Shown: piece after piece, positions 1 through 64,000 of the stretch | Layout: each line of letters opens with the position of its first letter | How positions within the stretch are numbered: the first letter of the stretch is position 1 | Assembly (NCBI RefSeq): GCF_001194135.2 | Contig: NC_068985.1 | Location: 104,998,106-105,062,105 of the forward strand | Source of the DNA: Octopus bimaculoides | Lineage: Eukaryota | DNA length: 64,000 nucleotides | Reading direction: 5' to 3' | Made by a program: the position numbers and the translations under genes | Notes under the pieces: model-generated | What the model was told of the DNA's origin: nothing | The model's input: the letters and a program-made list of their open reading frames with translations, nothing else | The model's database searches: none

Positions 1-19
1 GTTGTTTCTCAAGTTTATT

Positions 20-620
20 TATAATTTGTCATTCATATACAAAAACTGGTTCATCCAACAAAGTATGCTCAACTCATTTCTTTCTCGTCTCTGCATGTTT
101 TCAGCATTCAAAGCCTGTGTTTCATGGCCAATACAGCAGTGTACTTCACAAAAGCTCCATATAATCTGCTCTTGAATGTATGGAGGAAGACCATTGTTGC
201 CAGTAGAGACTACCACACTTTTCGCCACAGCTAATTTTGTTACCTAGGTAACTACTGCAAAGGAGCCATCTGAAAATTTAAGGCAATTTACTTTCGAGAG
301 CTCTTAGTGCTTAATGCCCTGGTGCCCCAGCTGCATATGAAATCTGCCCTTCTCTGTTAGCCTGCCTGCAGTCCCACTGCACCTCTTATGTGTCCAATGT
401 TTACACTGAGCATATCTTATAGAATTTCAACTGACTCCTTTTCTGCAGAAACAGCATGGCTATTTCCCCAATGCTATAAAAGTCCTGTCTTCCTTCTCTC
501 TAAAACTTTGTTTTAAGACCCTTCAGTTCCAAGTTTTGTTTTCATGTCTGGAATTTCTAGCTCGAGTTGTTTTATAAATTCTTCTTCTTATACCTTGAGA
601 TGCTCTGGCATCCTGCCACC
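20..620 (-). mobile_element. Decayed RTE-type LINE, RT C-terminal region
   Basis: Frameshifted translation includes HETQALNAENMQRRERNELSILCWM (cf. GSETWA...LERNEMxMLRWM) and an upstream Cys/His-rich stretch. Confidence 0.65.
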
Positions 621-939
621 AACCATCTCTTATCTTCTTTCCACCTACTCCCACCCATCCTTATATAGAGCAAGGTAACCCTGTATCTTTTCTATAGCAA
701 GACACCCATGCATGTGTCTGTCATACTTTAGTTTCTCAACACCTAGCATAGAACCATTGGCCCTCTTCCTCCTCTCAAATTATTTAGTCAAAGAGACATT
801 TTCCTTTTCCCCCTTTTTCCCTTCTTGTTCTTTTCTTGTTTTGCAAGTGACTTGGCAACCTCATTAGTGTTGGTAGTGTGAAAAAAGCACCCAGTGCACT
901 CTGTTGGTGTTAGGAAGTGCATCTAGCCATATACAGATT

Positions 940-1087
940 GGAGCCTGGTGTAACCATCTGGTTTCAGCAGTCCTCAGTCAAATCGTCCAATCCATGCTAG
1001 CATGGAAAGCGGACGTTAAACGACGATGATGATGANNNNNNNNNNTGCTAGCATGGAAAGCGGACGTTAAACGACGATGATGATGAT
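940..1087 (+). mobile_element. RTE-tail SINE/LINE 3' end with (GAT)n tail
   Basis: CAGTCCTCAGTCAAATCGTCCAA...GCATGGAAAGCGGACGTTAAACGATGATGAT; the same family recurs at 13963, 15418, 26825 and 55004. Confidence 0.8.
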
Positions 1088-1129
1088 GTGGAGAATAACA
1101 CCTTTTCTGTTTACCAAAGCTGACTACTT

Positions 1130-1883
1130 TCAATGTAATTTTTCATTTACACAATCAAGCTGTTGGCAATAGACATCTGCATTGATGGTCCTTCCATGTT
1201 CCAGTAGCTCGTAATGGACAATATCTTTCTTGTTCCACCAAACACAAAGGATTTTTGTGGATGGAGTTCTAGTTTTGATGTTGGCTCTCATCACGTGATA
1301 ACCACTATCTTTTGTTTTCTGTTGTGATGCAAAACCCATTTTCCACCATCTGTAACAATGTGCTGCAGAAATGACAGGTTATTATTGTAGGTTAGAAAAC
1401 TGCTGCAAACGATGGAATGTTTTCCCAATTTGCATGAGGGGATTCGTGGGTAGTTTTGCACCAGATCTCTGGTGCTTTGACCTGTATCTGATACAACAGT
1501 CTCATTCAAAAGGTTGTCTTCCAGAACAAGGCTTATTGAATATGTCACAATCACCATTTTTAAACCTTTTAAACCACAGCTGACATGTAGAAGCTTTCAC
1601 TGCATCCAGATACACTTCACAAATGTTTTCCATTGCTTCTGTAGCAGTACTTTTCTTTTGAAACTCATACAGCAAGCAATGATGACTATGTTATTTCATA
1701 AAGTTCTTATCCTTCATGGGGTTAATTTCCAAAATAACTATGAATGACACTCTGTTAAATAGAAGAGATGACTTACTATTTCTAGACAGTTCCCACCCAT
1801 TTGACCTAGGTTCTGATGTGATTGGTTGATTCATATTTCATAGTGGTGAAAAAGAATGCAATTACTTTCTGAACTCTCTAATA
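1130..1883 (-). mobile_element. Mariner transposon remnant (5' TIR plus broken transposase)
   Basis: Translations IVTDGGKWVLHHNRKQK and ILCVWWNKKDIVHYELLEHGRTINADVYCQQLD are typical of mariner transposase. A mariner-like 5' end TATTAGAGAGTTCAGAAAGTAATTGC lies at about 1883. Confidence 0.9.
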
Positions 1884-1924
1884 TACAAGTTTGATAAGTG
1901 CCAATGCACAAAACCCCTCAGCCT

Positions 1925-2735
1925 TTGAGTCACTTTGCAGCAGCCATCGATCTGGTCAGTAGCCCACAACAGGTGGTCTCATAGGAACCTCCAGTTGTCC
2001 TCCACATTGTGATGCTACATCCTCCACTTTTTCGTCAAATGCCTCTAAATCTCAATCAATTCAGAGGACCCTTCTTTTCCACACTGGTTGCCTTCTGGGC
2101 ACCCATTTAGTCCTGATCCTGAAGTCGCTAACTACTATGTTGTGGGGCGGAGTTTTCACCTAGGAATGTTTTGGCATTTATAAGTAGTTATCTTTCTCAT
2201 TTCCTTACAAGAATGTAGTCAATCTGTCTAGTATACCCACCAGACTGGTAGGTGAACAGGCAACGGACAGGTTTCCTGAAGTTAGCATTACAGATCATAA
2301 GATCATTTACATCACAGAACTCCAGGAGCCTGGTCCGTTCCACATTGTGGGAACCAAATCCATTGCCGCCATGCACGCTTCCTGGATGTTGTCCAACATG
2401 CCCATTGAAGTTGCCAGCCACAAAGAGAAGGCCCATCATTCGTCAACGAGTTAGTCTGCAAGAGGGTGTCATAAAAATCGGTCTTTCTGTTCATCAGGTA
2501 GCTCTGGCTGAGATAATGGTTGCTAATCCACATTGCAGCACTAGTTTAAGCTTTAGTGTTCTATCACAGACTATGACTACCTTGATTACCTTATCAACCC
2601 ATTTTTCAGCAAGGAGTATACCTATGTGGAACCTAGCGAACCTCCTCTCCATCTTACTTCTTGAATGCAGTACAAATCTACACGTATCTGTTCAAACATC
2701 TCAGCAATCTCACCAGACCTACCTTTGGATTTCTT
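1925..2735 (-). mobile_element. RTE LINE AP-endonuclease fragment
   Basis: Contains AGNFNGHVG, RLLEFC, NANFRKP and TRQIDYILVRK motifs; frameshifted. Confidence 0.88.
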
Positions 2736-3639
2736 AACTTTGCTATAAAATACTGCTGAATAGATAGCTAAATGAATAGCAATAATAATTATAATGAGTG
2801 CTATAGAGTGAAACAGAATTGAACATTTGCATTCTTAACTTTAACTATAACATACAGCCTGGAGTAAGCAAAACTTTGAGATAAAATAGATGAGAGAATT
2901 GAACATTGGATTTCTTAATTTTACTACAACATATGGCATGGAATAAACAATACTGTGAGGGTACATAGATAGCTTAATGAATAATAATTATAATATACTA
3001 GAATAGATAGCTAAATGAATAACAATTATAATATATTAGAAGTATATGAAAGATGGAGAAAGGATTGTTATTCAGAACATGGTGCAATCACTTGAAAATG
3101 AAGATGAGCAAATTACAGATATATGAAGTAACTTCAAAGTTGTATGTATACTATATTCACAATCAGGCCAGAATTTTAGGGGAAAATATTGACTATCTTG
3201 CTTCTTTGTTTCTAAATAGCATACTGCCTGTTTGGTATAAAACTTAAAGCCAGAAAAATCAAAGTTTGCTACAGCCATTGTATTGTCTTTTGGTTGGCAG
3301 ATTACCATTTCAGTCTATCTGACTGGAAATAGTCAATGTTTGTTCCTAGCTGAGTGACTTGTAATTGAAAGGTCAGTCAAATCATTATAATGTTCATTTT
3401 TCTATACTGACATAGTTGGATGAAACTTGTTGAGGCAGATTTCTACAGATGGATGCCCATCCTATTTCCAAGCAGGATATTTTCCCCCATGGTTTGAAAA
3501 GCTTCTATGGAAGATTGAAAAAAAAAAAGAATAACACTTGCAAATTGTTCATTTAAAATACCAAGTGAGGTCAAGACAAAGAAACAAGCATACTCATGTA
3601 TACACACACACACACGTGTGTGTGTATATATAAAAAAAT

Positions 3640-3789
3640 GGGCTTCCTTTTCCCCACCATCTACCAAATCTAACAAGGCTTTGATTAGCTTGAGACTATA
3701 GAAGATACCTGCCTAAGGTGCCACACACTGGGACTGAACCAGAAACCGTGTGGATGGGAAGCAAACTTCTTAATCACACAACCATACCT
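3640..3789 (-). mobile_element. tRNA-derived SINE, 5' part
   Basis: Reverse complement of the head of the family seen full-length at 63388. Confidence 0.7.
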
Positions 3790-4024
3790 AAGTCTGTTCC
3801 AGTGATTCATATGTTAGTATCTAAACCAGGAGAAAACAAAAACTCAACTACCAATACCCACACTGAAAAGTTGTTTCCTCCCACGAAAGAGAAATCTAAA
3901 AGCAATACATTCGTAACAGTTTCAGAGAAAATCATCAGTTTAATGTCCTAAAAATCGCTGGAGGAACCAAATTTAGTTCAAGGGCAGAGTATTCATTTAT
4001 ACAGGGGAGCGAAAAAAAAAAAAA

Positions 4025-4355
4025 GTCATGGCTGTGCGACAAGGTCAGTCTTGCTTCCCAACCACATGGTCTAGCTGGGATTTAGTCCAACTGCATGCCA
4101 CTTTGGGCAAGTTCTTCTATAGGCCTGGGGCAACCAAAGTCCTATGAGCAAATCTGGTCGATGGGAATTGAAAGCCCTTCGTGTGCCTATATTGCCCACA
4201 ACTGCTTGACAGTTGGTGTTGGTTTGTTTACCATAACTTTGTGGTTCAGCAAAAAGAGAACTGATAGAGTAAGCACCAAGCTTAAAAATGTTTGACGAAA
4301 ACCCCTTTGAGGCAGTGCCCCAGAATGGTTGCAGTCCAAAGACTGAAACCAGGAA
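4025..4355 (+). mobile_element. tRNA-derived SINE (diverged)
   Basis: Colinear similarity to the 63388-63780 copy, ending in GACTGAAAC. Confidence 0.7.
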
Positions 4356-7300
4356 AAAAAAACAAAACAAAAAAACATTATGAGTTTAATACAAAGATAA
4401 AACAAATCAATATTTTGGCATCACTCCCTCTCATGAATTCAATGTGAAGTTACTTCTGTGCCAAATATATTTTGTTTGCTTGTTTTGCATCCATTTCTGT
4501 TAGACTGAATTAAGATCAATAAATGTTAAAGCATTTTTTGTACTTTTTGTTATCGGCAGGATATCATCATCATCATCATTTAATGTCCATTGTCCATGCT
4601 GGCATGGGTTGGACGGATAGACCAGGGCTGGTAAGCTGCACTTGTCATTAATTGTTACTTAGTTTTCAAAAACTTATTCCACTTGCTTTCCAAAGAGTAG
4701 ACCTGCCAAATTTATTGACCAAGAAATGCCAATAAACATCATCCGCAGCTGAACAATTTTTCAGATAACCACAGAGTGGAAGCAGACTCGTATATCTCAT
4801 TATACAAAAGATTTTAGTTTTTATCAACTAAATTCACTCAAAGTATTTGCTGGTCTGAGGTCATAGCAGATGACACTTGTCTAAAATGCTGTGCAGGGAG
4901 ACTAAATTCAAAACCACATTGTTACAAAGTGAACTTAACCACACATACATAGATATACAGAGTTACCCATCCTCCAGTTAAAAGGATTTATTTATAACAT
5001 AGCAATTTTTCTTAAATTAAATTTTATAAATACAAAACATGCAGTAGATAGTGAATTAGACCAAGTTGAAAATATACTAACATATTAGATATAATTTTTC
5101 CATTCACATATTTTGACAAATTAGGTCAAATTATCACAATTACAATTTTTTTTAGAGAACACTTAGCATTAAATAGAGAAACCCAAATGGATTAGGTTAA
5201 CACACATTTTTATTATAATGTAAGGTAAACATGATTATAATATTCAGACCAAGATTTCATTTGGCTTTTCTTGACTGTACATCTCAGCTTTTTATCAACT
5301 GATATACATGTCCTCAAAAAAGCCAAGTGAACAAAACCTTGCTTAGTATAATATAATTCTGTTTACATTAAAAACACGTATATTACCTTTAACTGAATAG
5401 TGTATAAAGCACTTTTATTTAACTACAAAATTAACTATTATCACCATTATTATTTGCTGTTATCTAACAATGTACATGTCTGCTTTAAAAGCTATATCAG
5501 AATGTGTTCAAAGGGCAAAGTATCTTAAAATACTAAACTCGCTGTGCTATGCCTTTACAAATGAAGATGAACAAGACATGAAAAATAGGTACAGACAATC
5601 ACAATAGATTCTCCACATAACATTCTCAGTTACTACAGAGCAGAGATGTTGGTAGTGGCATTATCTTGTTATAATCTGAGAAACTATGAGCAACAGAACA
5701 AAAACGGTCTTTAATATCAGCAAATTGTGTATTCTAAAAACAAAAGAATTTTATGACAAAGCTGAAAAATACATTTGAGAAAGTGCTGAATGCATGACCA
5801 CTATGGTTGTTACAGTAAGCACAAAATTAATGGATGAATGCACACACACACACAAAAAGAAGTGCTCATTATACAGAGACAAAGAAGTCTTTGTAGATCT
5901 GTCAACATAACTTCCTCCTCATTGCATATCAATAATTTACAAGACGGTTAAAAAAATTCAAATTATAGTGAGCCCATTTCTGAATAGGTATTGAATTTGC
6001 CAGTGATTCATGTCCACTTAAACATCTGCAGCCAAAGTAGCCATTAGGACAATTAAGAGTCTAGTTGTCAAATACTGAGTTTTAATTAAAGCTAATAACA
6101 TCTTCAACATTATCTTAGCCCTTTACTACCGAAGTTGAGATAAAATCATTCTCAAAGTTTTTCAAACTTTCAAAGGGACTTGGCAAGTAACTAAAAGGTA
6201 ATACTAAATAATCTGCGAAGAGAGAGTTGCAGCCATTGACAACAAGGTTGAGACAGAAAGAAGTTAAAGTATCAACTAGATCTAAACCAGTGCTTCTCAA
6301 ACTATTTCATGTGGTATACTGGCAGTTTTTTTTTTCCCCAATGTGCCAGTGACTGGTAATATTTCTTAGTAATATTAATATGCTACATACAATAAGGACA
6401 ATGAAGAATTTCCTGAACTAGCAGCTGAAATTTTGTCCCATTAGGTTCATTTCATCTAATATAGTTATTTTTTTAAAAATGAATTACTACAGCAACTGTT
6501 GGATTTAAAAAAAAAAAAAAAAAAAGCTGTGTGGGCATTATGTTTCCAATAATTTGGCTGCAATGTTAAACATACCTCCCCATCTGACTTACATGTTACA
6601 TAGAACGCAATAGGAAAATAGGTTACACAATAAAAAAACTGAACATTCTCTGGAATGCAACACTCTTGTAATGTAGAGGAGGTGCCTTTAGTTGGATATC
6701 ATAATACTAGTTAATCACCAAAAACAGACAAGTGCTAACATGAGCAAAAATTTAAATACAATCAGTAGTTAGTATTAGAATCAAATAAAACTAACCATAT
6801 ACAAAAGATTTAAGTTTACCTAATAATGGCTATGAGTTTACTTACCATAACGATCACGTTCTTTAAAATTTAAACTAGTTCACTTCAACATTCAATATTT
6901 AGAATACAAACAATGACTCAAATTTTTTTTATCTGATCAGACAAAATGCCAACCTAAAAAAAATCTTGCCAGTATTTCAAGGAATGCAGAAACCTGTTTT
7001 CTATGTATTGTACCCTCTCATTTAACTCCTTATTTACAAACTGAAACAAATTGTAAATAAGAGCCATTATTCCTTCACAAAGACGCTTTTTACTCTCACA
7101 CAACAGTTACCTTACTGGTTTCGCAATAAGACAACCTCGAGGGATATGACAAAAATGCACACAGTGCACTGTAAAGTAGGTGGCAATAAGAAGAACATCC
7201 AGAGACAACCATTATGTCCAGCAGTGCTAACCTACAACTTTAAACCCTTTCCTACATAATGGAGAGCAGTCGCTGTGTTGGGTTGATGGGGTGGACGAGA

Positions 7301-8639
7301 GAGACAATCCCTCTAGTGTTGATCATAAAACATACCCAGATTACACCATATAATGATTGGTAATAGGAAGAGTACACAACTATAAAAACCAAGGGGAGAG
7401 GAAAGACAGAGTTGGGGAGAAAGTAAAATGAAGAGTTTCATAATTTATGAGTATTCTCCATGAAAGACAAAGTATATATATATACAAATAAATAAAAATT
7501 TAGTTACCTGTAAAAGCAATAATTCAAATTTGTTTTATTTAATTGAATGTTTTTTAGTGCAACATCAACTTTGTTGTTACACTAAAAATAGAAATTGTAT
7601 GGCAGTTGAGAAACAAGTGAAGCCCAATATAGAAGAATGAGAGTTTATTTTAATAGACTGTCCAATAACTGGCTACAAGAGCAGATGAAGTCAATGGGTG
7701 TTATCTGCCCCACATATACAAATTGGTTTTAAATCTTACTTTACATCTCAAATAAAAAAAGGACATTTTTTAAATTAATTTTTTAAAATGTTCAATATAT
7801 TAGCTATTTCAGCGTATTTGCTTTCATTGAAAAAAAAAAAAAAAAAAAAAANNNNNNNNNNNNNNNNNNNNNNNNNNNNNNNNNNNNNNNNNNNNNNNNN
7901 NNNNNNNNNNNNNNNNNNNNNNNNNNNNNNNNNNNNNNNNNNNNNNNNNNNNNNNNNNNNNNNNNNNNNNNNNNNNNNNNNNNNNNNNNNNNNNNNNNNN
8001 NNNNNNNNNNNNNNNNNNNNNNNNNNNNNNNNNNNNNNNNNNNNNNNNNNNNNNNNNNNNNNNNNNNNNNNNNNNNNNNNNNNNNNNNNNNNNNNNNNNN
8101 NNNNNNNNNNNNNNNNNNNNNNNNNNNNNNNNNNNNNNNNNNNNNNNNNNNNNNNNNNNNNNNNNNNNNNNNNNNNNNNNNNNNNNNNNNNNNNNNNNNN
8201 NNNNNNNNNNNNNNNNNNNNNNNNNNNNNNNNNNNNNNNNNNNNNNNNNNNNNNNNNNNNNNNNNNNNNNNNNNNNNNNNNNNNNNNNNNNNNNNNNNNN
8301 NNNNNNNNNNNNNNNNNNNNNNNNNNNNNNNNNNNNNNNNNNNNNNTTTAATGATCTATAGATAGAATGGTAAGTATTAAAAGTTAAGGATAGTAGAAAG
8401 GTAAGTGAATGAACAATGGTTTGAGAGAAAGTGATACAAGTCTCAGGAGTTGAATTGTAGTGCTTGTGGACGCCAACTGAAACAAAAGTCAAAGAGATTG
8501 TATAGGGGTTTGCCACAGGCAGCTACCTTAGAGAATGGTCTGGAAGTGATCAGCAAGAGAGGGGGAAAAAAAAACCAAAAAAAAAAAACAAAAGGAAAAA
8601 AAAAAAAACCAGGATTGGTTAGAAGTAATAGTAATTTGG

Positions 8640-8747
8640 TGTTGGCAGGAGGCGGTGGCTGCTGCTAAGGTACACGCTGACTGGATGCTGCTGGATGTCA
8701 AAGTTGAAGCTTTCAGTCAAGAGGCTTGCAGGTTGGGAAAAGGGGAG
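8640..8747 (-). other. PPP2R1A: Probable start of a downstream 3' exon of PP2A-A (3'UTR or alternative C-terminus); 3' extent unknown
   Basis: Strong acceptor CTTTCTTTTCCAG at 8749-8748 followed by GC-richer sequence. The upstream 35-nt exon has an unused GTAAGC donor that needs a partner. Confidence 0.55.
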
Positions 8748-8845
8748 CTGGAAAAGAAAGTATATCAATGTAAACAAAATTAAAGAATTCTAAATATGCA
8801 GGAATATAAATCTAAAAAAACAGGTATTCTAATATATTCTAAGTC

Positions 8846-9027
8846 TAAGGCAGTGAGCTGGCAGAATCATTACTGCGCCAGGTAAAATGCTTAGCATCAT
8901 GTCATCAGTCTATGTCTTTCATCTTTTCAGGATCAAAATAAAAAGCAGTTGAGTACTTGTCGATGTAATCGACTTATGCCCTCTGTCAAAACTGCTGGTC
9001 TTATGCCAAAATTTGAAACCAAGATAT
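8846..9027 (+). mobile_element. SINE of the TAAGGCGG-GAGCTGGCAGAATCG family
   Basis: Shared head and GATGTAATCGACT...GCCAAAATTTGAAAC tail with the copies at 48142, 49056, 53458 and 59865. Confidence 0.7.
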
Positions 9028-9955
9028 TCTCAGTCGAGAACGAAATGCTATGACTACTATATGCAAAATAAAACCTAATTGTCATAATGGACTATTGATG
9101 ATACATAATCAATTCAAAACATAACTAGTTTAGAAAATGGACAGAAAAAAAAGAAATAAAGAAAGTTCCATCCCTAAGCAATAAGATTCAGATGCAAAAA
9201 TGATAATAGATCTTCCCTATGTGAAAATACACAAATTTGTAAAATCATATGCATTCAGGTTAGAATAAAAAAAAGTATAAAATCTACATGCTAATTTCAG
9301 ATAAAGACAACTTGAAGGTTCATTTTATCCACTCACTAAAATAAAGCTTGGATTGAACAGTAAAGAAGAAATTACTAAATGAAATGACTGATACTAACAT
9401 CAATTTTCTTTTAAGCAGATTCTGAATAAATATTAAAATCGTTACCATTTGGAAATCCACTGCTATTTTATAAGCAACAGTCTACAGACGAATTGGCATA
9501 ATGAAATCTTAACTGGTTTATTATCACAACTGTATTATGTGGTCAGTAATCATGTATTTCCAATATATTAGTTATGTACTTGCTGTTAAGATATCTTTCA
9601 TTTTGAGCCAATCAACCTATCAAATCTTTAAGCTGTTATTTAAAAAAACTGCCAGTGTTTCTGCTTTTCAGCTATGTACAGAAAAAAACATTGAAATTTG
9701 GGTTTTTTTATTTACCCTATTTCATTTCATTGAATTTCCTGTAATAATCAACGAGTAAGTTTACATTTGCTGAATTTAATACCAGTTCAATTAGTTCAAT
9801 GTTTATAAGCTCACTAATAAGGTTGTGGTTTTTAAGAGTTAAAAACAAAAAACAAAGAAACCTCCCTTCTTTGATAGCATTTTTGTCAAATTGCATGAGT
9901 AATTTTTAACTAGAAATCAAAAGTGAAATGTGCTTACCTGAATGGTGAAAATTCT

Positions 9956-9972
9956 TTAAGAGAGCTTCAATG
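9956..9972 (-). CDS. PPP2R1A: PP2A-A terminal coding segment (ALKLS-stop), within a 35-nt exon at 9938-9972
   Basis: TTTATAG acceptor; (G)CA TTG AAG CTC TCT TAA in the required phase 1. The length aligns exactly with the human C-terminus VLSLA. The exon ends 18 nt after the stop at CAG|GTAAGC. Confidence 0.85.
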
Positions 9973-10345
9973 CTATAAAAATTGAAGAAACAAAAGAAAA
10001 TATGTACAAAACTGAAACTCCCAACACTCAATGTAACACCAGATTTAAATGTCTATTTAATGACAGAGAAATCACAATTATCTAGTCCTAAAATTTACAC
10101 AAGCAGGATATGATTACTGCTTCAGTAATCTATGTGCCTGTAACCATCCACACTTGTAGATCACCTGATTAAATACAGCAAGAAAAAAGAATTTCAAAAA
10201 TGTGTTTTAATTTAAGGCTTCAAAAACTGGGTAAATGTGTTGTCCAAATGGATCACATAGTTACTCACTTGTGAATTGAATATTCAATAGGTATGACTAA
10301 TTTCAGCAAATAAATTTAAATTTATTTTTCAATTCCAAGACTCAC

Positions 10346-10437
10346 CTTCTATTGCCTCCAATGCAAAGTACCGAACATCTCCATCATCATCAGATTTCAA
10401 TCTTTCAAGAACAGGCTTTAATTGGGACTGAATAGTA
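10346..10437 (-). CDS. PPP2R1A: PP2A-A coding exon (NTIQSQLKPVLERLKSDDDGDVRYFALEAIE)
   Basis: 92 nt, phase 2 to 1, GTGAGT donor; HEAT15 motif DVRYFA. Confidence 0.96.
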
Positions 10438-11158
10438 CTGAAAAAAATTATGCAGAAAATTAATAAAACCGCTAAATTATTTGAAATAGTAGGTGTAGCA
10501 AATTTCTCCAACTGAATCATGCCACCTGTCACTAGTAGAATCAGAACCATCATGAAATAAACACACAAACTATTAGAAATAACTGCAGGTACTTGGACCA
10601 GTAATCAATAGAAAAACTTATCTTCAGGTGCTCATCTGTTGGCGACAATAACATGGGTTAAAATGGACCCTTGTTCTGAGAATGAGAAATATGCAAGAGC
10701 ATGCACTCGAGTTTAATATGCAGTATTCTTATTGAACACTTTCAGATTACTTTTAATTTTAGAGGTAACAAATCATGTCTGTGGACACAATCCCAAAGCA
10801 AGGTCAAACTATATACGACGATCTATATATAAGTCCTGAGCATCATAAAGTAATACTTCTTAATTTCTTAGACTTGAAGTTAGTCATAAGGAATAGTTCA
10901 AACTCAATTTCTTATAGTTGAATTCCATTTGATTGTAAGTAGTCATTTCTTTCCACTCGTAAAATGCAGCTGAAATGATTACTTGGTTATATTAACATTC
11001 AAACCATCTCACCTCATACAATTCAAAAAGGTCTGACTGGTTGCCATTCCAATACAATACAAGAGAAAAAAAGACAATAGCTCACCTTCAATAAAATAGG
11101 ATATGAACAAATTTGGAAAAAAAAAAACAAAAAAAAACAAAAAAAAAAAACAACTTAC

Positions 11159-11301
11159 TTCTGGTCAAACATAGGGCCTAACTTTTGCATTGTCTTTGCA
11201 ACATTGAACCTAACATTTGCCACAGGGTCAGATGCCATACTCAAAATGGTTGGCAACATCAACTTCGTTGTGGCATCAGTACCACAAGCATCAGCCAGCA
11301 A
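11159..11301 (-). CDS. PPP2R1A: PP2A-A coding exon ([47 protein letters not shown])
   Basis: 143 nt, phase 0 to 2; conserved [12 protein letters not shown] motif. Confidence 0.97.
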
Positions 11302-12247
11302 CTAAGGGAAAAAAACAAAAATAAACAAAACAAATTATCATCAACAATTCTTTTCTATGCATTAAAGTATTCAGCTGCTAAAAGAGGTTTGAAAGACTAA
11401 CCATACAACATCCTACATAAAAAAAAAAAAAAATTAAAGGTTAATTAGTTTATGATTATTGGCAGTGAAAGGGAATTTCTTCCATATTTTGAATAAGCTG
11501 CTTTATGCAGAGGAGGGAATGTTAATTATATTAGAGCTATCAAGCTAATTTCAGCATAAGAACAGAATATAACTTGCACAGAAGTTCTAAATAAAATTAA
11601 ATTTAGATATATCATTCTACAATAGATCCTTAGATTCCTTAGAGACAAACATGGATGCCAAATAGTTATAGCAACTTCATGCTTCTTAGTAAGCCATTAA
11701 TAAGCACACAAGAATTCAATGTTGCCACTAACAAAAAACCTGAATTGTGATTAATGCTTTATATTCAAGTTATACTAAAGTGAGTGGAACAATGAAAAAT
11801 ATACTGCTGAAATTTTCAGCTAACAAAAACTATCTTGTTTAAACTGTTTGCATTCATATAGCCACTGAACCTATCAAGATCTAACCTGATGGTACTGATA
11901 TCATATTTACTTGAAAATGCAGACTGTCACCTTCTTCTGTGAGTCTTAATCTTAAATTAAGGTGCAAGGATTTCCAAGCACACTTTGTGTTCACTTTCTA
12001 AAATTCTATGTGCACATATATAAAATCATGTCCTTGTCATTTGTAAATCAAATAACTACACCTCATATAAGAATTATTTGCTCCTAGATTTGTCATTGCC
12101 TATGAGAATACGGTGCATGGAATCTTATGTAAGTTAGGAAGCACAGTTTGAGTTTTATCCATATACCTAAAAACATCAGATTACAAGATAGAACTTAACA
12201 CAAATATTGTTTAAATACAGTTTCTTCTCAGCAAGTTACAAACTTAC

Positions 12248-12402
12248 ATTGATACAAAAAAGACAAGTCATTCTGTGTAGATAGTTGGTATCACGTGACA
12301 TACAGAGCACTCTAGGAATCACAGTCTTTTGGGCCCATTCCACACCAAACTTTTCAACAAGTTTTTTCAGGTTCAAAGTAGCAGCTTCACGAATGGCATA
12401 CA
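12248..12402 (-). CDS. PPP2R1A: PP2A-A coding exon ([52 protein letters not shown])
   Basis: 155 nt, phase 1 to 0, GTAAGT donor. Confidence 0.97.
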
Positions 12403-12841
12403 CTAGAAAAATTTAAAAATATTACAATTAGAGGTAAGAAAGCTGTGAACTGAGAACACAATGCAATAGTGATGTGATCTGCTAGCCAGTATAAAGTTAC
12501 CCATCTTGGACCAGGATCATAAATAACCATATTTACAAAGATAAAGTGATTTGAGTAAAGCCAACAAATTTACAAAATCATCTGGATACTAAATTTATAA
12601 GCAATGCCAACTAAAACTTTATTTGGCTATAATGAAATAAAACATCTCAATTCTGTGAAGGAATTAAGGGAACGGGGGAAAATAATTACATCTTTTAATT
12701 ATCAATCAGTTGGCCTATCAGAGAACAAGCATTAAAACTAATTTATTGAGATGTATCAAAACCCAAATGGCTTTCTGCAGTCTAATTGCAGAACCCTTTG
12801 ATAATATATTATGTATAAATGATATCTTTTAAGCTACTTAC

Positions 12842-12902
12842 CATAGTCATTTAGCCAGTTCATATAAAGAGTGTTCAATCTTTCATCATAGAAATCTACA
12901 CC
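12842..12902 (-). CDS. PPP2R1A: PP2A-A coding exon (GVDFYDERLNTLYMNWLNDY)
   Basis: 61 nt, TTCCAG acceptor, GTAAGT donor, phase 0 to 1. Confidence 0.95.
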
Positions 12903-13962
12903 CTGGAAAAATTAAATTTTAAAGGTGATCCTCAATGATGTTACACAAGTATAATCATATCATCTGACTGTTTCACTTTTACATGGTAAAGTTTTTGCAA
13001 ATATTTTAATAGTTAAAAAAAATTTAGATTAGGTCTTTTTTAACTTCTGAAATCCTTTCTTATCAATAGTACAGAGAGCGAGTCATTTTTTTTAGACTGG
13101 CTTAAACACCAATATGACAGGAGTCAATGAAAAGGCTTCCATAATTGCATGACTTGTTATAAATAACCAAATCTCTCTCTAATTACACTATCTTGAGGAG
13201 GGGAAAAAAAAAAAGACTGCTACATCTGGAATGCACCTCATCATAAATTTATTTGATCAGGGCTAAACCATGACATTTACATACAAACATACATAAAACT
13301 TCTGACTGATTTGTTGGAGTATAGACTTATTCTCTGCTATATCTTTCATGGATATATAAATTATGCCCAGGTTACTCACCAATGCACGATTAAAATCTTA
13401 TACTTGTGAACCTCTGTACTCACTTTATTTCATTTGTACCTTTTGTCTCCATTTAATTTTAAATATTCAGATTTATTCTACATTCAGTTCTGGATTCTAG
13501 ACAGAATACATGCATACTAGCATCATCAATTAACATTTCTTTTCCAAGCTGGTATAGGTTGGATGATTTGACAGAATCTGAGCTGAAGGATGCAGGCTTT
13601 AATGTCTGCTTTGGTATAGTCTCCTCCCTTCCTAACAACCAATCACTTTATAGAGAGTACCAAGTGCTGTTTTTTGTGGTAGTCAGTCAGTTATAGTCCC
13701 GTTATGCAGCGTGATTATTGTAAACTACACCTCTGAAAATGTATAGTTTATTATAGACAACCTGAGCACTCAGCTTTTAGAAGCAGGAGACAAAGTCAAC
13801 CAAGGTGGAAGTTGATCTAGTAACTAAATATTATTTGTCTGATGTACACATTACAAAAGATTTATTATAGATAAAATAACTAAAAGAAAATGTGAAAGTT
13901 ACACATGGATGTTATGCTTACATGATAAATAAGGAAATGCAGCTAATAATCATACTGAGACC

Positions 13963-14059
13963 TGGAGCCTGGTGTAGCCATCTGGTTTCACCAGTCCTCA
14001 GTCAAATCGTCCAACCCATACTAGCATGGAAAGCGGACGTTAAACGATGATGATGATGA
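13963..14059 (+). mobile_element. RTE-tail SINE/LINE 3' end
   Basis: Near-identical to the reverse complement of 26825-26917. Confidence 0.85.
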
Positions 14060-14103
14060 GGAGGAGGAGACCCCTTTTAAGTTCATTTTTGAAAGGTAGT
14101 TTA

Positions 14104-14262
<159 letters not shown>

Positions 14263-14911
14263 CTATAATACAAAAAGCAGTAGATTTAATTTCAATAAAA
14301 ACTCACAAGTTTTAGTAAGTGAATCATTCAACCAAATTAAATCACAGCTGGCCAAATAAATTGAATCTCAGCCTATTAAATGGTGACATTTAGTAGAGAT
14401 AACCCAGAAGTTGTTGCTCTTTGATTACCATTACATATAGTAGTAGCTTTCTTCAGCAGAATACGTCATTGATTGGTTAAAATTACCCAAATACGACAGC
14501 TTTAACATGAAATAACTTCTGCAATATGAAATTTTGTCAAAATTGTTGAAAGTAAACTGAGTTAAGTGTGAGAAATTATACCAGTATACAAAGTACCAAA
14601 CTGTTTAGTTAAGAAAAAATAATTTTAAAATCTGTGAGCGAAACTGAAGAGATTCGATTTAAGGATTAAATTCTAGTTAGAGCAATGCAAATTAATGTTA
14701 ACTGTCCAATCATTCAACCCTACACGTCATATCAAGTTATCAGCTAATGTTAATAGATAGGGATAAAAAAATCTCTGCATTTTCTTAAGTCTTGTACATC
14801 TGATCCTTAAAGTTTATCTCAGTGAAGACCATAATTTGAAAGATAAGTAAGAAAGATGCAATTTCACAACACAGAAGAACCAACAGTTTTATTTTAAAAT
14901 AACTTCTGTCA

Positions 14912-15157
<246 letters not shown>

Positions 15158-15448
15158 CTAACAAGAAACTTGAAAATTATGAAAATTTCCTAGTCATATT
15201 TGAAGATCAATCATTTATTTGGAATAAATTATATATATAACAATATAAAGCGATGATGGAGAGAATCAGGCACTTAAATGGTATGCACCAGGTTGGGTTG
15301 ATTTACCTGTAAGCACCACCTTTAGTTGGATCAATAAAAAAAGTGTAAGAAACAGCTGTAATGAACTGATATTTATCCATCATCTTACTTTTTCTTTGCT
15401 ATAAAATATATATATATGCTAGCATGGAAAGTGGACGTTAAACGATGA

Positions 15449-15489
<41 letters not shown>

Positions 15490-15658
15490 GATAGAAAATT
15501 CAACAAAGTACTCCATCTGATGAGATCGATATTATTCATCTAAAAGGGCTCAATACATGTATTTAAACGTTACTAATAGATTCATATGTGGCTTGCACCT
15601 AAAGAATGAGTATTTCTCAACATATTGGGCCCTTTAAATAATTATATATACATATTCC

Positions 15659-16056
15659 NNNNNNNNNNNNNNNNNNNNNNNNNNNNNNNNNNNNNNNNNN
15701 NNNNNNNNNNNNNNNNNNNNNNNNNNNNNNNNNNNNNNNNNNNNNNNNNNNNNNNNNNNNNNNNNNNNNNNNNNNNNNNNNNNNNNNNNNNNNNNNNNNN
15801 NNNNNNNNNNNNNNNNNNNNNNNNNNNNNNNNNNNNNNNNNNNNNNNNNNNNNNNNNNNNNNNNNNNNNNNNNNNNNNNNNNNNNNNNNNNNNNNNNNNN
15901 NNNNNNNNNNNNNNNNNNNNNNNNNNNNNNNNNNNNNNNNNNNNNNNNNNNNNNNNNNNNNNNNNNNNNNNNNNNNNNNNNNNNNNNNNNNNNNNNNNNN
16001 NNNNNNNNNNNNNNNNNNNNNNNNNNNNNNNNNNNNNNNNNNNNNNNNNNNNNNNN
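15659..16056. other. Assembly gap interrupting PP2A-A coding sequence
   Basis: 398 N. Other large gaps are at 7852-8347, 43018-43518, 45030-45484 and 51228-51756. Confidence 0.99.
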
Positions 16057-16182
16057 TTGACAGTTAAGTTTTCAAGAGATCTCCAAAATAAAGAGTTAAA
16101 TATACACAATCACAAACATTTAAAAAAATCAAATGATTGTGTAGAACACATTTAAATCTGAAATGTTAAATAGTTTACTGAC

Positions 16183-16297
16183 CTTTTACTTTGTGTGCAG
16201 CAGCGGCACGCACTTCAGCTTCACAATCTTTTAAGAGTCCTTGAAAAGCCAACACTAAATCATTCTTTGTAATTTCAGGGCCAACAGCTTTTTGTAA
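16183..16297 (-). CDS. PPP2R1A: PP2A-A coding exon 8 ([38 protein letters not shown])
   Basis: 115 nt, phase 0 to 1, GTCAGT donor; conserved [10 protein letters not shown] motif. Confidence 0.96.
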
Positions 16298-16639
16298 CTA
16301 TAAAAAGAAAAGAAAAGAAAATATTAAGGCAAAATTATTTGTCAAGTTATTAAGCGTAATACCACCCTCGTTTTATACTGTATGTTTATCATAAAATAAT
16401 AGTTCATAACACACCACAAAAATATATTTGTAAGTACTGATCAATCTATGTTCATAGATGCTCTCCCAAGAAAAGATTCAGGTCATTAACAGTCTACTTG
16501 AAATGTTGCTATTCAATGATTGCAAGTAGGGAATTCCAAAATGACTATTGTTCTAGGGAAGAAGGACATATATAGTGGTAAGAATGAAGCTTGGAGGAGG
16601 GAAGTAGAAAAAATGTGGATGATCAGTAGAGAGATAAGC

Positions 16640-17060
16640 AAATTGGTACAAAACTAGATAGTCCCAAGGAGCAGGCGGACTAAGGGCCATAGACTGGAAT
16701 GTTTGTGACTGACTTCATGCCAGTCAGATGAGTGCTCTTTCATTGCATGCAATCTTGGATATTGATATGAATGGCAACAGCACCATTCTAGATAATGATA
16801 ACAGTACTCTAATGTGGGACTCATCTGAATGTTATTGCAAGTGAGCAGCTGTTGAGAGTTCAATTGGAAGGCCAGACAGTGAAATGTATGTAAACTTTGC
16901 TTTGGAGATGTGCGATCACCAAGAGAATTCTTCAGTGACAGTGAGGCCTAGTGTTTTAAGTGACTGAAGGTGCCGTTCAGGTTTAGTGGAGGAGTGTCAG
17001 GTTTCCTTGATATGTGTAAGGTAGTCTTTGAGATGGAGATAAATTAGCATGATTCCACTG
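16640..17060 (-). mobile_element. Decayed CR1/L2-type LINE, RT C-terminus
   Basis: Fragments PPLNLNGT, LKTLGLTVT and IQMSPTLEYCYH (cf. QIRPTLEYCSHIW). Confidence 0.6.
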
Positions 17061-17600
17061 TAGGTGTTCAAGGTCTCTGTCAGGGAGTAAATGCAGATAT
17101 AATGTGGTGTCTCAGTTGCATGTGGATAACGTGATACAAGCTAAAATGCAGTTTTAACGCTGGTCTTGCAATGCTTAGTATGAGCTGCCCAGTTTGAAGT
17201 GGCAATGATGATTTTCTCTGAAGGTTGTGATACAGCATTAACTACTGCAGTTCATTTATGAATGAATTGGGATGGGGGTAGGAGGAGATTTGTACATGAG
17301 CTTCGTAACAGAGTACTTTTAATAAGCTAGGCTGTCTGGTTGTTTCTGATGGATGACTTTTTTTCTAGAGTTGTTTCTCAGAGAATTTTTATGACTAAAC
17401 TTACTAAATTAATTTACTGTAGTAAAGTCAAATGAATTATAAATGTACCATGTTATGAAGGGCATCCGACTATAGAAACCTTGTCAAAGCAGACACTAGA
17501 GACCAACATACGCCTCAGGATAGAAGCCGTTGAACCATCCAACCTATACCAACATGAACACAGACATTAAATGACAATAATGATGATAGTTAGTACTTAC

Positions 17601-17756
17601 ATCAGTAAATTTGTCAGCAACCATATAACGCACTCTCCATGATTTATCTTCAGCTGCTTGCCGTAGTGTTGGCATTACAAGGGTCTCAACATCTTCAGCA
17701 TTAAGTAATGATGCAATAGCAACACAGGCTTCAACAGCCAGCAGACGTACTGAATC
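17601..17756 (-). CDS. PPP2R1A: PP2A-A coding exon 7 ([52 protein letters not shown])
   Basis: 156 nt, phase 0 to 0, GTAAGT donor; conserved DKSWRVRY motif. Confidence 0.97.
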
Positions 17757-18920
17757 CTTAAAAAAAAAAAAAAAAAAAAAAAACTTCCATGTATATAAAA
17801 GGAAAATGAAATATATTTTATACTTAAACTTGCAAAGGCAAAGTCTATTCCTTTATATGAAAAAAAAAGTGATCAAATAATTGAGAATGTTAAGTGAAAT
17901 TTCAAAAGATGCAATATTGAGAGTAGAAGCTCATCTACCCAAAGAGGTCAAAAAAAAAAAAAAGAAAAAAAAAACATGATAAATATTAATTTAACTAAAA
18001 GAGAGGAAGGCCTAATTATGAGAAGTTAATATTGATGGAGTGGCTATATACTAGTCAAAAGAATCATTAACTACAGGTTTGCAATGGTCCAATCACTGGC
18101 AAAAGTGACAAGCCAATACTCCTGAAACTATAGCAGGACAAATACCAGAGCATTTTTTTTATTTTTAAAGCACTTGATACAAATAAAAGCCACACACACA
18201 TCTTTGCATATATAAAAAATTACTTTTCTTTTAAATGTCATGTTGATTTTTCCTATTTCTTTAAGGTTTGTTTGGAACAAAAGGAAAAAAAATTCCTAAG
18301 ACCATTAAACGTCTCAAAAACTTCCCAATCTCAACTTCATAAAAACGTGGTGGTAGTGCTGCTACTTCAAAAACATGGAAATAATAGTACCACTACCATC
18401 ACTTCATTCTGAAGATGAGACAAAGAACACTTCAACCAAATTCTGCTCACAAAGTACTGATCAACCTAAGACTATAGCAGAAGATATGCTATAGGTACCA
18501 TGAACTGATGGCAAATAGGATTCAATCCAGAACCATGTGGCTGAAAGGTGAACCTAACCACACTGTAGCTAATGTTCCAGCAACAGCTGGGTAATTAAAA
18601 CAAACTACAGAACACAACTATACCTGCAACTCATCATTTCCACTTTAAAAAGATTTGCTCAGTGCATATAAACATTAATTGAGGACAAATTCTTATTTTC
18701 ATTATTTTGTAATGAAAACTCAGCTCTAGTGATAATCTCAGCCAAAGGATTTGATAATGGAAAATTACAAAATGAGTATCAATGCAAGTCTGAAAAGTTC
18801 TCCACAAGCTAATTGAAACAAAGTACCTTACTGTCACTGAACTAATAAAAATAGTTAAATTTCATAACAGTAAGATTTCAAATATTACAGTGAAATATAA
18901 ATAAAGTGAAGTAGACCTAC

Positions 18921-19068
18921 CTGCTCATCTTGAGCAAGGCTATTAAACAATGAAATTAAATCAGATCTGAGGTATTCTGTATCTGCCACCTTTGCAAACT
19001 CTCCCAGCTTGCCAGCAGCTGCTCGACGTACCATTGGAGTATCATCTAAACATAAGGTTTTAAAACAC
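18921..19068 (-). CDS. PPP2R1A: PP2A-A coding exon 6 ([50 protein letters not shown])
   Basis: 148 nt, phase 2 to 0; conserved [11 protein letters not shown] motif of HEAT5. Confidence 0.97.
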
Positions 19069-19303
19069 CTGAAATAGAAAAAAAACAAAACAAAAAAACA
19101 TTATCAAAACTCAATTCTGTGTTAAACGACATGCCTAATACCACTTTTCAAGTTCCAGCTGCCACAATCACCTAAACCTAAGTCAGAAACTAAGTGGAAA
19201 AAGAAAAAGTTCTGCTGCCCATATTGTATCCCAGTTGGGTACAGCCATTCAGCAACACTAATGTTAAAATCATCTATATTACATCAAGGTCTCATGTCAA
19301 TTA

Positions 19304-19930
19304 CCTTTCATCATCATCATCCTTAATACCGATTCCCATATGCTGTTCATATCAGCACTTGGTCTGCTTAGGAGGTTGTTGTGTCCTAGCATATGTGCTG
19401 TTTCTTTTAGCTTTTGTATTTTCCAGTAGTGTTCTCAGTCTATTATTTTAACTTCATCCCACAGGGGGAGGTGGTCTCCATTTTTCCATACATGATTAGC
19501 TATACCCAATTTATCAATATCGCCCTGTGTCACAGCTTTGCGATGTTTCTCTACTCTTATCTTGAGGGGCAGCATGTTTCGCCTTTGTATAACCTACCAC
19601 AGCTGCATGGGATGGAGTACATGCAGTTCTTAGTCATATTCTCTTCTATTGGTGGTTTTACTCGAAGGAGATATTTGCGAAGTGTTGTATCACTTTTGAA
19701 TACTATCCTGATGTCATATGGGCCGCATATCTTTTGTATCTTTTCAGAGAGGCCTTTCACATAGGGCAGACAGACTGTGGACAGTTTATCGGTTTCATCC
19801 TCTCTTTTCTTCATAATTGGAGTGGAGAGTATATCAGCCGAAACGTTGTGCTAACAACAAGATTAGGACAAATATCTGTCAATTGTAAATAATGTACATA
19901 ATTCCTCATCTCTTAAATACAGAACTGTAT
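19304..19930 (-). mobile_element. Penelope-like element fragment (GIY-YIG endonuclease)
   Basis: ORF 19557-19814 reads LPYVKGLSEKIQKIC...NCMYSIPCSCGRLYKGET; it continues in a shifted frame as IANHVWKNGDHLPLWDEVKIID. Confidence 0.9.
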
Positions 19931-20377
19931 AATTAAAACATGTATTAATTTTGTTACTTCTGCAATTGATATGAATTTCTGAAAATTCATAATATCTGTT
20001 AACAACTAAAACCTCATATATTTCATGCTTCATAATAGTTAAATACATTTCCCAACCTCATTTTGCAGTGAAGAAACCCCCCCCCCCACTAAATGTTAGA
20101 ATTTTGAATTACTTTATTACTATCACTACCACAGTACATCATTTTAAACATAACTTGTATTCAAAGATCTAATAAAGTTCTGACTGGCAGACGCCAAGAC
20201 AAAAGTGGAAGCTTCTAAAATTCTAAAAATGTAAAAGAGCACACCAAATTTTATCCAAGATAACATTTTAAAAACAGCAAAAAGTTATATATAATGCATA
20301 CAGAAAACATTAATGAAAGGTGGTTGTTACAATTACCATATGAACAGTGACAGGAAGAAAAAAGAAAAAATACTTAC

Positions 20378-20468
20378 AGATGCAGTTCCGCCTTTACACT
20401 TGAAGATACTCTGGGATAGCACACCGAGAAGAGACCACAGGCTGAGGTTCGAGATGTGAACCAGTCAC
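20378..20468 (-). CDS. PPP2R1A: PP2A-A coding exon 5 ([30 protein letters not shown])
   Basis: 91 nt, TTTAG acceptor, GTAAGT donor, phase 1 to 2. Confidence 0.96.
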
Positions 20469-20558
20469 CTAAAAATATTGACAAAAGCAAATTATGAGCA
20501 CCACCACACTTTAAGACAACATAACACATTAAATGACTAATCTTATACCAATACATAC

Positions 20559-20700
20559 CAGTCGACAATCGTTTAACAAGGGGCACAAAGTGATTCTCCA
20601 AATCTGTTTGTGAATGTTGAGCAGCAATTGCCCTCAGGGAATCAACAGCTTTATCTCTAACTACAGTTTCTTCAACAGTAGCCAAACTTTCAAGAGGTTT
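20559..20700 (-). CDS. PPP2R1A: PP2A-A coding exon 4 ([47 protein letters not shown])
   Basis: 142 nt, TTCAG acceptor, GTATGT donor, phase 0 to 1. Confidence 0.96.
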
Positions 20701-20831
20701 CTGAAATGAATTAGAAAAATATAAAAATGAGTCTTACTGTAAAATTATACTAACACAGTTACACCATCCACCTCGAGATAAAATTGCTGATTTTAATCAA
20801 AATTTTTCCCTGACATTCTCCAACCATTTGA

Positions 20832-20872
<41 letters not shown>

Positions 20873-21479
20873 GGAGAGAGAGAGAGAGGGAGAGAGAGAT
20901 AGTGACAGAGAACAAGCATTGTAGAGAAAGAAGCCCAAATGTGTGCAACAGTATATTTAATGTTGCCCTCTTTAAAAAGAAAAAAAAAATTGGAATTTCA
21001 ATTTTTTTTTTTTTAAATTTACAACCTTTTGCCATAAGAAATCTAAAACAATTTCATTTCAGAATTAAATATCCTGATAACCTTATAATTTAATACTTTT
21101 AAGCTAGACATTCAGCCAAATGTCAACTTATCTGAAATCACATCATGAAAGAATATTTTCTGCAATATAAATAGGTCAAGTTTCACATAGAACATTAGGT
21201 TATGTCTGATTATTTTATCAAAATTAGTTTATCATGAGAACTGTCTCCACATATACACCCATTAAGCAAGTAATTAATGTCTTATATCCAAATTTTTTTA
21301 ATATCAACAAAGTTCAATAAAATGAACTCTACAGTATTTCTAGAGAAAGGCAAAAAAAAAAGTGTGTGTGTGTGTGTTTGTTTAAGCTTTAGAAAAAAAG
21401 CAACTGAAATAAAAATGATCACACTCAGGAACTGAAACCACATAGCTGTGAAAATAACAATACTTGATCTCTCACTCAC

Positions 21480-21580
21480 CAATAAACAGTAAACATATTC
21501 AGAGCCACCAACTAGAGGAGTGAAGATTCCAAGTTGTTCTGCAAGGGCCAGCAACACCTCATCTTCATCATATATGGTAT
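21480..21580 (-). CDS. PPP2R1A: PP2A-A coding exon 3 ([34 protein letters not shown])
   Basis: 101 nt, AG/GTGAG, phase 1 to 0; near-identical to vertebrate HEAT2. Confidence 0.97.
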
Positions 21581-22844
21581 CTGAAAAGTTATATTAAAAA
21601 AAAAAAAAATCCACTTTAATGTGAATAACAATATGCATATAATATTATATCTGGAACATGAACCTACAAGAAATATTTAGAAACCATTTATTAAAATGCT
21701 TAGTTGTTTAACAAACAAAAAACAATTATATTGTTCCAAAATGCAGCACTTTCTCACTCCAAAGTAAATGGATATTAATATCAAGGTTAATTTTAAAAGA
21801 CCAAGATAATTACCAAATGGAAAAACAATGCACAAAACAAGAACTGATGATGAAATTGATAAATTTTTCATGAAACAGGAATAATCAGTTGCAAGAAATA
21901 AAGTGTAATTAATAATATACTAGAAGATAACTTTATCAATGTTCAACTGAAGTTTCATTACAAACCAGAAAAACATGTTTTACTACAAGACTAAAAAGAC
22001 CCATACCACTATCATCAGAGAGATGTTTGATGGTCATTCCAACCATTTTATTTTCAAGTCTCAGTTAACACCCTGAGCATTGGTTCTGTAGCTGTCCTCC
22101 CATTCTAGAATGAATCAAATAAGTTTCCAAAACAGCCTTCCATACAAATTGACCTTCAACCTTCACGGCACTAAGTTGGCTCATCCAACACATATTGCCA
22201 GCAGCTTGCACAACCAAATATCCTTAACTGCAGTGGAGGTAGTGCTAGTATACTGATGATACCAACCCAAGGATGCTTTTTGTATGCCAGTTTGAACTTT
22301 TGAAAGTAAAGCAAAATGTGTTAAACACACACAAATTCAATTAAGACACTAGACAGCAGTTTGTTTACAGAAAATGGATTCCTCTACATCAGCTACAACA
22401 TATATTGTATCAAGCCAGACAGAACTAATTTGAATACTACACTTGGTACGCTTCTTGCTTTAAAAAGTCACCTTTAAAATTTTAAATATATTATGAACTC
22501 TTAATTGAAAATCAAAAACTGCAGAAAAATTGCCATCCAAAGGTGAATAGAAAACTATAAAATATTTTTTTCAATTCCAAGACACCCTATAATCTATTAA
22601 TTCTGCAAGAAATAATTCTGTGTTTAGATATATTTCATCATTAATTTTTAGTCATATAAGTGGTGCCAAATTTTCAAAATCTTCATATGAATTACTTGTA
22701 CATTACGTTATGACATTGTGCTTTTAATAATTCATTAAATAATTCTGAAGCATTCACTTCTGATAAACATTCTAAATAAAAGTAACCTAAATAGCTATTC
22801 TGTTTTGCTTAGATCCTTATAATACTGGAGGAAAAAAAGTGCAC

Positions 22845-22892
<48 letters not shown>

Positions 22893-25800
22893 CACAAAAC
22901 TAGCTTTGCTGCTATAATCTTTCAAAAAAATTCTACAGGAAATTTATGGAACAGATATTTCTCTACCACTGAACAAACAAAAGCATTCTGGGAATCAGCC
23001 AAGATCTCAGTAATATGATAAAAGAATTAAAAAGAAAAAATTATCTGTACATTAACCTTATAGGGAATTTTGCCCAACAGAGTTCACCATTTAAAAATAT
23101 GAAATTGTCAACATAAAAGATATTTTACACCAGAATAATTAAAGCATTTAATTCATGGCCAACATCACATATAACACATAGTCTTTAATTTAATATTAGC
23201 TTGTTAATGTTTCTAAGCAGTTAAAAGCAAATAGTATTTATGTCATTTATAAGACGTGACAAAAACTTTGTTATGGTCCTGCTTTAGAAGGAACAAAATA
23301 TGTCCCTAGCTAACTTTTTATAGCATGCAATAAACAATGTTGCTTTACAATGTCAATAGACAGTCACAGAGATTAGCATTTACTTATTAGGCAATAACAC
23401 TATCAACTTTTAGGCTAATTTTTAAACCATTTTCATTGATTCTGGACATGCGCTGAACTCTTGCATGCAAACTTGGTGTCAATATAAGTCTATTGGAAAT
23501 AGGTGCTGTGTTACTCAGTAATGGGTTTTGAAATTGGATGAATTCAATACCAATATTTCTTACCCAGCTATAATAGCTAAACCAGTGATTTTGGGACAGT
23601 ACAATCAAATTCAATATATCTTTTAGAACTCAAGAAATATCTTTCAGGTCAAAGCAGCATAACAGCAATGATCCAGAAATTAAATTGGCTTTCATGTTCA
23701 ACCTTTGTGAACATTTCAAAGCAGTATACTAAATAATAGTTAGTGTTTGAGAGATGAAAGTTACAAAACAATGTGGCTATTGACTACACATACATGTGAT
23801 TCACACAATTTTGCTAGAACAAGTGAATGGGAAAATATTTGAAAATTCAGACAGAAATTTAATAGTGTTTAGCATAAAATATAAAACCTTTTTGTAAACA
23901 TGCGGACTAACAATGCCATAAACATAAATATTGGAACTGATGTCTAAAAAATTTGAGTAGATTATTATTTCTGAGCCCACTAATTTTTTTTTTTTGTTAA
24001 AGGTAATATAAGGTCAATACAGACTTGTGTTATTGACTACATAATAATGAAATATAATTTAAAGACATGCTTTTATCTTATGTTTATAGAATTCACCAAT
24101 ACAACCCAAAAGTGTAGCTATGTTTATATTTTAATGGCAACAAGATAAACTCCTCTAAAAATTATAAATTTCCTGAATGAGCTTTAAAAAAATAAGTAAT
24201 TTAGAAGTATATAAAGATGCCAAAATGCTCTGAAGAAGTGAGGTTGTGAAGAGGAAAAGACACATGATACGAACAAACATAACAACACTGTTTATCAAGG
24301 CACAGTTATAGTTGGTTGTGGATTAAAAAACTTTCCTACCTGCGAGAAAATTTTTCTCTGATGCCAGTGCAGCATGAAAAAAAGGTACATGGTAATTGTA
24401 TGAAGAGGATTTAATACCATATATGACGATAGCTACCACAGTAATCACTAGTGAAAGTAGCCAATGTAATAAGAGAAGAATAAATAATGTCCATAATACT
24501 TAACACTACAAAGAGATCAAATGAGAAGAAATATTCCTCAATGTCGAGTCATTTAGGCTAGAAAGCAACATAAGTTTAGCACTTCTTTACCCAACATCAA
24601 CCAGTGATTTATTAGTATTATTACAGCCTAAATAAATACCAAACCTTGCTAAATTATAGGATTAAATTGTGGCTCCCAAATGTGAAATAGGAAAACAATA
24701 TGCCAAGATTTAGAGTACATAATACTGAAGGAATTATCCTTTCTGGATTATTTAGCTGTTTGCAGTCCACCCTAAAAGCATATTCATACTTCTTGATCAA
24801 GTTGCATGCTGATTGCAAACAAAAACCTCAATGTTCATACAAGAGTGTTATTTGTTTGCAGTCTTTTTACAAAAGTATGTCCAGGCTGTTTGTTGTTCTA
24901 TGGACTAGGAGATTATCATCTTGCTGGCATCAGGAAGGGTATCAGCCAAAGAAAACTACCTCAATGGAAAAAAAAAAAAAAAAAAAAAAAAAAAAGGACT
25001 AACTAGTTTATCATCATCAGCCTTAACTAATTAGGTTATCCTTGTTTTAAAAGACAAGAGTCAGGCAAATCTAACATCACGTAATCTCTGTGTGTGTCCT
25101 TGAGATATGTTGGGATCTCACATAACAAAAGTTTACATCTACAAGAGGCACTTCCACAGCAGATGTTTCTTCTGCATACATCAATATGTTGACAAATATC
25201 TAGCTGGTTTTTCAATTCAGTTCTGTTCTAATAGAGTTGCTTAGGTGATGATATACATGATCTTATTTTCCATTGGCTCTTTGCAAATGAAACCTATTAA
25301 TGGCTTATGGAAACCCTCCCTAGTTTAAATATAGCTTAAATCTACTGGACCTAGTAGAGTAATGATGGAATACCTGTGACAGCAGTGACATGCTATTAGT
25401 TTTTAGGTGACATGCAATGGACTTTGAAAACACAATTTCTCAGCAGCATCATAGAGTAAGCTTGCAAAATTTAACAAAGAAGTTTAAAAGATAAACAATC
25501 CCAAACAGTGTTTTTCAAGAATATCCGATACAGCACTTTATATCACATAAACTAAATGAATTAGTAACTCATTAAGCTAAAAAAGAAAAGCACATGGTTT
25601 TAGCTTTGGTGGGAGAAGCCTCCAAGTCATTCTTATCTTCTCAAATCAATGGCATTAAAGTGATAATAATAATAATAATAATAATTATAAAATAAAAATT
25701 GCAAAAATAAAGTGGAAGAAATTTTCAAAATTTGGGGAGTAAGCAATATGTCATTACTGATAAGGATGATAAATTCCTTTTTATATTATATTTGTCAAGA

Positions 25801-26824
25801 GACAGTTGTGAAAAGAACTTAAGACTAAACAGCTAAAGTGGAATTGCTCCTCATCAGAAGAGTTCAATTCTTAGGACGTTCCTATTTAGTAACTGCAAGC
25901 TTTAGTATTTCAAATATTATCTTTGATTACAAAAAAAAAAAAAAACACAAAATTGATGGAGAGTATTATGTTAGGTGATGCTTTTATTATATGTACAGCA
26001 TTATTTGATAGCTTAAGTTAAAAGAGAATGATGAAAAGGAGAGCTAACATAGAAAATCAAATTCAAGAATGCTTGACTATTTGTTCACGAAATCAAATAT
26101 TCTGATATTTTCAGACATTCTATTCAGAAGTTTGTGAATTTGCCTCAAAATACACAAGGTGAAGATAAGTGAAAAAATAGATTATGCTAGGACTGCTGGT
26201 GCCCCTAATATAATAGGTTGAAATGTTGATTTTGTAAAACAATTTACATAAGCTGCTGGTCATATCAAAGTTTCTATTGTATACATATCAGTAAGTTGTC
26301 TGCATAAAAATAATCTTTAAAGATTTTGATGAGAAGAGAGTTGTGACAGTCAATTTGATGGCTACTAGGGACAAGACTTTCATTTGATTTTAAATGAAAG
26401 TGAACCAGTTTACAATGGTTTACTAATGTACAATAATGTTAAGATGGTTGGGATTTGATCAAATATTTGAATGGTTTGGTGAAAGTTTAAGTGAAATCAG
26501 GCATTTAGATGTGAAAAGTATGGAACATGATTTACTGCAGCTAAATGTCTTTATAAGCTCAATAAACTTGTTTTACACAGATCAATGAACAGTATGATTT
26601 TGGGAAATCTATTGGCATGTGTGGATTGATCAAAGGTTTTGAGAGTAAACTTGGTACATTTCAACTGCTGGAAGCAGATTTAATGGATTTGAAATAACAA
26701 CCAGGTAACTCCAGTCCAATTCTATTTGGATAGAAACATTATTGCACTTCGAACTAATTTAGAAGAAATTGAACATAAGCAATTGTGAAAAAGTATTCAG
26801 AGTGTACTTCTAAATCTAAAACTA

Positions 26825-26971
26825 CATCATCATCGTTTAACGTCCGCTTTCCATGCTAGCATGGGTTGGACGATTTGACTGAGGACTGGTGAAACTGGAT
26901 GGCAACACCAGGCTCCAATCTAATTTGGCAGAGTTTCTACAGCTGGATGCCCTTCCTAACGCCAACCACTC
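26825..26971 (-). mobile_element. RTE-tail SINE/LINE 3' end
   Basis: (CAT)n-CGTTTAACGTCCGCTTTCCATGCTAGC..., inverted relative to the 13963 copy. Confidence 0.85.
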
Positions 26972-27914
26972 AGAAAAATTTCTAAAATTTTTTTGTAAAA
27001 GTATTAAGAATTTAATCAATATTTTCAAGACAATGTTTTAGCATCAAATATAAAAATGAACAAGACAAACAGAATAAGTGATAACTTGAAAGCTGCCTGC
27101 ATAGTATTAAAATATATACACTACATCACTTCCATAAAAGATTTAGCTATAAGCATTTCCCTATAACTAAAATGCATGAAAATGACACTCCAATAATAGG
27201 AATAATAAAATTTCAACATGGTGAGTTAAAAAGATTGACCATCATAGACCTAGAGCATGAGAGAAGAAAGCTACCTGACAACTGAGTGAAAATCATTCAA
27301 AGCTTTAGTGTGGGGAGAAAGTTTAAGATTTTGAAAATTTATTCCAGAGGTAAAAACCAACTGATATACAAATATTTCTGATTAGATCACTAATAAACTT
27401 CTTAAGACCACAATACCATCAAAGATCGAAATGATAAAGTGCTATATTACTTCCAGCTGAGAAAATGAAATACAAGCATTGTTATAGACAAGGAAGAATG
27501 CTATCTACCTTGGTAAGAGGCTTAAGATTAACCTTTTCACGACTAATCTGAGACTTATGGTCATAGATCACAAATCTGCACCATGCTACTCATAGTTATG
27601 CTTTCACATTTATATCAGAATATCAATGCAAGTCTTGTGCCTGAATTTTAGGGGACATTTTTTGTCTGCACTGTTACATTTTCTTAATTTTTTTGCACTT
27701 GAAACAATATTAACTTCATGTTCAGTGTAAGCAACTCCTCCAATTTTAAAAAAATTTTCTCAAGAAACAATAGTAACAAATGGAAGCTACAACAAGCATG
27801 GTAGCTGTAGAGCCAGAAACTTGAATTTCTGATAGAGTGAGCAACCTCAATGGCAATATTAAAAGCTAGAACAAAATTTTTCCCAAAAACATCAGATAGT
27901 GAAGGAGTTTTGTT

Positions 27915-28442
27915 GGTAGCCCACATAACAATCAAGGGGGTTGCAGAAATTGTCTGACAGCCATGACTGGGTTCTCCTGCTTGTGGCATGATGCAAAGTC
28001 CTGTTGCCAGACATAGGGTCTTCCAGCAGCCACCCTCTTGACACAGGGCAACACCTCTTCCAGGCACCTGATGTAGGCCTCCATGATGAATCTAAGGCTG
28101 TGTGGGAAGATTGGGAAGATGGAGGCATAACGTTGCCATCACTAGTAATCACTCCAAATACCATGATGCTGACTGGATGTTTGATTTTTATCACCCTTGG
28201 TACATGTCCTTAGACTGACACCCAAATAGTCTGAAATGTTCATATTGGAGCTTCTGACATGAATGCCAAGCAGTACAACATGCTTCCAAATTTCTAGCAG
28301 AGTGAATTGTGTCATGGTGCCATTTTTCTCAGACGGTGCCCAACTGACCCTACTATACTGTGTAGCCAACAAAATCAAAAATAAACGATGTGCATGAAAA
28401 TAAAAAAATGTAAAATGGTGACAATTTACCCATCGCACCCTG
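27915..28442 (-). mobile_element. Internally deleted Tc1/mariner-superfamily element
   Basis: 5' end TA|CAGGGTGCGATGGG at 28442; translations KHPVSIMVFGVITSDGNVMPP and RRTQSWLSDNFC...NPLD. Confidence 0.8.
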
Positions 28443-30887
28443 TATGTGTGTGTGTGTATATAAAATCACCCTACAGTTATATTTTCAAATGTTACTATTA
28501 TGCTGCTTTTAACCATCTTGATGGATGGCATGATCAAATTGGGTAAATCCAAACAAGCTCAACCAGGTAAATACTGTACAAGATGCATCAAATATTGAAA
28601 CTGTAGCAGACATTTATCAATATTGCTTGAATATGCTACCATATTCACAATTACCAATTTCTAGTTTGTTGCACTCTTCCTATGAGGGACTTCAACCCTA
28701 CACCTTTTTCCTGTACACTGCAATAGCCTCTATACCCTCCTTCAAATTCATGTAAATCAAGTGACAACTGATAAAAATATTTTTATGACTTTGTAAAGAA
28801 GTGGCACTTGTTTAATAATTATAACCTGAACATTGAGGAACTATATTATCATCAAGTAGTCAAATTACAAGAAACTTGTCGAATCACAATAGAGAGAGAG
28901 AGAAACAGAGAAGTTGTTTAAATTGGTCGGTTTAATTTAAAGAAAGTTCAATATACAGAAAATGCATTGGAAGAAATTTCATACAAAGTGTCCTGTGTAA
29001 AGTAAGAAAACATGTGAGATTTAATGGAATCACAGACAAATTGACAGAAAGTAGACTTTGTATACAACAGATGTACAGGAGCAGCAGTCAGCACATGTGA
29101 AACATTAGTGCAAGAGAAAAGACTACAATGATATAACATTATACATGAAAGATTGTAATATAAAGTATTGAAATCTGGATGAAATCTGTGGAAGAGAGAG
29201 AGAGAATCATAAAAAAAAAAGACAAAGGGCAAATAGCAATCTGTGGTGATGAAGACTCCCACTCATTCAAGTATAGCAAAACTTATGTAAAAGTGGTGGT
29301 GATGGAGGTTGGGAATGGTCTTGCATGACTATTCCCATCACTCATTGCTGATGTCTATCACTTTCTCACTTTCAGTCTATCCCATCATACCACACATGCT
29401 GCTTTCTATTCCATCTCCTTACTAATAACCAACATATCACTATCCCTTCCATTTTACTGCCTCTATTGCCTTCTTACTTGTTTATCTCTCCTTCCCTATG
29501 TCATTCACACTGCCAACATAGAGAAAAAGAGAACTCGATCTTGCTAAGGGCAAGATAACCTGTTATGTTGGTGCCAGAATGAAAAGCACACTGAAAAGCA
29601 ATTGGTACTTGGCAAGGTATCTCACTATAGAAACTGTCAACAATGGAATGTACAAGCAAAATGTGATTCTTCATTTGTCCAGAATGACAGTGACTAAACA
29701 AATGTCTGGGATGGTGAGAACACATCCAACACAAGCCAGCATAGAAAGCAGACATAGAATGACAAAATCTGATCAATCAAATCTAAATTTAAGTTAAATA
29801 CATTGAAGCATATTAAAAGTATGTACTTAGCATTCTAGTTCTATTAATATTTCCTTCATATTCAATAAGAGATAAACCTATATAAAATGACTAGAACATT
29901 GTAATCTGAAACAAATGAACCTAAGGCCTTATAATGCAATTCCCTTTGGTGCATTTTCAATACACTGTTCTAAATTTGGTCCAATTTATCCAGTCTTAAC
30001 ATAAGTTTGAACACTTACATCTTTCACTACATGTTACCCATATAATCTTGTGAAACTTATTTTAAAATAAAAACCCAACCAAATGAAAGTATGTTGCAAG
30101 AAATAGGTTGAAGCAATTTTAAGTCTACTCATTCTAGCCCAAGAATTCCTGACGTGCTCTTAAAAGAGTTTGTTCAACCAGGATCAGGTTTTAAATGCAA
30201 CTAAACCGGAGAGGCTCAAAACTACAATAATCTAGTTCCTGATTAAATACCCTTATTAAATGGGGTATCTTGAGCAATTTTCACAACATAACTAAGCATC
30301 TTTACACACTAACAGAACCAAGAAACATTACAAAATATCTTTACTTTTGAAAATATTACAATGGACTGTTAGCTAAATAATATTTTGAATAGAGAGAAGA
30401 AAAAAAAAATCTAAAATTGCCCAAAGAAACATGCATGCAGAAAATTTACTTCTCAATGCAGGGTAAGTATTCGATAAGTCTGGAATTTGAGAATCAATAT
30501 GTAAGGAAAAAAAGTGAACAAAAACAATGACTATTGAATGCAAAATGAATACAAACAAAAAATGTGAAGGGATTTCTGGTAAACAGAAGTAGAGCTTTGA
30601 ATCTAATTACATTTGACAATTTGACATGGAGTAAAAAGAAGGATGAAACTCATAGTTTTTCATTAAAATTTCTAGTGATAATATATCAAAAGGGAGTAAA
30701 GACTAACTGGAAAATGTGTGTTTAGTCTATTGTGGAAACAAAAATTGGCCAATTATACTGTGAAGCGAAGTCCTGAACATGAAATTTGAATAAGAAATGT
30801 TAATCTTCAGTCAGCATACATGCGAAAAAATATATATGCTTCAAGAAATAGATGGATCAAGCTAAGGAGAGAGAGAAAAAAACTCAC

Positions 30888-30978
30888 CAGTCAAAAATGG
30901 TATAAGCTCGGTCCGAGTTCTTTCCACACCAAGAGCCAATGCTATTGTAGATAACTTCTTAATGCTATTCAAACGAAG
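30888..30978 (-). CDS. PPP2R1A: PP2A-A coding exon 2 ([30 protein letters not shown])
   Basis: 91 nt, AG acceptor and GTGAG donor, phase 0 to 1; HEAT1 sequence. Confidence 0.97.
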
Positions 30979-33900
30979 CTAAAACAGAAAAACAAAAATA
31001 TCCTTTAAAAACATAAAACCAGTGAAAATGTAAAAGAAAACATTTCTGCACATTAGTTTAACATCAGAGGAAATGTTGGATTTGGTCTTCTTCCATACTG
31101 TATCATCTCTTAGGGCCCGATATTCAAATCTAACAGCGATTCTTAACTTAGTAGCACCTCAATGGAGGCTTAGGGGGTTAACAAGGAGGTAGCAAATGTT
31201 AAAGTGGTACTTGGGTGTTTAGGTGTGATTTTCTTCTGGGAAATTAAAGGAAAAAAAAAATTTTAAACATCTATACAACATGAGGACATTGTGAGCAAAA
31301 ACAAGATGATTTTGTGAAGAATTATGGTTTAAGCAACAAACACCCCTATTTTGGAAGTAAAATTGTTAGCATTTCCCCCCTGTACTTGGTTTATAAAGGA
31401 TTCAGTACATTTTAGTACAACTGTTAGTGAAGTACGATATAAATATACAAGGTAAACTGTTTGACAAAAAGAGAACCTGATCAAACAAACTAACCATTAG
31501 TTTTCGGAGTATAACATATTTACTTTTTTTTTAAAGACAGCCTAATACCGATGTTTGATTCATTAACACCAGTAATAAAGCTAATAGTATTTTTTAAATT
31601 AAGACGCAACATTCTTTGTTCTATACATCCTTGTCTTTAGTAATAATCATAAAAAAAAAAAAAAAGATTAACACAGGATGTAGTTTCAATGTAAATATCC
31701 AAAAGCACATACTGGATGGCATTGTATAAAATATGAATAAACCACTGAACAAAATTAAGATTTTTTTTCAGTGAATGGGAGCATTGAGCTACAAAAGGGT
31801 GAGAATCACTGATCAAACTAAACTTTAGACATCCTATTGTAATAACTGGTATTGTCCATAAGTAAAAATTATATTGCAAGGAATTTATATATATAAAAAA
31901 AATTACATATGCTCTAATTCCATCAAATGATTTTGAATATTTCTAGAATGATGAATTAATTTTTAAAAATTGAGCCTAACAATATAGACAATTTGCCCTA
32001 GATAACTTACATTTAAGCAATCTTTCCTTTAATTCAAGAAGGGATGGAAGCAGTAAATGGTTTAAAGTACAATGAAGCTTTTGCAATCAATTCACAAGCA
32101 GCATACCTGAGTTTGTTGCAACTACGAAGAGAAAACTGATTAGTATACAATTAAAAATTCCTTGCAGCTGATCTTTTTCACATTTTGCCAATTTAATTTT
32201 TTAATGTAATTAATAGGCACTTAAAAAAAAAAACTGAAGATCATTTTAATCTCATAAAAAGAGTTGAAAGAACTAATAAACTGTTGATTTTCAACTCCAT
32301 TTTCTTTACTGTGCAAGATTACAAAGGACAAAAAAGAAACCTCATTGCATGCAATACAGAAAGGAAGACTACCAGACACTCCACTGTACAAGGATGGGCT
32401 GAAAAGTTATGGTAGAGCTGTAAAATTTTGTATGCATTAGTTTCAACTCTTCTTAATAACTGCAGTTTCTTTCTAGATAAACTGACATCTGCCTGTGTAA
32501 TGAAGACTACAAAAGCAACTAGTAACAACTTCTCTTAAAAATGGACAAAGTCTGGCATTGTTATGTTATCAAGTACCTGCAGAAAAAGGGTCTAACTGCC
32601 AAGGACAAACATGTCAACTTAGTTACTACAATCCAGTTTTAGCAACGGTGCAAAAGTGGGCAGCTGAATTCAAGAGAGAGTCTTGAAGATGACCCAACAT
32701 CTGGATGTCTTGCAACTGCTGCTAAGAATAACATCATGTTCACCACATGGTGATGGAGAATAGGCGATTAACTATAAATCAAACAACCAATGCTATTAGC
32801 ACATCCCACAACAGAGTTAAGAATATTCTGAACTGATGACAAGAGTTTCTGCATTCAAGTTACTGAGTCTAATGTATTGCTTATGTAGTCACATTGTTGG
32901 CATTAGAAACCATGCCAAAGCTGACATTGGAGCTCAGTGTGGTATTGTGGCTGGCCAGTTCCTGTCAAACAGTCTAACCCATGTCAGCATGGAAAACAAA
33001 CACTAAATGGTGATGAGTGTTTTGAATTAATTATACATTGTCATGTAGCTTCAATATTTCGACAATGTGATTGTTTAGTTTTAGAATAATATGGTAGGAT
33101 GACTATGAGAGGGAAGACTAGGCCAGTTTTAACTTAAGAGCAGAATATTTAGGTCCGATATCGTTGGTTTAAATGCAAAAGAGTTAAACCATTTTAACTA
33201 GCTGAATCGAATAAAAGAGTAAAGAAAGAAGTATTTGAAAAGTTATATTTCAAATCCTGAAAGTTTCTGATATCATGTATTATCTAATCATTCCTTGTTT
33301 ATTCATTGGCTCTTTGAAACAAAAGCTTTATTCAAACAAATGACAATTTCTTCCCAACATTCTTATCAGTGAAATACATTGTGTTTTGACATTTGAGTTG
33401 AAACCTGTAGGGTAAATATGAAATAGCCAACAATAGCCAAGATAAACAAATGATCTATTCTTATTCAAATGTACTAAGTTTCTCAGAAAGGATATCAACA
33501 GTCAAGGAGATGAAAACAGTGTTCAAATGAAGTGTTAATACTATCATGTCAATATGATTTTAAGTTATGCTGACACATTTGATATAACTTTTCTAAGATT
33601 AAAAAATAAATATATAAAGAGCTGAGATAGAACTTCATATTTTTTAAAATATGTTTTCCATATTTCCATTTTGCAGCATGGAAGGTCAGCATATAAGAAA
33701 AATTTTGAACAGTCAAGTGCATAATAATACAGGTACATTAAACACAGTTACAAACACTGCACTGTGCAATTAATGCTTTGCAGAAAATAAGTGTTATTCT
33801 ACATTTTGATGTGGAAAGCATCCATCTGGAACTGGAGAATAACAATTGTTACAGCAACATATATACAATTTGAAATACCTTACCAAAGCTAACAGGAAAA

Positions 33901-35029
33901 GCTAATGTTATACAAATGCATGAAATGATCAGTCATTTTCAGAAACAGTTCTCTGCGTCTGCTTCATTTGAGGATACCAGAAAAAAATCTTGACATACAA
34001 AATCAAGCTGGACAGTGGCCAGCATCAGAATGTGCAGTATAATCTCAACTAAATAGAGATATGGTAGATTTGAAGCTATGGATCATAGCTAGTTATTCAA
34101 CCACCTCAGGTCTGTTTGACCAGGGATAAACCTGAGGTTACAAACAAAATGTAATTTCCATAATTTGTAGCTAGTAGATTGCAACGAATGAGATCAATAA
34201 GAATTGAATGGCTGACTTTTGTAATCAAGAATAATATCGTTTGAGGAAGAGTTTTTCGTAATATTTTTTTCTATGTAGCTTTCCAATTTATTATAGTTAT
34301 TTCAGTTATATTTAAAATGCAAGTAAAATTAAAATTTTGGCCTTGCAAACTACGTAAGCAAATATGTCAAATGGGGGTGGAGGAACAGCCTTTTCTGATA
34401 GAGCTATAAAATAGGAGTTAAATATAAAGCCACTATTTACAATGAAGGGAAATGCGCAAGTCCAATGCCCATGCTTTTCTCAAATGTAAATATTCATAAA
34501 AAAACAATCAAAGCCATGGTAAGTTTCTTGCTCTCAGGCACTTATTTCTAAATTCCAATGCTTAATATTTATAAATACTTGGACCAATTAATAGTCATTT
34601 TTGTCTTATCACCAAGAAATACATGCATGTATATGCAGGATTCAAGGGTCTTCAGATTTATCACTTATTTCCACCTGTTGAACAAGTAATATAACTTCAT
34701 CAGATGTTACATCCAACAGTCTTATGCAAGAAATTTTATCCCATCCATTCAAGTCATGAACCAATTGAGCTTTGGTGTTTGTTTTTTTTAATACTTACTG
34801 GGCATGGCAGAAAAGACAGTAACTATAGCCTTTGCAAGCTCTCCAAGATTTGTGAAACTGATGCCATTAATGTTCTACTTAAATTATTGCAAGTTCACAC
34901 TTACAAGAAAGGGAATTCTAGAAGGTTGATATTCTGAGAAGGACTGGATTTAGTGGTTAATGCTGAGCTAGGAGGATTGGACAGAACATGGGCAATGAGA
35001 AATGTGCAATTTGGGAGTGTCTGAGTAGA

Positions 35030-35480
35030 GGTGACACTACTCAGTTTGAGGAGCTGGAGTTATAAATATATATAGGGGTATATAGTGTAATAGAAAAGAT
35101 AGAAACAGCATTTCAGTTGGTCAGAAGCTGGTGCATGAGAGTGAACTTACGCCAGAGGTCTTTCTCTGGATGCAGTCTAAGATAGTACTGTACCAAATGT
35201 GGGGACAACAGAGGATGTCTGAACTTTGAAGAGTGTCAGTAATTCCTGGGGTCTGAATTATTTTTTTTTTGACTGTGAAAAGAAGGGCCAGTCTTTTCGA
35301 TACAGACTTAACTACATAAGGATGTGCTTTTTCTATTAAAGAAACTTGGAGATAGCAAGGGCTTAGTTGCATGCTACTTTCCTGATATGGTGTTTGTGTT
35401 TGCTGTTGAAAGAAAAAGTTAGTATGTCCCCATAATTTCTCAGTGTTCATGGAATTAGGACAGAAACCTATCATCTACAT
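35030..35480 (-). mobile_element. Decayed CR1/L2-type LINE fragment
   Basis: VKSVSKRLALLFTVKK and CPHIWYSTILDCIQRK motifs; same type as 16640-17060. Confidence 0.6.
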
Positions 35481-35914
35481 AAACATGGATGTTGTTGGAT
35501 ATGATGGCAAATAGAACACTGAAACTTATGCCTTGTAATAAGCATTTCTAATTTAGGTACAATGTCAACAATTTTGAGGAGAGGGGTTTAGCCAATATCA
35601 TCAACCTCAGTACATCATTTAACACTTGCCTTCCATGCTGGAATGGGTTAGACAGTTTGACAGAATTCATTGAACTGTACTAACTACATTAGCACAGTTT
35701 CTAGGGCTTGATGTCTTTCCTCATGCCAACCACTTTATAGCATATACCAGGTGTTCTTTTCTGACACTAACACAAGTGAAGGTTGTCAAGCAACTAGTGA
35801 GAAGTCTTCTGGGGGGGGGGGAGTACATGTAAGAGAGCCAAGTGAGTCAGCCTTCATATATAAAAAATTTGACATCCACCAGCAGAGTAAACCAGTGAAA
35901 GCTTGTTGCATATA

Positions 35915-36460
35915 CAGGGTGTCCCAAAAAGATGTACTCACTCTTTGACAGACGGTTACTAATGTATTGTTTTTTGTGATGTACGGGCTTACCTCAATGC
36001 AACAAATCCAAACAAATGGATTGAGAGGAGAGGTAGCATTGAATTTCCTGCACGTTCCCCAGACCTCATGCCAATGGATTATTTTTATGGGGACATCTCA
36101 AAGATAAGGTTTACGCTGCAAAACCAGTGACAATTGATGATTTGAAAAAGGAAATTCGAATACAATGTCTTGCAATTCCAAATGAAATGTTTCGCAATGT
36201 TGTTGAATCCATTGTTGAACGTTATCAGCTTTGTTTGGAAAATGAAGGAAGGCAGTTTGAACATTTGCGAACATGCAGGAATGAGAGAGAAGATTAAATA
36301 ATTCTAAATGACAATAAATAATCGTTTCTACAATAATTTATTTTCCTGAATTTAATTTAACTTTTTAAGATTGTATGTATATCAATAAACATCAACTTGA
36401 ACACAAAATGCATGAGTACTGGGAAGTCAAAGAGTGAGTACATCTTTATGGGACACCCTC
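35915..36460 (+). mobile_element. Non-autonomous Tc1/mariner element, 546 bp, intact TIRs
   Basis: 35-bp TIRs (35915-35949 and 36426-36460, 2 mismatches) flanked by TA. Interior encodes FPARSPDLMPMDY...WGHLKDKVY...GRQFEHL. Confidence 0.93.
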
Positions 36461-38862
36461 TATATATATCGTTTTAACGTTCACTTTTCCATACATTCAT
36501 TGTCAGATGGAATCGCTGAGGAAGATTTTCTACAACTAGATTCCCTTCCTGTCCCCTACTCTAGTTTCCAAGCAAAGTACTTTTTCTTCAGGGTCTGGCA
36601 AGATTGGAAAGGAACATCACTTGTATAAGTAGGACTACCGATCGTTTACAACTAATGTGCAATGTCAAGGCGAGACACACATACGACAGGTTTCTTCGAG
36701 TTTCCTTCGACAAACCTACTCACAAGGCTATAGTAGAAGCCAATTGTCATATATTACGCATACTATATATATATACATACATACACACACACATATATAT
36801 ACATACATACACACACACACACATATATATATATATGGCTGAAACTGAAAGTACAAATAGTTTTGACACGCTAGAATACACAATTACAAATCAGAAAACG
36901 AAATAGTCTTTTAAAGATTAATAGTAGGAGAGAGAAAAAAAAAGAGGCTGGGTCATTCAGAAAAAGAATAAGAATGGAAACTAGTTCAGCTGACATAATT
37001 GAAATGAAAACGGAAGTAAGATAGCGGACAAATCCTTACAAAGGACCACAAAACCTATCAAGTTTGAAAAATAAAATAAAGAACACTAAATTCTGTAATA
37101 CTGAAAATTTAGAGTTGTAAAAAAAAAAAGCCATTTATTAAACCTCTTTCGTTGCGAATTGATTGTAGCATTTCAGATGCGTCGCCGGGACTGTAGAATT
37201 AGCATTCCAAAATCTAATGAGATTTCAGGTATATCTTACAGAATATTAATTTTCCTACGATTTGAAACTAAATAGATATGAGAGAAATCTTCATACTCCG
37301 CCTTTTCTTTCAAACTTGAACTCTACAATTCAAATTAAACCCCAAAATGTGAAATTGAGTTAATGACGTGGAATGGCTCCAAACAAAATTTGAAACCGGG
37401 TTGGAGATTTCGTTCACAGGGACCGTACAACTACATTGTTGCATCTTTAATAAAATGACAACGATAGCAGTAGCATTAACAAAATGCCATAACTAATTTA
37501 GATAAAAATACTGAAATTCTTTATGTACACACATATCACATACGATACAAAAAAAAAAAAGGCGTTTTGACTTAACATTAAATGACGTGATAAACTTTAA
37601 TAGAAAATGACGCCTTAAAATATCATTTAGAATTTAAGAGGTAGTGCAAACCATAAAATAGAGTGACTTAATGAGAAAGTCATAAGATATTGATTAATGT
37701 GAGTTGGATGTGACCAAGACGTAGTTCGTCTTCCTTCGAAGCATTTTCATAAAAAAAAAAGCAGCAAAAAAGAAATAGTATGTCATATCCATTCTTAATA
37801 TTACAACGGTCTAGTTGGAGTTAAGATTAAAATTTTAGAATTCCAGTCAAGGAATTCTTCCAACGCCCCCCACTTAAAAAAAAAAACTTTTTAAAGATAA
37901 TCTACAGAAAGGCAAATATTATATTATATTCCAAAATATGTGCGTAACAACACCGAGTTTGTAAATATTTCATTCGGTTAAAGAAAAAAAAAAGAGGGTA
38001 AAAACGGCAGTAATAAATAAAAAATCATTTCGCTCCGAATTAAGTTATTTAAACTCAAATTTTTTTCCAGAAAGTCTGGCAATGACGTTATCTAACAAAC
38101 ATATAGATCGGTAAATAAAATACGCTGTAATAGTGATAGGAATTTGACACTTTTACTCTGATCAAGCGTAAATGAAAAGTGGAATTAAAAACAGATGACC
38201 TGCTAGTTAAATGATGGTATGATAGTCAAAAGATACAACAAAATGAGAGAACCGTTGTATTTATGAAGTGTTTTTCGATATTTTACACGAGTGGTTAAAC
38301 AGAAAGTAAAAAAAAAAAAGTTGCCATATTCCAACTAATCTTACTTAAAATTATAATCTACGTTGAAGAAGGCCCCTCCAAATATCTTACTTTTAATTAA
38401 CATTAGTCATAGTAAGGCAATAGAAGGGTCAGAGTAAGGCAATAGAAGTATAATTAGAAATTAAATTAGTTTATGGGATGAGAACAGGAAAAATTGAAAG
38501 CTATGAGCAACTATGGTCACGGGAAATACCTACATCAATATACATACATATGTATACACACATATGAAGTCTTGTAAGCCGCAATGGTACACTAAATACA
38601 ACTACATATCGGAATTATTTCGTGATTTAATATCATATTATCTAAATAAAATTAAATGCTAAATTGGTTCGATGGGGTGAAAGTAAAAGGTGAATTTCGA
38701 AGTCTTAAAAGACGACACACAAGTTGTGGACGGTTTCAGAGTCGACGGGCGGTTAAGGGAAACGATAAATAGTGACCGGTTCATATAAAACAACGATCAA
38801 TTTACACAATGTTGTTTGCTTTAAATATAAAAAAATTGACAAAGATGAGGGAAAACATATAC

Positions 38863-38943
38863 CTGAACATCTTCATTTCTTAATTCATCAATTAAAACAG
38901 CAATCGGGTACAAGGATTCATCACTCTGTTCACTGGTCGCCAT
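38863..38943 (-). CDS. PPP2R1A: PP2A 65-kDa scaffold subunit A, first coding exon (MATSEQSDESLYPIAVLIDELRNEDVQ)
   Basis: ATG at 38943-38941. Translation matches the PP2A-A N-terminus (SLYPIAVLIDELRNEDVQ). Ends CAG|GTATAT, phase 0. Confidence 0.97.
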
Positions 38944-39907
38944 TTTCTTGTATTCTTTTTCATACCCATGCATTTTTATACAAACGAGATTTAATTTTGC
39001 TGTCGGTAATTTTGCAAAATTAACTCATTAAAATACCAAGAGACTATTTTTGAAAAATAATTTGATAACTATAGTTTTATTTTTTGTTGAAACAAATATT
39101 TGGTATTCATAAATCCATTAAAAATAAAACAACTTTGTGTACGAGAGTACTTATTGCTATGTTAATGAATGACTGGATTATTTTTTTTTTCCCCCCACTT
39201 TCTTCACCGCATTTTAAAAATTTTCTGTTGCAATGCAATATTTTTTAAAGATATTATTCGACAAAGCTACATTATAGGGGAGTTGCAACAAACCACTTTG
39301 TCATCTTAATGACAATGAAATTAATGAAGTTGATGTAGAGACTAAATTTATGACTTTATGCTAATAAGAGATGACGTCATTTTTAAATTGCCAAAGCCAT
39401 CATGTTACGTAGGAATATTCGTGTTTAACTTATCAAGTGTTTGAAGATATTAAATAAATTTTTACGTGTCTCTTAAATATTCTGTACAAAATTTAGCCAT
39501 ACAATCTATTATTGCTACGGATATACACATTAAAAAAAAACAAACAAACTCCGTTATCCAAACTTTCGAATATCTAATGATAAACTCTTTATGAATCGGG
39601 TTTTTTTTGTCATAATTTTTACTCTCATATGCTACCACCTAAAAATACTTACATTTAGTAGTTTTTCGTCTAAGTGAGAATGCCTAAAATTTAGTAAGAA
39701 AAACAGCAATATATATAACGAAAACAGTTGAGAAACAAGGGACGTGTGATATATTTGCTTTTTTAAAAATTACATTGAATTAGGAAACTAACACAGTTTC
39801 GTAGGTGCGTTGGAAAACTAGAAATATCGCTATTATACCATGGTCAGCGATTCATTTTTATAATGTGAAGTGAAATTGTAATTCTTTCTCGTATAATAAT
39901 AACCTTA

Positions 39908-40146
39908 AATCGAAACCGCGACACCGTTTCCACTCGCCGGTAGCTTACCTTTCTTACATGACAGTTACCAGAGACTTGGGCAATTAATTTACTTCTAAGA
40001 TTTTAAGCTATAAATTTGAAAATGAAAATAATAAGACATGATGTTCACAAGAATATTAGCGTTTTTCGTAAAGTAAATTAACTTACACTAAGAATCGAAA
40101 CCGGTTCGCGGGCTCAATCCGGAAGCTTACCTCACGCTTAATGGCG
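39908..40146 (-). promoter_or_regulatory. Putative PP2A-A promoter and non-coding first exon(s)
   Basis: CpG-rich island about 1 kb upstream of the ATG. Strong donors GAG|GTAAGC (40131) and AAG|GTAAGC (39949); YY1-like CGCCATTAA at 40146-40138; ETS-like CCGGAAG at 40119-40125. Confidence 0.55.
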
Positions 40147-43100
40147 AGATTTATTTCAGATAAAAAAACTTTTTTTTTTTTTTAAATAAAAATAGATGGT
40201 TTTAACAAACTACCCTTCTTAATCTGAAATAATGACGAAAGCAGAAACCCCTTTGAATTTTTTAATTTTTATTGTGTTCAAATCGATATGGACCAACTGG
40301 TGGGTTAGGACTAAACTTATAAATAAAAGAAATAAAAATATATCGATGCAGAAAGCATGACTGTCAAATTGTATAGCAGGTTCATTTCCCACCTAGAGGT
40401 ATTTTCTTCGACTTAAGCTTAGTTAATTCTCTCGAAATGTGCAAAAATTCACACTGTACCTCTATCCCCATATATTTCAGGTGGGATTGCTGTCATTTGC
40501 ATGATATAGTAGTCAGTTCCCGTTAGAGTTTTATTTCGCAAATGATTTTTGGGATCGACACGAATGTCTAAAACTTGCTAGAAACTTGAGTTATTTTGTT
40601 TTTAAAGCATTGTCATCATTATTCTTGATCGAAATGGTGATGGTCTCCCCCAATTCCACCGAATTCAACCTCTATTACGTCAATTTCGATCCACTGAAAC
40701 AACTCTTTTGAAATTATATAATCTTACTACCTAAGCTCTGAAAATAGACATTTAGATTAACGAATTTTGCAGCTGATTAATCGATAAGGATTTGGTAGGT
40801 TGATTATGAAGTGTTGTACAAAATTCAGTGATAATATAATTTCAATGTCCATTCTCTATGTTTACACAAAAATTTGATAGTTTGCTCTTTTTATTTTTTG
40901 TTATAAATATCAAAACTAAATTCGCCCCCACCTCTTTAATAGTTTATTATCCAAATAATAAATAAGCTCATTGTGTGGATAAGTCATGACCAGCAATATT
41001 TTTAAGTAAGTTATTAATAAGGACTGTAAGGACTAAAAGATGATAGACTCTTTCTGTTCGGGGCTCTATGCCCCTAACAAAATTGCTTGTCTCTAGTAAA
41101 TCAGTCAACCATGCTACAAATATGAAGAGACGCATATGATTCATTAGCTTTTTGCGTGTCTAGTTCGAAGTTTCCCTATATTAAATTGCGTCATAGATAA
41201 AGATACTTTTTTAAATAGTTCTAGGAACCGATTAGAAAAATGTAGAAAATATACGATCTCGTTTTATGCAGACTATATAGAGGTCATTTACTAATTGCGT
41301 TCTTCGTTTTACAATCATTGAAAACCATTAGCGAAGAAACAAGGGTTAGGGCACATTGTTAGTTCGAGTTGTTTTCAGATTTTATCAACTGTTGCATGTG
41401 TGTTTGTGTAGCATTGAATACTATGGGCTGAAACTCACGGTGGTTCGCTATTTGGTCGATAGAACACAAGTAATTAACGAGAATGTCGTCCTATCCTCAA
41501 ATGATCCATTGAAAAGTGCCATGTTTCGTGTATAAACTAGAGCTTTTTAGGTTGTATTCGTCATTTAGAAGACCATGGATCTAATCTGTATCACTTAGAA
41601 GCGGAGTCAAATTGTATCCGAGGGATATAAATTTAACTCGTGATCTTCAGCTAAATTATCTTTACAATCTAACAGGCTCCAGCATATAGCTGAGACAGCA
41701 CAATTTGATCATCGCTCTGACTGGCCTGACACCTGCGTTATACTTACAAGACAGACCATAAGGACTCCAAGAGATCATTTGCATGTTTACAACAACAGCT
41801 GGTTTAATCAGTTTTTATATAGACACCTGCACGCATAGACACTGGAATCAGTTGTTTGACTTTTATCAAAAGAGATATCGGTCAAAAGATGTTCATGTCT
41901 ATTGACTTTATTAGTTAAAAAAAATTGAAATTGATGTAAATCATGAATGAAATTGGATTACATTTTTTTTTTCACTACAGTGCATATCACAGATAGCCAG
42001 TGTTATTTATCCTGGAAGAAAAAACATCGTAATAGACTGACATAGATTACAAATCGAAAATAATTTACTGGTAGAAGAACAATTCACAAATGTATATATT
42101 AAGAATATATATATATAGAGAGAAGAGGAACCAGTAAATGATGAAAACAGAAGCATGAACGCTCCTTTATGCATCACACCAGGGAAATTAGTGTCCTCAC
42201 CCTCTAAAGATTTTTAAGAAACCCCCAAACACCCATGGTATTAGCACCTGTAACTGCCAGGCTGAGATGCTGGAACAACCAAGAGCACTTCCGAGAATTA
42301 TATGATGCTTCAGTGAGGCAGGACACTTAATGAAGTAAAAAAACTTCCTTGTCAGTAGTCCGGCACCCGCATCATTTCAAAGGCCAAAGATTGAAGAATG
42401 TAATTTACTGAAAGAATACTGTATTGCAGTGTCATATTTCGTTTGGTTGGGAGTGCAGTTACTTTTCCTCACCTCCACCGTAGCATTAAGAATTGTCATA
42501 GAGCAAATGAGCAGTTAACTGTAGTCTCCCGTATCAGGGATTGGCTTCTAGCCCAAGGGATAAAGAGTAAGTCGATTGGGCCCTTCTCATCATCGCTAGG
42601 CAGTCTCACTTGCCGGTTCGTTTAATGATTACGTTTATAGCGATCTGTATTCAGTCAACAGGATAAATCCGCGAAGAGCTCCAGAGTCAAGGGGCTTACG
42701 TCAATAACACCTACTTCAGTACAAGGCCAACAAATTTTAGGGTAAGTGGTTAGTCGATACTACCGACCCTAACAATTGGCTTGCACTTTATTTGATAAAT
42801 TCCGGAGGAATGGAAAACACGGCGGAGTTGAAAAGAATACGTACACCACCCGTTTTCGGCGTAACAAAAACCCTAAACACCGCGTATACGTATTCTTCAC
42901 TTTCGTCAAAAACACACATTTAACCTTTTCCGATGCTTTTATGATTCTGCCAACCAATCGCCTTAATAGGGGAAAGTTGACCTCAGCGGGATTTTGAAAA
43001 GTTAGACTTCCTTTTGTNNNNNNNNNNNNNNNNNNNNNNNNNNNNNNNNNNNNNNNNNNNNNNNNNNNNNNNNNNNNNNNNNNNNNNNNNNNNNNNNNNN

Positions 43101-44261
43101 NNNNNNNNNNNNNNNNNNNNNNNNNNNNNNNNNNNNNNNNNNNNNNNNNNNNNNNNNNNNNNNNNNNNNNNNNNNNNNNNNNNNNNNNNNNNNNNNNNNN
43201 NNNNNNNNNNNNNNNNNNNNNNNNNNNNNNNNNNNNNNNNNNNNNNNNNNNNNNNNNNNNNNNNNNNNNNNNNNNNNNNNNNNNNNNNNNNNNNNNNNNN
43301 NNNNNNNNNNNNNNNNNNNNNNNNNNNNNNNNNNNNNNNNNNNNNNNNNNNNNNNNNNNNNNNNNNNNNNNNNNNNNNNNNNNNNNNNNNNNNNNNNNNN
43401 NNNNNNNNNNNNNNNNNNNNNNNNNNNNNNNNNNNNNNNNNNNNNNNNNNNNNNNNNNNNNNNNNNNNNNNNNNNNNNNNNNNNNNNNNNNNNNNNNNNN
43501 NNNNNNNNNNNNNNNNNNAAAAAAAAAAAAAAAAAAAAAAGGTTGCGAGGGGTGGGGGCGGAGGAAGTCTTTCCTTTTGAAACCAAAACCGAAACCAATT
43601 TGCTCTAACGTTCTGCTAATTCGCCGCCTTCCACACCGGAACTTATTAGATTCCAATTGATTATCAACTCTAACGCTTTAATACACTATCGCACACTTCT
43701 ATAGTTATCTTTTTGTCAATCAAAGAATAAATTATGATTATTAAGGTGGTGAGCCAACAGAATCGTTTGCAAGCCGGGCAAAATGTTAAGCGGCATTTAG
43801 TTCGTCTTTACGTTCCGAGTTCAACTTTACCTTTCATCCTTTCGAAGTGTTGTATCTTGAAGGAGGTGCTCTTAGTAATGAGAAGCTAGTGAAGTAGTAA
43901 ATTTACGAATGTGAATAAAGTCACTTTATCACTAAAAATGATTTTGGGTTGGCTCACTTTTTGTATAATTTGTGACTTCCTGTGCAACAGAAGTAAGGAA
44001 TGTTCAATCCAAAACATGGTTCCAATTCACACGACTTTGATTTTCCTAACACATCTTCCGCTTTGTATGTTCACTGTACGTTTACTTCTTGTGGATCAAC
44101 ATGCAAAAGAACCTCAGCGTGACACAGAATGTCTGTCAGACACTCTGTATATTGAAAACTACGTTAAGGGCACGCGTGTTTATGGAGTGCTCACTCGCTT
44201 GCGCGTTAAGTTCACGTAACTGATGTAGGATCGGTTATCTTGAGTTAACAACCATAACTCA

Positions 44262-44399
44262 CTATTCATCTGCTTCGGCACGTGAGCGGGTGTCTGACAC
44301 TGGGTTTGGCGTAGCTCGGTAGTTTAGTAGAAACGCGTCCAAGATTTCCTCCGTCGTGCCTTGCCCTTTTGACGTTCTTAATGCTCGTTTGGTGTTTAC
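44262..44399 (-). mobile_element. Ty3/Gypsy integrase C-terminal remnant
   Basis: Translation VNTKRALRTSKGQGTTEEILDAFLLNYRATPNP matches the F-KRAL...FLLxYRxTP region of Gypsy integrases. Decayed sequence probably extends towards 43900. Confidence 0.7.
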
Positions 44400-45484
44400 G
44401 AAGCAAAACATTGGTATCTTAACCCAGTCGAGCCCTGCATCTCCATCGCCTTCAGAGTAGGACTTGATGTATCTTTGTGTGTGTGTGTGGGGGGGGGGGA
44501 TGAAGTGTTGTGGTAAAAATTAAAAAAGATGTGGGTGTATGGTAAGAAGTTCGTTTCCAAACAACATAGTTTCGGGTTTAGTCCCATCGCGTGGCACACT
44601 GGGAACGTACCTTTTACTATAGCCTTGGGCCGACTAAAGCCTTGCGAGTAGGTTTGATAGAAATCGAAAGAAGTCTGTTTATGTTTGCAGTCTAATGACT
44701 GAAACAAGTGAAAGATAAAAGAAAAAAACTTAATAACTATTTGTATTTCATAATATTCGGATCTTTGGGGGAAAAGATCCTAATATTCTAATCGATCTCT
44801 TTTTGCAAATAGAGAAAGGCAAGTGGGCTTTTTGTTCATCTTTCAACTGGGCATTTTCGTATTACAAGTTCGATTTAAGATCAGATCTCCACTTGCTAAA
44901 AGCTAATAAAAACTACCACCTGAGTTATTTTATGTTTTTTTTTTAAAACTTTCCCAAAAATTGTTAGTAAAGTACGATGAAATATTCATTTCAAATTTTG
45001 GCACAAGGCAAGCAATTTTCAGAAGTCGGNNNNNNNNNNNNNNNNNNNNNNNNNNNNNNNNNNNNNNNNNNNNNNNNNNNNNNNNNNNNNNNNNNNNNNN
45101 NNNNNNNNNNNNNNNNNNNNNNNNNNNNNNNNNNNNNNNNNNNNNNNNNNNNNNNNNNNNNNNNNNNNNNNNNNNNNNNNNNNNNNNNNNNNNNNNNNNN
45201 NNNNNNNNNNNNNNNNNNNNNNNNNNNNNNNNNNNNNNNNNNNNNNNNNNNNNNNNNNNNNNNNNNNNNNNNNNNNNNNNNNNNNNNNNNNNNNNNNNNN
45301 NNNNNNNNNNNNNNNNNNNNNNNNNNNNNNNNNNNNNNNNNNNNNNNNNNNNNNNNNNNNNNNNNNNNNNNNNNNNNNNNNNNNNNNNNNNNNNNNNNNN
45401 NNNNNNNNNNNNNNNNNNNNNNNNNNNNNNNNNNNNNNNNNNNNNNNNNNNNNNNNNNNNNNNNNNNNNNNNNNNNNNNNNNNN

Positions 45485-45640
45485 GTTAAGATTGGGTTTA
45501 AGGTTAGATTTGTCTTTAAGGTTACAGTTTAGGATTAGAATATGGTTTAGAGTTAGGGTAGCGTTTAGAGTTAAGGTTGGACATAGGGTAGGGTTCAAGT
45601 TTTGGATTACGGTTAAGGGTTACGGGGTATCTTTTCGGTT
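45485..45640 (+). repeat. Degenerate TTAGGG-like hexamer array
   Basis: About 25 units with 6-bp periodicity (TTAAGG, TTTAGG, GTTAGG, GTAGGG); begins at the edge of an N-gap. Confidence 0.7.
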
Positions 45641-47271
45641 AGGCCCACCTCTTCAGATTTGCAATATACATATAACATTTTATTGGCATACAACACAAAA
45701 CCATACTAAAGATATAGATCCAAAACCGGGAGAAACTAAAATAGAAAAAGAGGAACAAAGAAAAAAAAAAAAAAGGAAAAGCTCATCAATTCAGTTCCAA
45801 GTGCCTCAATTAGTAGCATACCACAAGGTTCAACGAAACCTACTAAAACAAGCCAGCACGCTTGCGTTATCACAACAGGTGATGGCGAGGCTAAGGCATT
45901 GGATAAGCCAAGCGCCCTCACAGGTATTACCTGACACCTCGTTAAGAACTTCGCCGTTAGGGGCCCAATACCTGCAAACGTCGAGGATGTCATTAGTTAG
46001 AAGAAATGGTTCACTGATACGTCCCGGTACTTAAGAATTTTTATGACTGAATATTTCAGAGTAAAAAAATTTCTATCTCTTTAAGTTCGTAACTTTGTAT
46101 GCTGTGCGCGTAAGCGAAAGCAGGGTATTGTAATCACTCGTCTTTGCAAAATTACTGGGAAAGAGTTGTGATATTCGTAATTGCTATAAAAAACTGTACC
46201 TGTGTAGAAGTTTTCAGTAAAATTGGAAGACGTAGTTGAAACTGAAAAGAACCCTTGTTGTTGATGTTCAGCCCCAGGTCCCATTCATGATCTTCTTGTT
46301 CATATTTCTGGTACAAAGTATCTACGATTAAGTTACCCAAAATGTCTTTCTCTTTTTTAAATACGATAGGCTGAGATATGAAGGAAATTTGGCTGTTATT
46401 TCTAACAGGTCGCACACCTATAGCTCTTACGTCAATTTGGAAAATCATTAATACAATGAAGTTAGTCGGATTAGCGCTCACAGTAGCACGTTAAAATGCA
46501 TGTCTACCTCATTACAGTATTAAATTCCATTGAAGTCTTTTTTCCAGAATCAATAAAAATACTGATGTGCTTTATGATAAGGTATGGGTAAAACTGTCGA
46601 ATCTGTACAAAAGATCTCCAAAGATTCTAAAATATGATGCTTTGTTATAAAATTTACTATAAAAAGCAGTTTAATTAGTCTTAGTAATCACTGACTCCTT
46701 AATTGATTAATAAAGTATTTTTTACAAAAGCACTACACGCGTGGAATCACCGAGTATCTACAAAAATTCTGAAGTATACTATTTTATGTTCATGAAATAT
46801 ACTATAAAACGCAATTAACTCAGTTTAATTAATCTTACGAGTCACTCCTGTAAAATGATTTATTTTTATATTGGGTGAATGTAGTAGGTACGTCGTTTCT
46901 CTATGTGTTCTTGTTCGTTTTGTACTGGAGGTTAGTATTTACATACATATTTGACAACGTTATATATATACATATCATCAGACATGAGGCAAGTAATATG
47001 TTACGACGTTAATGACATTTACATGGCTATAAGTAACATGAATATGAATCAGAAAGCAGCCTGGGATCGGTCAACAACAGTATGAACCAAATTTTCGGAA
47101 TAATGAAATTTGGCACGCTGATTAAATTCTTTTTCGGAACATTACCATTCCTTTTGTTAAACACTAAAATTTTTTAATCTTTTTTCTTCCTTCGTTCAAG
47201 ATTGTACATCGAAGAGATTAAATAGTTTTACTAAGTTTGTTTACTTAAAAAGTTAATCAATACAGTGACAA

Positions 47272-47388
47272 CCGGAAGTAAAACGCAAAAATATCCAAGA
47301 CGACGTTTTTTAAAAACATTTTCAACCAATCACAAGCCGAGATGTCATGTTTGATTCCATTTAACTTAATAGGGTTTGTTGTAGCAAC
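47272..47388 (+). promoter_or_regulatory. Putative CCDC15 proximal promoter
   Basis: ETS core CCGGAAGT (47272-47279), NF-Y box AACCAATCA (CCAAT at 47326-47330) and palindromic GTTG-TAG-CAAC (47378-47388), 100-200 bp upstream of a candidate ATG. Confidence 0.5.
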
Positions 47389-47484
47389 AATTGGAAACAA
47401 TCTTTTTTTTAAAACAACGACAATAGTCACAATAGTAAGAAATAATAGGTTTCCAAAACTTTATCTTCCCATCGAAGTAGAGGA

Positions 47485-47583
47485 ATGAAGAATGTGATGA
47501 ATTATGATTTTCCTGGGAGGCTTACTCCTGCGTCGATTTGTACTCGGGCAGTCAGATTCACCCCTGAAAAAAAGTCTGCTTGG
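47485..47583 (+). CDS. CCDC15: CCDC15-like, probable first coding exon (MKNVMNYDFPGRLTPASICTRAVRFTPEKKSAW)
   Basis: ATG downstream of promoter motifs, open frame ending TGG|GTGAGT in phase 0, compatible with the next exon. Homology is weak. Confidence 0.5.
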
Positions 47584-48034
47584 GTGAGTGTAAAAGTTCA
47601 GAGAATTTCTTTTAAATCAAGTGTTTTGTTTTCATACAAAGTGTATCTTTGACTGCACCCCTCCCAAACAAACAAAAACTCCCAACAAAAAACAACAACA
47701 AAAGCCAGGATCACTAAGAGTAAGCTCGATCAAGGTTAACCTGGAATTAAACAACTATAATCATATCTCTCGCTGACTAAAGCCTTAAAGGCCCAGTTGT
47801 TTTGTGTGTTGGTTGTTCAAGATACTTGTCGCCCACTTCTCACTGAACTTAGAAAGAAGGCATGGCTACCTTTTTCGAGAAGCGGGACGCACGATACATG
47901 GCTCATCATTAGGCAAGCCGCACAATTAAAAACATTCAAGGTAATTTTTCGTTAGACATGCCATTCAGAAAGTCTCACGGGTTGCCCATGACAGCTTTAA
48001 AGCGATAATAAACTATCAAATAAATATTTAAAAT

Positions 48035-48325
48035 ATATAGTTCTCGTTTAGAGCAATAGGCGTGTATTGGAGTCGATCTAATTGACTGGCCCCCTCCCCC
48101 AAAATTTCTGGCCTTGTGCTTAGAGTAGAAAAGAATATTCAAAGATGGTGAGCTGGCAGAATCGTTAGCACACCCAACAATTCATTCACCTTTACATTTT
48201 GAGTTCAAATTCTGCCGAGGTTGACTTTTTGCCTATCATCCTTTCGGGGTTGATTAGTAAGTACCAGTTGGACACTGGGGTCAATCTAATCGACTTAGCC
48301 CCTTTCCCAAAATTGAAATCAATAG
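48035..48325 (+). mobile_element. Two adjacent SINE copies (3' part plus near full-length)
   Basis: GAGCTGGCAGAATCGTTAGC head, GAGTTCAAATTC B-box-like motif and GATCTAATCGACT tail. Confidence 0.75.
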
Positions 48326-49055
48326 TCAAGAAACCATCTGAATCAGTGGTTTTCAACTGTCCATATGGCCTTTGGATGTCATATAAGATTTTGTTATAAA
48401 TTGTTTATACTTTTACAATACATAAAATATTTTCACAAATTTTTTTTTATACAATTCTTAATAATATTTAATTATAAAAATATAATAGGATTTTTTACAC
48501 ATCAGATGGTTTAGAAACACTGACTGAATTTATTTCGTAGATGCTCTGACTAATAATTACTCCCATAAATCAGGCACGACTAAAGGTCTAGGTATCTGGC
48601 AGTTTGCCTCTAACACCAGGAATTTTATCAGGGACAGGGCCCAATTTTTTGTGGGGCTGGGTGGTGGTGGTAACACCCCTTCCTTTCACTATATAAAAAC
48701 ATTTTCTGAGATTTGGGTATGATGTCCCCCTTGCATTCCTTACTCAAAGGCTCTGCACATGCAATTTTTTCTGATAGAGGAACTTTGACAGACTAATCAA
48801 TTGATTATTTATCTAACTGACTGGTAATAAAGCTGAAGTGAAATATAATCAGTGTGTGTGTGGTTTTATTGGCAATATGACCCACCTAAAATACAACAAT
48901 ACGAGTTTCAACATATACTTTCCCATCAAAACAAATACGAAAATGAAACTTCCTACACAACCATCCACATCATATAGGTAAATAAACAGGAGTAGTTTCC
49001 TGTTCTTTTCTCTAGATAGGCATAGATTCTAAGAATTTTTAATATAGTGAGCGCC

Positions 49056-49360
49056 TAAGGTGGCAAACTGGCAGAATTATTATCGCATCAGAAAAAATGT
49101 TGAGCAGTATTTCTTCTGACCTTATTGTCTGAGTTCAAATGCTGTCGGGGTCAACATTGCTTTTCATCCTTTCAAGGTTGATAAAATAAGTACCAGTTGA
49201 ATACTGGGGTTGAGGTAACCAATTTACCTCTTCCCCAAAACTGGTCAACTTTACCTTTCGTCCTTTCAGGGCTGATAAAATAAGTACCAGTTGATCTCTG
49301 GGATCAATATAATTGACTTCCAATTCCCTAAAAAGTTCCTTTGCCTTGTCCCAAAATTAG
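49056..49360 (+). mobile_element. SINE with internal duplication of its 3' module
   Basis: The CTTTCATCCTTTC...GATAAAATAAGTACCAGTTGA module is present twice. Confidence 0.75.
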
Positions 49361-49954
49361 AAATAATTATTCAGTCTAATTGTCTCAATTTAATTCTTGC
49401 ACCAACCTTATTTTCCTGCTTAGAATATACCTCCATCGTCTACACTCGAGTTACTAATAACCAAAAACAACTTGATGTCTTTCCTGTTTTCTGGCTGTCT
49501 TTCAGAAAGAAGCAATCTCTTCAACTTATATTAGTTATGTTCTGAAATAGTTTTTCGCCCTTTCACTATGACAAAAGGAACCTTGTCTCTCTAGTGTAAA
49601 TATTAGTGAAATTTATCTAATACTATGATAGATTTTTTAGAGTGTACATTTTTCTTGATTTGTCCTTCGAAGAAGTCACATGTCTCCTAAGTGTGTATTT
49701 GGGATAAGCTAGAAGACGAAGTGAGCGCTTAAATGGTCTCCGTTTCTTAATGCAAGGGAGATAAATATGAAATGACTGCGTTAGGAACCGGTTGTGGAAT
49801 AAGACTTCATAAGCGAAAAAACATGTATAGATATTATGATTATCGTTGTTATATGATACTATGATAAACCGATGGCTAGATGAAAGAGCACTCACACACA
49901 CGATAATACACAAATATAAGGAAGTCCTCACTAAAAAAGGAAGTTAATGCATTC

Positions 49955-50175
49955 TTTTCTTTTATTCTTTTACTTGTTTCAGTCATTTGACTGCGGCCAT
50001 GCTGGAGCACCGCCTTTAGTCGAGCAAATCGACCCCAGGACTTATACTTTGGAAGCCTAGTACTTATTCTATCGGTCTCTTTTGCCGAACCGCTACGTTA
50101 CGGGGACGTAAACACACCAGCATCGGTTGTCAAGCGATGTTGGGTGGGGGCAAACACAGACACACAAACATATAC
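49955..50175 (-). mobile_element. tRNA-derived SINE, 3' half (young copy)
   Basis: High identity to the reverse complement of 63590-63780. Confidence 0.85.
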
Positions 50176-50974
50176 ACACACACAGGGGCAGAGGAAGAGA
50201 GAGATATGTACATCGACAGAGATGGAGGTCAGGGGTTCTTAGGGTTGGTTATAGTGAATTGGGACAAAAGGTGAGAGGGGAGCGACAGGCTGATATAAAA
50301 GTGCATTAAAGTTGAGAAATGGCAAAGCAAAGATGTACTTTAGAGGGCAGGGAAAGATAACTGGAAATATGGAAAGAGAAAATTGGGGTAAAATAAAGTG
50401 GAAAAGATGATATTGAAAATTACACACACACACAAACTTTTTTCTTTGAAAACTTCGTTGCATGAAATTGATACCATGAAATTCCTAAAATTGAGCTCTG
50501 TCATTTAAGCTTAATTAAAATATAGTTTGTTTTTAAAATAAAAACGTTAATCATACTTATATCCAATTTTTTGCCTTACTTATATTTTTTCATGATATTT
50601 TACCTCACAACTTTTTTGATACAAATTTTTGTTGCACAGGACCAAAACTGTGAAATTCTTCAGGCTTTCTTCTATCATTGAAGCTAAGATATATATATTT
50701 TTCTTTTAAAATAAAAAAGTTATTTAGATCTAAACTTGATTGGAGGCGTTACTTACTCTCCAATAACGTTGCTACAAATTTTGATGTAAACTTTTTTCTA
50801 CTGGACCAAATGTCAATTTTTTAATGCCAAAATGTAGCTAAAGACCAGTCCTCTTCAAAACTGTTAACAATTTTCAATTTGGTTATGAACTGAATTAGCG
50901 ACAAAGTCTGAAAGATGCTGCATGCGAGTAAATTGTGGCCTTAAGAATATTATTCAGCTACTACTGTAGTTGAA

Positions 50975-51125
50975 TAACATACATACATTATACATACATA
51001 CATACATATATATATACATATATATACATATATACATATATATGTATATATATATACATGCATGCATATATACATATATACGTACAGACACACACACACA
51101 TATATATGCATACATACATACATAC

Positions 51126-51176
<51 letters not shown>

Positions 51177-51227
51177 CATATGTACATATATACATACATA
51201 CATACATACATACATGCACACACACAC
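50975..51227. repeat. Compound (TA)n/(TACA)n/(CA)n microsatellite
   Basis: Directly visible; runs into the N-gap at 51228-51756. Confidence 0.95.
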
Positions 51228-51765
51228 NNNNNNNNNNNNNNNNNNNNNNNNNNNNNNNNNNNNNNNNNNNNNNNNNNNNNNNNNNNNNNNNNNNNNNNNN
51301 NNNNNNNNNNNNNNNNNNNNNNNNNNNNNNNNNNNNNNNNNNNNNNNNNNNNNNNNNNNNNNNNNNNNNNNNNNNNNNNNNNNNNNNNNNNNNNNNNNNN
51401 NNNNNNNNNNNNNNNNNNNNNNNNNNNNNNNNNNNNNNNNNNNNNNNNNNNNNNNNNNNNNNNNNNNNNNNNNNNNNNNNNNNNNNNNNNNNNNNNNNNN
51501 NNNNNNNNNNNNNNNNNNNNNNNNNNNNNNNNNNNNNNNNNNNNNNNNNNNNNNNNNNNNNNNNNNNNNNNNNNNNNNNNNNNNNNNNNNNNNNNNNNNN
51601 NNNNNNNNNNNNNNNNNNNNNNNNNNNNNNNNNNNNNNNNNNNNNNNNNNNNNNNNNNNNNNNNNNNNNNNNNNNNNNNNNNNNNNNNNNNNNNNNNNNN
51701 NNNNNNNNNNNNNNNNNNNNNNNNNNNNNNNNNNNNNNNNNNNNNNNNNNNNNNNNTATATATAG

Positions 51766-51915
51766 CTGTTGGCTGTTGAAGAAGAAGAGAAAAATGTAAA
51801 ACAGCAACAAGAGAAAGAAGTCCGCCTACAGAAGTTCCAAAATCGTGTCAGAAAACGGGTTGCAGCCATCCAACAAAAGAAAAAGCAGAAAGAATTGGAA
51901 CTGCGCATGAAAGAG
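51766..51915 (+). CDS. CCDC15: CCDC15-like exon, N-terminal coiled coil (LLAVEEEEKNVKQQQEKEVRLQKFQNRVRKRVAAIQQKKKQKELELRMKE)
   Basis: 150 nt, phase 0-0, GTGAGT donor. Resembles the CCDC15 segment EEELKEQLRKKQEALKHFQKQVKYRV (recalled, not searched). The acceptor abuts an N-gap. Confidence 0.8.
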
Positions 51916-52289
51916 GTGAGTAAATTAAGGATTTCATTAAAGGAAGTCTTATTGTAATGTTATGTTGCTGGAGCTGGCAGTCAAAGCTATATGTGTGGGA
52001 ATGAAATTTGCTTGGTGGGTGCAAACCCAGGTCCAACCCAAGACTTTTAAAGTGTTTACATTGCCCCATAAGAATTGTAGATGGTGCACTTGCACTCCCT
52101 GTACCCCTTGTTCCTGAGCCTATGGTCAAAATTGGGTCTCACACTCGTGTATAGTGATTGTGGCCATAGAGGAGCACTGCCAGCAAAAGTTTTAGTCAAT
52201 CATGTCAATATCCGTATATATTAAAGTTTGGTTCTTATTTTATCAATTCTTATTTACTAGTTACCTTGGTTATTGAGTGGACTGGAGCA

Positions 52290-52390
52290 GCGTGAAATAA
52301 AGTGTCTTGCTCAAGGACAACGCGTTGCTGGGAATCGAACTCACTACCTTACGATCATGAGATGAATGCCCTACCACTAAGCCATGCGCC
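52290..52390 (-). mobile_element. SINE tRNA-like head
   Basis: A-box TGGCTTAGTGG and B-box GAGTTCGATTC followed by the SINE core CCTTGAGCAAGACACTTTATTTCAC; no tRNA 3' acceptor stem. Confidence 0.7.
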
Positions 52391-52931
52391 TTCACACAAA
52401 CATACATACATACATGTTTCTTTCATTTTTTTTTTTTTGTCTACCAAATCCACTCACAGTCTAGGGCTGTAGTAAAAGACACATGCCTAAAGTGCCACGT
52501 TGCAGGAGTGATCCTGAGACCACATGGTTGGGAAGCATCTTGTCAACCACATATCCATGCCTGCACTTAAGGTATACTGAAAATGCTTATCAATTTTAGC
52601 AGTCTTGCTGCTCTCAGCAGTGAATTGCCTCATCCTGTAGTATTTGTTTATTGCTAAGTGGAACATATGACTGAGACCAAAAGTACAGTTGACCATCTCA
52701 CAAGAGGGTATGGTTTGGTTACATGTACCAAACTTTTGCTAATTGTTTTAAAGGCCTACAGACATAAATACCCTGTTAGCTAGTGTCAGGATGCCATCTG
52801 CCTACCTTACAGCTGATGATTCATTTCCCTCGTGGTTGTCTAGCTACAGCTCTGTATGAATTTTATGTAAACTAAATTTCAATTTTTTGGAAAATATCAT
52901 ATGTAAAATATAAAACATTGATTAATTTCAG

Positions 52932-53180
52932 CTTGATGTAGCCCAAGATGTCTTGAGGAACTGCATGAATACTGAATTGCAATCATCCCAGCAAAATACC
53001 AACAAACATTCCCAGACTGAACAATTCACAGCAGATTCTGATAATGTTGATGCTACATTAAACAAACCTAACAGTCATCGTAAATCAAATCACACAACTA
53101 TAAATAATTTAACAACTGGTACTGCCAAAGTAAATCCAAGAAAAACTGACGTATCTGTTAGCTCTGATGAGACAGAAGAA
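52932..53180 (+). CDS. CCDC15: CCDC15-like exon, low-complexity linker (LDVAQDVLRNCMNTELQSSQQ...SSDETEE)
   Basis: TTTCAG acceptor, 249-nt stop-free frame, GTAAGT donor, phase 0-0. Confidence 0.78.
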
Positions 53181-53457
53181 GTAAGTTTATTACTGTTGTT
53201 CACTTTATGCAGGGATTGTCTTTGTCTCTTAGTGTTTTAGGGTCATATTTTAGGGTCACTAAAATAAACCAGTTAAGCACCAGGATGAAGTTAATCTGTG
53301 GTCTTGTGCCAGTCTAAGAAAGTATTATTTAAAGGTGTACACAAATGTGTCACATTTAGAATTAGATTTCTTGATACTGGGTCACAACTAGTTTCTTTAG
53401 ATATCAAGAACCTTTCACACAATCCTGGCTGTTCTTAATTATTTTTACTATCATTAA

Positions 53458-53640
53458 TAAGGTGGCAAGCTGGCAGAATCATTAGCATGCCAGGCAAAAT
53501 GCCACTAGGCTTTTTGCCTGTCCTTATGTTCCGAGTTCAAATTCTGCCAAGATCAACTTTGCCTTTCATCCTTTTGGGGTTGATAAAATAAGTACCAGTT
53601 GAGTACTGGGGTCGATGTAATCGACTAGGCCCCTTCCCCT
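53458..53640 (+). mobile_element. SINE (TAAGGTGGCAAGCTGGCAGAATC family)
   Basis: Colinear with the 48142 and 49056 copies. Confidence 0.8.
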
Positions 53641-53851
53641 ATATGTTTTAGAGTAAAGTAATAGGTGAGTTCAGAGTGGCTCCCGGAGATTCGCCAACAC
53701 TACACCTGATTTTCTCCCCTCCATACACACGCAAGCATGTATCTGACTCATACACTGTTCACTTTCCAGACATTTGTACAATACTGCAGATGCTTTATGC
53801 ACACTTCTGACAAGTTGTAGTGCACCTGAGCACTGTATACAATAATTTCAC

Positions 53852-53886
<35 letters not shown>

Positions 53887-54027
53887 AACAACGAGAGAAC
53901 TTTGTGCAGGCTGGAATCAACTGCATTTAATATTTAAATTTCAGAATTGAACTTTAGACGTCAGAAGAAGGAATGAAGAAAAAAAAACAAAATACTGAAA
54001 TTTATTAAAAAATATTTTATTTTCTAG

Positions 54028-54094
54028 GCATCTGGAAAATTTTCTTTTCCATTAGATTATAAGGAAATGGTAAAGGACTTTAATAACGGCATAG
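54028..54094 (+). CDS. CCDC15: CCDC15-like exon (ASGKFSFPLDYKEMVKDFNNGI)
   Basis: TTTTCTAG acceptor, GTATGT donor, 67 nt. It supplies exactly the phase 0 to 1 shift needed between its neighbours. Confidence 0.7.
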
Positions 54095-54419
54095 GTATGT
54101 GTTTTCTTTTGTCACAGCTTAGAAAAGTTGTATGTTCTCTAAATTTATTTACATTTTCAGTTGTTTTTTTTTTAATCTATTTCATTGTTGAAGAAGTGAC
54201 TTTTGAAGGAATTGTAAAAGGTTGATAGTTGCAATAGAGACATTAGTCTCTCCCTATAACCTTTCAACAAAATTATATATTAAGAAAACAGTAGGACAAT
54301 TAACAACATAATAAAAATAAGTTTTATTTTGGTGATGCTTGGCTTTACAAATCCTGTGTTATTCAGCCTGGCAGCTGCTGGTTAGCTTGTGATCAGCATT
54401 GGAAGGTTAAAGGCTTCGT

Positions 54420-54612
54420 CGAGGCATCTGAGAGGAGCAAGTTGTTGTTACATCGAAGGCATTGCGTTAAAGAGAGCTAGAAAGCGCGCAAAGCACTTTA
54501 AGTACTGGTTTTACTACGCATGCGCACTCGAGGGGCTTCCGGGAAGGCAAGTCCCTTGCGCATACGTAGATTGTACTTCCTTAATGGCGGCCATAATTTC
54601 ACGCCATTAAAG
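54420..54612. promoter_or_regulatory. CpG-rich intronic element with NRF1/ETS/YY1-type motifs
   Basis: TACGCATGCGCA (54515-54526), TGCGCATACGTA (54557-54568), CTTCCGG (54536-54542) and three ATGGC/GCCAT cores (54584-54607). Confidence 0.5.
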
Positions 54613-55003
54613 AATAAAATATTGATGTTGTAATTAGCTGCTACCATTTTCACTACTACCAAATTCCTCTCCATCCTCATCATCATCACCACCACCACAA
54701 TCACATTCTTCTTTTTCTTCTTTGTTCTTTTTCTGGGGACTGAGAATACTACATGTTTTCATGATGTAAGAGGAAGAGGGGCAGTCAGCTACCAAAGGAA
54801 CTTATGATAGGTTGGTGGCTGGGCCTAGTTTGTCAAGAACCATGGAGGAGATGGTTGAGCTGGCAGCAGCCAACAAATAATGTATCCATTGTTATTGTGA
54901 AAGAGTAAAGTAGCCATTAGAATTCAAAATTAAACATAAATGAAGTGGGGAGGGAAGAAATATGTATACTTTTTCAGCCTCATTTATCATCATCATCATC
55001 ATC

Positions 55004-55212
55004 ATCATTGTCGTTTAACGTCTGCTTTCTATGCTAGCATAGGTTGGACGATTTGACTGAGGACTGGTGAACCGGATGGCTACACCAGGCTCCAATCTGA
55101 TCTGGCAGAGTTTCTACAGCTGGATACCCTTCCTAATGCCAACCACTCCGAGAGTGTAGTAGGTGTTTTTACATGCCACCGGCACGAGAGCCAGTCATGC
55201 GGTACTGGCATG
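55004..55212 (-). mobile_element. RTE-tail SINE/LINE 3' end
   Basis: Same family as 26825-26971, with a (CAT)n tail. Confidence 0.85.
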
Positions 55213-55527
55213 AGAATTGGAAATAACTAAGTCAATAAAGTATCAGCCTAGCAGTGTTAAGTTTTCATGTTTGTAATGCTACATTGACAGTAATTAGGTG
55301 CTTATACCTACTTTTCACACCAGGAATGGGTTTTAGATTTCTTCATAATTATTTCATTTAATGGTAATATTCATGCTCACACTTGCAGCTGTTTTATCAT
55401 CTCTAATAAGTTAAGCTTTGAGAAAAATGCAGTTTAGAACTGTAGCCACGAAACCACTTAGCATTTATCTGATTTACTCCACTTTTCCTACATCATTGTT
55501 GGTATCATAGTTACGATGATATTGCAG

Positions 55528-55690
55528 GTGCTAAGCTATCTACGGTTCAATCAAAATACAATATGGATTGGAAGAGTAAGAAACAACAGATGATGCAGCG
55601 TGTACTGACCCGTAAAATGTTCATGGAGATGGACCGTAAAAAGATCAAGATAATTCAGCAGAAAAATAACTTGAATGCAAAGCAGTTTAT
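55528..55690 (+). CDS. CCDC15: CCDC15-like exon (GAKLSTVQSKYNMDWKSKKQQMMQRVLTRKMFMEMDRKKIKIIQQKNNLNAKQF)
   Basis: 163 nt, phase 1 to 2. RKMFMEMDR matches the CCDC15 motif RRLFMDIER. Confidence 0.82.
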
Positions 55691-55869
55691 GTATGTATTC
55701 CATGTTAATAATGTTGAATTATCATTTTATTGAATAATACTTTTAAGTATTGAAGTACTAAAATGAGATTATAATTCTTCTGAATATTAATCTTTTTGTT
55801 AGAAATGAAAGTCTGTGTTTCAGTTGCTTTCATCTCTGGACATCATCAGTACTAGGTTTTCTTCTCTCA

Positions 55870-56091
55870 TTAGCCTTTCGTTATCATATTTCTAATGAAT
55901 TACACTAATTTTGTGTCAATTAATTTTGAAACTAATGAAGAATTTAGGAAAATAACTTTGTCATTATTAAACTAGTGTTTGGAATATAAATTAACATAAA
56001 TTTTTGATGTTAGGTTTTAATTTAGGCCACTATAAACATGACGTTTGTCTCACAGAACCAGGGGCAGCCTCAAGTAGATGGGTCAAAGGCT
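55870..56091. mobile_element. Degenerate piggyBac-like MITE
   Basis: Short inverted ends AGCCTTT...AAAGGCT around a ~220-bp body; TTAA target site only partly preserved. Confidence 0.4.
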
Positions 56092-56936
56092 TTTTATGCT
56101 CCTCTCTTCTGATCTTTAGGGGCTTCCTTGCTTTACCTTTATAAGAACTTAAACGATTTTCATCTATTATAATTGAAACCATTGTTTTATCCATTTTTGA
56201 GTAGGTCTAGGTTTGGTAAGAAATCTGTGAAATGTCACGTTATTTTTTACCACAGTTCACTTGTTATATGTGTAAAGTGTTGATGTTAAACTTGGCAACA
56301 AATTAAGCCTCCCACTCAAATAAACTATGACAGAATTAAAGGAACAGGAATAAATATTGCAAGGCATTTGGTCCAACATTTTTACAGTTCTGCCTGTCCA
56401 CTGCTCTAGATATATAATTTTTCGTTATTGATCTCAAACTGATGAAAGATAAAGTTGACCGTAGTAGAATTTGAACTCAGAGTGCAGAGATTTAGAATAA
56501 ATAACATTCTCTAATGCTTTTACTGGTTACCATCATAAATAAATAAGTCGTAGCATGCATTTAGTGTTGACTGCTGCAAGAAAGAATAATCAATAATATA
56601 ACAGATTAATTTTTTTTGATTTTGATTAAGTCAGCCTTTTGCTACTTTGGGTTTCTCTTGTGGGGGGTACAAAGTTTTCAGGTAAGTTATGACTGAAGAA
56701 ATGATGGAATTCACATGCACATATATGTGTGTGAAGGAGAAAAAGGAAATGATATAAAGGGAAAAAGAAGAGAAATGAAAAAGAAGAAATAAAAGAAGGA
56801 AAGAAAACAAAAGAAAGAAAATAGAAAGGGAGGAAGAAGAAGTGGAAAGGAAAGGATTATTCTTACCAAATTGCCATGGCATCATTTGTATTTACATTGT
56901 GCCAATTTCTATGTAAAATGTTAGAGAAAGAAACCA

Positions 56937-58326
56937 AGCTGTTTGTTACAATACATACATCTAAAGCAAAAATTTTCAGGGGGTCCTTAAAATACTATTG
57001 TGAATCACCAATTTACCATTTTGTGAGCGGAGCACACAAAATCTTATATGGATCCTCAGGGGCGATATGGATTCCGGTTCAGAACCACTGATATTAAAGC
57101 ATTCGTAATGGGTCATTTCCTATAATAAAATGTTTCGTTTTACGGTCTAAGGGAGATAACTATCCACAACCTAGCAACTAAGGGAAGTAACTAAATTTTT
57201 TTAAAAACCGGAGAAAGACGGAAGAAAAATAAATAACGAAAGGCAAAAGTAAATTAGTAAAAAATAAAAATAATTAAAATAGAAGCAGGCACATTCCATT
57301 CAATTATACATGACACCAGGAGAAATTGGTTTTCCTCTTCTAAATTTTCTTTTGAGAAATATTAAAGCGTTTGGCAAGGCAAAGTCGCTGGAACAACCAG
57401 TCAGTCTCTCGAAAACTCATCTGATAATTTAGTGTGTTGAGATATCAACGAAGTCAAAAGCTTCTTTATTAGCGGTCTTGTACAGGTAATGGTTAAAAAA
57501 CCACAGACTGAAATGTGTGATTCACAGAATTTGTCGATAGATTACGGCCTTTTCTCTTCTTTTCTATAAAGGGAGGTAATTTAATTTAATCCGCAATGTA
57601 TCATCTTTTATAGAAGGGAAGGCACAGAAATTGTTAACTTCACTAAATCTTTTATTACTAGGTTTTAACAGCATTAAAGGCCTCCAGCCAAATCAATGTG
57701 TTAGGCCCTATAATATTTATTTATTGATAGCAAATCGAAACATACATAAATCATAATCGGACCTCTAGTCTCCTGAGGTCCGCTGTTAACTGCCCAGTGT
57801 ACTTATGTCTTAAGACGGCGCTTACTTGGTGTCAACATTTTCGTCACAGTCTACGACTTGGTCACCGTCACAGTTCCACAGCAAGTTAACAGTTTTTGTG
57901 TGTTTTTGAAAGGCTAGAATGAGTCTTCTACACAGCTTTAGTTTCAACAAACAGTCTCAGATCAAATCACCTGCCAGACAAGTACAGCTCTGGAATTACC
58001 TTTTTTAAAGCAGAAATTAATTTAATTTAATTTTTAAATTGGAATAACGATAGTAATTTAAAGAGGAAGCGAGGGATAGTCGATTATATCACTCAGTACG
58101 TGACTGGTACTTTATTTTATCTACGCTGAAACATTTTATTATAGGAAATGACCCATTACGAATGCTTTACATCAGTGGTTCTGAACCGGAATCCATATCG
58201 CCCCTGAGGATCCATATAAGATTTTGTGTGCTCCGCTCACACAATAGTAAATTGGTGATTCACAATAGTATTTTAAGGACCCCCTGAAAAATTTTGCTTT
58301 AGATGTATGTATTATAACAAACAGCT
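56937..58326. repeat. 200-bp inverted repeat (arms 56937-57136 and 58128-58326)
   Basis: Arms differ by 5 substitutions and one 1-bp indel by manual alignment; the ORF track shows the same peptide on both strands. Confidence 0.97.
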
Positions 58327-58447
58327 GAAAGGATGAAAGGTAAATTTGACCGCAGCGACATTTGAGCACAGAACTTAAAGAGCCGGAAGAGATGCTGCTA
58401 GGCATTTTGCCCAAACGCTCTAACGATTCTGCAGGCTCACCGCCTTA
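58071..58447 (-). mobile_element. SINE split by the inverted-repeat right arm
   Basis: 5' half at 58327-58447 and 3' half at 58071-58127 rejoin into the CTTTCATCCTTTC...GATAAAATAAAGTACCAG module. Confidence 0.85.
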
Positions 58448-59242
58448 ACGGAAATGATAAATAGATCGCTAATTATTCAGCTTTCATGTAGAATTATATT
58501 GCATCAGTGATTACTGGTTTCATATACGATAGCCTGTGATATCGTCTTCTGGTATTGATAAATATGAGATCTTACTCGCTAAGCGGGTGCACTGGACGCC
58601 ACTCCCGCTCACCATTTATTCAATGGTGCACCATCAGATTTACTCCACTTTAGTGACTCCACTTCAGCATTATTACAAATTGATGCCCCCTTCCTAATAT
58701 TCTGAAGCACCCCCAGGCACCAAAGTCTTGCGACGCCCCACGGGGGTATGACTGCTATCTTCATTACACTATCTGAATTAATTTCTTAAGGCTGTTTTTC
58801 AAGAAGTAAGCTACTTTAAAAATATGATTTTTTCACTCGGAGATTTTTACATGTTTACTATGACATCTTAGCTCTGAATGATGTAATGTCTGAAAAAGAA
58901 GGAAAAACATTATTTTCCTTATAGCATGTCTTAAGCTTGCAAATATCGGCATAGTTAAAATTGGTGTTTTCCTTGGTGTTTCAAACTAGAGTAATTTGAT
59001 TCCGCGTACTAGTTGGACACGAGTAACTAGTTAGCACAGCACTATCCACAAGGAAATACTAGAGGCATTTATAGTATATATTCGGTTTTGTTTATTTACT
59101 TATTCATGTTTCGAAATTTGCTATTGCGATTAACTAGCAGTTTATCATATAATTAAATTAATTTTTTTTTAAAAGTTAATATTCAAATAGAATATAAATA
59201 TATAAAAAAAGCTATGCAAATGTCCCCCAGTAACTATGTAAC

Positions 59243-59498
59243 GGTAATCTTCAAGTTTAGGGGGATAAAAAAAAAAATTCAAGGGAAGTAACTGAACGTC
59301 TTACCAGTATTCTCCGTACATCTCTGTTTATAAATAAATCACACACGTGATTTGATTGACGTTAGGGTTAGGATTAGGGTTAGGGTGTGATTTATTTATA
59401 AACAGCTAGAAGAAAACGGATAATACTGGTAAGTCGTTCAGTTATTTCCCTTGAATATTTTTATTTATTTTTTTATCCCCCTAAACTTGAAGATTACC
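59243..59498. mobile_element. Foldback/Mutator-type MITE, 256 bp
   Basis: TIRs at 59243-59344 and 59385-59498 (outer ~31 bp and inner ~21 bp perfect); perfect 9-bp TSD CTATGTAAC at 59234-59242 and 59499-59507. Confidence 0.93.
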
Positions 59499-59864
59499 CT
59501 ATGTAACATCCTTCACTGCACACATTAAGGAAGCGTTAGTGTGTATAAAGAACCCCCTAATTTTTAGGGCTTAAAATTTGGAAAAAAGGTATTGTAAGGG
59601 ATTATAATACTATCCATGTATAAGAAACTCCTATAGTTCTTAAGCCTAATTTTTAACAAAAAAGGGTTCCTTATACACTTTAAAATATGGTAATTTATTT
59701 CAGTTGCTTTTATTCTTTGTATGAAATAGAAAATTATCTGTGAAATAGTTTTAAAGGAGAACAAAGTTACTTCCCTTGTAATGACAATTACCTCCCTTGG
59801 TACCTTAAACTTGAAAATGTTTTAGAGGTTAACACTTTTCATCATGCAGGCGTCAAGTTTTGTT

Positions 59865-60048
59865 TGTACGCCGGTCAAAAATATTTAGTGGCGTTTATTC
59901 CGGTTCTTTACGTTCCGAGTTCAAATTCTGCCGAAGTTGACTGTGCCTTTCATCCTTCCGAGGTCGTTAAAATAAGTACTAGTTTAAAATAAGTACTAAC
60001 CGCTCTCTCTAAAATTGCTGGCCTTGTGCCAAAAATTGAAATCAATAT
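59865..60048 (+). mobile_element. SINE (same family as 48142)
   Basis: TTACGTTCCGAGTTCAAATTCTGCCGA...GGCCTTGTGCCAAAA. Confidence 0.75.
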
Positions 60049-60761
60049 TTTCCATCACGCGAAGGAATTAATTCAGGGTAACGTTCTGATAAAGGAAAAA
60101 GTCTGCTGTTCGGTGACATAAGATATCCACAGCTCAGTGAGGCAGCTTTTGTGCTTCATTCACTGGGACTGTGGCTTGAAGTAGCCATATGAACTTTTCT
60201 CTGATATCAAAATAATGATCAATGCTTTACTTAATCAATTGTGCTGTATCAGAATAATGTTATGAATAAATTATCTCTTTAATGTCGTTTGATAGTTATG
60301 ACTGTTTATTTCATGACTTTAAGAAATAAAATGAAATAATAATTAGCAACTCTCAAGGTAGAGAAACATGTATGTTTACAATGAAGAATATAATTTTCAA
60401 AGTTATCTCAAAAGACTGAACTTTCAGTCCTACCACTGTGGACTTCACACCATCTCAAGAATCAAATGCTTCCCCTTCCCCCCAAATGGATATCATAATT
60501 CTCTATAAATTTTCAACAATCATAAAGCTTTTTAAATGACTATGGAATTTTGATGGGTATGAATAATAATAATAGTTATAACAAGATTGAAATTCATTTT
60601 GCTAATTAGGTTTTGGTGACTTTCATTCAGTTGACCGGCTAACTAGGAATTTTTTTCTGCTTGTGTATTAGAGTTGACTAATTCTAAGAAAATGTATTCT
60701 CTTTCTACATTTATTTGGTTTGGATTATTGATAATCAATCAAATTAATTTCTTAATTTCAG

Positions 60762-60908
60762 CTCATTTTATGAAAATAAATGGATAGAACAGTCCAATGA
60801 TCCTCTAAACTTTCAGCCTAAAACACAACATCAAATTTTTGAACTAGAAATAGATGACTGGTCCAGAAAACATTCTAAACTAAACAGAATGTGCAGCTTC
60901 TATCAAAG
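60762..60908 (+). CDS. CCDC15: CCDC15-like exon (SFYENKWIEQSNDPLNFQPKTQHQIFELEIDDWSRKHSKLNRMCSFYQ)
   Basis: TTTCAG acceptor, 147 nt, phase 2-2, open frame, AG|GTAAAG donor. Confidence 0.72.
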
Positions 60909-61629
60909 GTAAAGACTAATTGTAGGATTTCTTTTTCTATTCAAACAGAACTTATTTATGTAGTTTGTTATCGTCATTGTCATGGTCAACGTTGTCATTG
61001 TTGTCGTCACTGTTATTTTTACTTTTCTATACTTGCATGGGTCAGAAGAGCATAGGCTGGAATAGTATTCTAAGTCAGAATGTCCTTTCTGACACCAACC
61101 CTGCTTGTTTCCAAGTCTATCAAATAACAAGACAGCCTTGACATGTTTAATGCATAGTTGTGGAAACAAATGAACTGTAGAAGTAATTAATAGAAAAGGA
61201 CATTTGAACATGAAAAACCTCTAGTTAGCCATGAGGACCAGAATTAGCATAGTTTCAGTATGTTTAAAGTCTGTAGATTTTAATGCCATGATACTTCTGG
61301 TTGTCCCAGTGTATGTAAATATCACTGAGGAGTTGAACATCACAAAGAGAAAGTGTTAGGCCATTGAGAGTGACAACATGCAAAAGAAATGAAACATTTT
61401 AGACGGTAGCATGTAATACAGTTCAATAAGAAGGATTGTAGTTTTTTTGACTGGGAACTGTCTACAACTATCAGTGTTTTTGTAATCAATTTGAAAATCC
61501 ATTGCATGGGTGATTAGCCCATTCAACTTCACCAGAACCCTGTTGGCCAGCTTTACCTGTTTCCATCTCTCACGATGAGGAGGAGGGGTTGGGCTTTGAG
61601 AGATGCCATCTAATTTTGCATAGTATACT

Positions 61630-61950
61630 TAAAATTAGATGGCCTGAACACATAAGCAATATGAAGCTATGGCAAAGAACAAATCAAGTTTCGATTAGGG
61701 AGCAAATATTTCAGAAAAAGTGAAAGTGGATTGATAGCACAATTAGAAAAGAAACCAAATGTAGCGAAAAGTGCTTTACAGTGGAATCCGGATGGATATA
61801 GAAAGAAGGGTCGGCCTAAGAACTCGTGGCGTGGATCAGCACAAAAGGAACTAGAGAAAGGGGGACATTCATGGCAGAGTATAAGTACAGAAGCGAAAAA
61901 TTATGCGACATGGAATTCATTTATAAGTGGGTTAAAGGCAAGAAAAAAAA
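61630..61950 (+). mobile_element. RTE-type LINE C-terminal fragment
   Basis: IRWPEHISN...AKSALQWNPDGYRKKGRPKNSWR motif typical of RTE ORF C-termini. Confidence 0.85.
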
Positions 61951-63046
61951 AAGCTGTCTACAACAAACTCACTGAAAGAGTACTAGGATGAAGGAAAATA
62001 GGTATATGACTTTTGTTGCAAAATGAACATGAAGGAAAGAAAGAATTTATGAATGTGATGTTTGTGATGTTTTTGGTGGGAAAAACAAAATAAAATTGAA
62101 TGAAAGACAAAAATGCTAGGATTGATCTAGTAGCAGTAGCAACAAGGTGTAAGAAAGACGTTAGAGAGAGATAGAAAGAAAAATGGTGAGGAAAAAAAGC
62201 ATGTCCTCGAAACTATGATACATACATACTTACACACGCACATATACACACATATACCCCCCCCCCCATGCATGCACGCATGTAAACACACACACACACA
62301 CACACNNNNNNNNNNNNNNNNNCCATGCATGCACGCATGTAAACACACACACACACACACACACACACACGTATGTCTTTGTATTTGTGTCTGTCTCCCA
62401 AAATCATTTGACAGCCAGTGTTGGTTTGTTTATGCATCCATTACTTGGCAGTTCAGAAAAAGAGGACTGATAGAGTAAGTACCAGACTTTAAACAAAATA
62501 AGTACTTGAGGTGATCTGTTCAGCTAAAACCCCCGAAGGCAGTGCTCCAGCATGGCCACAGTCCAGTGACTGAAACATGTGAATAGGATAAGAAAAGATA
62601 AAAGATATCTATAAACAAAGATGAAAAATTAAATTGAAAGTTTGTGGATGAAACATATGTTCATATGAGATGCGTGTTTGTGACTTTGTGTGCATAATCA
62701 TATTTCTGTATGCTTATGCATTGCTTTACATGTGTTGTTGACATGTATTTAATAAGTGTTTTAGTTCAGGATAGTTAAGCATTACTGACAGCTGGCTGAA
62801 GTAACATCTACATAGATGCAGCTAAATGATGCTTGTTGTCCTTTCCTATTTCTGTTCTCCTATCCCGCTAATTCACAGGTAACTTATGTTGATAATGTGT
62901 GTGTGTATATTTGATGTTGTTGTTCTCTGTTATTGTGTAGATTTTTTTTTTGAAATGCAGTTTTTATTTTATGTACCTTACAAATTTTCTTTCTAAAAAA
63001 AAAGGCAAAAAAAAAACAAGATAATTGCTTTGTATTGTTTCTCCAG

Positions 63047-63195
63047 ACAGGCGTACTCTCTGCAAGAGAAACTGGAAAAGAAATGCCAGCAATTATCAAT
63101 GAGCATTCCTGCATTGTGCCCTTGTGATAACAACACCAAAGATCTGGCATGGTTATACTGTAATAATAACTGCAGGTTTTATAGAAAACCATCAG
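63047..63195 (+). CDS. CCDC15: CCDC15-like exon with C-terminal Cys motif (QAYSLQEKLEKKCQQLSMSIPALCPCDNNTKDLAWLYCNNNCRFYRKPS)
   Basis: TTTCTCCAG acceptor, 149 nt, phase 2 to 1. Resembles the CCDC15 segment ITLPPLCCCG...CANNCIFYKN. The gene continues past the window. Confidence 0.85.
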
Positions 63196-63387
63196 GTAAT
63201 TACAGTTTGCTGAATCAACAAAGCCCAGTCAAATATTAGGTTAATTATCACTAGTGATTATTTTTTTTTGTCTTAGTCCTGTCTACTTGACTTTACTGTC
63301 ATATGTATATATACATACACACACATATATATGTATGTATANNNNNNNNNNTGTCTACTTGACTTTACTGTCATATGTATATATATA

Positions 63388-63780
63388 GACGTAGGAGTGG
63401 CTGTGTGGTAAGTAGCTTGCTTACGAACCACATGGTTCCGGGTTCAGTCCCACTGCGTGGCACCTTGGGCAAGTGTCTTCTACTATAGCCTCGGGCCAAC
63501 CAAAGCCTTGTGAGTGGATTTGGTAGACGGAAACTGAAAGAAGCCTGTCGTATATATGTATATATGATTGTGTGTGTGTAAATGTTGTGTATCTGTGTTT
63601 GTCCCCCGGTGTGCTTAGGTCCCCGTAACTTAGCAGTTCGGCAAAAAGAAACCGATAGAATAAGTACTAGGCTTACAAAGAATAAGTCCTGGGGTCGATT
63701 TGATTCGACTAAAGGTGGTGCTCCAGCATGACCGCAGTCAAATGACTGAAACAAGTAAAAGAATAAAAGAAAGTAAAAGA
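63388..63780 (+). mobile_element. Near full-length tRNA-derived SINE with internal (TA)/(TG) tract
   Basis: A/B-box head (GGCTGTGTGG, GGTTCAGTCCC), core CCTTGGGCAAGTGTCTTC and 3' GACTGAAACAAGTAAAAGA. Confidence 0.9.
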
Positions 63781-64000
63781 ATATATATATATATGTATAT
63801 ATATATATATGTATGTATATATATATATATTAATAGTAATGGTAAGACAACAACAGAATAAACGAGACCTCAATATTATGTAAATAGAGGAATTTATCTG
63901 TAATATAATATGTGACAATTATTTGGTGGCCATAATAAGACTCTGAGTTTCGGATGTCGGGGCAGAAAACTGCTCCGGCATCTCATCAGTTTTCATAGCA

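Follow-up and report, generated by a model that had tools for sequence, protein, structure and literature searches.

The DNA analysed here (the window) is a stretch of 64,000 nucleotides from Octopus bimaculoides chromosome CM046605.1 (assembly GCA_001194135.2). The features of interest lie in a 5.07-kb intron of LOC106881311, a CCDC15-like gene on the plus strand whose product carries a CCDC15_C domain; the intron is bounded by an exon ending at 55690 and another starting at 60762, with the splice sites read from the sequence. There are eight N gaps in the window and none between 51757 and 62305. Farther upstream, at 10300–39000 on the minus strand, lie exons of a gene for a PP2A scaffold subunit (PPP2R1A-like, with HEAT repeats). 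Overlapping plus-strand ORFs at 61514–61988, with the translation ...RKKGRPKNSWRGSAQKELEKGGHSW..., presumably resemble the C-terminal end of a reverse transcriptase ORF of the LINE type; they are probably the remnant of a retrotransposon in the next intron. The features discussed below are as follows:

55691–60761, plus strand: host intron of LOC106881311, 5.07 kb
56937–57136, plus strand: left arm (donor), 200 bp of intron DNA up to the flank/element boundary, delimited by repeat search and blastn
57127–57135: left TSD of the TIR element, AAAATGTTT, identical in Octopus sinensis and Octopus vulgaris
57136–59813: non-autonomous TIR element of 2678 bp ('MULE-like', unproven), with TIRs CGTTTTACGGTCTAAGGGAG... 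and CAAGTTTAAGGTACCAAGGGAG... and the subterminal motif AAGGGAAGTAAC
58077–58447, minus strand: octopus SINE copy (recipient) nested in the TIR element, ~172 bp without its insert, similar to SINE copies in the window and in the O. vulgaris locus
58125–58131: GCTGAAA at the left junction, whose GAAA (58128–58131) is microhomologous to donor TTTC (57133–57136)
58128–58326, minus strand: right arm, an inverted 199-bp copy and lineage-specific templated insertion, 97 per cent identical to the donor and absent from the orthologous site of the outgroups
58324–58330: GCTGAAA at the right junction, whose GCT (58324–58326) is microhomologous to donor AGC (56938–56940)
59814–59822: right TSD of the TIR element, AAAATGTTT; AAAACCTTT in O. 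sinensis and O. vulgaris

A first-pass annotation of the window had reported that the 200 bp to the left of the TIR element recur in inverted orientation about 1 kb inside it, and blastn recovers this match between 56937–57136 and 58128–58326 (200 alignment columns, 97.0 per cent identity, E-value 4e-92). A repeat search splits the same pair in two (56937–57097 with 58166–58326, 161 nt, 96 per cent; 57095–57136 with 58128–58169, 42 nt, 100 per cent). The arms differ by five substitutions (at 56949, 56972, 57017, 57021, and 57094) and one 1-bp indel (at 57093), and the donor ends 991 bp away from the copy. From left to right, the donor is composed of 40 bp of unique DNA, the core of a hAT-like MITE (~56977–57091), 36 bp of unique DNA, the 9-bp TSD of the TIR element (57127–57135), and the first base of that element (57136), and the copied segment thus includes both the TSD and the element's first base, as the annotation had stated. 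Both arms reach 45–46 bp past their internal CAGTGGTTC terminus. We agree with the annotation that the right arm was copied secondarily from the left flank of the element and is not a second transposon insertion.

About 85 of the 199 copied bp match no repeat in 235 kb of octopus DNA, and the outer 40 or 46 bp of the unit have no other copies there; the remaining 115-bp core is the hAT-like MITE, a relative of which, with a terminus related to CAGTGGTTC, is found at 48342 of the window. An 8-bp TSD of the hAT type was sought around the MITE core and was not found. The copied DNA is noncoding intron DNA. An exact look-up of the two ORFs spanning the arms, a protein-level search of the translations across both junctions for ORFs called on octopus contigs, and Rfam and Pfam scans of the region all returned no match. 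A polypurine (GAA/GGA-rich) tract of ~140 bp lies at 56720–56860, ~75 bp beyond the end of the copied stretch at 56937.

The TIR element that encloses the copy is flanked by a perfect 9-bp direct repeat (AAAATGTTT, 9/9 match). Its TIRs are ~60 bp long, contain repeated AAGGGA(A/G)GTAA motifs, and are only ~70 per cent alike in all three octopus species compared, with the same mismatches throughout. The element at 57136–59813 contains no ORF or Pfam match, and no further members of its TIR family occur in 235 kb of octopus DNA. The annotation's term 'MULE-like' was assessed from the TSD and from the TIRs, long ones with subterminal repeats being expected of a MULE. The TSD length expected of MULEs (8–11 bp, typically 9 bp) is seen twice at this locus (AAAATGTTT and CTATGTAAC). 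The TSDs of Merlin elements are also 8–9 bp long, and, judged from its sequence, the MULE identity of the element is unproven.

The second of these TSDs, CTATGTAAC (9 bp), belongs to a small TIR element of 256 bp at 59243–59498. Its TIR (GGTAATCTTCAAGTTTAGGGGGAT...AAGGGAAGTAAC) has motifs in common with the large element, its centre (~59365–59388) consists of TTAGGG-like telomere repeats, and the stretch around it (58975–59592) aligns to nothing in either O. sinensis or O. vulgaris. The small element prompted us to consider a boundary of the large element 9 bp farther out; this boundary was rejected, as it is flanked by no TSD (3–4 of 9 bases match, versus 9 of 9 at the boundary used here).

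Orthologous loci were reached via the host protein in O. vulgaris (OX597818.1; L001 below) and O. sinensis (CM016863.1; L002 below), with the isoform X1 proteins of the host gene leading to the O. sinensis and O. bimaculoides loci. The O. bimaculoides locus retrieved in this way (L003) comes from the same assembly as the window and is not independent of it; the two are 100 per cent identical over the 5 kb compared (56000–60999). The TIR element has the same ends in O. sinensis and O. vulgaris, where its nested SINE and the left arm are likewise in place. In O. bimaculoides, the element occupies its ancestral site with its ancestral TSD. In both outgroups, a single orthologous copy of the donor is present and contiguous with its flanks (O. 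sinensis L002 32239–32276 and 32690–32857). At the recipient site, both outgroups have an uninterrupted SINE with a single GCTGAAA (TATCTAC GCTGAAA GGATG; O. sinensis L002 34130–34885), whereas O. bimaculoides reads TATCTAC GCTGAAA (192 bp) GCTGAAA GGATG. The annotation's observations that the copy splits a SINE and is bounded by a GCTGAAA present at both 58125–58131 and 58324–58330 are thereby placed on a polarised footing, since the outgroups have only one such motif and the same SINE unbroken.

No recipient sequence was lost at the insertion (0 bp), which lies 992 bp into the 2678-bp element. The outgroups carry element, SINE, and donor, with the SINE site intact; the right arm was therefore inserted in the O. 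bimaculoides lineage alone, as exactly 199 bp and without loss. The alignment of the orthologous intron that the annotation had proposed hence settles the order of events: the MULE-like element and the SINE came first, and the inverted copy later. The annotation had also named a finding that would speak against its reading, namely the copy in species without the element's ends; the reverse was found, as the ends occur in species without the copy.

The junctions can be read to the base. In reverse complement, the donor reads ...cGAAACATTTT...AAACAGCTtgg... (in short, cGAAAC...CAGCTtgg), which bears out the annotated GAAA and GCT microhomologies at the two junctions. Each of the 199 inserted bases has its match in the donor, and the 'duplicated GCTGAAA' therefore consists of 4 + 3 nt of microhomology and is not a target-site duplication. 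In an ordinary transposon insertion, the TSD is independent of the flanks of the source copy; here, seven of the seven 'TSD' bases are also found beside the donor, and the probability of seven bases matching by chance is ~6e-5. The point at which the copying departed from the SINE (58127–58131) and the point to which it returned (58125–58128) are essentially the same position.

Each arm has since accumulated changes of its own. Polarised by the outgroups, three derived changes fall in the left arm (56972, 57017, and 57093–57094) and two in the right arm (the partners of 56949 and 57021), which keeps the ancestral state at three of the difference sites; about seven more changes relative to the outgroups are common to both arms. 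The Kimura two-parameter (K2P) distance between the arms is 0.0256, compared with 0.071–0.085 for the intron between O. bimaculoides and O. sinensis, which dates the copying event to about a third of the time since these species split. With O. bimaculoides having separated from O. sinensis and O. vulgaris 13.3–33.5 My ago (PMC13282606), the copy is roughly 4–12 My old. The substitutions particular to each arm show that the copy is old and, together with the changes shared by both, make an assembly artefact or a recent conversion unlikely.

The explanation that we favour, as the best one and a reasonably probable one, is a microhomology-mediated template switch for which no transposase would be needed. 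It agrees with the part of the annotation that proposed local templated synthesis, given the microhomology at each junction (4 nt and 3 nt) and the empty site in the outgroups. In its favour, the outgroups show both the empty site and the donor in their ancestral form, the junctions and their microhomologies can be placed to the base, and the two arms have aged independently. As for the path of the polymerase, we infer that the 3' end of a growing or broken plus strand would have halted in the SINE at ...TATCTACGCT(GAAA), at 58127–58131, and would have paired by GAAA to the TTTC at 57133–57136 of the plus strand, 1 kb behind. Extension leftward along the plus-strand template would have proceeded for ~196–200 nt, to 56937–56940, whereupon the strand would have detached and re-paired by GCT at 58125–58127, nearly at its exit point, for synthesis or joining to resume. 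The expected outcome is an exact 199-bp inverted insertion with zero loss from the recipient and an apparent 7-bp duplication derived wholly from the two microhomologies. The initial 3' end could have been either a stalled nascent strand (of the FoSTeS/MMBIR type) or a resected end of a double-strand break (of the synthesis-dependent end joining/SDSA type), and a single stall or break with one excursion fits, since departure and return essentially coincide. Two observations sit less easily with a template switch: its length and reach (199 bp from 1 kb away) exceed those of the usual catalogued short events (tens of bp), and the start of the copy (57133–57136) straddles the boundary between flank and element (57135/57136), which argues against a random choice of site.

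This coincidence is what the annotation had relied on in proposing a break made by a transposase. Under such a scheme, the transposase of a family with 9-bp TSDs would have nicked or cut the left end at 57135/57136, and the flank strand thus exposed, or the flank resected during gap repair after excision, would have templated a repair strand that had reached 58131 and that later re-engaged the sister copy. The start of the copy does lie within a 4-nt interval across the exact boundary, and, if only AAA/TTT paired, it would be the last flank base. Within 1.5 kb there are about 60 sites with 4 nt of microhomology (22 of the inverted type and ~37 of the direct type), and a 6-nt site at 56974 was left unused; the chance of hitting the terminus is therefore ~1/60, or at most 5–7 per cent when two donor junctions and two termini are considered. 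MULE transposase is known to cleave exactly at the boundary, with a hairpin left on the flanking side (PMC5499845), recent activity of Mutator families is known from Octopus (PMC13282606), and a return to the departure point is compatible with multiple invasion cycles of gap repair. Against this, the element is common to the three species and so is older than their 13–33 My split, and, as its TIRs are only ~70 per cent alike in all of them, it was probably immobile 4–12 My ago. Moreover, the junction between flank and element is intact and without a footprint; the recipient break is internal, in the nested SINE 992 bp from the end; no part of the element was lost, versus the large, terminus-biased deletions expected when gap repair after excision is aborted (PMC8277862); and no sign of later mobilisation is found in 235 kb of octopus DNA. 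Such a scheme would also require either two simultaneous breaks or a snap-back to one of ~12 sites in cis, for a likelihood gain of only ~5-fold. Direct strand transfer by a transposase was considered as the origin of the left junction and rejected, because it would make the microhomology unnecessary. The claim of a transposase-made break is thus not supported, given that the start of the copy at the transposon end is its sole link to the data and has a chance of roughly 2–7 per cent of being accidental. We consider initiation by a transposase unlikely, and we think it improbable that the locus preserves a base-resolved intermediate of MULE-type flank capture in an animal, begun by a nick or cut at the boundary.

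The other explanations that we considered are much less probable still. A reverse transcriptase (that of a LINE, or Pol theta) might have extended the broken plus-strand end on host intron RNA: the host gene lies on the plus strand, intron cDNA primed from ...GAAA on UUUC would equal the right arm on the plus strand, and LINEs are abundant and active in Octopus (PMC13282606). A poly(A) or tail repeat is absent, the target duplication consists of the microhomologies only, and the priming site is internal; no feature here separates RNA from DNA as the template, and we regard an RNA template as very unlikely. Equally slight is the probability that microhomology-mediated end joining inserted a free double-stranded 200-bp fragment (56937–57136) from the sister chromatid or the homologue where the SINE had broken, for, although the junctions are compatible with alt-EJ using 3–4 nt at each fragment end, three breaks and a faithful repair of the donor would be needed, where templated synthesis produces the same junctions from one lesion. 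That the right arm is not present in the animal at all deserves mention, as GCA_001194135.2 is a short-read assembly with N gaps in other parts of the window. We give such an artefact very little weight: the arms differ in six columns, with derived states on each side, the insert is base-exact within the SINE with microhomology at each end, the nearest N gaps lie outside 51757–62305, and a graph error would yield identical arms or overlaps of k-mer length. The least probable explanation is an ordinary insertion of a dispersed repeat of 192–200 bp into the SINE. The 7-bp direct repeat around the insert and the dispersed hAT-like MITE at its core would fit it; however, no TSD flanks the left copy, and the 'TSD' bases are common to both copies, which would require a seven-base coincidence; the unit combines unique DNA, the MITE, and the TSD and first base of a different element; and its outer 40 or 46 bp have no further copy in 235 kb of octopus DNA. 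Because the junction bases all match the donor, an ordinary transposon insertion with an independent TSD is ruled out.

The template switch that we favour has close counterparts in other animals. Tan et al. (2021) catalogued 370 Pack-TIRs in 100 animal genomes and attributed most of the single-copy ones to transposition-independent gap filling (PMC8277862), which makes the annotation's statement that the process is described mainly in plants outdated. In these animal cases, the donors in cis are mostly under 5 kb away, the breakpoints have a median of 2 bp of microhomology, the median insert is 224 bp, orthologous transposable elements in outgroups do not have the duplication, and the breakpoints are internal with small gaps (PMC8277862). 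The octopus locus resembles them in these respects: a TIR element with the 9-bp TSD AAAATGTTT encloses a 199-bp copy (near their 224-bp median) of nearby DNA, the parent lies in cis 1 kb away, GAAA (4 nt) and GCT (3 nt) provide microhomology at the breakpoints, O. sinensis and O. vulgaris carry the element without the duplication, and the breakpoint is internal with a gap of 0 bp. It differs in that the parent is the element's own immediate flank, beginning at the terminus, the break fell within the SINE that the element contains, the TSD of the host element is 9 bp long, and more than half of the copied DNA is an old MITE. The survey of Tan et al. reported no Pack-MULE in the 100 animal genomes, none of which was from a cephalopod (PMC8277862).

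Compared with plant Pack-MULEs, the octopus case likewise has a TIR element with a 9-bp TSD and a copy of host DNA inside. In contrast to them, no gene fragment was captured, the parent lies in cis (in plants, usually in trans), 235 kb of octopus DNA yield neither further copies of the element nor signs that it was mobilised, and its MULE identity is the unproven one discussed above. Templated (filler) insertions made by synthesis-dependent microhomology-mediated end joining are usually a few to tens of bases long, with a template within ~100 bp. As in such insertions, a break end would have been extended on a nearby template after microhomology pairing and joined by a second microhomology. 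The same geometry is found in the four-point template-switch model (Loytynoja and Goldman 2017; PMC5453318) and in FoSTeS/MMBIR (Hastings et al. 2009; PMC2621351). In common with these models, the event at the octopus locus would involve a jump to a nearby complementary strand, inverted copying, and a return beside the departure point, with 3–4 nt microhomologies at both switch points and the creation of a hairpin-forming inverted repeat; unlike them, its 199 bp from 1 kb away exceed the catalogued short events and are far below typical MMBIR rearrangements. In our analysis, the octopus case would best be classed as a Pack-TIR formed by gap filling, that is, as an unusually clean example of a known mechanism.

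The case opens no new mechanism. Its value lies in showing, to the base and with outgroups to polarise the change, how a long inverted repeat may arise from a local template switch, with host DNA landing in a transposon as a by-product, and it would bring a cephalopod and a TIR element with 9-bp TSDs into the gap-filling picture of animal Pack-TIRs. The intron of the pre-mRNA is now predicted to contain a 200-bp stem with 97 per cent of its bases matched; the predicted RNA fold of 56917–58346 has this ~200-bp stem between the arms and a minimum free energy of −560 kcal/mol. Octopus is known for heavy A-to-I RNA editing, and it is plausible that the modelled stem could serve as an ADAR substrate.

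Three further differences between the species were noted at this locus. A TIR element of ~410 bp (GGATCTTTTCGGTTTGAACGGCAG...) with an 8-bp TSD (CAAAATTT/CCAAATTT) is present only in O. sinensis (L002 ~32277–32689) and O. vulgaris (L001 ~32280–32718), at the site equivalent to 56975 of the window, and both O. bimaculoides arms have the empty site. Another ~410 bp (L002 33720–34130; L001 34158–34568), between the equivalents of 58018 and 58011 of the window, are absent in O. bimaculoides. Finally, the O. vulgaris orthologue of the donor arm contains a head-to-head SINE dimer (L001 32837–33204, 368 bp, 97.8 per cent self-complementary, with the 10-bp TSD GTTCAGAACC), which is another product of inverted duplication in the same spot and, being absent from O. 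sinensis, is very recent.
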